DNA from: Macrostomum hystrix | Taxonomy: Eukaryota; Animalia; Platyhelminthes | Length of the DNA stretch: 64,000 nucleotides | Reading direction: 5' to 3' | NCBI GenBank assembly: GCA_950097015.1 | Contig: CATNEN010000033.1 | Location: forward strand, 1,550,001 to 1,614,000 | Part shown: piece after piece, positions 1-64,000 of the stretch | Numbering within the stretch: the stretch's first letter is position 1 | Layout of the letters: each line of letters starts with the position of its first letter | Program-made: the position numbers and the translations under genes | The notes under the pieces: generated by a model | The model's input: the letters and a program-made list of their open reading frames with translations, nothing else | What the model was told of the DNA's origin: nothing | Database searches by the model: none

Positions 1-231
1 TCCTAAGTCTGCACCTGATAACAGGACAAGCAGACAATGGAAGATTGACTGACAGCTGTCAGATGCGGGGAAATTCACTTTGCTCTGATTATTCCATCAG
101 CAGTTTCGCGTTCCGTATATTGCGATCTCCTTTGAAGCAGCGTGCAGCTAGTTGTCAGTCTCAAGTCTCAATCCCAAAATATCCCCAAAAAGGCTATGTA
201 AAATCCCGTTTCCCATCGGATCTCAGGACAT

Positions 232-762
232 GGGAACCAGACTCACGTCACCTTGAGGACTTGGAATCAGACTCACGTCACCTTGAGGACTTGGAATCAG
301 ACTCACGTCACCTTGAGGACTTGGAATCAGACTAACATCCCCTTAAGGGACATAGGATCGACTCCCATCCCCTTGAGAATATGGGATCAGACACATCCCT
401 TGAGAATATGGGATCAGACACATCCCTTGAGAATATGGGATCAGACACATCCCTCGAGGATATGGGATCAGACACATCCCTTGAGAATATGGGATCAGAC
501 ACATCCCTTGAGAATATGGGATCAGACACATCCCTTGAGAATATGGGATCAGACACATCCCTTGAGAATATGGGATCAGACACATCCCTTGAGAATATGG
601 GATCAGACACATCCCTTGAGAATATGGGATCAGACACATCCCTTGAGAATATGGGATCAGACACATCCCTTGAGAATACGGGATCAGACACATCCCTTGA
701 GAATATGGGATCAGACACATCCCTCGAGGATATGGGATCAGACACATCCCTTGAGAATATGA
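232..762. repeat. Minisatellite: about three 30-bp units grading into ~14 copies of a 27-bp unit
   Basis: GGAATCAGACTCACGTCACCTTGAGGACTT, then GGGATCAGACACATCCCTTGAGAATAT repeated. Confidence 0.95.
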
Positions 763-1229
763 GACCACGTTGCGATCCTTTTCATGTCCAATGATTCGAA
801 CACGCAAAGACTATCAAAGTATGCTAAGCTGCGTGAGGTCACGCTATCGACTTGAAGATGCCCAAATTCATTGGCCCTAATATCAGACATTGTGGGGCAG
901 CCTTAGACTGCTCCGGCACAGCGGCCGCCAGGACATTAATTCAATTTCCATTTGGTGTTCCTCATTATTTGTCTTAAAAATGTGCCTCCAGTCCTGCTGC
1001 CCCACTCGATATGCGGCAGGGATCGCAGATGCTGCCTTGACGGGTCGCCAAGGTGAAATGCAATTTTGCCCAGCCAATTTCCCATTCTCAGCCACGAGGC
1101 TAGGAGGAATGGAACTCGGCTTCCTGTCCGACTGTTGGGATGGAAAGGATAGCAAAGAATCAGTACTGTATATTATTAGAATCATAAGTTGTAGTTTTTG
1201 AAAAGACTCACTCAGCGAAGGAGGACCTG

Positions 1230-1609
1230 CAGCTAGAATCGCAGAAGGAATCGCAGGAGGAATCGCAGGAGGAATCGCAGGAAGATTCCCAGCGAGAATC
1301 GTAGCAGGAGGATACGCAACTAAAATCAAATCGCTACCAAGATCGTTGAATCTTATCCATAGATCGCTGCTCTGATAGCTGTGTCTCCTGCGATTCTATC
1401 TGTGCCTCCTGCGATTCTAGCTGTGTGTCCTACGATTATATTTGTGTCTCCTGCGATTCTATCTGTCTCCTGCGATTCTATCTGTGTCTCCTGCGATTCT
1501 ATTTGTGTCTCCTGCGATTCTATTTGTGTCTCCTGCGATTCTATTTGTGTCTCCTGCGATTCTTTCTGTGTCTCCTGCGATTCTATTGTGTCTCCTGCGA
1601 TTCTAGCTG
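1230..1609. repeat. Fold-back repeat: 12-bp GAATCGCAGGAG units facing 21-bp CTCCTGCGATTC-containing units
   Basis: CAGCTAGAATCGCAGAAG at 1230 is nearly the reverse complement of CTCCTGCGATTCTAGCTG ending at 1609. Confidence 0.8.
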
Positions 1610-2139
1610 TGAATCCGTCATATGATTTTAACCGAGTTGTTCCAGATCCCACAACAAGCCCAACCTGTGACATTTTGTTGACAACCTGGCAGGCAGCAAT
1701 TGTCATTGTACGGGGGATTCGCGCTGGGGTCAGCGACATTTTACTAGTTAAGCATTTGGCGCGAGAATTCTCTGATTGCCCTATAAGAAGTGGAGCAGCC
1801 AGAGAGTGGGTGAGATGCGGGCCGAATCTGGCCAGTCCCATGGCTGGCCTGAATTTGCATGCAGTTTCTCCTATGCTGTTGCCTACTGCTGGCTGGTCTA
1901 CTGGCTGGCTGGTCGAATCTCGCTTGGCTGCAGCACTTGAATCCGGGACTGGCGCATCCACTGCACTGTCAGCGGCCTGTCTGTCATCGCCTACCATAAT
2001 AATTACTCTGGTCTGCGCTTGGATATGATAAGGCGCGTGTGATGTGCACTTTCTTTCCGGACTGGACTGAAGTTAGTTTCAGGGGCGACAGTGTTTCTGT
2101 GTTAATAATATTTTTGACTTTCACTTGTTTGCTTTGCAG

Positions 2140-3035
2140 AATTCGGCTTGCTTCTCCTGTGATTCCAGCTGCGATTCCACCGATGATTCCAGCTGCGGCT
2201 TCTCCCACGATTCCTCTCTGCGATTCCTGCTGCGATTCCTCCTTGGATTCTAACTGCGGCCTCCACTTTGATTATGCGATACTAGCTGCGATTCCTCCTG
2301 CGATTCCTGCTGCGATTCCTCATCCGATTTTAGCTGCGGCTTCTCCCGCGATTCCCCTCTGCGATTCCTGCTGCGATTCCTCCTTGGATTCTAACTGCGG
2401 CCTCCACTTTGATTATGCGATACTAGCTGCGATTCCTCCTGCGATTCCTGCTGCGATTCCTCATCCGATTCTAGCTGCGGCTTCTCCCGCGATTCCTCTC
2501 TGCGATTCCTGCTGCGATTCCTCCTTGGATTCTAACTGCGGCCTCCACTTTGATTATGCGATACTAGCTGCGATTCCTGCTGCGATTCCTGCTGCGATTC
2601 CTCCGACGATTCCAGCTGCGGCTTCTCCCGCGATTCCTCTCTGCGATTCCTGCTGCGATTCCTCCTTGGATTCTAACTGCGGCCTCCACTTTCATTATGC
2701 GATACTAGCTGCGATTCCTGCTGCGATTCCTGCTGCGATTCCTCCGACTATTCCAGCTGCGGCTTCTCCCGCGATTCCTCTCTGCGATTCCTGCTGCGAT
2801 TCCTCCTTGGATTCTAACTGCGGCCTCCAATTTGATTATGCGGTACTAGCTGCGATTCCTGCTGCGATTCCTGCTGCGATTCCTCCTGCGATTTTAGCTG
2901 CGGCTGCTCCTGCGATTTTAGCTGCGGCTTTTCCCGCGATTCCTCTCTGCGATTCTAACTGCGGCCTCTACTTTGATTATGCGATACTAGCTGCGATTCC
3001 TCCTGTGATTCCAGCTGCGGCTGCTCCTGCGATTC
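2140..3035. repeat. 141-bp higher-order repeat (~6 copies) built from GCGATTCC 12-mers
   Basis: 47-codon periodicity visible in ORF 2039..3193; same GCGATTC core as 1230-1609. Confidence 0.9.
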
Positions 3036-4096
3036 TATCTATGGCCAGTCCAGTTTTCTCCCTGCTTTTCCTCGCTCGTCTCTACCAGCAGTCTGACTGT
3101 CGGTTAATTTATAGGCATCGTGTACCACTACAGTATCCTGGCACAAGACAGTTCTGTCTTGCCCATAGAAATGACTTTGGCTGCTCACACTAATGACTGA
3201 AAACCGCATAACATGGTACATGTAATACAAAATCATATGCACAATCTCCTTCAGTTCCCCTCGTAAAAAGGATGTTTAGGAATCAATGCCGTTCATTAAT
3301 TATTAAGTTGGCTGATAGCACGAGGTGGCGCATGCAGCCGCGGATAGAATTTCAATCAATAGCAAAGAATTCGGCATGGAAAATGCTGACAGATAAAAAT
3401 TCATTTGCACAGATGCATGGCTGGCTCTGCGTACTGCTTCTGCAGTGTGATCAAAGTACACCAGTGCGAATGAGGAGCCAGTCACTCAGCTCCGCAGAGC
3501 AGATGGAATAATTTTTCTAGCGAAATTGAATGCCGCACCGCCCAAGCTCCGTAGAAGTGGAGCACGCGAATGAGCACAGGAATGAGCACAGGAATGAATT
3601 GATTCGGCGGCCTGCGGACAGGACAGGAAAATCACTCAGAGCCGGCCAGCTGCGGCCTCATCGACCCGCTGTCGTCATCTTTGCTGGCAGAGAAATTTCC
3701 CATAGACCGATAGATTGGGCAGTGTCCAACGCAGTCTTCCTGACCAACATTCGCCTGTCTGCTGGCAGCTGAACGCATACGACAAACTGGAACTGGCTGA
3801 GTGGATCTCCCTATCAAGGGTGTTTAAGGCTGCACTGACCAATGGCAGGCGTTCGCTTGGCTACGACGGCCTCTGCTTAAACAAGGGGCGTGGGAAATTC
3901 GTAGACTGGGCGGCCTGGCCTGCTTCTTCCGATAGAGAGCGCCGGCGTTGACCTTGAAAACTGCTCACATTAGAAACAAGCCAAGCATCTGGACTTGAAC
4001 AAATTCGATGTCGCAGACAAAGTAGCTTCAAACGGAAGCCTCGAAGCAGAAACTGTGAATCCATTCCGCTCATCGACCAAAGCCAGACAACATAAA

Positions 4097-7000
4097 ATGG
4101 ACGACTGCGAATTCAGAAAGATCGTCTGCAGCTCCGCCGGGCATTCCAGCCTGGAGGCGGCCCTCGCGCACGAGTCGACGGACATGAACGAGCAGCACCG
4201 GGCCACTTATAGCAGCCGCTACAGGCGCCGGATGCTGTACGCCAATGTGCACACCTTCGCGCACAAGACATCGGCTCACGGTCTGGGCCGATTCTTCTCT
4301 CAGCAGATTCCCTGGCTGCGGACGCTGTGGTGCATGGTGGTGCTTGGAGCCCTGACTGGCCTCACAATGCACACTTACAAGCAGATCAGCCTGTTTCGAG
4401 ACTACCCCGTGTCCAGCACAACCCGCCTGCTCACCAACCGCTTCGCATTTCCAGACGTGACCTTCTGCGACCCGCTGATGAAGAAATTCTTCACCATGCC
4501 GTCGCAGCTGCTGTACAGCGGCAACATCGCCATTCGGAACTACTTCGCCCTGAACATGATACTCGGCTACAGCTTCGCCGTGGATGGCGAGAAGCCGGAG
4601 GACAGCCGTGTCAGGGCCATGAAGCTGGCCTACTCAGGCTTTGAGCACGCTGTGCACACCTGGCCAATCTTCAACATGACCAACGTGAGCGCCCGCATCC
4701 TGGACATGCTGGTGTACTGCCAGTACAACCAGGAGCCTTGCTCAGAGAAAAACTTCACCGTCTTCTACCATAGAGACTACGGCAACTGCTTCTCATTCAA
4801 GGCCAGCAACAGATTCATGAAGTCCAGCGGTGTAGAGAAGGGCCTGGTGCTGGTGCTGTACAGTCCGAGTGTGGACATCATCCAGAACAACGACTTCTAC
4901 AGTGACACTGTGACCACCGGCTTGGAGACAGGGGGACTCCGCGTTGTTGTACACCAGGAGGTGAGCAATGGGGCGCCCGGGCTCTGACTTGGGGCTGCTC
5001 AGATGCTGGGACTCCCCACAACAGCCCCCTCCACACCCGAGTCGAAGCAGTTAAAGTCAATCATCGAGGAGGCGTTGATTATCAGACCAGCAATTCTCGG
5101 AGCAGGGCTCGCCAATTTGCATCTTTTAGCCCTGCAGTAGTGACCTGGCTCTGAAGCTAGCGGGGCCAACTTAGCAGCGCCCGGGTCCCAAGCGAGACGT
5201 CATTTGGCTAGGCCGCACTCTGATAAGTGCGGCACGGCTTCGCCAACGGCATCGGTGATACGAGTAGAGCTGGCAAAGATCTCTCGCTGTGCTCAAATTG
5301 CCTCTGTAACTGCGGCTAAGATCGCGCAGTCTTCTTAGAAAAGCCTAATTAGATCTGACCTGCCCGGAAATAGAAAATGAAGTCTCTTCCGCTTCCTCGT
5401 TGCATTGCTGAGAGCCGGAAATGTCAGCGAATCAAAAATTAATTGAGAACCTTAGAGACAGATCCTCAAAATTTGGGGCATGTACTCTAATCTTGGTAGC
5501 TTGTCAAAATATTATTTTAAATTATGAAACGCCCAACTTGACTAGTTGTAATTTCTATTTATCTACACGATTCTACAGTATAGTTTGGAATTGCTTGAGT
5601 TCTTATGTGCGCCTAGAATCTGCCCTGCTTTGCTCCGAGCTCCGAGGTCTCCTCCACACTTTCCCCTGGGGCGTCGCGAGGCATTTATAAGAGGCCAAAT
5701 TGGCAAAGATAGACTGCTTCAAGTTCATTTACGCGGCTAATAGGCAAATCGTTGACCTCTGCGGGCCTTTTTTCACTGTCTCTCTTGCTCCTCCGCCGGC
5801 AGTGAAAAGTTTAGTGAATTGGGGAGAGGGGTGTGAGAGGCCAGCTCCCAGGTGGGGTTACTAATGCGGTCGGTGCCAGCGCAAACGGCCCGCCTTGAGT
5901 CACATTTCTGAGCTGTCCTTTTAGATTGAAGCCGAGGAAGGTAGAACTTTTATTGGCTGCTCAGCTGACATCACTAGTAAAAGGACCTGCATGCTCCTGA
6001 TCTTAAGGATTTCGCATTTAAAAGTGCAACCGGGTTGCATCAGTTGGAGCTGAAGAATTCTGCGATCCTTCCACTTGCTGCATTGTTGCACAACAAAAAA
6101 GTGCATTAAAATAATGCGACTGGGGCAGGCGATTGCCTTCAGATGCTGCCTTGGAATACACATAAAATCCCACATCGAATGAATAGTGGAGTGGTGAAGT
6201 GGACACGTGCAATCAGATAAAGCCTGGCCATCGCACAGCTTCCAGGTAGGCCTGCTGTGCTTGAAGCAGCTTGTACTGTAAAGTCGATCTTCGTGACTAA
6301 CTCGCTCAGAATGCAACCCAAATGTTTTTCCCAGTTATGCTTTTAGCCGGCTCGCGTAAACATTTTACCTTTTAATCAAGCTTGATGCTTATTGATCTGT
6401 GCTCAATCAAGCTCGATGGTTATTGATCTGTGCTCAATCAAGCTCGATGGTTATTGATCTGTGCTCAATCAAGCTTGATGGTTATTGATCTGTGCTCAAT
6501 CAAGCTCGATGGTTATTGATCTGTGCTCAATCAAGCTTGATGGTTATTGATCTGTGTTCAATCAAGCTTGATGGTTATTGATCTGTGCTCAATCAAACTT
6601 GATGGTTATTGATCTGTGCTCAATCAAGCTTGATGGTTATTGATCTGTGCTCAATCAAGCTTGATGGTTATTGATCTGTGCTCAATCAAGCTTGATGGTT
6701 ATTGATCTGTGCTCAATCAAGCTTGATGGTTATTGATCTGTGCTCAATCAAACTTGATGGTTATTGATCTGTGCTCAATCAAGCTTGATGGTTATTGATC
6801 TGTGCTCAATCAAGCCTGATGGTTATTGATCTGTGCTCAATCAAGCTTGATGGTTATTGATCTGTGCTCAATCAAGCCTGATGGTTATTGATCTGTGCTC
6901 AATCAAGCCTGATGGTTATTGATCTGTGCTCAATCAAGCCTGATGGTTATTGATCTGTGCTCAATCAAGCTTGATGGTTATTGATCTGTGCTCAATCAAG

Positions 7001-10000
7001 CCTGATGGTTATTGATCTGTGCTCAATCAAGCTTGATGGTTATTGATCTGTGCTCAATCAAGCTTGATGTTTATTGATCTGTGCTCAATCAAGCTTGATG
7101 GTTATTGATCTGTGCGCAATCAAGATTGGTGATTATTTATCAGTGCTCAAAAAAGCTTGATGATTTGTCGATTCATGCTCAATCAAGCTTTTTTATTATT
7201 GATCAGTGCTCAATCAAGCTTCACGCTTCTTTTTTCAAGGTCCAAAACTGTGCCATAAGATTTCATTCTGTCTAATTCCCATGATCTGCTCTTCCCCTAA
7301 TTTCTCCCATTCTTTGCAATGTTTCTGTCTCGCCGCATATTTGCATAGTCCAGCCTGGAACTCCCAACTCCCCAGTAAATGCTGATCTCTGGCGCTCTCT
7401 TGTCAGAAGCGAGGCCAATTTGTGTCAAAAAAGTTCTGATTGACACATTCTCTTCCTCCAAGAAACAAAGCAGGCAGAGAGAAATGAGCAGGCACAGGGT
7501 GCTGCGGTCTGCGCATGAAGTCCTGTGGCAAGCCTTGCTATGGAATTTCACGGCCGACGTGCCGGAGAATCAGCGAGAATGCCTGAGCAAACGCAACCCG
7601 CTTTGCTGCACTTCGCTGCACCAGCCGCAGCTCCGCCCATTTCTAACTGTCCGCAGACAGATCCGAGAGGGAGGACCCGGCAGTGGGTGCAGCGATTTAT
7701 TTTCCGAAAAATATACCTTTTGCAATCTGGTTTGCCAGAACTGTAATCTATTTTGCCCGAAACGAATTTATTTGAGAACGAATCAACTAAAACTAACAGG
7801 GACTGACCTGACACACTGCACAATTGACTTCGAAGAGTTGCAAAAATCAATGACTAAGTTCATATAAATAGAGTCGTCTGTTGCTTGTCATTCAATCATA
7901 GTTGTTAATTAGCTGCGGACACCTCTGAATGCACGTTTGAGTATGATTCACCCACTGAATGCTGCCATGCTGTCATGCTGCCATGCTGTCATGCTGTCAT
8001 GCTGTCATGCTGTCATGCTGTCATGCTGTCATGCTGTCATGCTGTCATGCTGTCATGCTGTCATGCTGTCATGCTGTCATGCTGTCATGCTGTCATGCTG
8101 TCATGCTGTCATGCTGTCATGCTGCGAGATTCTGTTCTATCGTGGCATTCGCTGCCAGTGCCAAATTTCTGTCAGGATCTTCTCGTTGGATGGCAGTCTT
8201 TTGAATTCTCACCTCAGTGCTGATCCTGCCCTCTCGACTGGGTTGATGAATGGTGAATATGGCGGCAGAAAGCGAAAGTCATGACCGTTCGACATCACAG
8301 GAACATTGAGATGGGCCCTTGCTCCGTCAAACAGAACGACGAAATCTCCCTCGACTAGTCGATCGATCTCTGACAAAAATCCGGCGAAGTGCTCGTTGCG
8401 AAATCCGCCTTTGTTCAGAGCAAAGTGCACAAGACGCAAGCTCCTGGGAAATCGCCAGGATTTGTCTATGGTTCAAACCATGGCAATGAATGGGCAGGCT
8501 GAGCCAAGATATAGAAATATGTAAGTAAATTCTCTCCGTGGACAAAATTGATTGCAGTTTTGGCAAACTACGCTCGCAGATTGCAAAATGGCAGATTAGA
8601 CTGGGCTGAGACAACCCAGTCTGAGAAGCTTGCAACTTGCTGACGGGAAAACTTTTTGTAGTTGGACAAGCTGAGAGGCGCGGCAGCTGATTGTATCTTT
8701 AATTTGATGCGCACTGCAGTGGATTTGCATGATTCATGCTCTGGATTCTCATTTGTCCCGTTGTTATCGTTCCTGGCATTCAAACACAAGCATTAGCTTC
8801 AGTTTATTGCGCATATAAATCAGGATTTGCTCCAACAGACATTTCCACCGGCTGCATCTATCTAGCTCTCATGCTGTCGCAACTCTTGCATTTCAGTGGC
8901 TGAATGATGCAGTCTGGCGGCAAGTCGTGAAACTTCCGGATTAATTAATACCAAATTTCAGTTACTATGCGGCACCAAGTCATCTTCTGTTTCACTCCTA
9001 TCAGACCTGTTGGGACACATATTATTACCTGTTAGATCTCTGTTAGACACAGATTCAAACCTGTTAGACACCGATTCAAACCTGTTAGACACAGATTCAA
9101 ACCTGTTAGACGCATATTCAAACCTGTTAGACACAGATTCAAACCTGTTAGACACCGATTCAAACCTGTTAGACACAGATTCAAACCTGTTAGACGCAGA
9201 TTCAAACCTGTTAGACACAGATTCAAACCTGTTAGACACAGATTCAAACCTGTTAGACACAGATGCTTAAACAGTAAAAATAACAAGCTATTTAATCTTA
9301 TTGCGAAGATTAAGATTATTTTCGCCTATGTTTGCTAGCCTAAAAGTAATTTAGACGAAATTAGCCCTTCTAAATAAATGACTATTTCGAAAAACCAGTT
9401 CGTACTTGTTTATATCTACAGTAACTAAGCAGGACGACACAAAAGGGCCCAAATTGAGTTAACACCAATCAAATAAATTTCACTGGGAACTTTTGACATT
9501 CACCTATAAAGATATACAAAGCTAAATTGAACAGATCGGCGTAATTGCACTGCGGTTGCATATCAGTGATGGATCGTATTGGCCAGTGCTGAACACCAGC
9601 TATTTAAACTAATTGGGACAGAGGCTGCACACGCACTCGCTCTGAATTCTCCGGGTCAAACGCAAGGTTGATTTATTTGATGGGGTTTAGGCCGCCACCA
9701 GCTGCCAACCCGTCAGAGGGCTAGGGTTAGGTTTAGGGTTAGGGTTAGGGTTAGGGTTAGGGTTCGGGTCCCTGAATCCCGTTAGGCAGAAATTGAAACC
9801 TCAACTGGCGCTGGCTCCTCGGGCTAGATTTTTCTTAAGCATGGGAACGAATTGCTAATCTTCTTTTGGGGTGGAGAAGGACACAATGCCAAGATTTAAT
9901 GCTTTGAAATTGCTTCTAAAATGCCATCCGTTGCTTTACGAGTTTTGTCTATCGAGATGCGAGTTTTATCGCTTTTTGGTTTCAGATTAGTTTTTCTCTT

Positions 10001-13000
10001 TCGTTGCTGCTTTTACAGAGGGGAGTGGGGTTGAAGGCCAGCTTCGTGACAGATTTAGTTTTTCTCCGAATTCGGTTCCACACAGATTCAAGAATTTCAG
10101 TTTCTGTGGTAAGCATATGAAGTTCGGAAAAGTTTCACTTGCTGATTCTGACTTACCTGTGTACGACTGATTGTTCATTTTTGCACCCCTTCTTCTGAAA
10201 GAATGTGGCAAATTGTACCTGAGTCTTGATGTACTTTGAGCATCAATGCAATGAGTCATAATGTACTTCAACAGTCACTGCACTAAATCATGAAGTGCTT
10301 CAAAAGTCACTGCGGTGAGTCATGATAAAAACTGAGATTCATCATACGATTCGAAAACCTGACCTCCGCAGGACACGATCCCCTATCCCAGCGAGTACGG
10401 CATCAACTCGCCCAGCGGCATGCAGACGGTGCTGGCGCTCAACCAGGTGCAAACCAGCCTGGCCAACACTCCGACTAAGCGCTGCGAGCCCAGGGATAAG
10501 TTCAGCGCCTTCGACCACCTGCTCAAGTGAGCTGGGGTCCCGTAGCTTGAATCCAGTAGTTGGAATCCCGTATTTAACATCCCATAGTTGGAATCCCGTA
10601 TTTAACATCCCATAGTTGGAATCCCATATTTGGAATCCCATAGTTGGAATCCCATAGTTAGAATCCCGTAGTTGGAATCTCATAGTTGGAATCCCGTAGT
10701 TAGAATCCCATAGTTGGAATCCCGTAATTAGAATCCCGTAGTTAGAATCCCGTAGTTAGAATCCCGTAGTTTGAATCCCATAGTTGGAATCCCGTAGTTA
10801 GAATCCCGTAGTTAGAATCCCGTAGTTAGAATCCCATAGTTGGAATCCCGTAGTTAGAATCCCGTAGTTTGAATCCCATAGTTGGAATCCCGTAGTTAGA
10901 ATCCCGTAGTTTGAATCCCATAGTTGGAATCCCGTAGTTGGAATCCCATAGTTGGAATCCCGTAGTTGGAATCCCGTACTCGGTGTTCTGAGCTCGAAGA
11001 CCCGTATTAAGAGACCCCGTAATGGGAGTCCCGTAGTTGAAGTTCCCGCGGAGTTTTTCATTGTCGTTACGTCCTTAATCTTATTTTAACAAGCAGGTGT
11101 GGTTAGATCCATGGCCCAAATATGCAGAGGCCTATTAAACTCAAGTTTATTGCGAAATTGTCGGAGACAATTATATTAAGTGTGGCAGCTTAGCGCCATT
11201 GATTTCAGCTAACTTTTAAAGAAGATATAACACGTAATTGTTGGATGAGCATAGCTTTTGCGGTTATATCATTTCTGAGCTGAGTTCAGAGTTTAGAGCC
11301 GTATCAAGGCCATAGACACCGAAGATTAAAACAATCGTTGCCTAGCACTGGTACGCTAATTCTTTCCATTGGCTAGAACTTAAGCGGTTATAGCCATAGA
11401 CAAAAGCACAAGGCAGAAATAATCTGGCACGCCAAGCTAGAAATTAATCAGTTAAGAAGAGTCCATAGTCTATGGTAGAAGGCAAAGCCAGAAGCCGTTG
11501 TCTTGCATATAACCTACAAACAATGATGGTTAATTTTGTTTGCCGTGCCAAGGGATTGTAAACCAGAAAAAACTGATAAACACAATGTATACTGTACGGC
11601 CTAAGGATAAGGAATTAAGAGATGCAGCAGAAAATGCGACAAGCATTCGCACTCCGTCGGGTACGGGATCGGCACTCAGTGATAGCGGGGGAAGTGCGCC
11701 TCCCCCCTCGGCCTAATTAGAAGCGCCTGAACAAGCAGGGCGGATGCGGGCCGCAAATACACAGATAGAGAGAGATAGAGAGAGGAAAAGCAGAAGACTG
11801 ATTTGGACCCGATGAGCCGCCAACGCTGTGAAAACAGCAGGCGGGCTGTGCCAGCTTGACACAACACTCTCGTGTTTGCGAGCAGAGCGGGTATCCGAGA
11901 GCTTTAGCAAGAAATCCATAGCCGACAAAGCGAGTATTATCATTCGGTTTTCGATTCTCTGACGCACTATACTGCTACCGGCTAGTCCTCAAGGCCTGTG
12001 GAGAATTGGTGAAAAATTTTTCAGCCAACGCATAAAATGGTCTGCGCAAGTTGGTTTAGTGCATAGTTTATTACTTTTATTGCGCAAGTTGGTTTAGTGT
12101 AGAGTTTATTACTTTTCTTGTGTATTAAACTAGTTTTTCCAAGTCTGGTTACTGGACTGGGGATTCGAGCTCGCTACTCTCCGCATTATCGACTCTGGAA
12201 TTCATCGGGAATTAGGCCTTAGTTTGATCTGATTGGCGATAACTAAATCACTTTGTCCAAGTCCCACGAGTCACTGCTTCTGATCTTGGCCCAATTAGGA
12301 TAATCTTTTCTGCTCATAAGAGACATCGTGGAGAAAAATAAGTTAAAAACTCGATCAACACAGAAGCAGTACCGACTCACAGTCTTCTCAAGCTGTCGCG
12401 GAGAAGGCCGGCCAGCTTTTTCGGTCGATTTATTATTCATTAGCTCTGGGCTATGGGGAGTCTCGGGAACGTTCTTGCCTTTACTTGTCCAATGGCGCCA
12501 ATGCCTTGCCCACAGGTGATTCTTGGAATGCGAGGGTAGCACTGGGTCTCCTTCGCTCTTGAAGGTTGTGCCAGCACTGTAGCACAGTAGCACACATATT
12601 TTATGCCACGTTACGATAAGCACAAATAGTATCGATTCGGTGTACTAGTACGGTAATTCATGATTTGTTCACAGTTCGAAATGTCCGAAATGTAAATATA
12701 GCCAAATGTGGTGGTATAAATATATAGTTTATTTCTATCGTCTATGGGCAAAACTGGCTGTTACTTGGATGTGAAACGCGTCCTCAGCCGTGCCTGGGAC
12801 ATAGACAACGAAATCTGGGGGGGGGTTACTTATAATTCCGTTTATTTTTGTCTATGGTCTGAATTCAAATCAGAGGACTCACTTCTTGGCTGAGGTGAAG
12901 CCGAGAAATAAATAATCAGTACGTAATAACTAATGCTCCGGTCTGTCTACGGAAAATATTCTGAAATAATAAATATGTAACGATATTTTAGATTAACGGT

Positions 13001-16000
13001 TCTTATTTAATCCGCTGACCCTAGTCCTAAAAACGAGCGATTAAAAATATTATGATCCTTTTAACTTCGTTAGTAACGGAATATTTTTGTAACGATATTT
13101 TCAACGCCCGCAGCCAAACACAGGCTTACGAGAAGCAGTTGGCCGACTGCACGACCTTCGAGCACGTCGCCAGCGTTCGAGCCAAGTGCGACTGCACCAT
13201 CGAGGGTGTGTTGGAGCTCAGCAAGGGCGAGAAGCCGATTCGAACCTACTGCAACGACATCCTGGGAGCTCAGGAGCCGTACAAGCTGCTGCCTCTCCTG
13301 ACTGACGTGATTAAATTTCTGCTCACAGACCAGAAGCAACACAACTACAGCATGGTCGAGAGGGGTGCCATCTGGGCTGAACGATATCAGAATGCGTCCG
13401 AGAATAACAGGGACTTGCTGGTGGACCTGTCGGCGCGAATTCTGGCCGCGTTTCCCAGCATCAGACAGAGAGTGAACCGCATGAAGTGCGCCCTGCCAAG
13501 GCTGAAGTCAGGCAGGCAGCAGTCGGTGTGTCTGAACATCTGCAACTACACCACTTATGACTTCTCCGTGTTCCAGAGCCGGTGGCCTGATCTCGGCTTC
13601 GACATTCGCGGCGCCAGGATTCGTCTCGCTCGCATCGCCAGGATGATTCAGGGCCGACTGGACGCTGTGAACCAGATTCTCAAGGTGCGGATGTAGCGAG
13701 GAGCCGGCTCTGATGCCAGTCTAGTCACACGGAGTTTGTAACTCAATGAAGCCCAAGGGAGGCAATTTGCGTCCTTGAGAAACACAATATTTAAGTGTTT
13801 CAGTTCAACCAGTTGTACCATTGGGGCCAGTGAGGGGCCCCCGATAGTCCATGGACTGAACAGCTGTACGCAGCCTTTAGAATATGCGGCTGGCTGTGTC
13901 GTACATCTGGCCTAACTGGGTGACATTTCAATATCTATTTTATAGTCTGGAGATCTTGAAAAGTAGCATAAAATTAGTGAACAGCGCCGAGGAAGTAAGG
14001 CGAAGGCGAGGCAGTGGCGAGCAAAGTGAACAAAGCGGGGAACAAAGCCCCTGTGAGGTGCGAAAGTGTACTTTTAGCAATATTGTTATAAAACTGTGGT
14101 AAGGAAGATTAGGAAGTAAAAAAAGCATGGATAAAGATAAAAAAATTGAGCACGGGAGGGCGAGACAGGGCAGCCTGCCCTGAGCCCTGCGCACGGCGTT
14201 AAAAACACGCCCAAAGGCTGGGGGGTGGGGCAGCACAAGCGCTCACGCGAGAGAAAGCGATCGATAAAGGCGGCCCTCCCCCCGCCGCGTTCACTAACCC
14301 GGAGTAGCTACGCTACTCTCCACATTTAGCGTAATAGCCATGAAAACTCCACAAGAGTTGGTGGGACCAGATGCTGTGACTGTAGAGTTGTCGCTTATTT
14401 TCCATTGAAGGGCCAGAACCACGCTCTCAACCACTCGATCGCGCTTCACAAAGTGGACCTTCACCAGTGCCTGGAGGACGAGCTTAACTCCAAGGCCAAC
14501 GTGTTCCACAATGACAGCCTGTGCAAACGGGTGCACGATATTGTGCGCCAGAGCTTCCTGCAGCTGCGAGTCTACCCGAAGACCCTGACAGTCAGGCAAC
14601 TATTCGAAGAGAGAAGCTACGAGCTAGTTAACCTGTTCTCCGATCTTGGGGGCATCATGGGTGAGTAGCAGTGCTGAGCCTGTTCCCTGATCTTGGCGGC
14701 ATCATGGGTGAGTAGCAGTGCTGAGCCTGTTCCCTGATCTTGGCGGCATCATGGGTGAGTAGCAGTGCTGAGCCTGTTCTCTGTTCTTGGGGGCATCATG
14801 GGTGAGTAGCAGTGCTGAGCCTGTTCTCTGTTCTTCGGGGCATCATGGGTGAGTAGCAGTGCTGAGCCTGTTCTCTGTTCTTCGGGGCATCATGGGTGAG
14901 TAGCAGTGCTGAGCCTGTTCTCTGATCTTGGCGGCATCATGGGTGAGTAGCAGTGCTGAGCCTGTTCTCTGATCTTGGCGGCATCATGGGTGAGTAGCAG
15001 TGCTGAGCCTGTTCTCTGATCTTGGCGGCATCATGGGTGAGTAGCAGTGCTGAGCCTGTTCTCTGTTCTTGGGGGCATCATTGGTGAGTAGCAGTGCTGA
15101 GCCTGTTCTCTGATCTTGGCGGCATCATTGGTGAGTAGCAGTGCTGAGCCTGTTCTCTGATCTTGGCGGCATCATGGGTGAGTAGCAGTGCTGAGCCTGT
15201 TTTCTGATCTTGGCGGCATCATGGGTGAGTAGCAGTGCTGAGCCTGTTCTCTGATCTTGGCGGCATCATTGGTGAGTAGCAGTGCTGAGCCTGTTCTCTG
15301 ATCTTGGCGGCATCATTGGTGAGTAGCAGTGCTGAGCCTGTTCTCTGATCTTGGCGGCATCATGGGTGAGTAGCAGTGCTGAGCCTGTTTTCTGATCTTG
15401 GCGGCATCATGGGTGAGTAGCAGTGCTGAGCCTGTTCTCTGATCTTTGCGGCATCATGGGTGAGTAGCAGTGCTGAGCCTGTTCTCTGTTCTTCGGGGCA
15501 TCATGGGTGAGTAGCAGTGCTGAGCCTGTTCTCTGTTCTTCGGGGCATCATGGGTGAGTAGCAGTGCTGAGCCTGTTCTCTGATCTTCGGGGCATCATGG
15601 GTGAGTAGCAGTGCTGAGCCTGTTCTCTGATCTTCGGGGCATCATTGGTGAGTAGCAGTGCTGAGCCTGTTCTCTGATCTTGGCGGCATCATGGGTGAGT
15701 AGCAGTGCTGAGCCTGTTCTCTGTTCTTCGGGGCATCATTGGTGAGTAGCAGTGCTGAGCCTGTTCTCTGATCTTGGCGGCATCATGGGTGAGTAGCAGT
15801 GCTGAGCCTGTTCTCTGATCTTTGCGGCATCATGGGTGAGTAGCAGTGCTGAGCCTGTTTTCTGATCTTGGCGGCATCATGGGTGAGTAGCAGTGCTGAG
15901 CCTGTTCTCTGATCTTTGCGGCATCATGGGTGAGTAGCAGTGCTGAGCCTGTTCTCTGATCTTGGCGGCATCATGGGTGAGTAGCAGTGCTGAGCCTGTT

Positions 16001-17026
16001 CTCTGATCTTTGCGGCATCATGGGTGAGTAGAGCAGTGAGAAGTTTGGTTTAAGTGCGTCAGAATATTCATGCGGAAGCACTCCTACCGATTGGTTCCAG
16101 TAGCTTGGGAGTGCAGTGCAGTTAAAATATTGCATTTAACTTGGTGTCAACTGACTGACTTTATTTTAAGCCGAAAGTTTAAGCGCGAATGCCATCTATG
16201 GGGAACGTTAATTGAAATCTCGCATATAAAATTGTAAAAGCACTCACTCTGACTTCTCAAAAGCGAATCGAACTCACGCAAAGTTGACAATTCAATTAGC
16301 CATCTAAGAATGTTCTGCACCCTCTCATACGCAGGTCTGTGGATCGGCGTCTCAATGGTGACGCTGTGTGAGTTCGCAGAGATCCTACTAATAGTAGTGT
16401 CCTATTACATGCGATCCGCGTTGAGAAAGGTCACCCGCCTGGCTGAAGGCGTGACTGTAGAGCTGAAGATGGACCAGGCGCAGCGCGCCGGTGGCAGCAA
16501 CCATCGCGACCCCCGCGACAGTCCGGATCGGGCCACCAACGACCCAGCGCGGCTGTCGCTACTGGGCAGCAGTCGGAAGCTCGGCAACCACTTTGACCAC
16601 AGCAGCAACCCGAATGTGTACCAGCAGCCCCGGCTGCAGGCTAGCCGGCAGTGGCGTCGGCGCGAATTCGAGACCGCCTCGGTCGGCAACCCGTGGACGG
16701 AACTTCAGTCGCCATTGTTGCCCTCGACGGTTCCAGATGCGTCGCCCCCGCTGCCGCAGCCGGCGCCACCACCGATGCCGCCTCCATCTTCGCTTCCAGC
16801 TGGATACACGCACGTTGGATGCGCTTTCAGTAATCGATCGGATGGCAACGACACCGGAGGGACCGTCGCTGCTAAGCCGCCGCAACCGACGCTGCTGCTG
16901 CTCCCGGCCGGAGCGGCAGGAAATCTGCGACAATCAGGACGGCGACGGACGAAGCGCAGCGGAGACGCCGGCGACGTGAGTCCACCAGCCTGCGCGGTGC
17001 TCTACAATCGGGAGACTCAGCTGTGA
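4097..17026 (+). CDS. DEG/ENaC family (ASIC/FaNaC-like) amiloride-sensitive channel subunit; 5 coding exons: 4097-4960, 10372-10526, 13114-13684, 14411-14660, 16335-17026
   Basis: Family motifs FAHKTSAHG (HG gating motif), TM1, FPDVTFC, YGNCFSF, GLRVVVHQE|DTIPYP, Cys-rich thumb, SRWP, YELVNLFSDLGGIM|GLWIGVS (TM2, GxS filter). GT-AG junction phases (0,2,0,1) all join in frame. Start ATG uncertain (4097 or 4184). Confidence 0.93.
6375..7220. repeat. 31-bp minisatellite (~25 copies) in ENaC intron 1
   Basis: CTCAATCAAGCTTGATGGTTATTGATCTGTG with degenerate edges. Confidence 0.95.
7962..8125. repeat. 8-bp tandem repeat (TGTCATGC)n
   Basis: Direct reading. Confidence 0.95.
8140..8500 (-). pseudogene. 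Tc1/mariner-IS630 superfamily transposase relic (C-terminal DDE region)
   Basis: VVLFDGARAH...FLPPYSPFINPVE matches the DNAxxH / LPPYSPxLNPIE motifs; followed by an in-frame stop, with an apparent frameshift upstream. Confidence 0.8.
9020..9265. repeat. 21-bp minisatellite (~11 copies)
   Basis: AACCTGTTAGACACAGATTCA repeated. Confidence 0.95.
9721..9765 (+). repeat. Interstitial telomeric-type (TTAGGG)n tract
   Basis: CTAGGG TTAGGT TTAGGG x5 then degenerate. Confidence 0.85.
10550..11040. repeat. 14-bp minisatellite at the start of ENaC intron 2
   Basis: GTTGGAATCCCGTA and variants. Confidence 0.95.
13740..13935 (+). mobile_element. Degenerate copy of the tRNA-derived SINE family also at 45197 and 51474
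   Basis: Shares ATTTG(C/T)GTCCTT, TTCAG.TCA.CCAG.TGT and AGTCCATGGACTGAACA..TGTACGCAGC with the 51474 copy. Confidence 0.65.
14632..16031 (+). repeat. 47-bp x30 array spanning the ENaC exon 4 end and its 5' splice site
   Basis: Unit CCTGTTCTCTGATCTTGGCGGCATCATGG|GTGAGTAGCAGTGCTGAG; first donor 14661, last donor 16024 = exactly 29 x 47 bp. Confidence 0.97.
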
Positions 17027-17302
17027 CGGCTGATCAGCTGACAATCTGCCACTGAGTAGAAGTTTTCTGAGCTGCCTTGCACAGGGAGGCAGTGTGATCG
17101 TCAACTATCAACTGAAACTTGTCTGCTCACAGCTTTCAATTAGAACTTTTACTGCTCGAAAGATCAAAACTTTGCCTTGTTAAGGCGCATTACTAAGCTA
17201 ACGCTTCTCGTGACAAACGAAGAAATAATTTGCTAATGTTTTTCTTTCTTCGAATATTTCTTCAGCTTGACTAATGAACGCATCTCAATTGCCCGAGATT
17301 GC

Positions 17303-17830
17303 ATCGTCCTCTCAGCGCTCAAGTTCAACTGTCACTCCATCGTCCTCTCAGCGCTCAAGTTCAACTGTCACTCCATCGTCCTCAAAGCGCTCAAGTTCAA
17401 CTGTCACTCCCTCGTCCTCTCAGCGCTCAAGTTCAACTGTCACTCCATCGTCCTCTCAGCGCTCAAGTTCAACTGTCACTCCATCGTCCTCTCAGCGCTC
17501 AAGTTCAACTGTCACTCCATCGTCCTCTCAGCGCTCAAGTTCAACTGTCACTCCATCGTCCTCTCAGCGCTCAAGGTCAACTGTCACTCCCTCGTCCTCT
17601 CAGCGCTCAAGTTCAACTGTCACTCCATCGTCCTCTCAGCGCTCAAGGTCAACTGTCACTCCCTCGTCCTCTCAGCGCTCAAGTTCAACTGTCACTCCAT
17701 CGTCCTCTCAGCGCTCAAGGTCAACTGTCACTCCCTCGTCCTCTCAGCGCTCAAGTTCAACTGTCACTCCCTCGTCCTCTCAGCGCTCAAGGTCAACTGT
17801 CACTCCATCGTCCTCTCAGCGCTCAAGCTT
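17303..17830. repeat. 36-bp minisatellite (~14 copies) downstream of the ENaC stop
   Basis: CGTCCTCTCAGCGCTCAAGTTCAACTGTCACTCCAT repeated. Confidence 0.95.
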
Positions 17831-18379
17831 AAATGTCATGCTGCGCCTAAGCTGAGTTGCTCTCGAACTAAAAGTGCATTGGCACTTGCATGCTCGCGCA
17901 GTGCATCGCTGCTCATTTATTTTTTATTTACCAAAGTTTTAACGTGATATTTCAAACCAATTTGATAGCCGGAAACTAGAACACGCTGTTTAATTTCAGT
18001 CTTTCTCTGCCCGTACATGACGCTCCTGATTCTATTTGAGAACATTGCGCTTATCTATTTGAAGCAGTTATGTCTGCGAGTTTGACTGCTACATTAGAGA
18101 CTATATGACACCTCTGAGCACTCTCGTTCAAGCCTGGGTATGCTCAAATGCATAGTTAATACACAAATACATACAATTAATGGGCCTAGACCGAGCTACT
18201 TGTCCGAAATGATCAGCTTCGATGCGTTGCCGTTAATTGAAACCCCAACTATGGCATCCTGCAGCAGATCATCTTCTGTCTGTCTCAATACCTGCCCCAG
18301 GTGATGCGAATACCCATGCGGGCAAGGCCAGGTGTTTTAGATGGATGGCTAAGAAAATATTAAGAAAACTCGACTCTGT

Positions 18380-20038
18380 GACAGAGCCAGCTGTCACTGA
18401 CTGTATGGCTGTCACTGACTGTATGGCTGTCACTGACTGTATGGCTGTCACTGACTGTATGGCTGTCACTGACTGTATGGCTGTCACTGACTGTATAGCT
18501 GTCACTGACTGTATGGCTGTCACTGACTGTATGGCTGTCACTGACTGTATGGCTGTCACTGACTGTATGGCTGTCACTGACTGTATGGCTGTCACTGACT
18601 GTATGGCTGTCACTGACTGTATGGCTGTCACTGACTGTATGGCTGTCACTGACTGTATAGCTGTCACTGACTGTATGGCTGTCACTGACTGTATGGCTGT
18701 CACTGACTGTATGGCTGTCACTGACTGTATGGCTGTCACTGACTGTATGGCTGTCACTGACTGTATGGCTGTCACTGACTGTATGGCTGTCACTGACTGT
18801 ATGGCTGTCACTGACTGTATGGCTGTCACTGACTGTATGGCTGTCACTGACTGTATAGCTGTCACTGACTGTATGGCTGTCACTGACTGTATGGCTGTCA
18901 CTGACTGTATGGCTGTCACTGACTGTATGGCTGTCACTGACTGTATGGCTGTCACTGACTGTATGGCTGTCACTGACTGTATGGCTGTCACTGACTGTAT
19001 GGCTGTCACTGACTGTATGGCTGTCACTGACTGTATAGCTGTCACTGACTGTATGGCTGTCACTGACTGTATGGCTGTCACTGACTGTATGGCTGTCACT
19101 GACTGTATGGCTGTCTTACTTTACTTAATTGCAGGGGGGCCTGGGGCACTTGACGCACAAGCGCAGGAACGGCATGCCCCCAGGCCGGCGAACTAGGCGG
19201 GAGTCGCCCATCGCGCCATCTAGACCCCTGAACACAGGCACCTCATACACAGCCGCAAGCCAAGCGGGGAAGGGGGCGGCAGCCGGAGTGCCTCTCACCC
19301 CCAGGCCCGCACACGCACAGAGCTGACCAAACCAGGGGAGGACTTATATGCCTGAAGGGTAGGGACGAGAGGACCAAGCCACGCGCGCAGACGGCTGGTG
19401 AAACCTCGCCGCTCAGAGCACGCAAGGCTGGTGCACACCCGCCCCACCCCCCATACAACGCCTCACACCCGGCCCAACGCACAAACACAAACACAAACAA
19501 GCAGGCACACAGAAGGCAGGAGCGAAGCTATTATTTCAAGCTTTGATTGCACGAAATATGGTGCACCTCCGCCGGTCGCTACTGTCCAAACCCACCCAAC
19601 AAGTCCCGAAATTAATCGTGACTTGAAGGGTTAATCGAACTAGCGTCCTTTGGAGTGCGAGGCAGCGACGTTAGCCGCTGACCCACTCGCCCCCTGTATG
19701 GCTGTCACTGACTGTATAGCTGTCACTGACTGTATGGCTGTCACTGACTGTATAGCTGTCACTGACTGTATGGCTGTCACTGACTGTATGGCTGTCACTG
19801 ACTGTATGGCTGTCACTGACTGTATGGCTGTCACTGACTGTATGGCTGTCACTGACTGTATGGCTGTCACTGACTGTATGGCTGTCACTGACTGTATGGC
19901 TGTCACTGACTGTATGGCTGTCACTGACTGCATGGCTGTCACTGACTGTATGGCTGTCACTGACTGTATGGCTGTCACTGACTGTATGGCTGTCACTGAC
20001 TGTATAGCTGTCACTGACTGTATGGCTGTCACTGACTG
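18380..20038. repeat. 18-bp minisatellite split in two (18380-19114; 19694-20038) by an insertion
   Basis: GCTGTCACTGACTGTATG repeated. Confidence 0.97.
19115..19693 (-). mobile_element. tRNA-headed SINE-like retroposon (~580 bp) inserted into the 18-bp satellite
   Basis: Minus strand starts GGGGCGAGTGGGTCAGCGGCTAACGTCGCTGCCTCGCACTCCAAAGGACGCTAGTTCGATT (A-box and B-box-like) and ends in AAGTAAAGTAAG; CTGTATGGCTGT flanks both sides. Confidence 0.7.
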
Positions 20039-20626
20039 CCAAAATAATGGAAATTTCGTGAGCATACTAATTATGACTATATTGGTGGCTTTTGCCACCA
20101 GACATCCCGACGAGAATCGTTGAATATCTCGACGTTGCCGATGTTTTGTGATTCTGGAAGTTGGTTCATCGGATACAGAAAAAAATGGTGCATTTGAAAC
20201 ATTCCCGTGGTGTTTTGACTGATTGCACTTATTTTTTAAGCATAAATTTGAAGCATAAAGTCCTTTGTTTGATGCTGTTTGATTCCAAGTCATTTGTACA
20301 TGCTTTGCAGCACGTATCGAAACAAAAAGCACGCTTTAATAAAGTACAGAAAGAGATGAAGACTGCAAATCGAGACGCTGCACCAGATGCGGATCTGCAC
20401 GTACCGTTGATGAAGCCAAAGCAAATAGTGAAAAAAGCAGATGCAGCTACAAGCTGGGATTTTAAATCGATAAATTACAATAGCAAGCCAATGCCCCATC
20501 ATGATAACTTACAAAACAACTGAAGTGCATTGCACAGATTGTCTGGTAAATAAACTAGCATTCCTGTCCATTGGTCCTGAGATAATAGATGAAGTGATAA
20601 CGACCAGGCTCAATACCTCACTTTAA

Positions 20627-23600
20627 CCCTGACTTATCCCCATAGCATCTCCCTGACTTATCCCCATAGCATCTCCCTGACTTATCCCCAGCATCTCCCT
20701 GACTTATCCCCATAGCATCTCCCTGACTTATCCCCAGCATCTCCCTGACTTATCCCCATAGCATCTCCCTGACTTATCCCCATAGCATCTCCCTGACTTA
20801 TCCCCAGCATCTCCCTGACTTATCCCCAGCATCTCCCTGACTTATCCCCATAGCATCTCCCTGACTTATCCCCATAGCATCTCCCTGACTTATCCCCATA
20901 GCATCTCCCTGACTTATCCCCATAGCATCTCCCTGACTTATCCCCATAGCATCTCCCTGACTTATTCCCATAGCATCACCCTGACTTATCCCCATAGCAT
21001 CTCCCTGACTTATCCCCATAGCATCTCCCTGACTTATCCCCAGCATCTCCCTGACTTATCCCCATAGCATCTCCCTGACTTATCCCCATAGCATCTCCCT
21101 GACTTATCCCCAGCATCTCCCTGACTTATCCCCATAGCATCTCCCTGACTTATCCCCGTAGCATCTCCCTGACTTATCCCCATAGCATCTCCCTGACTTA
21201 TCCCCAGCATCTCCCTGACTTATCCCCATAGCATCTCCCTGACTTATCCCCATAGCATCTCCCTGACTTATCCCCATAGCATCTCCCTGACTTATCCCCA
21301 TAGCATCTCCCTGACTTATCCCCATAGCATCTCCCTGACTTATCCCCATAGCATCTCCCTGACTTATCCTCATAGCATCTCCCTGACTTATCCCCATAGC
21401 ATCTCCCTGACTTATCCCCATAGCATCTCCCTGACTTATCCCCATAGCATCTCCCTGACTTATCCCCAGCATCTCCCTGAATTATCCCCATAGCATCTCC
21501 CTGACTTATCCCCATAGCATCTCCCTGACTTATCCCCATAGCATCTCCCTGACTTATCCCCATAGCATCTCCCTGACTTATCCCCATAGCATCTCCCTGA
21601 CTTATCCCCATAGCATCTCCCTGACTTATCCCCATAGCATCTCCCTGACTTATCCCCATAGCATCTCCCTGACTTATCCCCATAGCATCTCCCTGACTTA
21701 TCCCCAGCATCTCCCTGAATTATCCCCATAGCATCTCCCTGACTTATCCCCATAGCATCTCCCTGACTTATCCCCCGCATCTCCCTGACTTATCCCCAGC
21801 ATCTCCCTGACTTATCCCCCGCATCTCCCTGACTTATCCCCATAGCATCTCCCTGACTTATCCCCAGCATCTCCCTGACTTATCCCCAGCATCTCCCTGA
21901 CTTATCCCCCGCATCTCCCTGACTTATCTCCATAGCATCTCCCTGACTTATCCCCATAGCATCTCCCTGACTTATCCCCCGCATCTCCCTGACTTATCCC
22001 CATAGCATCTCCCTGACTTATCCCCATAGCATCTCCCTGACTTATCCCCATAGCATCTCCCTGACTTATCCCCATAGCATCTCCCTGACTTATTCCCATA
22101 GCATCTCCCTGACTTATCCCCAGCATCTCCCTGAATTATCCCCATAGCATCTCCCTGACTTATCCCCATAGCATCTCCCTGACTTATCCCCATAGCATCT
22201 CCCTGACTTATCCCCATAGCATCTCCCTGACTTATCCCCATAGCATCTCCCTGACTTATCCACATAGCATCTCCCTGACTTATCCCCAGCATCTCCCTGA
22301 CTTATCCCCAGCATCTCCCTGACTTATCCCCATAGCATCTCCCTGACTTATCCCCATAGCATCTCCCTGACTTATCCCCATAGCATCTCCCTGACTTATC
22401 CCCAGCATCTCCCTGACTTATCCCCATAGCATCTCCCTGACTTATCCCCAGCATCTCCCTGACTTATCCCCATAGCATCTCCCTGACTTATCCCCATAGC
22501 ATCTCCCTGACTTATCCCCAGCATCTCCCTGACTTATCCCCATAGCATCTCCCTGACTTAATCCCCAGCATCTCCCTGACTTATCCCCATAGCATCTCCC
22601 TGACTTATTCCCCATAGCATCTCCCTGACTTATCCCCATAGCATCTCCCTGACTTATCCCCATAGCATCTCCCTGACTTATCCCCATAGCATCTCCCTGA
22701 CTTATCCCCATAGCATCTCCCTGACTTATCCCCATAGCATCTCCCTGACTTATCCCCATAGCATCTCCCTGACTTATCCCCATAGCATCTCCCTGACTTA
22801 TCCCCATAGCATCTCCCTGACTTATCCCCATAGCATCTCCCTGACTTATCCCCATAGCATCTCCCTGACTTATCCCCATAGCATCTCCCTGACTTATCCC
22901 CATAGCATCTCCCTGACTTATCCCCATAGCATCTCCCTGACTTATCCCCATAGCATCTCCCTGACTTATCCCCATAGCATCTCCCTGACTTATCCCCATA
23001 GCATCTCCCTGACTTATCCCCAGCATCTCCCTGACTTATCCCCATAGCATCTCCCTGACTTATCCCCATAGCATCTCCCTGACTTATCCCCAGCATCTCC
23101 CTGACTTATCCCCAGCATCTCCTTGAATTATCCCCATAGCATCTCCCTGACTTATCCCCATAGCATCTCCCTGACTTATCCCCATAGCATCTCCCTGACT
23201 TATCCCCATAGCATCTCCCTGACTTATCCCCATAGCATCTCCCTGACTTATCCCCATAGCATCTCCCTGACTTATCCCCAGCATCTCCCCTGACTTATCC
23301 CCAGCATCTCCCTGACTTATCCCCCGCATCTCCCTGACTTATCTCCATAGCATCTCCCTGACTTATCCCCATAGCATCTCCCTGACTTATCCCCATAGCA
23401 TCTCCCTGACTTATCCCCATAGCATCTCCCTGACTTATCCCCATAGCATCTCCCTGACTTATCCCCATAGCATCTCCCTGACTTATTCCCATAGCATCTC
23501 CCTGACTTATCCCCAGCATCTCCCTGAATTATCCCCATAGCATCTCCCTGACTTATCCCCATAGCATCTCCCTGACTTATCCCCAGCATCTCCCTGACTT

Positions 23601-25030
23601 ATCCCCATAGCATCTCCCTGACTTATCCCCAGCATCTCCCTGACTTATCCCCATAGCATCTCCCTGACTTATCCCCATAGCATCTCCCTGACTTATCCCC
23701 AGCATCTCCCTGAATTATCCCCATAGCATCTCCCTGACTAATCCCCAGCATCTCCCTGACTTATCCCCATAGCATCTCCCTGACTTATCCCCATAGCATC
23801 TCCCTGACTTATCCCCAGCATCTCCCTGACTTATTCCCATAGCATCTCCCTGACTTATCCCCATAGCATCTCCCTGACTTATCCCCATAGCATCTCCCTG
23901 ACTTATCCCCATAGCATCTCCCTGACTTATCCCCATAGCAACTCCCTGACTTATCCCCATAGCATCTCCCTGACTTATCCCCAGCATCTCCCTGAATTAT
24001 CCCCATAGCATCTCCCTGACTTATCCCCATAGCATCTCCCTGACTTATCCCCATAGCATCTCCCTGACTTATCCTCATAGCATCTCCCTGACTTATCCTC
24101 ATAGCATCTCCCTGACTTATCCCCATAGCATCTCCCTGACTTACCCCATAGCATCTCCCTGACTTATCCCCAGCATCTCCCTGACTTATCCCCATAGCAT
24201 CTCCCTGACTTATCCCCATAGCATCTCCCTGACTTATCCCCAGCATCTCCCTGACTTATCCCCATAGCATCTCCCTGACTTATCCCCATAGCATCTCCCT
24301 GACTTATCCCCATAGCATCTCCCTGACTTATCCCCATAGCATCTCCCTGACTTATCCCCATAGCATCTCCCTGACTTATCCCCATAGCATCTCCCTGACT
24401 TATCCCCATAGCATCTCCCTGACTTATCCCCATAGCATCTCCCTGACTTATCCCCATGGCATCTCCCTGACTTATCCCCATAGCATCTCCCTGAATTATC
24501 CCCATAGCATCTCCCTGACTTATCCCCATAGCATCTCCCTGACTTATCCCCAGCATCTCCCTGACTTATCCCCATAGCATCTCCCTGACTTATCCCCATA
24601 GCATCTCCCTGACTTATCCCCATAGCATCTCCCTGACTTATCCCCATAGCATCACCCTGACTTATCCCCATAGCATCTCCCTGACTTATCCCCATAGCAT
24701 CTCCCTGACTTATCCCCATAGCATCTCCCTGACTTATCCCCATGGCATCTCCCTGACTTATCCCCATAGCATCTCCCTGAATTATCCCCATAGCATCTCC
24801 CTGACTTATCCCCATAGCATCTCCCTGACTTATCCCCAGCATCTCCCTGACTTATCCCCATAGCATCTCCCTGACTTATCCCCATAGCATCTCCCTGACT
24901 TATCCCCATAGCATCTCCCTGACTTATCCCCATAGCATCACCCTGACTTATCCCCATAGCATCTCCCTGACTTATCCCCATAGCATCTCCCTGACTTATC
25001 CCCATAGCATCTCCCTGACTTATCCCCAGC
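20627..25030. repeat. 4.4-kb satellite of 24-bp units with interspersed 22-bp variants
   Basis: GACTTATCCCCATAGCATCTCCCT and variant lacking TA. Confidence 0.98.
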
Positions 25031-36686: not shown

Positions 36687-38524
36687 ATGGCTGTCTGCCT
36701 AGTCAGCGCTAGCGAGTCCTCAAGAAGACGTGGCAGCGTCGGTCGCTGCCACGAGTGCACCAAGGAATTGGACGGCTCCAGCGGTAGCAGCGCCAACGAC
36801 CTGGAAGCTACTGACGTGGTTGAGGAGGCTGAACCGCTGCCCGAGAGCCGGCGCCAGCCGTCACCAAGGCTGCTGTCGCGCAGGCCGTCTGTGACGCAGG
36901 TGCTGCGCCCGCTGCCAACGCTGGGGCGCAAGCTGGTGCTGCACTTCGATGCGCGGAACACCATCTTTGTGGCCGACTTGTTCTCGCGTATCACGGTGGA
37001 GATGGCGTTGAATACCTACATTTCCGGAGTGGTGTGGGGTGAGCGGTCGCTGCTTCAAAGCAAATTTCGCACATTTTTTCACATTTTCGTCTTACACACT
37101 AAAGCTACTCGTACATTGTCTAGAAGCTGTCATAAAATATAACATTCAGTTTGCTCCTAGAAGACTCGCATGTTGACGCAATCACAGCTACGAAGTAGGT
37201 CGAGTTTACTTTAATCTCAAAGCAACACTGAAGTTTCTCTGATTTCCGTCTGTCAGGCGAGGAGCAGGAGGACGGCGGCTGGCACTGCATCAGCGACGCG
37301 CCGTCTCTCTACCCGCCAAGGCCTGGCGTCACGTCGCTCTACAAGCTGTTCGAGCGGGCGATAGTCCGTGTGCCGGAGGACCGTCAGCGGCTGAGGGAGA
37401 CTCTCGGAAACTTCACGGAGCAGCCGCATGGCAAGCGGTTCAGGCGCCTCTTCCAGGAGAAGCTGCATCGTCTGCGTTGGCCGCACGATGCTGTGGACGA
37501 GCGCCTGACGGTGACGGGACACGACGGGTCGGCCTATCACTACCTTCTGCCGTCCTTCCTCAATCTCGTGCAGGCGTTGGAAGCCTCCGGCCGGCCGTTC
37601 TGCGTTGTCATTCGCACCTTCGGCAGGGACGCGCCGCACATCCTCAATGCGCTGGACGTCCTGGCGAAGGGTCAGCATCCGGGATATCCTCGACCGTTGG
37701 ACATGAAAATTAACCTTCAGCCGGAGCGCTTTCAGCGTCTGGGAGCGGACAGCTTCCGCTACGTGCGCAGCGACGGAGTCGAACTGACCCAGGAGAGACA
37801 GGTGTACGATCACTGGAGCTCATCCAATGGCGCAATGGCTGTGGTCGATGATTTCGCCTTCTGGCAGGTGAGAATGCTTGCGGTGGTTCATTGGGGACAG
37901 CTACACACAATGTAGTAATGGATCAACTGAGATACTGAGCACGGGTGGTTAAATATGCCCCGACTTTCTCATCGTCTCATCGTCGAGTACACTCACACTG
38001 TTGCAGGGGAAATTGCATTAATAGGCTCGGATTGCACGACATTAATCGGACACACTAACGCTCAGCCAATTAACCTCCTTGACAAAGACCCATTGTGGAG
38101 GTCCAACAACACAAATATCTTCCCACTTTGGGCCCCAAAAGTCAAGCGTCTATTACCACAAGAGCCTAATAATATTCACCAGAAATTCTCCCGCTGCTTC
38201 ACTCAGGCCAACAACTACAGCAGTTCCGCCTCCAAGCTGCTCTGGTTCGATCCGAGGGACACGGAGCTTCAGCACATCATCTTCGATGACAACATCCGGG
38301 TGTTCGATCCGGACAGCATCGTTCACTTTCGATCCTTCGAGACGGCGAATGACGCTGGCGTGGACTGCCCGCCCGAGCGGCTGCAGAGCCTCGAGGACAG
38401 CCTGTTCGTCACGGCCGACCTGCTTGAGAGCAGCAGCGATGCGAACTACTTCATTGACAAGGTGCTGCAGTGCGAGAGGAACTATGAGAAGCTGTGCGAC
38501 CAGTTGAACGAGCCAGCCGGATAG
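36687..38524 (+). CDS. Uncharacterised HAD-fold-like protein; exons (36604/36687)-37038, 37257-37867, 38207-38524
   Basis: RKLVLHFDARNTI (HAD motif I-like), VIRTFG, HIIFDDNI (motif IV-like). Junction phases 1 and 0 join in frame. From memory it resembles the uncharacterised family of zebrafish si:dkey-32e6.3 (unverified). 5' end uncertain. Confidence 0.8.
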
Positions 38525-38716
38525 ACCAGTTTGCAGGAGCAGGGCTTCATTCCGCAATCGGCTTATTTTTTCTTGGAACCATTTTACCAAGCACCTTTGA
38601 CTTGGATTGCATTTGTTTCAGCAAAATGGCATCGGAAGATGTGGTTTGTGCCTGTTTAAACAAAAATGTCAAAAAATTTAAATTTAATTTAGATAGCTCG
38701 AAGAATTCCACTAGAC

Positions 38717-39388
38717 CAGGGGTCGGCAAACTTATTAGCGTGCGGGCCACGGACAGAACCTAAAAGACGACAGCGGGCCGCATCAACTGTAGGAATATGA
38801 GAAATGGGAGAAATGAGACACAGGATAAATGAGACAAGGGAGGGATAAAACAGAAAAAATGAGACAGGGGAGAGATGAGTCAGGCGAGAGATGAGACAGG
38901 GGAGAGATGAGACAGGGGAGAGATGAGACAGGGGAGAGATGAGACAGGGGAGATATAAGACTGGGGAGAGATGAGACAAGGGAGAGATGAGACGGGAGAT
39001 ATGATACAGGGGTGAGATGAGACAGAGAATAGATAAGACAGGGGAGAGACGAGATAGAGAAGGGATAATACAGGGGAGATATGAGACAGGGGCGAGATGA
39101 TACAGGGAAGAGATGACACAGGGAAGAGATAAGACAGGGGAGAAATGAGACAGGGGAGAGACGAGACAAGGAAGAGATGAGACACATGAGAGATGAGACA
39201 CAGGAGAGATGAGTCTCAGGAGAGATGAGACACAGGAGAGATGAGTCTCAGGAGAGATGAGACTCAGGAAAGATGAGACAGGGGAGAGATCAGATACGAT
39301 ACTAATAGGTGTTGGAAGGGGTAAGGGACCGGATTTGGGAGCTTCGAGGGCCGCATCTGGCCCGCGGGCCGGAGTTTGCCGACCCCTG
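38717..39388. mobile_element. Non-autonomous hAT (Charlie/Buster-type) element, 672 bp, carrying an internal 16-bp minisatellite
   Basis: Perfect 15-bp TIRs CAGGGGTCGGCAAAC / GTTTGCCGACCCCTG; perfect 8-bp TSD CACTAGAC (38709-38716, 39389-39396) with central TA; internal (GATGAGACAGGGGAGA)n. Confidence 0.93.
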
Positions 39389-40746
39389 CACTAGACTGAC
39401 TGATTTCTTCGGGAAATGACACAGCTTGAAGCGGCGTGGTCGCATTGACTCTGAAGCATTAGGTAGTTTAGTCCATCAGCGTCATCTCGGAGCGAGTCAC
39501 TTCAACTCCATTCCATTTGCTTTCTATTTTCCTCTCTCACAAAAACATGAAACTTTTATTGATTTTAGACTTCATTCGATTTGTTATAACTGTTGTCATG
39601 TTGCGATGAAGCTACCCATTTAACAGATGAGAATACCTTAGCTCATGTACACAACACCTCAGGCTCAGCAGTCTGTGATACGCCTACATTAACACTGCTT
39701 TGTTATATCGATCTGTGACTGACCTCCGTTTGAAATCTTCATAACTATAGCGCCCATCTGGCATTGCCGCATTGCTGCTGTCGTGTTTTACTTGCGAGTT
39801 TAGTCAGATTTTAGTTTCAACTGTCGTTTTGTTTTTTTTCTTTAGATAGCACTGCATCTTTACAGCAGAGATAGGAAGGCGCCTGTGTTGTCCGCGCCCA
39901 TAGTCTGCTCATGAGGTAGAAATGCATCTGAGACGCCATTCACGCACACAGAACCCACCTGTGCAATCTCTGTCACCCGCGCCTATATATAAAGTGTCCT
40001 GCCCATTTTTGATGTACCGAGCTCCACCTCAGTGTCTTAAGTGCAGAGCTGACACTTCGCATCGAAGCTGCCGTTTCAAAATTATTCGTTGCTTAATTAC
40101 AGAATAGAATATTTTTTGTCTTGAGAATGCAGACTAAACAATTAGAGCAGTGCCTCGTAGATTTAGGAATGATTAATTCGCACTCTTTTGTGTTGACTGA
40201 TTAACTGAGTACAATCTCAAACGCAAACGCTTCGGTTAGACCGGCAAATCCTTCAGTCCGAATGACAAATTAGACCGAGCAATCGAAACTTTTATCACTA
40301 GAAAAATACTGGCGACAGGCTTAGCCGACAACCTCAAAATGGGGGTCAGAGAGCACTGCTCGCACTGCTCGTACTCGAGTTAATTATCCGAGGTGCAACC
40401 ATATCAATAATTTATCTACCAAAAGCCATTGACTGAGTCACGCCAAGCTGTGCAACCCGTCAAAATGTGCCAATCAGGCAACAAAACATTTCCGTCGGAG
40501 TACCATGCGTTTGAAATCGTTTTAAACAAAAAATATGTAATTTCAATTGTCAAATTTGCCATTTTAAATAATTTACACAAAATTAACACATGAGTTTGCC
40601 AGTTCGGTTGGAAACATTGGCTTTCAAGAGAATATCACAGAGGAATTTCAAGTGAGTCCACTAAATAGCATTAAAACTTAGAGTTCATAGTGACGTCAGC
40701 AGTGAGTTCATGGTTGTATTCAATCAACCTCGCTGGCAAGTTTCTG

Positions 40747-43700
40747 CTACTGTACTTCAGCGGGCTGCTGAGCCCCCGACTCCGACTGCTGCACCCGCTG
40801 ACCTCGCATCAGAACGTCCATCTGCGACGTCAGGAACGATGTGATCCCCTCCAGATTGCGCCGAATCTCCGAGTCCAGGATCTGCGTCTTCTGAAGGTTC
40901 TCCCTGGAGGAAGTTTGTGCGGGGAATTACTGCTGTCATTACTGTGGGAGAGTGCGCGAGAGTGACTGCAGACCCAGCGGCGTGTGAGGTAGAGTGAGTG
41001 ACTGCAGACCCAGCGGCGTGTGAGGTAGAGTGAGTGACTGCAGACCCAGCAGGGTGTGAGGTAGAGTGAGTGACTGCAGACCCAGCGGCGTGTGAGGTAG
41101 AGTGAGTGACTGCAGACCCAGCGGGGTGTGAGGTAGAGTGAGTGACTGCAGACCCAGCGGCGTGTGAGGTAGAGTGAGTGACTGCAGACCCAGCGGCGTG
41201 TGAGGTAGAGTGAGTGACTGCAGACCCAGCAGCAGCGTGTGAGGTAGAGTGAGTGACTGCAGACCCAGCGGCGTGTGAGGTAGAGTGAGTGACTGCAGAC
41301 CCAGCGGGCGTGTGAGGTAGAGTGAGTGACTGCAGACCCAGCAGCGTGTGAGGTAGAGTGAGTGACTGCAGACCCAGCGGCGTGTGAGGTAGAGTGAGTG
41401 ACTGCAGACCTAGCAGGGTGTGAGGTAGAGTGAGGGACACAAGACAAAGTGGACAGGGAAGGGTGTGAGGTCGAGAAAGAGCCAGGATGCTCTCGCACCT
41501 GCCGCGAGACTGCATATCGTCCATCTGCAGCTCGGTGAGTTGCTGCTTGTATCGCAGGTAGGTCTTGAGGGAGAAGTGAGTTTTCTCCTGCAGCCGCTTG
41601 CCCTGCTTGAGGTCTCGCACAGCCTCCTCGCGGCGCAAGATCTCATTCAGCAGGTCCAGCAGGTCCTCTTTCATGCGGAAGCCTTCGTTCTGTCTCGCCC
41701 GATAATCGCCGGCAAGGCGCCTGTTTTCCTCCAGCGCTGCCCGGTACTCACTCTGAAAAAGGTGGATTGCGTGCGCGTTTTATGCTACTGCTGTGGTTGC
41801 TAGGTAGTAGGATGTACGCGTTTTTTTGTTAAGCCCTGAGGCAAGAAAAAAGTTACATTTTCTGCGAATTCTCTCATTCAACATCGGCGATCCCACCCTG
41901 AAAGACACCCGACACCACTGCAATTCCGGCACCTCGAGACACCTCCAACCACTGCGATTCTTACCCCTAGAGACACCTCCAACCACTGCGATTCTTACCC
42001 CTAGAGACACCTCCTACCACTGTGATTCTTACCCCTAGGGACACCTCCTACCACTGCGATTCTTACCCCTAGGGACACCTCCTACCACTGCAATTCCTAC
42101 CGCTAAAGACCTAGAGACACCTACCACTGCGATTCCTGCACCTTGAGACACCCGCGACCTCAGCTATTTCCGCTCTTAGAGACTTCACTAGAGCCTGGTC
42201 AATACTGACCTCCAACTGCCGCAGGGTCTCACGTCGGTTCTCCTGCAGTCGGCGGTGCTCGTCGGCCCGCGAAGCCATGCGAGCCTGCACGGCGGCCAGC
42301 TGGGCCTTAAGAGTGTCGTCGCTACGCACGGATTTGGATAGCTCGTGAGTCAGCTGCTGCATCTGGTCTCTGTGGGGTTTCAGTGTTACAAGTAAGTTTA
42401 TGCTTTCCCATATGACACGGAATACCCTCGCATTCACGATGTTCTAGGCTCTAGAAGTAGAAAGGCTTTGACCTCGTGATCCGTAGGAAAATGTTGGAAG
42501 GCAATCTTTGCTTAAAAATGCATCGAGGACTAAAAATGCACAACTCACAGAAACAGTTTATAAAAATCTCCCATACACCATATTCTCAAATGCAAACATT
42601 GCGACTATCTGTCGGGGACTCACAATTAAGGAATTTCTTAAGTAAGAACTGACTTTAGCTATCTCTTCAATATATATTTCAGAATTTTGGCCCTTAAATA
42701 TCTTCCCACCGGTTGCAAGTTCAGTGTTCTACTTTTATCGGTTGTTGGCTCGAATTAGATTGGACTTCAACGAGTTAAACAAGATTTCTCTATCCCTCAA
42801 TTGCACTTGATTGGCTGGTTAGGAGTTGGACGAGATTTCTCTACTCCTCCATTGATTTTGATTGGCTAAAAAAATCCAACCCCGTCATCCGGCTCACTCC
42901 AGCAGCCGAATAGCGTCCGTGAACTTTAGCTGCGTCCGCTTAATCATGCCAGTCTGGTCGTAGATGTCGTGAATCTTCTTGTTCATCATATCAATCTGCT
43001 TGTCCAGATCTGCTAGCCGGGTGCAAAGCCGGTCCACCTCCGCCTTCTCGGCTTCGTGCTTCGGCCGCAGCTCGCCAATCCGGGCGTCCAGCCGCGCCTC
43101 TGTCTGGCGCCGCTCCTCCAGCAGGTCGTCCAGCTCGCGTTGTAGGGCATCGGCTACGGCGCACTTCTCGGCTGATTCGGCCCGCAGCTTTGCAACCTTT
43201 TGGCGCATCTGCGAGACCAGGACCTCCATCTTCTCGGCCATCTTTTTTAGCTTGGCCTTCTTCACCTGTTGTTGTTTGGGATGTTCATGAGTGATTGCGC
43301 TTCAAGAAGCCTGCAATATTTCCCTACACAGTCAGTAACTAATAAATGCATGCTTTACACAAGCCAAATCTGCTCACCTTGGCCTCGACCTTGGACTTGC
43401 CCAAGTCCCTGGTGTCCGTCTCGATGCGCACGATCAGCCGCTCGCGGGTGGCGATCTCGTCCTGCACCTGCTTCTGCAGCTGGGCTATGGAGGCCTTGAG
43501 CGAGTCCTCGACAAACATCACCTTCTTCTCTTCGCTCTCCAGCTTCTTGGCCACATTGGAGTGCTCCTGCGCGACCTTGCTGAACTCCTCCAGAATGCGC
43601 AGCATCTCCTCCTGGGTGCGCTCCAGCTCCGCCTCCATCCGGGCCAGGTTCTTCTCGTCGTCCACCTTTTGACGCTCGCTATGTAAAATAAAGAAAATAA

Positions 43701-46193
43701 ATAATTGTCTTAACCTGGGGATATTTGAAGCTACTTGCAGCGTTGACCTACCAGTCCTTCAGGCGGTCCTCCATGTCTTGCAGCTCAGTGGCGTGCTCGT
43801 CCGCTTCCCGACGCAGGAAGATGTACCGGTCCTCACTGTGGTCCACTGCCGCCTGCATCTCTGCCTTCTGAGCCTCCTGATTAGCTTTCTGTTGAGGACG
43901 TTGAGGTGCACGCGGGTTGGATTGCTAACTAACGTAAGTAATAATTGGTCAGCATGTGCACAGAGAGATGAAGAAGCATTTTGGTGCGAGTGGCACACTA
44001 AACGTTCACAGTCAAAGATAGGAGCCGTTGTTACAAAACTCAGCAAGTCTCATTGGCAAGACGTTGAAAGGCACGTACCAGCTTTTCGTGATTGTCCTGA
44101 GTCTGGTAAAGCTCCTCGTCCAGCAGGCGAGTCTGGTGCTCTTCGTATCGCAAAGTCTTTGTCAGCTCGTCAACGCTTTCCTGTAGTTTCTTCTGTCGCT
44201 CGTACGCGGCGGCGTTCTTCACTCGCAGCTCATCGATTCCCTGCTTGTTCTCGCGGTTCTTCTCCTTGGACGTGACAATACGCTCGCACAGATCAACGAA
44301 CTGCTCTTCGCTCTTCTGAACAGCGTCGCGCGCCTTCTGCAGATTGTCGGTGGCCTTGTCCACCTCGGCCTTCATGCGAGCTCGCTCCTGATTGGCCACG
44401 CCGTGCGCGTCCTTGTTCTTCTTTTCCACGCGGTCCAGCTTCTTGCGCGTTTCCTGCACCTCTTTGCGCGTCTGTGGTAAGATGGTGCAATAGAATAATT
44501 ATCAGGCGATCAGTGCGGGCTTCGATCACGTTCCAAGCTTCAAGTTCAAAAAAGCTGAACCAAGACAGCTACCGCTTGTTTAATCGCAAACCCTTATTTT
44601 GCAATCACCTATTAGGCTAATGTAGAAAGAAAACTTGAATAAATAAATAAAATAAAATAAAATAAATAAACTTTGACCTCTGTGAAAGTCATCAACAAGT
44701 CTTACATCATCTCCTTCCTCTTTGATGGTGACAATTTTGCTGAGCTCCAGCTGAAGCTTCTCCCTGACCAGCGGGCTGCAAGTTGGCAAGTTCAAAATCG
44801 GTAAGGGAGTGCCATTCAGTGTTCTATGTTGAAAATCATTTTTATGAGTTAACACCCAACGCTTAGAGTTAAACTTGGCGGCCTAAGCTCTATCCTCCTG
44901 ATCGATGAGCTTGACTTGAGCATCACTCACTCGTGCACCCGAATATAGGCCATCTCCTCTTTAATCTCCTCGTTCATGCGGACACTTTTTGCGTGCCGGC
45001 GTCGACTCTTCTCCAGTGTCTTCCGCTTGCTCTGCACGTGCCAGTTCAGCTCGGCGATGTCCTCGATGCAGGCCTCGTGCTCTGACAATCGGCGGATAAA
45101 TTGTGTCAATTGAAATCTTATTTATCAATTCTTTAAAAATTAATTTATTTATCAATTTCAGATTTTTTCGGTCGCATTGCACTTAATGGAGACTTTTAGC
45201 CCAGTGATTTTAGATTCTAACTTCTAACTGAGACTGCGGGACCTCGATTCTTAGTCCAAGGGAGCCCATTTCTGTGTCCTGTTTGAGCAAGACGTTAAAT
45301 TCCTCAAATATAATTTCAGCACACCCAGCAATAAAACGTTTAATCAGCACTAGCTGAGTTAGAGACTAGGGTGGGTGTGGCGGCCTACTGGAGTGCCGCC
45401 TTATTGCTGCGCCACTGACTGAACATCTGACCCAACTAGGCTCAGTGCCGTTTCTACTCGTATCTCTGTTAAAATGTTGGTTCTACAGCGCTTAAACATC
45501 CTACTGCATCCACGCAGCCGACTCACCCGCCTGTACTGCCACCGGCATTTGCAGCAGCTTCGCCTCGCTGAGCCTATCAATGCGGGAGGCCAACTCGATG
45601 ACTTTTCCCCGCTCCAGACGGATATCTTCCTCAGCCTGCAGTCGATCATTCTCCAGCTTCACCATTAGCTGCATCACTTCCTGAACTACTTCTTCGGCAC
45701 CCAGGTACGGTACGCCAGGATCGTCTTCGTAGTAGACGAAGCTCGGCTGAGGAGGTTGCTGCTGACCGACGCCAACAACCTCCAGCGGAGCCTGTTTTGC
45801 AGACGCTGATGTGCCAGTCGTCGAGGCCAACTTCCCAGTAGCTGGGACACTTTTAGCCGACGTAGCAGACGACTTCACGGTGCCAAGAGACTTCCCGCTG
45901 CGCAGCGCTGGCTGAGAAATCTGCGACGGTGTCCGCTGGGCCATCCAATCTTCAATGGCATTCTGAAGCAGCTCCATATGCGCCTGGGCTTTGTTCACTG
46001 ATGTGTGCGTGACGCTTGTGAACTCCAGGTTGTTGTAGTAGCGCTGGCGTGGCCGATTCGGGAGGGGCCACTCCTCCGGTAGCACTGGGACCAGCGCGCG
46101 GCTCTCGCTGGTGCTACTGGCCTTGTTTTCAATGCCGGCTTTCTCCATGGAGCCAGTGCTAACTACTGAGGCCTCCACTGGGACAAGAGCCAT
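40747..46193 (-). CDS. CCDC178: Coiled-coil domain-containing protein 178; 10 exons: 46193-45527, 45081-44931, 44775-44706, 44471-44079, 43888-43752, 43678-43378, 43265-42898, 42369-42210, 41752-41499, 40903-40747
   Basis: LENDRLQAEE...MPVAVQAEHEACIEDIAELNWHV matches the remembered CCDC178 block (LPLAVQKEHEAYLSDVIELQWHL); long heptad coiled coil; all junction phases consistent. Confidence 0.8.
40962..41450. repeat. 36-bp minisatellite (~13 copies) filling the last CCDC178 intron
   Basis: GTGAGGTAGAGTGAGTGACTGCAGACCCAGCGGCGT repeated. Confidence 0.95.
41935..42150. repeat. 34-bp minisatellite (~6 copies) in a CCDC178 intron
   Basis: CCACTGCGATTCTTACCCCTAGAGACACCTCCTA repeated. Confidence 0.88.
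45197..45400 (+). mobile_element. Degenerate tRNA-derived SINE copy in CCDC178 intron 1
   Basis: TAGCCCAGTG A-box, CTCGATTC B-box-like, TGTGTCCTGTTTGAGCAAGAC, CACCCAGC, AGCACTAGCTG...GTGGGTGTGGCG shared with the 51474 copy. Confidence 0.6.
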
Positions 46194-47801
46194 ATTTAAC
46201 TACAGTTTTTACAGTCTTTCGAACAAATGAAGCTGAAAATAGTTTTGCGCTTTTTAATATACTACGCGCTAGTTAATAATACTATTGCATTTATGACATT
46301 AAATAATTCCTAGTAATTCCTAAAATATTCTAATTGTTATCTCAGTATCTGAAGTTCTTCTATCAGCTCTGACTTTTCGCAAGCCTTGAGGCTTTTAGTT
46401 TTTTTATTTTAGCTGCTTATAGTTTATATGATTTATGCTAGAAAACCGAAATGCTAAGAATAATAGAAAATTTGAGACATGGCAATACTTTTTTCTATTT
46501 TATGAAGTCAATAAAATTAGAGGTTTCGAAGAAAACTTTTACATTGTAGGGAGCTTACGAATGTTTTTATTTATTACTTTGTTACAAATACTTTAAAGCG
46601 TAAGATTTCTTCACTAAATGCTGCAGCACCCTACTAAATAAAAACATAAACTGCTTTTTCTACTGACTTTTTAGAATCTTATAATAATTAAACTAACTTC
46701 ATTCTTCATACCATGAAATTATCAAATATATAATTATATATTTAGTAATTAAAAAGACAATAAAGAACCCTGATAAAGTACAGCTGAAAGTTGTGGTAAA
46801 CAACTTTTTTTAGATCTTGATTGCCTTTTTGTAATAACATCCGTTGTAACTTTGCTATCTTGTATTTAAAAAATTGAACAGTGGAGCGCATGTTGAAAAG
46901 TCTTTAGCCGCAAAAAAGCAATCAATAAATATTTGTACTAGTAAATCACTTTTAGGAAAAAACTCTTGCCTTTTTATTTCGCACTTTTTTTGCACATTGT
47001 ATAATACATTGCTACAAAATTTTTATATAGTTTGGTTTTACTTTATAAGACTAAGCGTGCGCGTGAATATGGAATTCTTTATCATTCGCGCCCTGTACAC
47101 ATGAAAACTTATATTCGCTTTGTTTATTGTGCAGCTCTATTGCTATATTTGTGTATTTTTGGCATTCCCTCAATAATTGTGTAAGATTTTCAGTTAAAGT
47201 GTAATGCAAATAATATAAATAATATTAATAATATACTTTTAAATGCTTTTATCCTCCTTCAAAATAAGATCTGTCTGATGAAGAATAGACCTATACCTTG
47301 AGCATATCATTACATACTTTTAGCTACAGGCTCTTTATTAGGAGTATTAATGTTAGGATAGTTAGCATAGTTTCTGTTTCCTGCTCAAAATTATTTGAAC
47401 ACATTTAAAGGAATGCTTAATTACCTATTAATTGGAACCTAACCACCAATAGGCCAACATGATAGAAAGTACCTGGGCCCCCAGCAAGTCCAAATTTTGT
47501 GCCATGCATGAAACTAGCAACAATCTGTTTGAGACATACTTCAGGGAATTCATATGGTGCTAGGTCTTCTGCAAGCATCAGTTTGGCAATATATTGTATT
47601 GGATTAGGCCCCCCTACACATTATTATCCACTTATTTGACTTAATTGCCATGAATTGATTTGTGCTTTACTCTTTTGGCTAATAAGAGTTTTTAAGAGTG
47701 TTAAAATACCTTAATATAAATTTAGAGTGGGAATCCAAAACAGTGGAGTCTATGCCCTTTATTAATATAAATATAAAATGCTATATAATATTACACCATG
47801 A

Positions 47802-48318
47802 CTAGGGACATGGCGGCCGTGCCTCTAACTCTATGTCTAAGGACACGGCCGCCGTGTCCCTAGCTACTGCGCTACTCTGTGCCTAGAGCCATGGCGGCAT
47901 GCTGCTAAGTATACTGCATACATGCATTATCATCAAGGGCTGCCTTAATTCCTTGGCTTACAGCCTTTTTACATGCAGTGGCAAAACTAGGATTTTGAAA
48001 AGGGGAGATAAATGGATTTGGGCGAAAATTGGAGAAGTGAAGAAACAGCCTATTTGACCAAAAGACTAACTCGGATCCAGGACACAGTATATACTTGTGA
48101 GTTTTAGTATATTGGAAAAGATTGATCAACACACTATTTGACCATCTTTATGGACACCAATGGCGACATTTGAGCTACCTACATACATGTATTGAATCAT
48201 GTTGCATTTAAAGCCCATTGTTCATAGACAACCGCCATGCCCCAGGCATGTGAATGGTAGATTACTAGGAACACAGCCTCCGTGTCCCCATACACAGAGC
48301 TAAGGACACGGCTGCGAT
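47802..48318. mobile_element. MITE-like element with ~90-bp imperfect, hairpin-containing inverted termini
   Basis: 47802-47900 aligns to the reverse complement of 48230-48318; left terminus contains a 20-bp stem hairpin. Confidence 0.5.
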
Positions 48319-50062
48319 AATATGAATATGTTCTATAAACTTTAATAGTTGTTTCAATGCTAAGATATAAGTCCTAAAACATTTTTTCTTTTTACTTTGT
48401 CTTTAGTAACAAGGCCTTGTTAATTATAATATAGTTTATTCTATTGAATAATTTAATATTCAATCTTTCAGTTCAAACAATTAAACTATGTACTTGAATA
48501 GGGGCTGCAGTGAGAAATTTAAAAAAAATCCATTTTTTTTGGTTTTCTTGTGTTACAGATCTTGCTTGTCTGAGTTAATAGACACCTCACTCATCAAAAT
48601 TGGTCAAGTAATAAAAAAGTTATAACAATTTTTGATCAACATTTTTGTTGCTTTTGTAATGTATTTTTCCCATAAGGGGCTGTGATCCAGATGACCAGAT
48701 AGATTTGACTAGAAAACAAAAAAATTGCAATAACTTATTTATTTTTTAAATGGATTTTAAAAATTTCAAAGCACATAGTTCATTTTTTAGTTATCTACGC
48801 TATGGAATATATATATCTTCTATTAACACTTAGTATTAAAGTATTAAATTTCAATTTTACATTGAATAGGATTACTATGCTGACAAGACATGTTTATTTG
48901 TTTACAATATAAAACTCTTTTGGCTTTAAAGAAGTGGCAAAGCCATACCTATTCCATAGCTTAACAAATAGATGGCGCATAGACATCAGTTTACTATTTA
49001 CAGTCAATTGAAAAAGCCATCTGAAATGCATAAAGGGGGTACATTAGAGAAACATGTTTCCAGGAGATTCCGCTAAAGGAAAATAAAAAGGTTTGAGTAT
49101 ATCATATTCTACATAAAATTCTATGTAAACTTTTAATGGGATACACTTGTAAAACACTATACCTAAACAATGATGAAAAAAGAAAAAGAAAATTTCAACC
49201 AAAAAAATTGCAAAGTAAAAAAACATTCTACTAAAAAGAATTGTTAATATAGATTTTGATATCCTATTTCTTAATTTTTAATTTGTTTATAATTTATATC
49301 AGTATGAATGCATTAGTCAAATTTTTAAGTTCTATGTAAGGTACTTTAAAAAAGGTAGCAAGCTTTAGCACCATATAACTTTTTGTTTTTGCACTAATTG
49401 TAGAGTATAAGCACTTCTTGTAAAGTTAATTTTATCTTCTTTCTATTGATTGTAGGCTTTATTTTCTAAACATAAAATTTATGTTCTTTTTTTCATTAGA
49501 ACATAGCATTGTTTTTTATTTTTTCTGTTTTTTTGCTCACTAGAGTCCCTAACTTGAACAATATTATAGAGCAATAAATACCAATATACATATGTTAGCA
49601 AACTAAACTTATAAAAAATGGAACTTGGTAAGGCCTAATTTGACTTACTTTCTGTATATAAAATAGATTGAATTTGGCCCTTCAACAAGTTTTTGAATTT
49701 GTCTAGGCAATAAAATAACACAATTTTTTGGGCAGCTAAAGTTTGTGTCCTGAAGTATGCTTTGTGAGACACCTAGCCTGGGGGTAGAGTGTATATGCTT
49801 GCATGCATGCTGGTGGGTTGTTTTATAGTTTTTGCTTTGGTACAAGTGTTTTGTTTTGTTATATCAAGTATATTTGTATGACCAATTACTTTATTTATTT
49901 ATAAGTTAATAGTGAGCAGGATGTATTGCATACCTGTCTACATTACCAAGCAGTTTATTTATAAAATCAAACTTTTATTCTAAATCCACCTACTGTAACG
50001 AAAGTAAATTTCTTAAATTGAATTGAATAAAAATTCCAATTGCAGACAGTCTCTTGGCAAAA

Positions 50063-53000
50063 ATGGCAGAAGAAACAAATGACAAACCGAAAGCTATTGA
50101 ATTAACAGAAGAGAAATTGACTTCATTTGCTGATTTGGTAAGTGACTTTTCTTTTAAATTGTTCTTATCTCCAGTGAATATAGCTTATTGCTTGATTTAA
50201 AACTAAGAAATCACATTGAATTCCTCTTCTACCTGTCAGGGTGTTAACGAGGCACTGTGTGAAGTGATCGCCAGCCTGCAGTGGCGCGCACCCACAGCCA
50301 TCCAGGTGGAGGCCATTCCTCTGGCGCTGGCTGGGCGCGATGTCATCGGCTTAGCTGAGACTGGCTCTGGCAAGACTGCCGCCTTCGCCCTGCCAATCAT
50401 TCAGGCCCTGCTGGAGGGCGAGGCGCATCCGAATTTCGCTTTGGTGCTGACACCAACAAGAGAGTTGGCCATTCAGATTCAGGAGCAGTTTCAGGTGAGG
50501 CCTAGGGTTACTGAGTCTTATATTGAACACTATTTAATTCCAATCATTCAGGTTCATAGTCCCTTTCGACCTATTTATGTTTTCCTTAAATTGAGTTTCT
50601 CTGCAGTCCTTTCTTAGTTTTTATCGCTCCGTTTTGGTCCTTCCACCCAAATCGTTCCTTGTCACTCCTTTAGAGCCATTAATCTACTCCGAATCGAAGC
50701 TCGCATCTCAACTGTTTCCAGGCCCTGGGCAAGCCACTTGGGGTTCGCACTATTTGCCTTGTTGGCGGCCTGCACAAAACCGACCAGGCCATTGTGCTGT
50801 CCAAGCGCCAGCATCACGTGATCATCGCTACTCCCGGCCGTCTGGCCGATCATCTGGCCGACACCAAAGGATTCGATTTGCGCCGACTGCGCTTCCTAGT
50901 ACTCGACGAAGCCGACCGGATTCTCAATATGGACTTTGAGGACTCGCTCAACAAGATTCTACAGGTTTGTGCTCCCCATTTTATTTGCTGTAGGGAGGTC
51001 GGTTGGCTGAGACTTGAGAGCAGACGGATGCTAGTCATTTCGTCAACTTTTTTTATGAATAACGATTAAAAACCTGGTCACTTATTGAACCGTGCAGTTA
51101 GCATAGGTTAGCGCATATACAATCAAAAGAATAAGCCTTACATACAATTTTAGGCATTGGCTCAGCGATGGCCAGACAATGACCCACTAATGCGTATGTA
51201 ATAGGCCTCTTTAAAACAAAGATAAAAAACAACCACATTTTTGTAACAGAATACAAAATTTCTTTATTTTTCCTAAGTCTTACTGAATTCAAATTCGTGC
51301 ACAACTCTAAATTGCTTCGGTACACATCCTTTTCTTATGACTCTTTATGTTTCAATTATCAACATTAGGATTATATTTTCATTCATTCCGTTATAACACA
51401 ACATTATATTATTCCATGTCAGTGGCTTTGACGCAATTCTTAGTTTTGGTCACTTTCGTATTGACGTTCACGAAGAGCTTGTAGCCCAGTGGTCAGAGCG
51501 TCGGACTCACAACTTGAAGGTCCGGGGCTCGATTCCCGACTCCACTGGAACCATTTGTGTCCTTAAACAAGATACTTAACTCTAAATTGCTTCAGCTCAC
51601 CCAGCTGTTAAATGGGTACCAGCATTAGCTGGGGTAATTGAGAGTGGGTGTGGCGTCCCCCCAGTCCATGGACTGAACACCCGTACGCAGCATTCAGAAG
51701 CGCCGCGCAAAAGCTGCGACTGTGCTGTCGGCTGCACATCTGACCCGATTGGGGCAGCTGTAATCAATTATTATTCTTAATATTATTATCACTTTTGTAA
51801 ACTAGTTAGAACTAAAAATAAAAACCATTGGAAACCTGCCATATCGGTAGAAGAACGAGAATGAGAAAGGACAGAACATGGGTTCATTACTAGCTTTGTA
51901 TACGTTGATCTCTTGTGACTTATAAAAATCTCCAAACCGGCCGTCCAATCAAAGGAGCTGCCCCGCGATCGCCGCACCTACCTATTCAGCGCCACCATGA
52001 CTAAGAAGGTAGCCAAGCTGCAGCGAGCCAGCCTCCGCGATCCAATCAAAGTTGAAGTCAGCGGCAAGTACAGCACAGTTGATAAGCTAGCCCAGTATTA
52101 TCTGTTCATACCGGCCAAGCTGAAGGATCACTACCTGGCCTACCTGCTGCACCAGCTGTCTGGCAGTACCATTGTGTTCACGCACACCAGACTGCAGGCC
52201 AGTCGGGTTGCCCTGTTACTCCGCGCTTTAGGCTTCTCAGCCGTCCCACTGCACGGCCAGATGGCTCAGAACAAGCGCATCGCCGCCCTGAACAAATTCC
52301 GCGCCAAAGACCGCGGCATTCTAGTCGCCACAGATGTGGCCAGCCGCGGCTTGGACATTCCTCACGTTGACAATGTGCTTAACTTTGACCTATCCAGCAA
52401 TGTGAAAGACTATGTGCACAGGGTTGGCCGCACCGCCCGCGCTGGCCGGCCAGGCATGTCGGTCACCTTCGTCACACAGTACGATGTCATGCTCTACATG
52501 GAGGTGGAGCGAGCCATCGGCAAGAAGCTGCCACTGTATGAGGTTAACCGAGATGAGGTTGTGAGGCTGGGGGACCAGGTTAGTGCTAGCGACAGTTTCT
52601 TTGCTGGTAAAATATATCCCTCCATTTTCCTCACTCCAACTGTTTACCTGCACCTGTCTACCTTCACCTGTCTACCTTCACCTGTCTACCTTCACCTGTC
52701 TACCATTCCCTGTCTACCTTCACCTGTCTACCTTTACCTGTCTACCTTCACCTGTCTACCTTCACCTGTATACCTTCACCTGTCTACCATTCCCTGTCTA
52801 CCTTCACCTGTCTACCTTTACCTGTCTACCTTCACCTGTCTACCTTCACCTGTCTACCTTCACCTGTCTACCATTCCCTGTCTACCTTCACCTGTCTACC
52901 TTCACCTGTCTACCTTCACCTGTCTACCTTCACCTGTCTACCTTTAACTAACCTCACCTGTCCTTCCTGTCCCGCTGCCCAGGTGAGCGAAGCCCAGCGC

Positions 53001-53240
53001 ATCGCCAAGATGGAGCTGCAGGATCTCATGAAGGGTCGCCAGGCAAAAAAGCGACGCGCAAACGGCGACGACGATGACGACGGCGAGGACGCGGCCGAGG
53101 CCGAGGATGCGGGCGCTGGCATGGACGAGCTGGAGGGCGGCACTGGCGGCCGGAAGAAGATCTTTGCCAAGCGGAAGACGCCACAGCAGCAGCAGCACCA
53201 GGGCAAACCGAAACACGCTAAGAAACGCCGAAAGAATTGA
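50063..53240 (+). CDS. DDX47: DEAD-box RNA helicase DDX47/Rrp3; exons 50063-50137, 50240-50494, 50722-50964, 51955-52578, 52983-53240
   Basis: [41 protein letters not shown]-like [20 protein letters not shown]; all phase-0 junctions. Confidence 0.93.
51474..51790 (+). mobile_element. tRNA-derived SINE (~315 bp) with a CORE-like central block, in DDX47 intron 3
   Basis: A-box TAGCCCAGTGG, B-box GGCTCGATTCC, then TGTGTCCTTAAACAAGATACTTAAC...CACCCAGCTGTTAAATGGGTACC, and an (ATT)n-type tail. Confidence 0.75.
52645..52948. repeat. 14-bp minisatellite filling DDX47 intron 4
   Basis: CCTTCACCTGTCTA repeated. Confidence 0.95.
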
Positions 53241-53507
53241 TGAATGAGAATCAGGGAGCCGAATTTTTTTTTCGCGTTGCACAGCATTTGTGAATAGTAG
53301 TAAACTATTTCGATAACAATTTTAAGAATAACTATAAAGTTTGCGCTCTATTGATCCAGCATTTTGTTGTTTGCCTTGCGAATGAAATCATGTGTAATTT
53401 AATTTGCTTACTTTATTATTTTATAACTAAAAGTTTAGTTATAAAAGGCACTTATTACCTCTCGTCAAGTCATGATCAATCGGGTCGATTCCGCATAACA
53501 ATTCATT

Positions 53508-53843
53508 ACAGCCCATCAGGTCATTACATCCCATCAGGTCATTACATCCCATCAGGTCATTACATCCCATCAGGTCATTACATCCCATCAGGTCATTACA
53601 TCCCATCAGGTCATTACAGCCCATCAGGTCATTACAGCCCATCAGGTCATTACATCCCATCAGGTCATTACATCCCATCAGGTCATTACAGCCCATCAGG
53701 TCATTACAGCCCATCAGGTCATTACAGCCCATCAGGTCATTACAGCCCATCAGGTCATTACAGCCCATCAGGTCATTACATCCCATCAGGTCATTACATC
53801 CCATCAGGTCATTACATCCCATCAGGTCATTACAGCCCATCAG
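53508..53843. repeat. 18-bp minisatellite between DDX47 and TCP1
   Basis: CCATCAGGTCATTACA(TC/GC) repeated. Confidence 0.95.
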
Positions 53844-53935
53844 GTTTTACATCCCAAATAGATCAATTAAGTCCATTAAGTGTTTAATGTCATACTAAAC
53901 AGGCATAATAGTACAGTGTTCTCACACCTTCAGCA

Positions 53936-56080
53936 ATGGCTGGTAACGCGAACACCTCCAACCTGCTGATGGTATCCGGCGAGCGCCTGACAGGCGAGTC
54001 AGTTCGTCACCAGAATGTGGTGGCGGCCGCCTCTATCGCCAACATTGTGAAGACTAGCCTGGGTCCAGTCGGCCTAGACAAGATGCTAGTTGACGATGTC
54101 GGCGATGTCACTATCACCAACGACGGAGCCACTATCTTGAAGCTGCTGGAGGTGGAGCATCCGGCTGCCAAGATTCTGGTTGAGCTGGCTCAGCTGCAAG
54201 ACGAGGAGGTTGGCGATGGCACCACCAGCGTTGTGCTAATCGCGGCCGAGCTGCTGAAGAACGCCGAGGAGCTGATGTCGCTGAAGATCCACCCGACCAC
54301 CATCATCTCTGGCTATCGGTTGGCTTGTCGCGAAGCTGTCAAATTTATCAACGAGCGCCTTGTTATTAGCGTTGACGACCTGGCCAGGGATAACATCGTG
54401 AACGCCGCCAAGACTTCCATGAGCTCCAAGATCATCGGCTGCGATGCTGAGCTCTTTGCCGCCATGACTGTGGACGCCGCCATGGCTGTTCGAGTGGCCG
54501 ATGGCAAAGGCGGCTATCGATACCCAATCAAGGCTGTCAATGTGCTTAAGGTGAGATTTGCGAGTCGCTTTCTTTATTATATTTAAAATTCAACCTTCTC
54601 AAAATTGCGAAGTCGGTCACCCGATACTCGAAACAACGATCCAAACCCTCAAAGATCCTCAAATTGGGGAAGTCATCCGCCAAGATCCTCGAATTGGGGA
54701 AAGCCATCCGCCAAGATCCTCAAATTGAAAAGTACCAAAACACGCCCGACAATTTCGCATTCCACAAATCCACAGGCCCACGGAGGTTCCACCCGCGAGA
54801 GCGTGCTGATCAACGGCTACGCCCTGAACTGCACCGTCGGATCCGTCCAGATGCCGAAGAAGCTGACCAACGCTCGCATCGCCTGTCTGGATTTCAGCCT
54901 GCAGAAGTCCAAGATGAAGCTTGGCGTCCAGCTGGTAATTGAGACGCCTGAGCAGCTGGAGCTGATGCGCGCTCGCGAGTCGGACATGACCAAGGAGCGC
55001 ATCCAGAAGATCCTGGCTTCGGGAGCGAATGTCATCCTCACCACCGGCTCCATTGACGACCTATGCATGAAGTACTTCGTGGAGGCCGGCGCTATGGCTG
55101 TGCGCCGGTGCAAGAAGATCGACCTGAAGCGCATCGCCAAGGCCACCGGCGGCCAGTTCGTGGTCTCCATGACCAACCTGGAGGGCGAGGAGTCTTTCGA
55201 CTCCTCCCTGCTAGGCCAGGCCGATAGCGTCGCCCAGGAGCGAATCTCCGACGACGAGCTGATTGTGATTCGCGGCCCGAAGGCCCGCACCGCTGCCAGC
55301 ATTATGCTGCGCGGAGCCAACGATTTCTACTGTGACGAGATGGAGCGCAGCGTGCATGACGCCCTCTGCGTAGTCAAGCGGGTGCTGGAGGGCCGCCAGC
55401 TGGTGCCAGGTGGTGGTGCTGTCGAGGTCGCTCTTAACATCTACCTGGAGAACTACGCCACCTCCTTGGCCTCGCGTGAGCAGATGGCTATCGCCGAGTT
55501 TGCCAGGGCCCTGCTCTGCGTGCCCAAACAGCTGGCCGTTAACGCCGCTCAGGACTCCACCGAGCTGGTTGCCCAGCTGCGCGCTCGCCACAATGCCAGC
55601 CAGGTCAACAAGGAAAGCGCCGCCTACAAGTGGTGAGGAGCCTGTCTGACCAGCCCCAGCTACCTGACTCTCCTGTAGTGCTCACACTCTAACCCTCAGT
55701 ATTTTCCAATCCAGTCCTTGCTTTCCCTTGCCTGTCCTGTCCTGCTCTGTTTTATTTGATCCAGTTTTTGATCCGGATTTTCATGCCGATTGGTTGAACA
55801 TTTTGGGAGATACAGAAAAAATAGAAATGAGGGTGTTTGAAGCACCCCACCGTGTTCTTTCTACTGCTAACTGAATTCCTTCCCTCCCAACCCTGACAGG
55901 TACGGCCTGGACCTGCAGGAAGGCAAGGTGCGCGACAACAAAGAGGCCGGCGTCCTGGAGCCTGCCATCAGCAAGATCAAGAGCTTGAAGTTCGCCACTG
56001 AGGCGGCCATCACCATTCTGCGCATCGACGACCAGATCAAGCTGACACCGGACGCTCCGCAAGGTCGCGGCGGTCATTAA
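53936..56080 (+). CDS. TCP1: T-complex protein 1 subunit alpha (CCT1); exons 53936-54550, 54776-55632, 55900-56080
   Basis: [59 protein letters not shown] chaperonin signatures of the alpha subunit. Confidence 0.97.
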
Positions 56081-57107
56081 GCGTCAGTTGGGCGATGAAA
56101 TGTCTGACGGACAAGAACTTACAATGTTCTCTCTTCTTCTCTCTGACTTGTTTTTTCTATTAAAAACTTTCCTAGAAACACAAAATTGTTGCTCTTTTTC
56201 TACTCAGACTCGGATACACAGACGCAAGCTAGCCCCAGCCTTCCCGCCCTATGTGCTTGTTACTCTCGACGCAGCGAAGCCGAAGTGTGTGTGTGTGTGT
56301 GTGTGTGTGTGGTCTGCCACGTTTTATTGCAGCTCCTAGCAGGAATGAGACACTGATTGATTGACTGCGCTCGAAATTTCATGATCAACTCAATTTTTTT
56401 ATTTAGTGAGTAAAATATTATTATTCCTTTGGAAACGTTACAGCCATAGCTTCTTATTTTCCAGGACACTTGTTATTTAAGCCAAGATCTCTTTGCCAGC
56501 CTAAGCATACCTAAGCAAGTTATTTGGGAAAAGTTTTGGTCTTCGCAGTGAAGCAACAGCTTATATGCCTGCCAATAAGGCGTGCATGTGCTTTCTTGAA
56601 ATTGTAGGCCACTTACTCTTGATTAGCAGCTTGCAATAATCGTAACAAATAAATAAACAGTTTTTCATCAGCGAGCCATGCACATCGGCTCCATGTGGAA
56701 CAAAATTATTTGCGCTTTCTTCAAATTGGATATTTTGTCAGCAATTGATTATCTCTAGAAACTAGAATCCTTATGGTGAATCAGGTGCCTGAGTTCGAAT
56801 CCGCGAATCCGAAGCCATGGAGAGAATGCTTAGGGTCTTGTCCTGCAATTTGAGCTTATGAGGACCAACCATGGATTTCTAAAATTCTTAATTGTCAATA
56901 GAATCAGTATCTGCTTATTCATTTCTGAATTATTGATATTACACAGTTTATTAATGGTCAATCAATACTCTGCAACCCAGTTTAAATTGAGCTGCGTGTT
57001 AGTAACAAACTGAAAACTAGTCAACTTATTGACTAGATTTCCCTCCGCAGCGCAAATAATAGAGAGCAGCCCGGATCGCACTACTAACTCAGTAGCAAAG
57101 TCAGAGC

Positions 57108-60100
57108 ATGTCGGAGGGCGCCGGCGGAAGTGGCGTTGGCGATCAGGAAAGTGGCCGATTTGTTTCCAAGCTAATCGAGCTCGAGTCCTATCGATGCCCG
57201 CCCTACAAACTGCCTGCCTCCACTCAGATGCAGCTGCAGAGGCAGAGGCTCGAGCAGAAGCAGCAGCAGCAAAGCTTACTTGCCGAACTTGAAGATGGGG
57301 ACGACTCTGTCTCCAGCCTGTCGGAGGCCTCCGAGGGCCTGATGTCCGCCGTGCAGGACGACCCGGACCTGTACGACAGCTACGTCAGCGGCCGCATCGA
57401 CTTTGACCAGCTGGCAGACACGGTCCGCCGACGCTACGTCAGCGTCGGTCCCGATGCCGACGCTGAAGTCGACACAAACGACGGCGTTGTTGGAGACGAT
57501 GATGACGGCGAAGATCTGGTCCGGGAGCTCATGTCAGCCGACTCGCCGCCGCAGCCGCCGTCAAAGTCTGCGTCGTTGAAGCGTCGGCGCACGATGTCGA
57601 CAAAGAAGGCGGCGACGGCTGGGCAGGCGGTAAAAAAACAGCGTCGATCAGCCGCCGCTAGTGCGTCCGCCTCAGCCGAGAGCTTCGATGGCGGCGGCGG
57701 CGGCAGCGGCGGCAGCGGCGGCGGCGGCAGCGGCGGCGGCGGAGGTGGTTCGGTGTTTGTGAGCTACCTCGACGAGTCCCTGCGCGGCCTGGTTGGCCAA
57801 GCGTCGCTTCAGCTGGCCAAAGGTGACTCGGCCGGGGCTATTCGCATCTGCGAGGAGGTCATGAAAATTCAGCCGCGCAGTCACGAAGTCTACGAGACTC
57901 TGCACGAGGCCTATGAAAAGCTTGGCCAGGAGGAGAAGTCCGCCCAGTTCCTGCTGGTTGCCGCCCACCTGCACCGCTCAGACCCGTCCAAGTGGTGCCG
58001 ACTAGCTGAGCTCAGCCGATCCGCCGGCAAGTTTAAAGAGGCTGCCCAGTATCTTACCAGGTATGCGCTGATGATGGGAGACACAAATACTCTTTTTTTG
58101 CATGTTTTGAGACCCCATTAGTGAACTTTTTTATCGTACCTGTCTTATGTGACCCCTCTTTTATGACCTATTCCATCCCTCTTTATTAACCTAGCCATCC
58201 TACCTGTCCTCCGTTGACCTTGTTCTCACATCCCCTGTCCACATGTGACGCCGTTCTCACATGCCCTGCCCTCATGTGACCCTGTTCTCACATCCCCTGC
58301 CCTCATGTGACGCCGTTCTCACATGCCCTGCCCTCATGTGACCCTGTTCTCACATCCCCTGCCCTCATGTGACCCTGTTCTCACATCCCCTGCCCTCATG
58401 TGACGCTGTTCTCACATCCCCTGCCCTCATGTGACGCTGTTCTCACATCCCCTGCCCTCATGTGACCCTGTTCTCACATCCCCTGCCCTCATGTGACGCT
58501 GTTCTCACATCCCCTGCCCTCATGTGACCCTGTTCTCACATCCCCTGCCCTCATGTGACCCTGTTCTCACATCCCCTGCCCTCATGTGACCCTGTTCTCA
58601 CATCCCCTGTCCTCATGTGACCCTGTTCTCACATCCCCTGTCCTCATGTGACGCTGTTCTCACATCCCCTGCCCTCATGTGACGCTGTTCTCACATCCCC
58701 TGCCCTCATGTGACCCTGTTCTCACATCCCCTGCCCTCATGTGACCCTGTTCTCACATCCCCTGCCCTCATGTGACCCTGTTCTCACATCCCCTGTCCTC
58801 ATGTGACGCTGTTCTCACATCCCCTGCCCTCATGTGACCCTGTTCTCACATCCCCTGCCCTCATGTGACGCTGTTCTCACATGCCCTGCCCTCATGTGAC
58901 CCTGTTCTCACATCCCCTGCCCTCATGTGACGCTGTTCTCACATCCCCTGTCCACATGTGACGCTGTTCTCACATCCCCTGTCCACATGTGACGCTGTTC
59001 TCACATCCCCTGTCCACATGACCACATGTGATGCTGTTCCTTATGTGAAGCTAACATGTCCTGATGTGACGCCGTTCTCACATGCCCTGTCCTCATGTGA
59101 CGCTGTTCTCACATCCCCTGTCCTCATGTGACGCCGTTCTCACATGCCCTGTCCTCATGTGACGCTGTTCTCACATCCCCTGTCCACATGTGACGCTGTT
59201 CTCACATCCCCTGTCCACATGTGACGCTGTTCTCACGTCCCCTGTCCTCATGTGACGCTGTTCTCACATCCTCTGTCCTCATGTGACCCTGTTCTCACAT
59301 CCCCTGTACTCATGTGAGAAGTTGCTTTCCTGTCCCTGAGACGACCCCCTCAGCTCGCACCGACCCCCGCCGCATATGCAGCGCCATCCGAATCGGCGGC
59401 CCGGACAGCGACATGCTTCGGGTTGAGCGAGCCGAGCTCTACAAACTGGCCGGCGACACCTCGGCCTACCTGCGCGCCTATCTGGACGTCCTGCGCCGCA
59501 TTGAGATGGAGCCGGACCAGGCGCTGCAGCTGGCCAGAGAGCTGGCCGACGGCTTCTACCGGCAGGATGATTGTGACCGCGCTGCCGCCTGCTACGAGGT
59601 GGCGTTTCAGCGATTCCCGGCTCTGCGCACCGACGCTGAAGCTAACATTGCCATCGACCTGCTGTTTAAGAGTTCCAGGTAAGATAACTGCGACTCATAC
59701 TTGGTATGATTGTCCTTTCCAGTGGGATTTTCGATTTCTCTATCATTTCAAATGGGATTTCGAAAAAATTATATTATTTTTTGGGATTTAAGATGATTCT
59801 ATTATTTGAATGTGATTTGTAATAAATTTATCATTTCCATTGGGATTTGGGATGATTCCATCATTTCCACTGGGATTTGGGGATTATTCTATCAATTCCA
59901 CTGGGATTTGGGGATTATTCTATCATTTCCACAGGGATTTGGGATGATTCTATCATTTCCACTGGGAATTGGGATGATTCTATCATTTCCAGTGGGATTT
60001 GGGATGATTCTACCATTTCCAGTGGGATTTGGGATGATTCTATCATTTCCAGTGGGATTTGGGATGATTCTATCATTTCCAGTGGGATTTGGGATGATTC

Positions 60101-63100
60101 TACCATTTCCAGTGGGATTTGGGATGATTCTATCAATTCCACTGGGAATTGGGATGATTCTATCAATTCCACTGGGAATTGGGATGATTCTATCATTTCC
60201 ACTGGGAATTGGGATGATTCTATCATTTCCAGTGGGATTTGGGATGATTCTACCATTTCCAGTGGGATTTGGGATGATTCTATCATTTCCAGTGGGATTT
60301 GGGATGATTCTATCATTTCCAGTGGGATTTGGGATGATTCTACCATTTCCAGTGGGATTTGGGATGATTCTATCAATTCCACTGGGAATTGGGATGATTC
60401 TATCATTTCCACTGGGAATTGGGATGATTCTATCATTTCCAGTGGGATTTGGGATGATTCTACCATTTCCAGTGGGATTTGGGATGACTCTACCATTTCC
60501 AGTGGGATTTGGGATGACTCTACCATTTCCAGTGGGATTTGGGATGACTCTACCATTTCCAGTGGGATTTGGGATGATTCTATCATTTCCAGTGGGATTT
60601 GGGATGATTCTATCATTTCCAGTGGGATTTGGGATGATTCTATCAATTCCACTGGGAATTAGAATGATTCTACAATTTCAAATGGGAATTGGGATAATTT
60701 TATCATTTTCTATGGGATTGATTGAGCCCGTCTTTTTAAATGTGGTTGTGGATGATTCTGTCATTACAGTTGCAGTTGCCATCCAGCTACTGATTGCTCC
60801 CTTTCCCATTATCCTGAGCAGTGGCGACCGATTTGTTCGTGCTTTGCACCTGCTAGTCACACACTACGGTGTTTCTCTCCTTCTGCCTCCTGCTGCTGCT
60901 GCGGTCTCGGCCACCGAAGCTGTTCAGCAGCAGCAGCAGCGCCTGTCCTCAGGCGTCACTCAGTCTCAGCTGGACAGCGCACTGAAGCAGCTTCAAAGAG
61001 CTGGACAAGCGGCCACCATTGGCGTTGAACTGCCGGCCTCTCTCCTGCCGGACCTGCTCGCCAAGCTGGCCGTGGCTCTGGCCGGATTGAAATGCCCGGC
61101 CGCTGCAAGTCCGATTGTCACCGACCGCCTGATGGCCCTGCCGCCTCTGGAAAACAGCGACCTGCTACTGGATGTGGCCGAAGCCTTCAGCGGTGCGGGC
61201 ATGCACAACCAGGCCTGCGGCATCCTGCAGAGCCTACTGCAGGACGGAGTCTGCAACGACAAGGCCGCCGTGTGGCTGAGCTATGCTCAGTGCCTCAAAG
61301 AGCTGGGCAAGCTGAGCGAATGCGCCGCCGCTTATGAGAGAACCATCCAACTGGCACCGGACTATCACCAAGCCAGGCTGGCCCTGAGCGATGTGCAGGT
61401 AGGCAGCCTGAATTTATACTCTCACCTCATTATATTCCACTCTCATTTGACTATATTCCACTCTCACCTGACTATATTCCACTCTCACCTGACCATATTC
61501 CACTCTCACCTGACCATATTACACTCTCACCTGACTATGTTCCACTCTCGCCTGACTATATTCCACTCTCACCTGACTATATTCCACTCTCACCTGACTA
61601 TATTCCACTCTCACCTGACTATATTCCACTCTCACCTGACTATATTCCACTCTCACCTGACTATATTCCACTCTCACCTGGCCATATTCCACTCCCACCT
61701 GACTATATTCCACTCTCACCTGTCTATATTCCACTCTCACCTGACCATATTCTACTCTCACCATATTCCACTCGACTCCAGGTGAGCCTGGGACAAAGCG
61801 CCGAAGCCCTCGAAACGCTTCGTTTGCCGCCTTCAACTGAAGCCGCCGACGCCACGGCGGAGTCGGCCAAGCTGGCCCTCAATCGCTGCCTGATGCTGAT
61901 GCACCGCGACCCGGCCTCATTCGAGTTGGAGGCCTGGCGGCTGGTCTTTGGCCGCCTGGAGCCGCTGTTCGTGAGCCTGGGCTGCGCCAGCCTGCCGGCA
62001 ATGCAGGCCATGTTCACCCGGGGACGGCGGGCCGACAGCCTCGTTGATAGGGCGAGCAAAGCCTTCGGCCGGGCTGCGGGACACGTCAGTTCGGATGATC
62101 TGTGGGATGTGTACAGGTGAACTTGATTGTGGGGTCGTAGCTTTTACCATAATCCGGCCATTTACATCTCCAAGATTATCTAAAATGAGATTTCCCATTC
62201 CTAAGATTCCCGGCGAATGGGATTCCCACCCCCTAAAATGATCGATTATGGGATTTCCGCTCCCTAAGATTATCTACAATCGGATTTTCTTTCCAAGATG
62301 ACCGTCGATTAGATTTTTCAGTCCCTAAGATTATCCCACTCATTAGACTCTCATTAGTCACTAACTTCGTTTAGCGACGATCCCTTGAATCCCCATACTG
62401 AACGGTCGCTCATTCCCAATGCCCGCACCAGGCGGCTGGTGCAGCGCCTGTTTGACTCTCAGCAATGGGATCGGCTGGACCGGGCCACCACCTGGGCGCT
62501 ATACCATCCCGCCTTCAGCGGCAACCGGCGCCGATGTGAGCAGATCAACCTGCTGGCCCTGACTGCGGCATTCTACACCGGCTCTCTGGACTCTGTGCTG
62601 CAGATTGCCAGGGATTTCTGCTGCCGCTACCAGAAGAGCAGCGTGGGCGTCAACATCCTCGGCCTGCTGGCCTGCCTCACCCACTGCAGCGAGCGGGTGC
62701 CGCTGCGGATGGCCTCCCGACTGCCCCGCCTCCGCTACCCGCTGCTGCTCCTGACTGCCCAGGGCTTCCTGCTCACCGGCAAGTACCGCCGGGCCCTGCT
62801 GGCGCTCACCCACCTGCGCCGGGTGCGGCAGGACGATCCGCTGGTGCCCCTGCTGGCCGCCTCCGCCTTCGCCTCCCTGGCCTGTCAGCGGCATCTGGCC
62901 AATCGGCACTTCTTTGTGGCCAACGCCTGCGCCATGCTCACCTGCTATGCCCAGCTGCGGGCTCCGGGGGCCTCCGACTGCCAGGAAGTGGCCTACAACA
63001 CTGCCAGGTGAGCTTGCCCACACCTGCCCATCACCTTTGGCCCCCCGCTCTTTCTTCCGCGCATTTAATCTCTGCTGACCTGATCACTGCCGCAGGTGCC

Positions 63101-63303
63101 TGCACCGCCTCGGCCTGTTGCGTCACGCGGCTGCCGGCTACGAGCGGGCCCTGGCCGCCCGGCCCGAAGGCGACACGGCCGAGCAGCGTCGGCGCTATGA
63201 CCTGCGACTGCCGGCGGCGCACAACCTGCTGGTGCTGTACAAGGCTGTGGGCAACGAGGCCATGGTGGCAAGGCTGCTCAGGCAGCACCTGGTCATTGAC
63301 TGA
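57108..63303 (+). CDS. GTF3C3: General transcription factor IIIC subunit 3 (TFIIIC102/Tfc4), TPR protein; exons 57108-58060, 59382-59678, 60822-61398, 61782-62116, 62375-63007, 63096-63303
   Basis: Acidic N-terminus, LRGLVGQASLQLAKGD TPR start, multiple TPRs, C-terminal QRHLANRHFFV...QEVAYNTARCLHRLGL...AAHNLLVLY typical of Tfc4; junction phases consistent. Confidence 0.88.
58215..59312. repeat. 31-bp minisatellite (~35 copies) in GTF3C3 intron 1
   Basis: GTGACGCTGTTCTCACATCCCCTGCCCTCAT and variants. Confidence 0.96.
59835..60665. repeat. 30-bp minisatellite (~27 copies) in GTF3C3 intron 2
   Basis: GGGATGATTCTATCATTTCCAGTGGGATTT and variants. Confidence 0.96.
61420..61775. repeat. 21-bp minisatellite filling GTF3C3 intron 3
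   Basis: CTCACCTGACTATATTCCACT repeated. Confidence 0.95.
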
Positions 63304-63751
63304 CTGCCAATCATTTGTCGTGCGAGTTTTTTTAGTTTGATTTTGCTATCGGTTGTTTTTTTTTAAAAATGTTTAACTATGCAGCTAGAATTTGGTCTCA
63401 GTGATCAAGCTACTCAATAGACACACGCCAACTTGTCAATAAAATGGTAACTCAAGCAACGCAACGCATGCCCAGCCGATGCTCGGATCTATTTTATCAG
63501 AATCACCTCAGCGTGTGCAGATAGTGAATCATCGTTTGTAATCGCTTGTTAGCAAAGTTTCTAAATCTCTCATTTTATATTATGTGTAAATAAATCACTG
63601 TAATACTACTCAGTGTGCAATTTATAGCGATGGTATCATATTGCGAAAGAAAGCTATTGTGTGTCTTCGAGCCAATCTCTGTTGCTTTTGAAATGCAATA
63701 CTTCCAGCCACTCACATACACCGGCTATAGCCTCCGCAAAGTATACTCTCC

Positions 63752-64000
63752 TTATCTGCCTCCCCACCCAACCCAATGTACATTCCCGATCTGCCTCCCC
63801 ACCCAACCCAATGTACATTCCCGATCTGCCTCCCCACCCAACCCAATGTACATTCCCGATCTGCCTCCCCACCCAACCCAATGTACGTTCCCGATCTGCC
63901 TCCCCACCCAACCCAATGTACATTCCCGATCTGCCTCCCCACCCAACCCAATGTACATTCCCGATCTGCCTCCCCACCCAACCCAATGTACATTCCCGAT
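63752..64000. repeat. 35-bp minisatellite running off the window end
   Basis: GATCTGCCTCCCCACCCAACCCAATGTACATTCCC repeated. Confidence 0.95.

What the first reader, a model, noticed from the sequence alone, without database searches (positions are those of the whole stretch)
14632..16031. Thirty phased copies of an ion-channel exon end plus splice donor; each copy is a potential in-frame micro-exon encoding the DEG/gate segment
Seen: the 47-bp unit is the last 29 nt of ENaC exon 4 (LFSDLGGIM-G) plus 18 nt starting with the donor GTGAGTAG. First and last donors are exactly 29 x 47 bp apart, so there is no net indel. Each unit parses as GTGAGTAGCAG | 36 nt | GT. That 36-nt segment is phase 1-1 symmetric and reads VLSLFSDLGGIM in the native frame. 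Variant units give LFSVLRGIM, LFSVLGGII or LFSDLCGIM. A CTGAT branch-like motif lies about 30 nt upstream of each CAG. Established: in ASIC/ENaC the residue before the D in this segment is the degenerin site, just ahead of the GxS filter, and flatworms (schistosomes) have micro-exon genes. Inference: simple read-through to a distal donor hits GGT GAG TAG (stop), so the array offers 29 decoy donors for unproductive splicing. Alternatively it could be a combinatorial cassette of micro-exons that duplicates or varies the gate segment. The CAG lacks an adjacent polypyrimidine tract, so neutrality remains plausible.
Basis: partly seen in the sequence, partly recalled or inferred. Interest (0 to 1): 0.85.

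Follow-up and report, generated by a model that had tools for sequence, protein, structure and literature searches.

The report
Splice-donor minisatellite in flatworm channel gene
A short stretch spanning the end of an exon and its splice signal has been copied 30 times in a row inside a flatworm sodium-channel gene; it looks like a drifting repeat of a kind already known from humans and amphioxus, not a working set of tiny extra exons.

Summary
The array is real: 30 GTGAGTAG donors exactly 47 nt apart (14661-16024), each unit being the last 29 nt of exon 4 of a Macrostomum DEG/ENaC gene plus 18 nt of intron start. The micro-exon reading fails its tests. The CAG scores below all 34 real acceptors sampled. 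The 11-nt spacer cannot be an intron. Five of 7 unit variants change the protein (neutral rate), whereas 11 of 11 differences between the real exon and its M. lignano homologs are silent. An in-frame micro-exon parse arises by chance in 15-35% of random junction units. The six closest M. lignano loci have the same intron without the array and one gate segment. The window is 28% minisatellite, and one junction-covering array is chance level. This is a donor-spanning minisatellite like human F7 IVS7 and amphioxus 'mirages', where the first donor is normally used. This scan has noted many such arrays elsewhere in this genome, some with in-frame units. Splicing here is untested: the run finder was closed, so no reads were laid. 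Distal-donor use, which would give a stop before the filter, stays open.

The parts
14632..16031 (+). 47-bp minisatellite, 29.8 copies, 11 unit types, mean pairwise identity 95.7%; first copy is the real exon 4 end
14411..14660 (+). DEG/ENaC exon 4 (250 nt, ends in phase 1 after LFSDLGGIM); AAG acceptor
14661..14668 (+). authentic 5' splice site (first donor), same position as in M. lignano homologs; read-through stop TAG at 14666-14668
14708..16031 (+). 29 further donor copies at 14708 + 47k, last at 16024; six have T instead of G at -2
14669..14707 (+). first would-be CAG acceptor (14669-14671) and 36-nt would-be micro-exon (14672-14707); repeats every 47 nt, 29 times; acceptor context G-rich and weak
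16032..16334 (+). unique 3' part of intron 4, ending in a normal pyrimidine-rich CAG acceptor; last donor to acceptor = 311 nt, first donor to acceptor = 1674 nt
16335..17026 (+). exon 5: completes Gly codon, LWIGVS (GxS filter), rest of TM2 and a long Pro-rich tail to the stop
4097..4960 (+). exon 1 coding part (start codon not fixed; TM1 and ectodomain start)
10372..10526 (+). exon 2
13114..13684 (+). exon 3

Best explanation
A donor-spanning minisatellite ('mirage' / F7-type VNTR). A 47-bp piece covering the last 29 nt of exon 4 and the first ~18 nt of intron 4 was tandemly duplicated in this Macrostomum lineage and expanded by slippage or unequal exchange, like the other arrays that fill this genome (shown: anatomy, absence in homologs, patterned unit variants). 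Because all added copies lie 3' of the original donor, they sit in the intron as long as the first donor is used, so the protein is unchanged and the array drifts (inferred from precedents and from the lack of constraint on the copies). Some leak to the second or third donor, giving a truncated message, is likely at a low level (inferred from CBS, IFI6 and ABCA7).
For: Array absent from the same intron in the six closest M. lignano loci, whose gene models all carry one LFSDLGGIM. The 18-nt part matches the intron start after the last donor (15 of 18 with a 2-nt gap) and the M. lignano L005 intron start. Array variants: 2 silent, 5 replacement, against 26% silent expected if neutral; real exon against homologs: 11 silent, 0 replacement; Fisher p = 0.0025. 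Neighbouring units are more alike than shuffled ones, p = 0.007. Window is 28% minisatellite; 0.4-0.6 donor-covering arrays expected by chance, one seen. CAG scores -5.7 against -2.5 to 9.3 for 34 real acceptors. Precedents use the first donor: F7, LMNB2, PDGF, amphioxus Adh3, globins, TnC. Exons 2 and 4 show pN far below pS, and all five frames are open.
Against: No transcript of this gene from this species was seen (closed; blank). The precedents are chordate; in an animal with short introns the donor nearest the acceptor (311 nt away, like the 261-302 nt introns of three homologs) might compete. The acceptor model rests on 34 sites, 23 called by eye. pN/pS against M. lignano says nothing about the time since the array arose.
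Confidence: 0.74

Rival explanations
1. Distal donors compete substantially, so much of the message keeps one or more units, hits the stop at 14666 before the GxS filter and TM2b, and is degraded or makes a dead subunit. The array then lowers channel output (copy number as a rheostat) or is knocking the gene out.
For: All 30 donors are near-identical and strong. The last donor would give a 311-nt intron, close to homologous introns of 261-302 nt. Leaky use of the next one or two donors is documented for CBS and IFI6 and ABCA7, where it gives a premature stop. Every distal donor is unproductive.
Against: First-donor dominance in F7 and amphioxus. The gene shows no decay. Such arrays seem common in this genome (unchecked notes), which is hard to square with each one crippling its gene.
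Confidence: 0.17
2. Selected or at least active micro-exon cassette: some units are spliced in as 36-nt (or 39/42-nt) symmetric exons, adding a second, variable copy of the DEG/gate segment ahead of the filter.
For: Symmetric phase, stop-free, native frame; CTGAT 28 nt upstream in 22 units; the 7 extra nt encode hydrophobic V-L-S. No variant falls in the first 24 nt of the unit, though that gap is only marginal (p about 0.04 after the fact; 0.13 for the 11-nt spacer alone).
Against: Acceptor G fraction 0.45 against at most 0.25 in 23 window acceptors; two upstream AGs against none in 22 of 23; 26th percentile of random YAG. Adjacent units are 11 nt apart; shortest introns seen are 88 and 79 nt. 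18 of 29 units alter invariant residues (S>P, D>V, G>R, G>C, M>I) at the neutral rate. 3n parse expected in 15-35% of random junction units, and once 3n the native frame is automatic. No homolog has a doubled segment. A 12-residue insert inside TM2a would probably uncouple the gate (inference; not modelled).
Confidence: 0.05
3. The array, or its copy number, is an assembly artefact.
For: Tandem arrays are hard to assemble; no raw reads were checked.
Against: 11 unit types built from 7 shared substitutions, no indels, locally clustered; every unit differs from the real exon end at one fixed base; 1.4 kb is well within a long read. Errors would give indels or identical copies.
Confidence: 0.04

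Closest known systems
Human F7 IVS7 37-bp VNTR, and the like arrays in CBS IVS13, IFI6 (6-16) intron 2, LMNB2, PDGF intron 4 (PMC1557585)
   Same: Minisatellite whose first unit spans the exon-intron boundary, so the authentic donor is followed by many identical pseudo-donors.
   Different: More exon per unit here (29 nt against 4 nt in F7), about 30 copies, a flatworm, and the copied codons are a channel gate. Donor choice is measured there and not here.
Amphioxus 'mirage' minisatellites in Adh3, globins BflGb6/9, TnC, PGBD5 (PMC3087553, PMC3902484)
   Same: Tandem copies of an exon-intron boundary in a repeat-rich invertebrate genome, units of 10-160 bp, concerted evolution; that paper already proposes that an exonic part of a unit could become a real exon.
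   Different: Different phylum. Length polymorphism and normal splicing are shown for mirages and untested here.
ABCA7 intron 18 25-bp VNTR (PMC5954066)
   Same: Array starts at the donor; use of the next donor retains one unit and gives a premature stop.
   Different: Its unit begins at the GT and holds no copied exon codons; a length effect on splicing is shown there.
Schistosoma micro-exon genes, MEGs (PMC10526429)
   Same: Flatworm; short exons of 3n length.
   Different: MEGs are secreted proteins built of 10-20 distinct micro-exons separated by 0.1-5 kb introns; here the spacers are 11 nt, the copies are near-identical, and the host is a conventional channel gene.

Membership tests
Donor-spanning minisatellite (F7-type VNTR / mirage) | Head-to-tail repeat of minisatellite size | tested here: met
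   47 bp x 29.8, 96% matches
Donor-spanning minisatellite (F7-type VNTR / mirage) | First unit spans a true exon-intron boundary, so the donor is reiterated in the intron | tested here: met
   Donor at 14661 matches the intron position in M. lignano gene models; 29 further copies
Donor-spanning minisatellite (F7-type VNTR / mirage) | Concerted turnover of units without coding constraint | tested here: met
   Neighbours more alike, p = 0.007; 5 of 7 variants replacement
Donor-spanning minisatellite (F7-type VNTR / mirage) | Length polymorphism between individuals | not testable with these tools
Donor-spanning minisatellite (F7-type VNTR / mirage) | Most upstream donor used, normal mRNA | not testable with these tools
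   No RNA data reachable
Schistosome-type micro-exon gene (MEG) | Short exons, mostly 3n | tested here: met
   36/39/42-nt parses are 3n, but this is chance level
Schistosome-type micro-exon gene (MEG) | Micro-exons separated by introns of 0.1-5 kb | tested here: not met
   Spacer is 11 nt; MEG definition
Schistosome-type micro-exon gene (MEG) | Functional 3' splice site before each micro-exon | tested here: not met
   Score -5.7, below all 34 real acceptors; a sequence test, not a splicing assay
Schistosome-type micro-exon gene (MEG) | Small secreted protein with signal peptide, made mostly of micro-exons | tested here: not met
   Host is a five-exon DEG/ENaC channel, PF00858
Schistosome-type micro-exon gene (MEG) | Inclusion and skipping seen in transcripts | not testable with these tools
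DEG/ENaC channel (host gene) | ASC domain with TM2 motif DEG site - Asp - GG - GxS | tested here: met
   PF00858 on exons 1, 3, 4; homolog P0130, identical over this motif, aligns to ASIC1 and FaNaC TM2

The most novel reading that the evidence does not exclude
Some units are spliced in as symmetric micro-exons, so a minisatellite makes channel isoforms with a doubled or altered DEG/gate segment that reach the membrane and change gating or act as dominant negatives: a repeat-born micro-exon cassette caught at its origin.
Probability: 0.04. Interest if true: 0.75.

Novelty: new member of a known kind. Interest (0 to 1): 0.17.

Why it matters
As it stands it is one more donor-spanning minisatellite. 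It has modest value as a clean natural test of 5' splice-site choice outside chordates: 30 near-identical donors, where only the first gives a working channel and the last would restore an ancestral-sized intron. If micro-exons were really included, it would show exon birth from a repeat inside a channel gate, which would matter for channel evolution and for the mirage model of intron and exon gain; the sequence evidence makes that unlikely.

Tried and rejected
Exon 1 in the search for homologous proteins: nothing, because of the length window. Exact look-ups of exon products: none. Exon 4 against metagenome contigs: none. Rfam over 13600-16500: none. RNA fold of exon end plus first units: less stable than shuffles, z = +1.28, so no sign of a structure hiding the donors. 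Idea that VLSL comes from a paralog's exon: rejected, all close homologs read ELVNLF, the first 24 nt of the unit have no match in the fetched loci, and the 18 nt match the intron start. Idea that splice signals are conserved within the array: not significant. A long open frame through the array: none, stops in all six frames. Paper searches gave nothing useful.

Full report
Observation. The array is as described. TRF reports 14632-16031, period 47, 29.8 copies, 96% matches and no indels. There are 30 GTGAGTAG donors from 14661 to 16024, all 47 nt apart, and none elsewhere in the window. Each of 29 units is an 11-nt spacer plus 36 nt that read VLSLFSDLGGIM in phase 1. Six sites vary, with seven variant alleles, giving 11 unit types and 95.7% mean identity. 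Only 11 units keep LFSDLGGIM. CTGAT survives in 22 units, 28 nt before the next CAG; it is the Ser-Asp codon pair of the copied exon. Reading through any donor meets TAG at once, first at 14666-14668.

Host gene and organism. The gene is a five-exon DEG/ENaC channel (PF00858): 4097-4960, 10372-10526, 13114-13684, 14411-14660, 16335-17026 (start codon not fixed). The neighbouring TCP1-alpha is 93% identical to Macrostomum lignano and about 75% to other animals, so this is another Macrostomum species. M. hystrix is a guess from contig counts only. The closest proteins are M. lignano channels P0130/P0133, P0131/P0134 and P0132, 71-75% identical over exon 4. P0130 has the same TM2 motif and aligns to ASIC1 so that the Ser before Asp is the degenerin site, eleven residues before the GxS glycine (PMC5309578).

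Origin. In six M. lignano loci (L001, L004, L005, L006, L007, L008) the intron lies at the same position, is 261-918 nt long, and has no junction array; the gene models, from a transcript-guided annotation, carry one gate segment. The 18 non-exon bases of the unit match the intron start after the last donor and the intron start of L005. So the unit is one contiguous piece of the old junction, amplified in this lineage. Neighbouring units are more alike than shuffled ones (p = 0.007), as expected from slippage or unequal exchange. The window is 28% minisatellite in 29 arrays and the M. lignano loci are 24-49%. From unit lengths and 23-35 donors, 0.4-0.6 arrays should cover a donor by chance; one does.

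Test of the micro-exon idea. (a) Acceptor. I collected 23 acceptors from this window (called by eye from reading frames) and 11 from M. lignano models. Real sites score -2.5 to 9.3 in leave-one-out; the unit's CAG scores -5.7, TAG -9.6 and GAG -10.5. The CAG sits at the 26th percentile of random YAGs. Its upstream 20 nt are 45% G against at most 25% in window acceptors, and hold two AGs against none in 22 of 23. (b) Geometry. Adjacent units are 11 nt apart; skipping one gives 58 nt, still under the shortest introns seen (88 and 79 nt, a small sample). The first would-be micro-exon has its branch motif inside exon 4. (c) Chance. Random units drawn across real donors give a 3n YAG parse 35% of the time, 15% with the whole exon end kept; once the length is 3n, the native frame follows automatically. 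(d) Selection. Over the same nine codons the real exon differs from its homologs by 11 alleles, all silent; the array has 2 silent and 5 replacement alleles, matching the neutral 26% (Fisher p = 0.0025). The replacements hit the DEG site, the gate Asp and the next Gly. This could be read as diversification, but it is exactly what drift gives. The first 24 nt of the unit are invariant, a marginal pattern (p about 0.04 after the fact).

How it most likely works. Shown: every donor but the first gives a stop before the filter and the second half of TM2; the gene's frames are open and pN is far below pS in exons 2 and 4. Inferred: the spliceosome takes the first donor, the whole array leaves with a 1674-nt intron, and the copies drift. 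Human F7 has the same layout and uses only the most upstream donor; LMNB2 and PDGF do the same; CBS and IFI6 also use the next two (PMC1557585). Amphioxus mirages do not disturb splicing, and the globin paper already suggests that a unit could turn into an exon (PMC3087553, PMC3902484). ABCA7 shows leak to a second donor with a premature stop (PMC5954066). The main open rival is real competition by distal donors: the last one is 311 nt from the acceptor, close to the intron length in three homologs. I give 0.74 to a mostly silent array, 0.17 to substantial unproductive splicing, 0.05 to micro-exon use, 0.04 to artefact.

What could not be tested. No transcript-derived sequence of this gene from this species turned up.

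Earlier notes of this scan. Other windows of this genome carry many arrays of the same build, in GPCR, SLC13, FKBP, coronin, transporter and GABA-receptor genes, some with in-frame units. These are unchecked notes; I used them as leads (the amphioxus papers, the chance test) and not as support. One reports first-donor use in assembled transcripts for another array; I could not check it.

Verdict. A real, tidy example of a known kind: a donor-spanning minisatellite (F7-type VNTR, mirage). It is not a schistosome-type micro-exon gene: intron size, acceptor and host protein all fail. That the copied codons are a channel gate is striking, but the gate lies at this exon end in the homologs too, so any junction array here would copy it. 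Interest 0.17.

Noticed in passing
window 13685-14410: Intron 3 of the channel gene (726 nt, AAG|GT ... AAG|GG) is absent from all M. lignano homologs and from the more distant paralog, where exons 3 and 4 are contiguous: a likely lineage-specific intron gain. No terminal inverted repeat was obvious.
   Followed up: partly
L002:6630-9675 and L003: In the more distant paralog P0126 the TM2 intron lies 9 nt upstream (inside the GG) of its position in the window gene and close homologs: possible intron sliding at this same junction.
   Followed up: partly
window 41914-42110, minus strand: A 34-bp intronic array whose unit holds a donor-like G|GTAAGA, about 100 nt downstream of the real donor near 42209 of a coiled-coil gene; it does not copy the exon end.
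   Followed up: no
window 9040-9264, 32009-32269, 34074-34847: Three arrays of different period share a core ACCTGTTA(G/A)ACA, suggesting a common seed or mobile source.
   Followed up: no
window 9717-9769: About nine telomere-like TTAGGG copies inside intron 1 of the channel gene.
   Followed up: no
window 13846-13882 and 51663-51699; L004, L005, L008: A 37-nt stretch of intron 3 matches (89%) an intron of the DEAD-box helicase gene and three M. lignano loci; in the helicase intron it follows a tRNA-like stretch near 51475-51545, so it may be part of a SINE-like repeat (by eye).
   Followed up: no
window 14408-14410 and 51952-51954: Two of 23 hand-called acceptors end in AAG rather than YAG.
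   Followed up: no
window 27968-63340: Neighbouring genes by eye: an RRM protein, a coiled-coil gene on the minus strand, a DEAD-box helicase, TCP1-alpha (tested) and a TPR protein; many of their introns are largely filled by a private minisatellite.
   Followed up: partly
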